From positions 1-14,173 of the forward strand of contig JBKBIN010000037.1 in NCBI GenBank assembly GCA_046296715.1: 14,173 nucleotides of DNA. The letters run 5' to 3'. Of the stretch, positions 1-14,173 are shown one piece after another. The DNA is from Candidatus Ratteibacteria bacterium. GTDB taxonomy: Bacteria > Ratteibacteria > UBA8468 > B48-G9 > JAFGKM01. The notes below the pieces were generated by a model that saw only the letters and a list, made by a program, of their open reading frames with translations, had not been told where the DNA came from and ran no database searches. How positions within the stretch are numbered: the first letter of the stretch is position 1; each line of letters opens with the position of its first letter. A program made the translations under genes and the position numbers.

Positions 1-1836
1 ATTGCTCATAGATATGCTGCTGTTGCTTGTGGACTTGGAGAAATTGGTTGGAATGGTTTATTTTTACATCCTGAATTTGGTCCAAGAGTCCGTCTTGTTA
101 CAATAATTACAAATGCAGAACTTTTTTCAGACCCTATGTATGATGGTGAAAAATTATGTGATAGATGTTTAGAATGTGTTAAAAATTGTCCGATAGATGC
201 ATTTAGAAAAGAGATAAAGAAAATAAATCAAATAGAGATTGGGGGTAAGGTTTTTAAATTCCCTGATACAAATAAATGGAGATGTGCTTGGGCTGAAAAT
301 TTTGGATTAAATCTTGCTTTGAAAATTCCTGAAAAAGTAGATGAGGATGTGATAATTGAAAATTTAGAAAAATATGGTTTTTTTAGTGGAGAGTTGGGTT
401 GGTGTCTTAAATTTTGTATGGTTCCTAAAAAAAGATATTATGATAAAAATTATTGTAAAGGACCCAGAAGGAAAAAAGAGAAAAAGAAAATAAAGATTGA
501 AGAAATAAAGAAAATTTTTGATAAATACCTGATTGATTTTTTGTCTATAAAAGATTTAAAATTTTTCAAAAATACAGTTAATCCTCAATTATATCTTCCA
601 GATGTCTGTTCAATAATTTCAATAGGAATTAAAAACCCGAAATTTTCTAATATTGAGATTGAAAATTATATAAAATATAGATTGATGAAATATGCTTCTT
701 TTGAGATTGCTCATTATTTTGATATAAATGGATATTCAGCAATAACCGATACAAAGATAGATAATAATTTGGTTGCTCATAAATCTGGTATCTGGCAGGA
801 AAATACATCTTTTTCAATAATTCTTGTAAGTGCAAAATTACCTCAAATAAACATTAAAAGAAAGATTAAAAAAGAAAAAATTGAAAAGGAAAAATTTAGA
901 GATTTCTGTAAAGAATATGGAGCAGATCTTGTTGGATTTTTTAACATAAAAAGATTCAATGAATTTAAAAATGAATTTCTAAAAAAAATTAAGTTGCCAG
1001 AACAAATTGAAAGAGGCTATGATATCTCGCCGATTTATAGACATACAAGCCCTACAATAAAAAAAGAAAAATTAAAATTAAAAGGGCCAAATGATTATTT
1101 AGAAGATGCAAAATCAGTAATTGTTATTGGACTTCATTATCCAGATGCAGTTATTGATTATGCAAAGATAACACCTGCAGAAACAGTTGGCCCTTATGCT
1201 TTTTGTCAGTTTGAATCATTAAATCTTTTAACAGATATTGCTTATAAAATTATTAAAAAACTGAATGATTTTGGATATAAAGGAGGCTATAGTTATGATT
1301 TAACTGGTCTTGCATCAAGTGTTTTAAGTTCAAGAGGACTTTTACCTGATAATAGAGCAAATTCTTATTCTGTTTTACTTTCAGGACTTGGTTATATTGG
1401 AAAAAATGGAGTTCCTATAACTAAACAATTTGGGCAAAGACAAAGATTTTTATCTATAATAACTGACTTTGAATTTGAAAATGATCCTCTTTATAATGGA
1501 GAAAATTTCTGTAAAAACTGTGATGAGTGTATTAAAAACTGTCCTACGAATGCAATAAAAGCGAAAGAGAGGAAAATTAAGATAGAAAATAAAATATTCC
1601 AAATACCAGTAATAGATGAGTTTTCATGTGATTGGGCAAAAAGATACGGGCTTGATGGAAAAGATGGAGTAAAATTTATGGGTATTGATACTAATTTTAA
1701 AGTTCCAGAAAAAAATAGAAAGGAAAAACTTATTGAAAATTTAATAAAAGTAAAATGGGGTGTTCAGAAAAGGCATTTAAATATATGTGAGGAATGTATA
1801 AGAAATTGTAAATATAAAGGGGGTAAAAAATGTTAA
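1..1836 (+). CDS. 5'-truncated multi-module RdhA/QueG-like cobalamin- and 4Fe-4S-dependent reductase (two Fe-S-bearing modules flanking a degenerate middle module)
   Basis: Frame 1 is open from base 1 (IAHRYAAVACGLGEIGWNGLFLHPEFGPRVRLVTIITNAELFSDP), so the track start at 136 is internal. Module 1 has CDRCLECVKNCP...WRCAW...CLKFC. The last module has YGADLVG, AKSVIVIG, GLGYIGKNG...FGQRQRFLSIITD, CKNCDECIKNCP...CDW...CEECIRNC. Confidence 0.85.
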   Translation: MAHRYAAVACGLGEIGWNGLFLHPEFGPRVRLVTIITNAELFSDPMYDGEKLCDRCLECVKNCPIDAFRKEIKKINQIEIGGKVFKFPDTNKWRCAWAENFGLNLALKIPEKVDEDVIIENLEKYGFFSGELGWCLKFCMVPKKRYYDKNYCKGPRRKKEKKKIKIEEIKKIFDKYLIDFLSIKDLKFFKNTVNPQLYLPDVCSIISIGIKNPKFSNIEIENYIKYRLMKYASFEIAHYFDINGYSAITDTKIDNNLVAHKSGIWQENTSFSIILVSAKLPQINIKRKIKKEKIEKEKFRDFCKEYGADLVGFFNIKRFNEFKNEFLKKIKLPEQIERGYDISPIYRHTSPTIKKEKLKLKGPNDYLEDAKSVIVIGLHYPDAVIDYAKITPAETVGPYAFCQFESLNLLTDIAYKIIKKLNDFGYKGGYSYDLTGLASSVLSSRGLLPDNRANSYSVLLSGLGYIGKNGVPITKQFGQRQRFLSIITDFEFENDPLYNGENFCKNCDECIKNCPTNAIKAKERKIKIENKIFQIPVIDEFSCDWAKRYGLDGKDGVKFMGIDTNFKVPEKNRKEKLIENLIKVKWGVQKRHLNICEECIRNCKYKGGKKC

Positions 1837-2744
1837 ATTCAAAAAAGGTTAAAGAGGTTGCAAAAAAGTTAGGAGCAGATTTAGTAGGAATAGCAGATGT
1901 AAATAGATTTGAAGGAGCACCAAAACAGATGGATCCAAGGTATATAAATCCAGATGCAAAGGCATTGATAGTTATTGGATTAAGAATACCAAGAGGGGCA
2001 TTGAGAGGTATTGAAGAAGGAACTTATTTTCTTTCCTACTCTTCTCAGGGATATGGAAGTATAAATATGATTTACAACCCTTTTATTCTTTATCATTTAA
2101 CAAGGTTTATTGAAGATAATGGATATGAAGCAACTCCTATACCAAATGATTACTATGACTGGCCTGCAATAACATATCATGATGGAAAATTAAAAGAAAA
2201 TTGGTCTCGTCCTGTATCTCCTGAAAAACCAATGCCTGACATCTTTATTCATTTCAGAATTGCTGCTTATCTTGCAGGACTTGGAGAGATTGGATATAGT
2301 AAACTTTTATTAACACCTGAATTTGGATCAAGACAGAGATTTGCTTGTATTTTAACAGATGCACCACTTGAACCAGATCCTATATACCAAGGACCTAAAT
2401 TATGCGATAGATGTATGGCGTGTGTAAAAGAATGTTCAGCAGGAGCAATAAGTAGAGATGAGGTGGTTAAGGTAAGATTTAAAGCATTAGGGACTGAAGT
2501 TGAATGGGGAAAACTTGATATAGATGCATGTACAAAAGGATTTCAAGGGTATGAACCATATAAAAAATATAATCCATTTATAGGCCAACCAAGTAAGGTT
2601 ATTATCTATTCAAGGGCACTTGAAGGAGCAAGAGGTTGTATAAGGGCATGTATGATACATCTTGAAAGCCAGGGAAAATTAAAGAATAAATTTAAAGGCC
2701 CATTTAGAAAGAGAAAGGCATGGTATATTGAATGGGAAAAATAA
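1830..2744 (+). CDS. RdhA/QueG-like cobalamin/4Fe-4S reductase, paralog 2 (304 aa)
   Basis: AKKLGADLVGIA, RGIEEGT, AGLGEIGYSKLLLTPEFGSRQRFACILTDAPLEPDP, CDRCMACVKEC, GCIRAC. AAGGGGG SD upstream; ATG overlaps the previous gene's stop. Confidence 0.85.
   Translation: MLNSKKVKEVAKKLGADLVGIADVNRFEGAPKQMDPRYINPDAKALIVIGLRIPRGALRGIEEGTYFLSYSSQGYGSINMIYNPFILYHLTRFIEDNGYEATPIPNDYYDWPAITYHDGKLKENWSRPVSPEKPMPDIFIHFRIAAYLAGLGEIGYSKLLLTPEFGSRQRFACILTDAPLEPDPIYQGPKLCDRCMACVKECSAGAISRDEVVKVRFKALGTEVEWGKLDIDACTKGFQGYEPYKKYNPFIGQPSKVIIYSRALEGARGCIRACMIHLESQGKLKNKFKGPFRKRKAWYIEWEK
2270..2327 (+). repeat. 58-bp exact direct repeat, copy 1 (copy 2 at 4208-4265)
   Basis: tcttgcaggacttggagagattggatatagtaaacttttattaacacctgaatttgga is identical in paralogs 2 and 3. 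Confidence 0.9.
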
Positions 2745-3757
2745 AATTTTCTGTTGGATATCAATTGTTAGAAGAAGAAAGTTTTTCTGATATTGTTGAA
2801 AGATATAAAGATAGGATTGAAGAGGTTTATTTTCCATGGTTAAATTTACCAACTGGAAGAGGACCTATTGCAGAAAAATCCGGATATATAAACTGGTCTG
2901 CACAGAAACAACTTGAATTTGAATTAAAAAAAATAAAAAAAATGGGAATAAAACTTAATTTGCTTCTTAATGCTTCATGTTGGGGTGAAAATTCTTTATC
3001 AATAAATCTTGCAAATCTTGTTTTGTCAGTTGTTGAATATTTAAATGAAAATATAGGAATTGATTCTATTACTGCTTTTTCTCCACTTGTTGCTTATATT
3101 ATAAAGAAAAATTTTGAAGATGTTGAAGTAAGAGCAAGTGTAAATATGAAAATAGGAACAACGAGAGCAATGGAACAGGTTAAGGAATTGTTTGATAGTT
3201 TTGTAATGCAGAGGGAATATAACAGAGATTTTGTAAGGATAGAGGAATTAAAAAAATGGTGTAATGAAAATGGGAAAAATTTAAGTATTCTTGTAAATAG
3301 TGGTTGTATAAATTTCTGTCCTGTTCAACTTTTTCATGATAATGTTATTTCACATGAAGTAGAAGTTTTTTCAAAAGCAAATATTTTAGAGGATATACCT
3401 GGGAATTGCTGGAGTTTTTACAGAAATACAGAAAACTGGAAATATTTAATTACAGGTTCCTGGGTAAGACCAGAAGATTTACATTATTATGAAGAATTTT
3501 TTGATACTGTTAAACTTGCAACAAGGATAAATCAAAATCCTGAAAAAGTTATAAAAGCATATTATGAAGAAAGATATGATGGAAATTTACTTGATTTGTT
3601 TGAGCCATCCCATAGCAAAATTTTATATCCATATATAATTGAAAATTCAAAATTTCCTGATAACTGGTTTGAAAAGATAATAAAATGTGGTAAGTTATGT
3701 CAGAATTGTTCATATTGTCAAGAAATTTTCAAAAAAGTTCTTGTTAAAAAATTTTAA
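2732..3757 (+). CDS. Peptidase-U32-family Fe-S protein (341 aa) with C-terminal Cys cluster
   Basis: U32-type motifs NLLLNASC, RASVN, REYNRD, ILVNSGCINFCP...H...C, WVRPEDL, KLATR, YDGNLLDL; C-terminal CGKLCQNCSYC. Overlaps the upstream gene by 13 nt. Confidence 0.75.
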   Translation: MGKIKFSVGYQLLEEESFSDIVERYKDRIEEVYFPWLNLPTGRGPIAEKSGYINWSAQKQLEFELKKIKKMGIKLNLLLNASCWGENSLSINLANLVLSVVEYLNENIGIDSITAFSPLVAYIIKKNFEDVEVRASVNMKIGTTRAMEQVKELFDSFVMQREYNRDFVRIEELKKWCNENGKNLSILVNSGCINFCPVQLFHDNVISHEVEVFSKANILEDIPGNCWSFYRNTENWKYLITGSWVRPEDLHYYEEFFDTVKLATRINQNPEKVIKAYYEERYDGNLLDLFEPSHSKILYPYIIENSKFPDNWFEKIIKCGKLCQNCSYCQEIFKKVLVKKF

Positions 3758-3770
3758 AGAGGAGATATAT

Positions 3771-4745
3771 ATGGAAATAACAAGTCAAATGGTAAAAGAA
3801 AAGGCAAGAAGTTTAGGAGCAGATAGAGTTGCAATTGGAAATATTGAAAGATGGGAAGGTGCACCAAAACAGATGGATCCAAAACAGATAATGCCAAATG
3901 CAAAAAGTGTAATAGCAATGGCTTTCAGAATTATGAGAGGGAGTTTAAGAGGAATAGAAGAAGGAACATTTTTCAGCAATTATTCTTCAATGGGTTATGG
4001 AGGTCTAACATATCTTTATATTCCAATCGTTGTTATAAATTTAAGTAAGTTTATAGAGGACTTTGGATATGAAGCAATACCTTATGGACATCAAAGCGAT
4101 TGGAGAGCAATTGATAATGAAGGGAATTTGAGAAAAAACTATAGTAAACCTGTTGCTCCTGGGAAAGCATATCCAGATGTTATGGTTCATTTAAGAATTG
4201 CTGGTTTTCTTGCAGGACTTGGAGAGATTGGATATAGTAAACTTTTATTAACACCTGAATTTGGACCAAGACAGAGGATAGGTATAGTAATAACAGAAGC
4301 ACCATTAGAACCAGATCCAATAATTGAACCAGGAACTTTATGTGATAGATGTATGGCGTGTGTAAAAGAATGTCCTGGAAATGCAATAAATCCAAAAGAA
4401 ACAGTAAAGGTAATTTTCCCTGGTCTTGGTGGTAAAGAAGTTGAATGGAATAAACTTGATTGTAAAGCATGTGATATTGCTTTTAGAGGAGGAAGACCAG
4501 TAAAACCAGAAGAAGATGATGGGTCTTTACCTGATTATACAGAACCAATGTATGGATATAAAATAAAACCAAATTACATAACTCCATTTTATAAAAAACC
4601 TCGTAATCTTTATAATGTAGGACAAGCAATTTGTGGAGCAAGATGTATGAGAGCATGTATGGTTCATCTTGAGAAAAAAAGGGTATTGAAAAATAAATTT
4701 AAAGAACCATTTAGAAAACAAAAATTATGGGAAGTTAAATGGTAA
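3771..4745 (+). CDS. RdhA/QueG-like cobalamin/4Fe-4S reductase, paralog 3 (324 aa)
   Basis: Start moved to ATG 3771, which follows AGAGGAG SD and aligns with the paralog N-termini. ARSLGADRVAIG, RGIEEGT, AGLGEIGYSKLLLTPEFGPRQR, CDRCMACVKECP, CKAC, CGARCMRAC. Confidence 0.85.
   Translation: MEITSQMVKEKARSLGADRVAIGNIERWEGAPKQMDPKQIMPNAKSVIAMAFRIMRGSLRGIEEGTFFSNYSSMGYGGLTYLYIPIVVINLSKFIEDFGYEAIPYGHQSDWRAIDNEGNLRKNYSKPVAPGKAYPDVMVHLRIAGFLAGLGEIGYSKLLLTPEFGPRQRIGIVITEAPLEPDPIIEPGTLCDRCMACVKECPGNAINPKETVKVIFPGLGGKEVEWNKLDCKACDIAFRGGRPVKPEEDDGSLPDYTEPMYGYKIKPNYITPFYKKPRNLYNVGQAICGARCMRACMVHLEKKRVLKNKFKEPFRKQKLWEVKW
4208..4265 (+). repeat. 58-bp exact direct repeat, copy 2 (copy 1 at 2270-2327)
   Basis: Base-by-base identity to 2270-2327, followed after one mismatch by 10 more identical bases (caagacagag). 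Confidence 0.9.
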
Positions 4746-4759
4746 AAAAGGAGAATAAT

Positions 4760-5611
4760 ATGGAAAAAGAAAAATTAAAAGAATTTGCAAAACAATTTAA
4801 AGCAGATTTGATAGGGATTGCAAGTATAGATAGATTTAAAGGAATAGATAAACAGCACCATCCAGAAAGTATTTTCCCAGAAGTAAAAAGTGTAATTGTA
4901 ATTGGGAAAAGAATAACAAGAGGTGCATTGAGGGGTATTGAAGAAGGAACTCAGTTTGGACTGTACAATTTATATGGTTATCAATGGTTAAACAATAGAA
5001 TTCTTGCCTTAACAACTTTTAAAATAGCCGAATTTCTTGAAGATAATGGATATGAAGCAGTTCCCTTGCCTGATATACCACACCAGATTCCACCTATGGG
5101 TATACCTGTTAAAAAAGGGAAACCTGCGCCAAATGTTTTAATAGATATTGAAGATGCAGCAATAAGGGCAGGACTTGGAGAGATTGGTTTTTGTGGAGTA
5201 TTTTTAACAAAAGAATTTGGACCAAGACAGAGATTTCAGGTAATACTTACAGATGCAGAGATTGAGCCAGATGAAATAAAAAAAGAAAATGTCTGTGATT
5301 TATGTAAAGAGTGTATGAAAATATGTCCACTTGGTGCAATAGATGGAAAAGAAAAAGAGATTAAGATATATGGGAAAAAGATGATTATAGCAGAAATAAA
5401 TTATGAATTATGTAAAAAATGTAAAAATGGAGTTTTCCTGAATATGTATTATGAAAAAGAAAAACCTGATAGAATTGCTGCATTATGTTCAAGGACCTGT
5501 CTTGCTCATCTTGAAGAAACCAAAAGAATAAAAAACTTATTTAATGAAAAATTTAGAAAAAGACCTGTATGGATGATTGATAAAAGTGGAGAAATTATAG
5601 AAGGAGATTAA
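4760..5611 (+). CDS. RdhA/QueG-like cobalamin/4Fe-4S reductase, paralog 4 (283 aa)
   Basis: ATG 4760 follows AAGGAG (4748-4753). AKQFKADLIGIA, VKSVIVIG, RGIEEGT, AGLGEIGFCGVFLTKEFGPRQR, CDLCKECMKICP, CKKC, LCSRTC. Confidence 0.85.
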   Translation: MEKEKLKEFAKQFKADLIGIASIDRFKGIDKQHHPESIFPEVKSVIVIGKRITRGALRGIEEGTQFGLYNLYGYQWLNNRILALTTFKIAEFLEDNGYEAVPLPDIPHQIPPMGIPVKKGKPAPNVLIDIEDAAIRAGLGEIGFCGVFLTKEFGPRQRFQVILTDAEIEPDEIKKENVCDLCKECMKICPLGAIDGKEKEIKIYGKKMIIAEINYELCKKCKNGVFLNMYYEKEKPDRIAALCSRTCLAHLEETKRIKNLFNEKFRKRPVWMIDKSGEIIEGD

Positions 5612-5612
5612 A

Positions 5613-6671
5613 ATGAAATTAACAAAAGAAATGATAAGGGAAACAGGTTATAAACTTGGACTTGATTTAATTGGATTTGCAAATATAGAAAGATTTAAAG
5701 ATGCACCAGAAAATATGAATCCTAAAAATGTCTTTCCAGAAGCAAAAACAGTTATAGTTGTTGGGAAAAGAATTTTAAGAGGTGGATGGAGAGGAATAGA
5801 AGAAGGAACAAACTGGATATCCTATACTTACTTTGATTATCACGGGCTTTTAAATACATTTTTTATACCTGAACCACTTTATCAACTTGCCTGTTTTATT
5901 GAGGACTTTGGATATGAGGCAGTTCCTTATTATCCAGGAGTGCCTGAAGCACAGAATCCAGATACAAAACCGCTGAGAAAAAATCAAATTCCTCCAGATG
6001 TTCATCTTGCCATAAGAATTGCTGCTATCTGTGCAGGACTTGGAGAAATTGGCTGGAGCAAGGTATTTTTAACAAAAAAATTTGGTCCAAGACAGAGATT
6101 GCATGCTATTATAACTGATTTAGAAATTGAACCGGATGACCTTGTAAAACCAGCAAGTATATGTAAAAAATGTATGGAATGTGTAAAGGATTGTCCTTCG
6201 TATGCAATCCCTCATATAAAAGAAAATAAAAAAATTCAAATAAAAATTGAAAATTATGTTTATGAATGGGCAGATATTGACCTTGGAAAATGTACATTGA
6301 GTTATCATGGAGGAGATTCAAGAGTTTCTCCTTTTATACATAAAGATTTTCCTGGTTGGAAGATAGATGCAAGAAAACAGGAATTTTCAGAAGAAACAGC
6401 ATATAAATTTTGTTGGACTTTATCAACAGATAGATGGAGAAAAACAAAAGAATATCCTTCTGGTTATATTATAGAAGGTCATGCAATGATACAAAAATGG
6501 GGAGAGGGTGGAAGTTATGGTATATGTGGCTCAAGGGGTTGTATGAGAAGTTGTTTTAATTATCTTGAGAAAAATTGTGTTATTGAGCAAAGATTTAAAG
6601 GAGGAGATTTTATAAAAAGGAAAAGATGGTTATTACCTTATAAAGTTAAAAGGAAAGATAAAGATGAATAA
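5613..6671 (+). CDS. RdhA/QueG-like cobalamin/4Fe-4S reductase, paralog 5 (352 aa)
   Basis: AAGGAG SD at 5601-5606. GLDLIGFA, AKTVIVVG, RGIEEGT, AGLGEIGWSKVFLTKKFGPRQR, CKKCMECVKDCP, GKC, CGSRGCMRSC. Confidence 0.85.
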   Translation: MKLTKEMIRETGYKLGLDLIGFANIERFKDAPENMNPKNVFPEAKTVIVVGKRILRGGWRGIEEGTNWISYTYFDYHGLLNTFFIPEPLYQLACFIEDFGYEAVPYYPGVPEAQNPDTKPLRKNQIPPDVHLAIRIAAICAGLGEIGWSKVFLTKKFGPRQRLHAIITDLEIEPDDLVKPASICKKCMECVKDCPSYAIPHIKENKKIQIKIENYVYEWADIDLGKCTLSYHGGDSRVSPFIHKDFPGWKIDARKQEFSEETAYKFCWTLSTDRWRKTKEYPSGYIIEGHAMIQKWGEGGSYGICGSRGCMRSCFNYLEKNCVIEQRFKGGDFIKRKRWLLPYKVKRKDKDE

Positions 6672-7806
6672 ACTGAGAGAAGTTGGTAAATACGATGTTA
6701 TAGTTGTTGGAGGGGGAATTGCAGGAGTAAGTGCATCTATTGCTTCTGCGAGAAATGGAATGAAAGTTTGTTTGATTGAAAAATTTTGTGCTCTTGGTGG
6801 ACTTGCAACTATTGGAAATGTCTGTGTTTATTTGCCTTTATGTGATGGTAAAGGGAATCAGGTTATTGGAGGACTTGCTGAAGAATTACTTAAACTTTCT
6901 ATTTCAGATGGATATAAGGATATTCCAAAGGCTTGGAAAGAGAAAAAAGACATAGAAGAAAGAAAAAAGGAAAGATATCAAGTTGAATTTAATCCTGTTT
7001 CATTTATGCTTTTGCTTGAAGAACTTGTTTTGAAAGAAGGAGTTGAAATAAGGTATGATACAAAGTTTTGTGGAGTAATAAAAGAAAATAATGAAATAAC
7101 AGGTCTGATAATTGAAGATAAAGAAGGAAGAGGTATTATTAAATGCAAGGTTGTTGTTGATGCAAGTGGAGATGCTGATGTGTGTTATTTTTCAGGAGAA
7201 GATGTAGTTTCAGTAGATGCAAATGTTCCAGTTGCCTGGTTTTTCTATTTTGATGGTAAAGAGGTTAAAAGAAATGTAGTTGGTGAAAGATATGACCCTT
7301 ATAATAAAAATGTTAAAGGATTTTCTGCAAATACTGCTAAAGAAATAACAGAGCAGATTATAAAATCAAGAGAGTATATAAGAAGAAAAATTAAACAATT
7401 GAGAGAACAAAATCCAAATATTTATCCTATTTCAATACCACTTATGCCAACACTTAGGATGACAAGAAGATTGAAAGGGAAAATAGAGTTAAGAGAAGAA
7501 GATAAAGGCAAAATTTTCCCTGATAGTGTGGGAATGACAGGTGATTGGAGAAAATCAGGGCCAGTTTACTACATTCCTTTTTCCTGTCTATATGGAGTTA
7601 AAACAAAAAACCTAATAACTTCTGGAAGATGTATTTCTGCTGAAAGTGCGTGGGACATTATAAGAGCAATCCCAACCTGTGCTTTAACAGGTGAAATTGC
7701 CGGAACTGCTTCTTCCTTACTTATTAAAGAAAAATCTGAAAGTTTTTCTTCTCTTGACATAAAAAAAATGCAAAAAATTTTAAATAAGCAAGGAGTAATC
7801 ATTTAA
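6664..7806 (+). CDS. FAD-dependent oxidoreductase (FAD_oxidored/PF12831-like, 380 aa)
   Basis: YDVIVVGGGIAG Rossmann motif, LIEK...LGGLAT, VVVDASGDADV, TRRLKG, YYIPFSCL...NLITSGRCISA, RAIPTCALTGEIAG. Overlaps the upstream gene (ATGAATAA). Confidence 0.85.
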   Translation: MNKLREVGKYDVIVVGGGIAGVSASIASARNGMKVCLIEKFCALGGLATIGNVCVYLPLCDGKGNQVIGGLAEELLKLSISDGYKDIPKAWKEKKDIEERKKERYQVEFNPVSFMLLLEELVLKEGVEIRYDTKFCGVIKENNEITGLIIEDKEGRGIIKCKVVVDASGDADVCYFSGEDVVSVDANVPVAWFFYFDGKEVKRNVVGERYDPYNKNVKGFSANTAKEITEQIIKSREYIRRKIKQLREQNPNIYPISIPLMPTLRMTRRLKGKIELREEDKGKIFPDSVGMTGDWRKSGPVYYIPFSCLYGVKTKNLITSGRCISAESAWDIIRAIPTCALTGEIAGTASSLLIKEKSESFSSLDIKKMQKILNKQGVII

Positions 7807-7882
7807 TCCGTTATAATTCCATATTGATTCATATATTGCAATTATATTTTTCTTAGGAAACGTCTGGTTGAATTTTACAAAA

Positions 7883-7912
7883 TTGACAGAAATAAAAAAT
7901 TTATCTTAAACT
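7883..7912 (+). promoter_or_regulatory. Candidate sigma70-type promoter for the glycoside hydrolase gene
   Basis: TTGACA (7883-7888), 18-nt spacer, TAAACT (7907-7912) in the intergenic gap. The AT-rich background lowers specificity. Confidence 0.4.
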
Positions 7913-8074
7913 TTTCATAATGAACAGAATTTTTTTTTAAAGTTGAAGAACTTGTTAATGGTTTGGGATAGAACAGGATTCGTTTTGAAATTCCAAAAAG
8001 AGAAAGTAAAGAAGTTTTTAGTTACGATGAAAACCTATCTAAGAAAATATATCTTTGCTTTGACAGCAATTGAA

Positions 8075-10462
8075 ATGAATAGAATAATTTTAGGGATTTT
8101 AATATCTTTCTTAATTGGAATGAAAGGGTTGCTCTACTGCGAAGTTGATATAGAAATGTTTGAATATAAAGATATTTTAGAGGCAAGAAAAAACTGGATT
8201 CCTTGTGAAAAAAGTAGAGAGATAGAATTGAAAAAGGAAAAGGGGAGAAAACTAATAAAATTTATATTAAATTTCCCAGAAGTAGAAGATAGATGTTACT
8301 GGGATAAATTTGTTTGTCTTGATTTGAGTAATTTTGAGAAGTTTATAATTGAGATGAAATCTGAAAAACCTTCTTTGACAACAAACTGCACAATATATTT
8401 TGAAAGTCCTGGTGGTTGGTATAGATATCCCTTTTCAATAGATAAAGATGGCTGGGAAAAAATAATTATTCCAAAATCAAAGTTTAAAATTGAAGGGAAT
8501 CCTTCTGGGTGGAATAATATAAAAAGAATAAGGATTTCTTTCTGGAAAACAAATTCTGAACAAACAAATGTATATTTTAGAAGTTTAAAAGGGATTATTT
8601 CAGATTCAGAAATTGGCATTGTTTTCTGTGATACTGCAATTAAAAAAGGACAATATAGGCCAGATGATATAAATAGATATTTTTCTGATATGGCTGATAT
8701 TTTTGAGAAGATCGGAATAGAATATAAAACATTAAATCAGAGCAAGATAGACAACAAATTAAAAATTCTGATTTTTCCTTACAATCCAGTAATTACAGAT
8801 GAAGAGATAGAGAAAATTAAAATATTTGTTGAAAAAGGTGGGAAGATAATTTTTTTTTATTCAGCAAATCCTGAAATTTATAAAATTTTGGGTATAGAAA
8901 ATGCAATTTATAGAAAGGAAAGTTATTTAGGAGAATTTGATAGTATAGAGTTTGATAGAAATATAATTGATGGACTTCCTGAAAAAATCAAACAATCTTC
9001 TTGGAATGCTATGATACCCGAAAAAATAAGTGAAAATTCAAAAATTGTTGGATACTGGATTGATTCTGAAGGGAAATCAACTACTTTACCTTCTGCAGTT
9101 ATATCTAATAATGGATTTTATTTCTCCCATGTTTTGTTAAATAAGTATGAAGGTCAACAGATGATGGTTTCTCTTATTTTATATTTTTTACCAGAAAAGA
9201 GACAAGAAATATTTTCTTCAATAATTAAGAATACAGGAAAACTATCAGGTTTTCAGGATTTAGGAGAGACAAAAAGATTTATTGAAAAAAGATTGAAAGA
9301 TTTGCCGGATAGAAAAGCAAAAGAAGTAAAGAATTTTTTGAATCTTGCAATGAAAATTTATAAAGAAATCAAAGTTAATTACAATATTGAAGATTTATTC
9401 AAAATGAAAAAGGAACTTGAAGAAAATTTAAAAAAAGCATATTTTAGTTCTTTCAAAGGTAAAGAAAATGAGTTTAGGGCTGTTTGGTGTCATTCTCCTT
9501 TTGGAATTGGTGGAATTTCGTGGGAAGAAAGTATTAAAAAACTTAAAGAAAATAATTTTAATGCTATATTTGTTAATATGGCGAGAGCAGGTATTGCATA
9601 TTATAATAGTGAAATTTTACCAGTTACTCAAGAAATTAAAATAAAAGGAGATCAGATAGAACAATGTCTTTCTGCTTGTAAAAAATATAATGTTGAATGT
9701 CATATATGGAAAGTGAACTGGAATCTTTTTAATGCACCTATTGAATTTATTGAGAAATTGAGGCAGGAAAAAAGGTTACAGGTAAATAATGAAGGGAAGG
9801 AAGTTTTATGGTTATGTCCTTCAAATCCACTTAATTTTCAACTTGAGTTTGAATCAATGATTGAAATTGTTAAAAAATATGATGTCGATGGAATACACTT
9901 TGATTATATAAGATATCCTGATTCAAATTCTTGCTATTGTGAAGATTGTAAAAAAAGATTTGAAGAAAAATATAATGTTAAAATTGAAAAATGGCCAGAA
10001 GATGTAATAAAAGGGAATTATAAAGAAATTTATAAAATATGGAGACAGGAACTAATAACAAAACTCGTAGAGACAGTTAGCAAAGAAGCAAAAAAAATAA
10101 AACCTAATATAAAAATTTCAGCAGCAGTATTTCCAGATTATTCTGATTGTAAAGAAAAAGTTGGACAGGACTGGAAATTGTGGATTGAAAATGGATATCT
10201 TGACTTTGTTTGCCCTATGAATTATACAGATTCAAATTCAAAATTCAAAAATTATTTAATAAGACAGAAAGAAATAATAAAAAAGAAAATTCCTTTTTAT
10301 CCTGGAATTGGTGCTTATATTTTATCTCCTGAGGATGTTTTAAGGCAGATTGAAATATGTAGAGAACTTAAAACAGAAGGTTTTATCTTATTTGATTATA
10401 ATTTTCATCTTTTCAGAAACTTAGATTACTTTGGGATTGGCATAACAGGAAAAGATAAATAA
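8075..10462 (+). CDS. Probably secreted multidomain glycoside hydrolase-like protein with C-terminal GHL10 (YddW/DigH-like) TIM barrel; start uncertain
   Basis: MNRIILGILISFLIGMKGLLYC resembles a signal peptide. C-terminal motifs FRAVW, FNAIFV, ECHIW, WLCPSNP, IVKKYDVDGIHFDYIRYP, WRQELIT, KPNIKISAAVF, GQDWKLWIENGYLDFVCPMNY. The frame is open from 7910 and no clear SD was found, so the start is not certain. Confidence 0.75.
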   Translation: MNRIILGILISFLIGMKGLLYCEVDIEMFEYKDILEARKNWIPCEKSREIELKKEKGRKLIKFILNFPEVEDRCYWDKFVCLDLSNFEKFIIEMKSEKPSLTTNCTIYFESPGGWYRYPFSIDKDGWEKIIIPKSKFKIEGNPSGWNNIKRIRISFWKTNSEQTNVYFRSLKGIISDSEIGIVFCDTAIKKGQYRPDDINRYFSDMADIFEKIGIEYKTLNQSKIDNKLKILIFPYNPVITDEEIEKIKIFVEKGGKIIFFYSANPEIYKILGIENAIYRKESYLGEFDSIEFDRNIIDGLPEKIKQSSWNAMIPEKISENSKIVGYWIDSEGKSTTLPSAVISNNGFYFSHVLLNKYEGQQMMVSLILYFLPEKRQEIFSSIIKNTGKLSGFQDLGETKRFIEKRLKDLPDRKAKEVKNFLNLAMKIYKEIKVNYNIEDLFKMKKELEENLKKAYFSSFKGKENEFRAVWCHSPFGIGGISWEESIKKLKENNFNAIFVNMARAGIAYYNSEILPVTQEIKIKGDQIEQCLSACKKYNVECHIWKVNWNLFNAPIEFIEKLRQEKRLQVNNEGKEVLWLCPSNPLNFQLEFESMIEIVKKYDVDGIHFDYIRYPDSNSCYCEDCKKRFEEKYNVKIEKWPEDVIKGNYKEIYKIWRQELITKLVETVSKEAKKIKPNIKISAAVFPDYSDCKEKVGQDWKLWIENGYLDFVCPMNYTDSNSKFKNYLIRQKEIIKKKIPFYPGIGAYILSPEDVLRQIEICRELKTEGFILFDYNFHLFRNLDYFGIGITGKDK

Positions 10463-10527
10463 AGAAAACTTAAACTCTTGGCATGACAAAAAGAAATAGC
10501 AAGTCGAAAAGATAAATTTAATAAAAA

Positions 10528-10556
10528 TTGTTAAATGAATGTCTTAATTATATAAT
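10528..10556 (+). promoter_or_regulatory. Sigma70-type promoter upstream of flavodoxin-hypF
   Basis: TTGTTA (10528-10533), 17-nt spacer, perfect TATAAT (10551-10556). AAGGTGG SD precedes ATG 10578. Confidence 0.55.
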
Positions 10557-10577
10557 TGAATAAACAAAAGGTGGAAG

Positions 10578-11024
10578 ATGAAAAAAGTATTGGTTGTTTA
10601 TTATACTCTTGGAGGTAATACAGAAAAAGCAGCAGAATTTATAAAAAAAGGAATTGAAAGTGAAGGTGTAGAAGTTGTGATGAAAAAAGGGGTAGATGCA
10701 ACTTGCGAAGACCTTTTAAATTGCGATGGGCTTGTAATTGGTTCACCTGATTATTTTAGTTATATGGCTGGAGGGCTTAAAGATTTTTTTGATAGAACAT
10801 ATTATCCATCAAAAGGTAAAGTTGAAGGTAAACCATATTTTGCTTTTTTAACTCATGGAGGTGGTGGTAAGGCAATTGAAAGTATTGAAAAGATTGCAGC
10901 AACTTTTAAATTTAAGAAAGTAATTGAACCAATACTTATAAAAAATGCACCATCAAAAAAAGATGGTGAAAAATTATTTGAGGCAGGGAAAGAATTTGCA
11001 AGAAAAATAAAGGATGAGTTTTAA
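10578..11024 (+). CDS. Flavodoxin-fold FMN protein (WrbA/flavodoxin family, 148 aa)
   Basis: VLVVYYTLGGNTEKAAE phosphate-binding loop, DGLVIGSPDY, LKDFFDR, GKPYFAFLTHGGGG. Confidence 0.85.
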   Translation: MKKVLVVYYTLGGNTEKAAEFIKKGIESEGVEVVMKKGVDATCEDLLNCDGLVIGSPDYFSYMAGGLKDFFDRTYYPSKGKVEGKPYFAFLTHGGGGKAIESIEKIAATFKFKKVIEPILIKNAPSKKDGEKLFEAGKEFARKIKDEF

Positions 11025-13302
11025 AAAAAGATTTAAGATTTTAATAAAAGGAAAGGTTCAAGGAGTTGGATTTAGACCTACTATTTATAGATATGCGAAA
11101 GAATTTGGTTTAACTGGTTTTGTTTGTAATACTGGAAGTGGTGTTTTCATAGAGATTGAAGGAGAAAAAGAGAAGATTAAAAGTTTTTTAAATAAGATAA
11201 GAAATCAGCCACCACCAAAAGCAGAAATTAAAGAAATTAAGATTGAAGAATTAAAAGTTAAAGAGGATAAAGAGTTTAATATAATTGAAAGTAAAGAAGA
11301 AGGGAAAGAAGTAGAAATCTCACCTGATATTGCAACCTGTAAAAAATGTCTTAAAGAACTTTTCAATCCAGATAATAGAAGATATCTATTTCCATTTATT
11401 AACTGCACTGATTGTGGTCCAAGATTTACAATTATAAAAAAAATCCCATATGATAGAAAAAATACAACAATGAATGAATTTATTATGTGTGAACAATGTA
11501 GAAGAGAATATGAAGATATTTTTTCAAGAAGATTTCATGCTCAACCGAACTGCTGTTTTGAATGTGGACCTGAAATAAAATTGATTGATATAAGTGGAAG
11601 GGAGGTTGTAAAAAATATTGAGAGTATAAAAGAAACTGCAAAATTTTTAGAAAATGGGAAGATTGTCGCTATTAAAGGTATTGGAGGATATCATATTGCC
11701 TGTGATGCTACAAATCAAAAGGTTGTTAAATTATTAAGAGATAGAAAGAAAAGGTATAGTAAACCTTTTGCATTGATGGCAAGAGATATTGAAACTATCA
11801 GAAGATTCTCCTTTCTAAACAAACAAGAAGAAAAAATATTAAAATCATGGCAAGGACCAATAGTCCTTCTTAAAAAGAAAAACAATTTATTACCAGAAGA
11901 GATTGCACCTATAAATAATTATCTTGGTTTTTTCCTTCCTTATACACCTATTCATCATCTTATATTTCATTTTAATAAAAATTTAAATGTCCTTGTAATG
12001 ACAAGTGGAAATTTTTCTGAAGAACCAATAATTTATGATGACAAAGAGGCTTTTAATAGATTAAAGGATATATGCGATTTTATATTAACCCATAATAGAA
12101 AAATTTATATTAACTGCGATGACTCTGTTTTAAGAGTTTTGAATAAGAAGATTTATTTTATAAGAAGGTCAAGGGGTTTTGTTCCATCTCCTATTGAAAT
12201 ACCTTATAATTCTAAAAAAAATATCTTTTCAGCAGGTGCAGATTTAAAAAATACATTTTCATTTACAAAAAATAATCAAGTTTTTTTAAGTCAACATATA
12301 GGAGACCTTGAAAATTTCCTTTCTATTGAATCATATAAAAAATCAATAGATCTTTTCAAAAATATACTTAAAATAGAGCCAGAAATAATTGTTTGTGATA
12401 TGCATCCAGGTTATTTTTCAAGCAAAATAGCAAAAGAAATATTTTCTAATAAAAAAATTATTGAAATTCAGCATCACTATTCTCATATAATCTCTTGTAT
12501 GGCAGATAATTTTTTAAGAAATCAAAAAGTAATTGGAGTATCTTTTGACGGGACTGGTTATGGAATAGATGGTAATATCTGGGGTGGAGAATTTTTAATA
12601 TGTGATTATGAAGGTTTTGAAAGGGCAGGACATTTAAAATATTTTCCACTTCAGGGAGGTGATATATCAATTAAAGAGGTCTGGAGAATAGGTGCAGTTT
12701 ATTTATACAAAATTTTTGGAGATGATTTTTACAATCTTAAAATTGATTTTGTTAATAAAATTGAAATAAAAAAATGGGAAATTATAAAAAAGGCAATTGA
12801 AAACAATATAAATATTTATTCGAATTCAAGTATTGGAAGATTATTTGATGCAATTAGTGCAATTTTAAATATTAGGGATGTTATTGATTATGAAGGACAG
12901 GCAGCAATAGAACTTGAAATGAAAGCAAAAAAAGATAAAAGAGTTGGAAAATTCTCTTATGAAATTAAAAAAGAAAATAATACATATATAATTGACCATG
13001 AAAATATAATAAAAGGTGTTGTAGAAGATCTAAGAAAGAAAAAAGAAATTGGGGAGATTTCATATAGATTTCATATAACAATTTCTCAGATTATTAAAGA
13101 TATGTGTAAAATTTTAAGGGAAGAGAAAGGTATAAACAAAGTTGCATTATCTGGAGGGGTATTCCAAAATATGATTCTTTTAAATGAAACAATAAATATA
13201 TTAAAGAAAGAAAAATTTGAAGTATTAATTCATCAAAAAGTCCCAGCAAATGATGGAGGTATTTCTCTTGGACAGGCAATTTATGGTGTATTTAAATCCT
13301 GA
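11014..13302 (+). CDS. hypF: [NiFe]-hydrogenase maturation carbamoyltransferase HypF
   Basis: GKVQGVGFRP acylphosphatase domain; zinc fingers CKKC...FINCTDCGPRF and CEQC...RRFHAQPNCCFECGP; AIKGIGGYHIACDA; VMTSGN; SQHIGDL; CDMHP; QHHYSH; FDGTGYG; SSIGRLFDA; LSGGVFQN; PANDGGISLGQA. Confidence 0.97.
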   Translation: MSFKKRFKILIKGKVQGVGFRPTIYRYAKEFGLTGFVCNTGSGVFIEIEGEKEKIKSFLNKIRNQPPPKAEIKEIKIEELKVKEDKEFNIIESKEEGKEVEISPDIATCKKCLKELFNPDNRRYLFPFINCTDCGPRFTIIKKIPYDRKNTTMNEFIMCEQCRREYEDIFSRRFHAQPNCCFECGPEIKLIDISGREVVKNIESIKETAKFLENGKIVAIKGIGGYHIACDATNQKVVKLLRDRKKRYSKPFALMARDIETIRRFSFLNKQEEKILKSWQGPIVLLKKKNNLLPEEIAPINNYLGFFLPYTPIHHLIFHFNKNLNVLVMTSGNFSEEPIIYDDKEAFNRLKDICDFILTHNRKIYINCDDSVLRVLNKKIYFIRRSRGFVPSPIEIPYNSKKNIFSAGADLKNTFSFTKNNQVFLSQHIGDLENFLSIESYKKSIDLFKNILKIEPEIIVCDMHPGYFSSKIAKEIFSNKKIIEIQHHYSHIISCMADNFLRNQKVIGVSFDGTGYGIDGNIWGGEFLICDYEGFERAGHLKYFPLQGGDISIKEVWRIGAVYLYKIFGDDFYNLKIDFVNKIEIKKWEIIKKAIENNINIYSNSSIGRLFDAISAILNIRDVIDYEGQAAIELEMKAKKDKRVGKFSYEIKKENNTYIIDHENIIKGVVEDLRKKKEIGEISYRFHITISQIIKDMCKILREEKGINKVALSGGVFQNMILLNETINILKKEKFEVLIHQKVPANDGGISLGQAIYGVFKS

Positions 13303-14173
13303 TTTTCATTTTCAATATTTTTAAGATTTTGCTTAGCAGGTTTAAAATTTGGGTCTTTTCTTAAAATCTCTTTCCAAATACTTTTTGCTTTTTCCTTTTG
13401 TCCAATCATAGCATAACAAAAAGCAAGGTCATTAAGTGTTTCAAGAGAATCCGGTTTTAAATTAAGTGATTGTTGATATAAAGGTATCGCATTTGTGTAT
13501 TTACCAATTGTTTTATAAAAAAATGCAAGATTCTGGACATTTTCCCATGTTAATGGATTCAAATTATAGGCAATATTTAAATGTTTTTCTGCAAGTTCTT
13601 TATTCCCTATATGAAAATACCCTATACCTAATAGAAGATGAGAAAAATCGTCATTTGGATCTAATGAAATTGTAATTTTAAAAAATTCTATACTTTTTTT
13701 ATAATCCCCTATATCATGAAAAATTCTTCCTGTTAGAAAATATGCCTGTCTATATGTGGGGTTTTTATCTATGCAGATTTTTAAGATATTAAGGATTTCT
13801 GAGATATCTTTTTTCTTTTCATTATAATATATTGTTGCTAAAGAACAGAGTGCATATGGGTCGTAAGGTTCAAGTTTAAGGATCTTTTTATAAAATTCTA
13901 TTGCAAGGTCTGTTTTTTTTAAATTTGCATAGCATCCAGCAATCGCATTATAAATTTTTTTCTTGTTTTTATAATATGGTTCTGTTTTCAAAAATATTTT
14001 CAGTGCCTTTTCATAATCCTTATTTTTGTAATGAAAAACTCCAATATTATAATAAATTTTCTCATTTCCAAAACCCCATTTCAATGTCTTTTCATAAAAT
14101 TTAATTTCATTATTCCAGTCATAGTTTCTCAAAATTGTTCTTGTTCCATATAGTAGAAATATTAAAATTGTCA
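13281..14173 (-). CDS. 5'-truncated membrane-anchored tetratricopeptide-repeat protein (TMTC-like C-terminus)
   Basis: The frame stays open beyond the track start (14132) to the window edge, reading TILIFLLYGTRTILRNYDWNNEIKFYEKTL: a hydrophobic helix end, an RNxxW motif, then tandem TPRs (YYNIGVFHY, YNAIAGCY, AYFLTGRIF, NLAFFY, LNDLAFCY). Confidence 0.8.
   Translation of the reverse strand, partial: TILIFLLYGTRTILRNYDWNNEIKFYEKTLKWGFGNEKIYYNIGVFHYKNKDYEKALKIFLKTEPYYKNKKKIYNAIAGCYANLKKTDLAIEFYKKILKLEPYDPYALCSLATIYYNEKKKDISEILNILKICIDKNPTYRQAYFLTGRIFHDIGDYKKSIEFFKITISLDPNDDFSHLLLGIGYFHIGNKELAEKHLNIAYNLNPLTWENVQNLAFFYKTIGKYTNAIPLYQQSLNLKPDSLETLNDLAFCYAMIGQKEKAKSIWKEILRKDPNFKPAKQNLKNIENENQDLNTP

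Follow-up and report, generated by a model that had tools for sequence, protein, structure and literature searches.

Class III cobalamin enzymes are known to catalyze two reactions, dehalogenation and epoxyqueuosine reduction, and further families were anticipated when the structure of QueG was described (PMC4646009). A locus of Candidatus Ratteibacteria in which five genes for proteins of this RdhA/QueG type stand together with genes for a U32-like protein and an FAD-dependent oxidoreductase raises the question of whether such a family is at hand, and what it might do. The window analyzed here is a stretch of 14,173 nucleotides, and an initial annotation of it had proposed a candidate anaerobic redox pathway of previously undescribed composition. 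A literature search on the gene set and its hosts, covering the main texts of mostly open papers, likewise found no described system of this kind; the gene set is widely conserved and, in the literature searched, undescribed.

Organization of the operon

Seven open reading frames, all on the forward strand, occupy positions 1–7806 and form a real operon in which neighboring genes overlap or lie at most 14 bp apart (in order −7, −13, +13, +14, +1, and −8 bp). Gene A (1..1836) has lost its 5′ end at the contig edge and encodes the last 611 aa of a fusion protein of ~740 aa. It is followed by gene B (1830..2744; 304 aa), an RdhA/QueG-fold protein of a U32-linked clade, and by the U32-like TIM-barrel protein (2732..3757; 341 aa). 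Gene C (3771..4745; 324 aa) was given a reset start at the ATG at 3771, which is preceded by GAGGAG; genes D (4760..5611; 283 aa) and E (5613..6671; 352 aa) are the short and the long member of a pair, and the FAD-dependent oxidoreductase (PF12831; 6664..7806; 380 aa) closes the series.

The five cluster-bearing units recognized initially hold good as genes but not as domains: there are six RdhA/QueG-fold cluster domains, two of them in gene A, which in relatives encodes a fusion of three modules. Its product corresponds to residues 132–739 of a 740-aa relative (88% match), from which the full architecture can be read as an RdhA-like domain, a degenerate nitroreductase-like module and another RdhA-like domain. 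Intergenic spacing this tight leaves no space for rdhB, and no hydrophobic helix was seen, in agreement with the earlier view that a small rdhB-like membrane gene is absent; nor was a twin-arginine motif found, the maximum 19-residue hydropathy across the five RdhA-like proteins being 1.41.

The FAD-dependent oxidoreductase, initially counted as part of the set, proved to be local to the host lineage: it follows E in several genomes of the host's order, is not a core gene elsewhere, and a search for relatives with solved structures returned none that were informative. A downstream hydrolase, a flavodoxin and HypF were considered as core operon members and rejected, the hydrolase because it trails the operon at just one other locus; it has promoter-like sites of its own, in a number not above chance. 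A search for RNA runs containing the operon found none.

Fold and family placement

The structure model of gene C (pLDDT 96.5) matches PceA (8q4h: Z 17.5, rmsd 3.5, 228 aligned; 4uqu: Z 17.1), QueG (5d6s: Z 16.7), NpRdhA (Z 15.9), CblC (Z 8.4), and CblD (Z 7.0), and a Foldseek search with the same model likewise pointed to a PceA/QueG-type fold. The match extends over the cobalamin and ferredoxin modules alike, and profile alignments against QueG have probabilities of 99–99.8% for all six domains. As judged from the model, the proteins share the predicted fold of class III cobalamin enzymes, in which a nitroreductase-like module stands ahead of a ferredoxin module with two clusters.

Family scores and trees, which the initial annotation had named as a check, argue against both a QueG and a classical RdhA identity for these genes. 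The paralogs score 33–78 bits with the QueG model TIGR00276 (cut-off 200) and have no match to PF08331; with the RdhA model TIGR02486 they score slightly higher, 47–86 bits (cut-off 160), and have no match to the Pfam dehalogenase domain at E 0.01. The true QueG of the host is encoded elsewhere in the genome (267 bits against the same cut-off of 200, PF08331 present), as is a QueA fragment. At its C-terminal end the C model has no helical tRNA-binding domain, finishing as one helix and coil, and the match to 5d6s is limited to chain residues 1–247. In both trees the paralogs are separate from the QueG clade, represented by only 6–9 references, and outside the small set of four RdhA references. 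A clade uniting E with QueG was rejected (p-AU 0.0002), whereas a tree joining B/C/D/E with RdhA was not (p-AU 0.11). Catabolic RdhA are further marked by a fused or adjacent reductase; here the FAD protein belongs to PF12831 and is non-core.

Conserved motifs and active-site residues

The segment GLG(E/Y)IG...FG.R.R...T...D and the CxxCxxCxxxC motif are invariant across all six domains; both had initially been reported for five genes. Three units, B, E and the C-terminal domain of A, match the G-x-D-L-x-G start exactly; at this place C reads GADRVA and D reads KADLIG. The full QueG motif YAxGxDYH is indeed absent, although E keeps DYH at the column aligned with the DYH of QueG; this holds for 11/16 alignment rows (the host's order and one unclassified genome) and for 0/12 rows from more distant genomes, in which the Tyr alone is retained.

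In the window the eight-Cys ligand set for two clusters is whole in C, D, E and the second A domain, some positions varying among orthologs. Gene B has seven cluster Cys, its sixth ligand position being taken by Glu264 (9/9 rows), and the first A domain likewise has seven, Glu replacing the sixth. This Glu occupies one ligand position of the cluster nearest the cobamide site, so that the redox chain of B and of the first A domain would not be the textbook one.

Class III cobalamin enzymes have no sequence motif for cobamide binding; a Tyr is common to the active sites of QueG and RdhA, and QueG lacks the Arg305 of PceA (PMC4646009). The nitroreductase-like cobalamin module and the residues around it are highly conserved in the operon proteins. 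By alignment, the shared Tyr corresponds to Y76 of C (113/143 rows), Y75 of B and Y76 of E, and has no counterpart in D or A. The position of PceA Arg305 holds Arg in all six domains and in 134/143 rows, and the position mapped to Arg141 of Bacillus subtilis QueG holds Arg in B, C, E and the first A domain. Gene B retains Tyr75, Arg143 and Arg170, and E keeps Tyr76 and Arg135 in every row examined. Gene D has kept its cluster Cys and is missing the conserved Tyr and the lower-face Arg, the latter also missing from the second A domain. The position of the catalytic Asp (D130/D134) differs between paralogs in an ambiguous alignment, and the equivalences of the Tyr and of Asp134/Asn272 derive from alignments of gapped regions, not from residue-level superposition. 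Judged by these residues, E is probably the catalytic subunit of the D-E pair and D probably an electron-transfer or structural subunit. Cys145 of D was considered as a ligand of the partner's cobalt and dropped, being present in 15/15 near rows but 1/13 distant ones.

The U32-like protein

Assignment to U32 is supported by fold but not by score: PF01136 gives 17.6 bits, under the Pfam cut-off of 22.4, and the NCBIfam U32 models have zero matches among the 142 members of the family. The TIM barrel is nearest to Mk0906 (PDB 5D88; Z 18.8 versus 12.8 for the next structure; Foldseek 1.7e-11). Seven cysteines (C83, C192, C196, C226, C319, C323 and C326) are invariant in 142/142 rows and C329 is found in 141/142; C192 aligns, at low probability, with the first Cys of the HGAxC motif. 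Known U32 proteins are described as [4Fe-4S] oxygen-independent hydroxylases (PMC6747719, PMC5727448). Complex modeling of the C and U32-like proteins (score 0.00, mark 0.32) speaks neither for nor against pairing, and a search for U32–RdhA fusions among longer proteins gave none, its 2 matches both being other fusions; this is weak evidence.

Distribution of the gene family

The family comprises 2440 proteins at E<=0.001, distant relatives included, and 767 clusters at 50% identity among matches up to E 1e-10. It is present in at least six phyla, is frequent among Clostridia of the rumen and gut (18/199 sampled Clostridia), and reaches up to 17 matches in one genome; its proteins are currently labeled, as a rule, QueG (epoxyqueuosine reductase), ferredoxin or hypothetical. 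The initial annotation could have been contradicted by placement of the proteins inside the QueG clade or by a gene combination confined to this genome; the proteins lie outside that clade, and the gene set is conserved in other genomes.

What did not survive this comparison is the idea of one fixed five-enzyme pathway. Gene C is the most widespread member and the usual partner of the U32-like gene, which is present in the locus or genome for 80/80 C loci; the two also exist as a minimal two-gene module. Where present, the U32-like gene mostly occurs in one copy, and among the 199 Clostridia all of its carriers (15/15) also hold the RdhA-like family. Gene A and the strict D-E pair, by comparison, are also found without U32, and in many genomes the two groups occur apart. 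The operon thus consists of two separable arms, a U32-linked arm of B/C and a U32-independent arm of A plus D-E. Among genomes of the same genus the U32-like gene is found in 5/10 and QueG in 10/10, and this patchy presence against a universal QueG identifies an accessory system.

Regulation, neighborhood, and cobamide supply

Retrieval of upstream sequence, suggested at the outset, led to a regulator on a separate contig of the same genome, where an IclR gene with an upstream palindrome runs off the contig end and is apparently the head of the operon. IclR is found in 32/80 C loci; when AraC is counted as well, 51/80 have one of these regulators. The operator pattern, partly derived from the site itself, has one exact site in the host genome; in five other genomes, intergenic sites outside family loci belonged to unrelated genes and revealed no wider regulon. 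No cobalamin riboswitch was found at the nine family loci scanned. Genomes with and without the family are not separated by their cobalamin riboswitches, either in Clostridia (17/18 carriers versus 14/20 non-carriers, p 0.09) or overall (22/27 versus 14/20, p 0.49).

The 86 neighbors scanned were mixed, many housekeeping genes among them, and no transporter or downstream enzyme conserved across phyla was found. A 670-aa GH42/GHL10-like protein is encoded directly behind C at 16/80 loci (a raw count, mostly from related Lentisphaerae/Kiritimatiellia), and at four loci C lies inside an IclR-SIS-GH78-like operon; since glycan genes abound in the hosts, such sugar neighbors may reflect lifestyle.

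The host genome encodes CobU, CobT, CobS, CbiB and an aminotransferase, has a gene for a periplasmic binding protein adjoining that for an adenosyltransferase, and contains a cobalamin riboswitch; on this gene content the host is predicted to salvage and complete cobamides. Its cob genes are located on contigs other than that of the operon and do not occur in the annotated neighbor families of C loci. The genome, of 1.6 Mb, has 21 URO-D/MtaA-like matches above cut-off, two corrinoid activators and one corrinoid protein, and URO-D genes stand beside C at a few loci.

Proposed function and alternatives

Our best reading, which we regard as evenly poised between right and wrong, is that the operon encodes inducible reductases of cob(I)amide/[4Fe-4S] type, which would work in the cytoplasm and break a carbon–heteroatom bond in a small, probably glycan-derived substrate. 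It draws on the fold, the active-site positions, the cysteine sets, the separate clade, gene order, co-occurrence, the patchy accessory presence, the regulator, the salvage genes of the host and the glycan-related neighbors; from these we infer co-expression, cobamide and cluster binding, the subunit roles, the electron donor and the class of substrate. Against it speak the mixed neighbors, among which no transporter or downstream enzyme is shared across phyla, the cobalamin riboswitches that do not tell carriers from non-carriers, and the Glu ligand in B and the first A domain. The operon proteins would represent an uncharacterized branch of the class III cobalamin enzymes, working like RdhA and QueG: ferredoxin or flavodoxin would donate low-potential electrons, two [4Fe-4S] clusters would relay them to a base-off cobamide, and Co(I) would bring about a two-electron reductive cleavage, most likely of a C–O bond. 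The substrate would be a soluble molecule, probably freed from glycans or other complex organic matter, and probably itself the inducer, acting through IclR. One arm would consist of B and/or C with the U32-like Fe-S barrel, which may perform a coupled step or supply electrons; the other would combine the D-E pair, with E catalytic and D a cluster-bearing partner, with the fused protein A.

Two alternatives keep the proteins close to characterized enzymes. That they are cytoplasmic reductive dehalogenases for natural organohalides, catabolic or detoxifying, with paralogs for different substrates, is unlikely though credible: Tyr246 (in B, C and E) and Arg305 of PceA have counterparts, the latter not shared by QueG; the RdhA model scores slightly above that of QueG; and a tree that joins B/C/D/E with RdhA could not be rejected. 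A location near IclR/MarR regulators has also been reported for cytosolic RdhA-like genes (PMC12219181), and self-contained units of regulator and enzyme without a transporter suit a diffusible substrate. Yet the scores are far below the RdhA cut-off, the Pfam dehalogenase domain is not matched, TAT leader, RdhB and fused reductase are lacking, the family often occurs in Clostridia of the rumen and gut, and a U32 partner is needed that is found with no known RdhA. Redundant or specialized QueG-type tRNA modification enzymes are barely credible. Source databases often name the proteins epoxyqueuosine reductase, E carries DYH within the host lineage, and in one related family the 13 genomes gave no match to QueG at E<=1e-30; against this, DYH is not retained outside the lineage, the genome has a true QueG and a QueA fragment at other sites, and the paralogs lack the QueG-level score, PF08331, the tRNA-binding helical domain and, for E, a place in the QueG clade.

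The remaining two alternatives reassign the role of the cobamide. If it had been lost, the proteins could be Fe-S redox complexes or electron suppliers, and catalysis itself would fall to the U32-like enzyme, perhaps as an oxygen-independent hydroxylase or dehydroxylase. The chemistry of known U32 proteins, a usually single-copy U32-like gene whose carriers all (15/15) have the RdhA-like family and the missing lower-face Arg of D and the second A domain favor this, but a plain electron carrier has no need of a whole, highly conserved cobalamin module, and the arm of A and D-E exists without U32; we consider it quite unlikely. Corrinoid handling (CblC/CblD-like dealkylation or decyanation, repair or remodeling) for the many corrinoid-dependent proteins of the host is decidedly improbable. 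CblC and CblD share the fold, A bears a degenerate extra module, and the host has the URO-D/MtaA-like, corrinoid activator and corrinoid protein genes named above, with URO-D genes flanking C at a few loci; however, the scanned loci have no cobalamin riboswitch, cob genes are on other contigs, the regulators are IclR/AraC, and up to 17 matches per genome suit substrate diversification more than housekeeping.

Returning to reductive cleavage by a cobamide, a bolder form of the proposal is tentative and somewhat doubtful: the operon may add a third function to the class III cobalamin enzymes, exerted by several subunits and coupled with a U32-type Fe-S enzyme of a new kind, for B12-dependent reductive C–O cleavage on sugars or their derivatives, whether by deoxygenation, ether or O-methyl cleavage, or opening of an anhydro ring or epoxide. 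For bacteria of rumen, gut, sediment and hot springs it would supply a missing step in the anaerobic breakdown of glycans; the paralogs would be split into catalytic and electron-relay subunits, some with Glu-ligated or 3Fe clusters, and a function for the U32 subfamily beyond RNA and quinone hydroxylation would follow. With both arms apparently under one regulator and a minimal module of C and the U32-like gene, the question is directly testable.

Comparison with known systems

PceA (PDB 4UQU, 8Q4H; TIGR02486) resembles the operon proteins in both modules and in the counterparts of Tyr246 and Arg305. The operon proteins differ in their size of 280–350 aa, 23–26% identity, lack of a TAT leader and of RdhB, a second Cys motif that is CX3-4CX3C or degenerate, and their occurrence in pairs of paralogs and alongside a U32-like partner. 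NpRdhA (PDB 4RAS/6ZXU) and BhbA of Comamonas 7D-2 are cytoplasmic and of the same core fold, and the NpRdhA profile alignment shows a second, degenerate module copy as in gene A; in contrast to these catabolic RdhA, the operon proteins group as a separate clade in the trees, have no fused NAD(P)H reductase, include in gene A a protein with two cluster-bearing domains, and belong to hosts that are anaerobic fermenters. QueG (PDB 5D08, 5D6S; TIGR00276, PF08331) shares the core fold and the Tyr above the corrin, whereas the operon proteins lack its helical tRNA-binding domain, PF08331 and conserved DYH/VDTG pair, and belong to an accessory, regulated system beside a separate true queG. CblC/CblD (MMACHC/MMADHC) have the nitroreductase-like cobalamin fold at 8–13% identity, but no ferredoxin module. 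The U32 hydroxylases RlhA, TrhP and UbiU/V carry CX6CX15CX3/4C and an upstream Glu (Glu161); the U32-like protein has neither, CX6C being replaced by CX3C and the Glu by Leu/Ile, and instead combines four barrel Cys with a C-terminal CX3CX2CX2C and partners proteins of cobalamin fold.

The operon and its host genome

As the initial annotation had claimed, the cluster at positions 1-7806 of the window consists of seven real, tightly packed genes: A (1-1836), B (1830-2744), the U32-like gene (2732-3757), C (3771-4745), D (4760-5611), E (5613-6671) and an FAD gene (6664-7806), whose family is present in 15 of 101 clustered sources. A to E are RdhA/QueG-fold paralogs, with pairwise identities of 35-52% among B, C, D and E. 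A is truncated by the contig end; a relative of 740 residues, 88% identical across 608 residues, has a degenerate module flanked by two cluster-bearing RdhA-like domains. The reported absence of a TAT leader and of rdhB is borne out, there being no leader, no membrane helix and no space for rdhB. The host genome measures 1.64 Mb, with 28% GC and 92% completeness, and the window is an entire contig of it (C37); the source labels of close relatives read Candidatus Ratteibacteria or Omnitrophica. In three relatives D or B is split (L029:6057-6997, L039:4588-5070 and L022:9865-10853), through either decay or assembly error.

Behind the operon lies a GHL10-family hydrolase-like protein (PF02638; 7943-10462), with a true start probably at ~8078, where a hydrophobic leader begins, and an ortholog behind the operon of locus L018. 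It is followed by a flavodoxin (10578-11024) overlapping the start of hypF (11014-13302) and, on the minus strand, a TPR protein (13281-14171) truncated by the contig end.

The missing operon head very probably lies on C43, another contig of the same genome, since C43 terminates within an IclR gene (10633-11313) 84% identical to the IclR preceding A in the nearest relative; the presumed join of C43 to C37 would leave a gap of about 480 bp. Immediately before the IclR start is a palindrome (C43:10633-10647) related to TTCA-N7-TGAA, a motif present ahead of IclR in 16 of the 39 regions. The search for upstream elements yielded a regulator, conditional on that join, and no riboswitch in the nine loci searched. 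Ahead of IclR, C43:1057-10497 encodes Mrp/Mbh-type membrane subunits, HypA, HypB and a hydrogenase maturation protease, and with HypF following the operon in the window, the operon appears as if inserted in a hydrogenase maturation region. An IS481-like fragment is present at C43:279-644.

Two separable arms

Within the host order the gene order of the window is repeated in L029, where D is broken across two frames. L016 and L018 repeat it with an additional FAD gene separating A from B, and C is missing from L019 and L024. Beyond the host order the set falls apart into units, and the proposal of one pathway of five paralogs stands as to the gene set and fails as to its unity: two arms, B/C with the U32-like protein and A with the D-E pair, occur apart.

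The first arm was followed in the best 80 of 189 loci chosen for a C-like gene, from Lentisphaerae, Kiritimatiellae, Planctomycetota, Armatimonadota, Clostridia, Spirochaetes and Anaerolineales. In these 80, U32 adjoins C in 36 loci and lies inside the locus in 47, and 33/33 of the remaining genomes carry it elsewhere, mostly in single copy; IclR lies within 32 loci, and IclR or AraC within 51. Among 40 relatives, U32 was found in 23/25 with a B/C-type gene (E<1e-74) and in 0/15 of the others, some of which carry A, D and E. Of 199 evenly drawn Clostridia genomes (the centre genome and one unscored genome excluded), 15 have the U32-like gene (E<1e-100), all 15 of them with the RdhA/QueG-like family; three have the family without U32, all three as a D-E pair and two also with A, and 181 have neither, two of these showing weak matches to longer proteins. 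Some clostridial versions, which comprise U32 and three paralogs (L191, L192, L193 and L194), also include a cupin or radical SAM gene.

For the second arm, D precedes E in 12/12 distant D-E loci, selected by the presence of E or of the pair, and IclR or AraC adjoins the pair in 8/12. A occurs in 16/22 genomes with an E ortholog versus 3/28 without; for 14 of these 28, absence of E is judged from the family profile only. All these co-occurrence counts overstate significance, because kin genomes are not independent. The window operon unites, under one IclR given the inferred C43-C37 join, two arms that the counts separate.

Relation to QueG and RdhA

Each of A to E matches both the RdhA model (TIGR02486, cut-off 160 bits) and the QueG model (TIGR00276, 200 bits) weakly, under both cut-offs. 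A FastTree tree with 112 rows (C rows randomly subsampled; nine QueG-type and four RdhA references) shows every paralog class as one side of a branch, and all the classes jointly as separate from the references (support 94, unstarred). A quick IQ-TREE tree of 45 rows places B, C, D, E and the clostridial triples, the sister clade of B/C, in one clade (support 99), with the U32-linked members as a single subclade (support 89, unstarred) and the two domains of A in clades of their own (support 99); support for the whole family is 66, or 91 when one unrelated two-domain protein is counted in. A topology test rejected a clade uniting E and QueG (p-AU 0.0002) but did not reject one joining B/C/D/E with RdhA (p-AU 0.11); with so few references, the deep placement is provisional.

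Two further groups came to light. QueG-like proteins of 120-133 bits in five related genomes (L162-L165), with GRNYLFD replacing the QueG DYH, are possibly a divergent QueG subtype; a Priestia megaterium plasmid protein (L135:2914-4257), annotated as SCP2 sterol-binding and adjoining TetR, has an RdhA/QueG-like domain and is another branch of the superfamily.

Candidate chemistry and its alternatives

The best-supported reading, to which we give an even chance, has RdhA/QueG-like chemistry act on a new substrate, arm 1 being U32-coupled and arm 2 formed by E, D and A. Fe-S clusters would reduce base-off cobamide, and the resulting Co(I) would cleave a carbon-heteroatom bond, with a proton delivered by a Tyr/Arg pair; arm 1 would couple cobamide chemistry to a U32-type Fe-S step, and in arm 2 E would be catalytic, D a relay and A a fused two-domain counterpart.

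A dehalogenase of natural organohalides is unlikely, though the foremost alternative. After it ranks a cobamide-free Fe-S complex, which we consider doubtful, and corrinoid processing is rated lower again. QueG-like tRNA chemistry is highly improbable: the genome has a separate QueG above cut-off, plus a QueA fragment where a contig ends, and QueG occurs in 10/10 other genomes of the genus versus 5/10 for the U32-like gene.

The genome carries cobamide salvage genes, two RACo-type corrinoid activators and one stand-alone corrinoid protein, which adjoins dnaK. The 1.6 Mb also contain 21 URO-D/MtaA-like matches above the Pfam cut-off, an unexplained expansion. A GH42/GHL10-like protein lies immediately behind C in 16 of the best 80 of 189 loci; this 670-aa family (e.g., L080:11524-13536) has no Pfam hit, its likeness coming from language-model features, and is a candidate substrate source. 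Four loci (L078, L080, L082 and L085) have SIS and GH78-like genes in the order IclR, SIS, a 419-aa probable beta-propeller, GH78-like, 670-aa family, (URO-D), C, 670-aa family, which is the richest context found for guessing the substrate. Further sugar-related neighbours are GFO oxidoreductases, esterases and sulfatases. They are a lead only, because the hosts are generally glycan degraders and none of the neighbours examined is conserved across phyla.

Comparison with known systems

The claim that no described system has such a composition agrees with our literature search of main texts, which found no paper on the A/B/U32/C/D/E gene set. In a cold-seep RdhA survey the new clade is membrane-anchored, and its main text is without the words U32 and Ratteibacteria (PMC12219181); another paper treats RDase expression (PMC13101508). 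The operon is real and, within that search, undescribed; it represents a variation on a known enzyme class and has a fair chance of new chemistry.

The model of C (pLDDT 96.5, from 143 rows) fits PceA, QueG and NpRdhA with similar scores (Z 15.9-17.5), and CblC and CblD more weakly. The cluster cysteines of C are complete, all eight being present. Active sites differ among the paralogs, as judged from Tyr, Arg and cluster-ligand positions. In alignment, the Tyr held above the corrin by both QueG and RdhA corresponds to Y75 of B, Y76 of C and Y76 of E, and to no residue of D or A. An Arg seven residues ahead of the first Gly of AGLG is present in B (9/9 rows), C (83/83) and E (16/16 and 12/12 distant) and missing in the window D and the second domain of A; going by sequence spacing, we take it to be the probable counterpart of B. 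subtilis QueG Arg141, a position at which two aligned QueG rows show Val and Lys. D thus looks like a non-catalytic partner, as far as its residues suggest. In B and in A's first domain, Glu occupies the sixth cluster-ligand position, a ligand of the cobamide-proximal cluster by the QueG assignment (PMC5175355); the same source describes Arg141 as blocking the lower face of cobalamin. All six domains keep the equivalent of PceA Arg305, an Arg missing from QueG (PMC4646009).

The U32-like protein, the sole U32 match in a search of the genome, has seven cysteines conserved in all 142 rows and an eighth in 141/142, and may have an Fe-S site within its barrel and, C-terminally, a further metal site. 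The nearest structure to its model (pLDDT 93) is Mk0906 (Z 18.8; runner-up 12.8). The protein is without the CX6CX15CX3/4C motif that PMC6747719 reports for the majority of U32 families and, by weak alignment, without a counterpart of RlhA Glu161 (PMC5727448).
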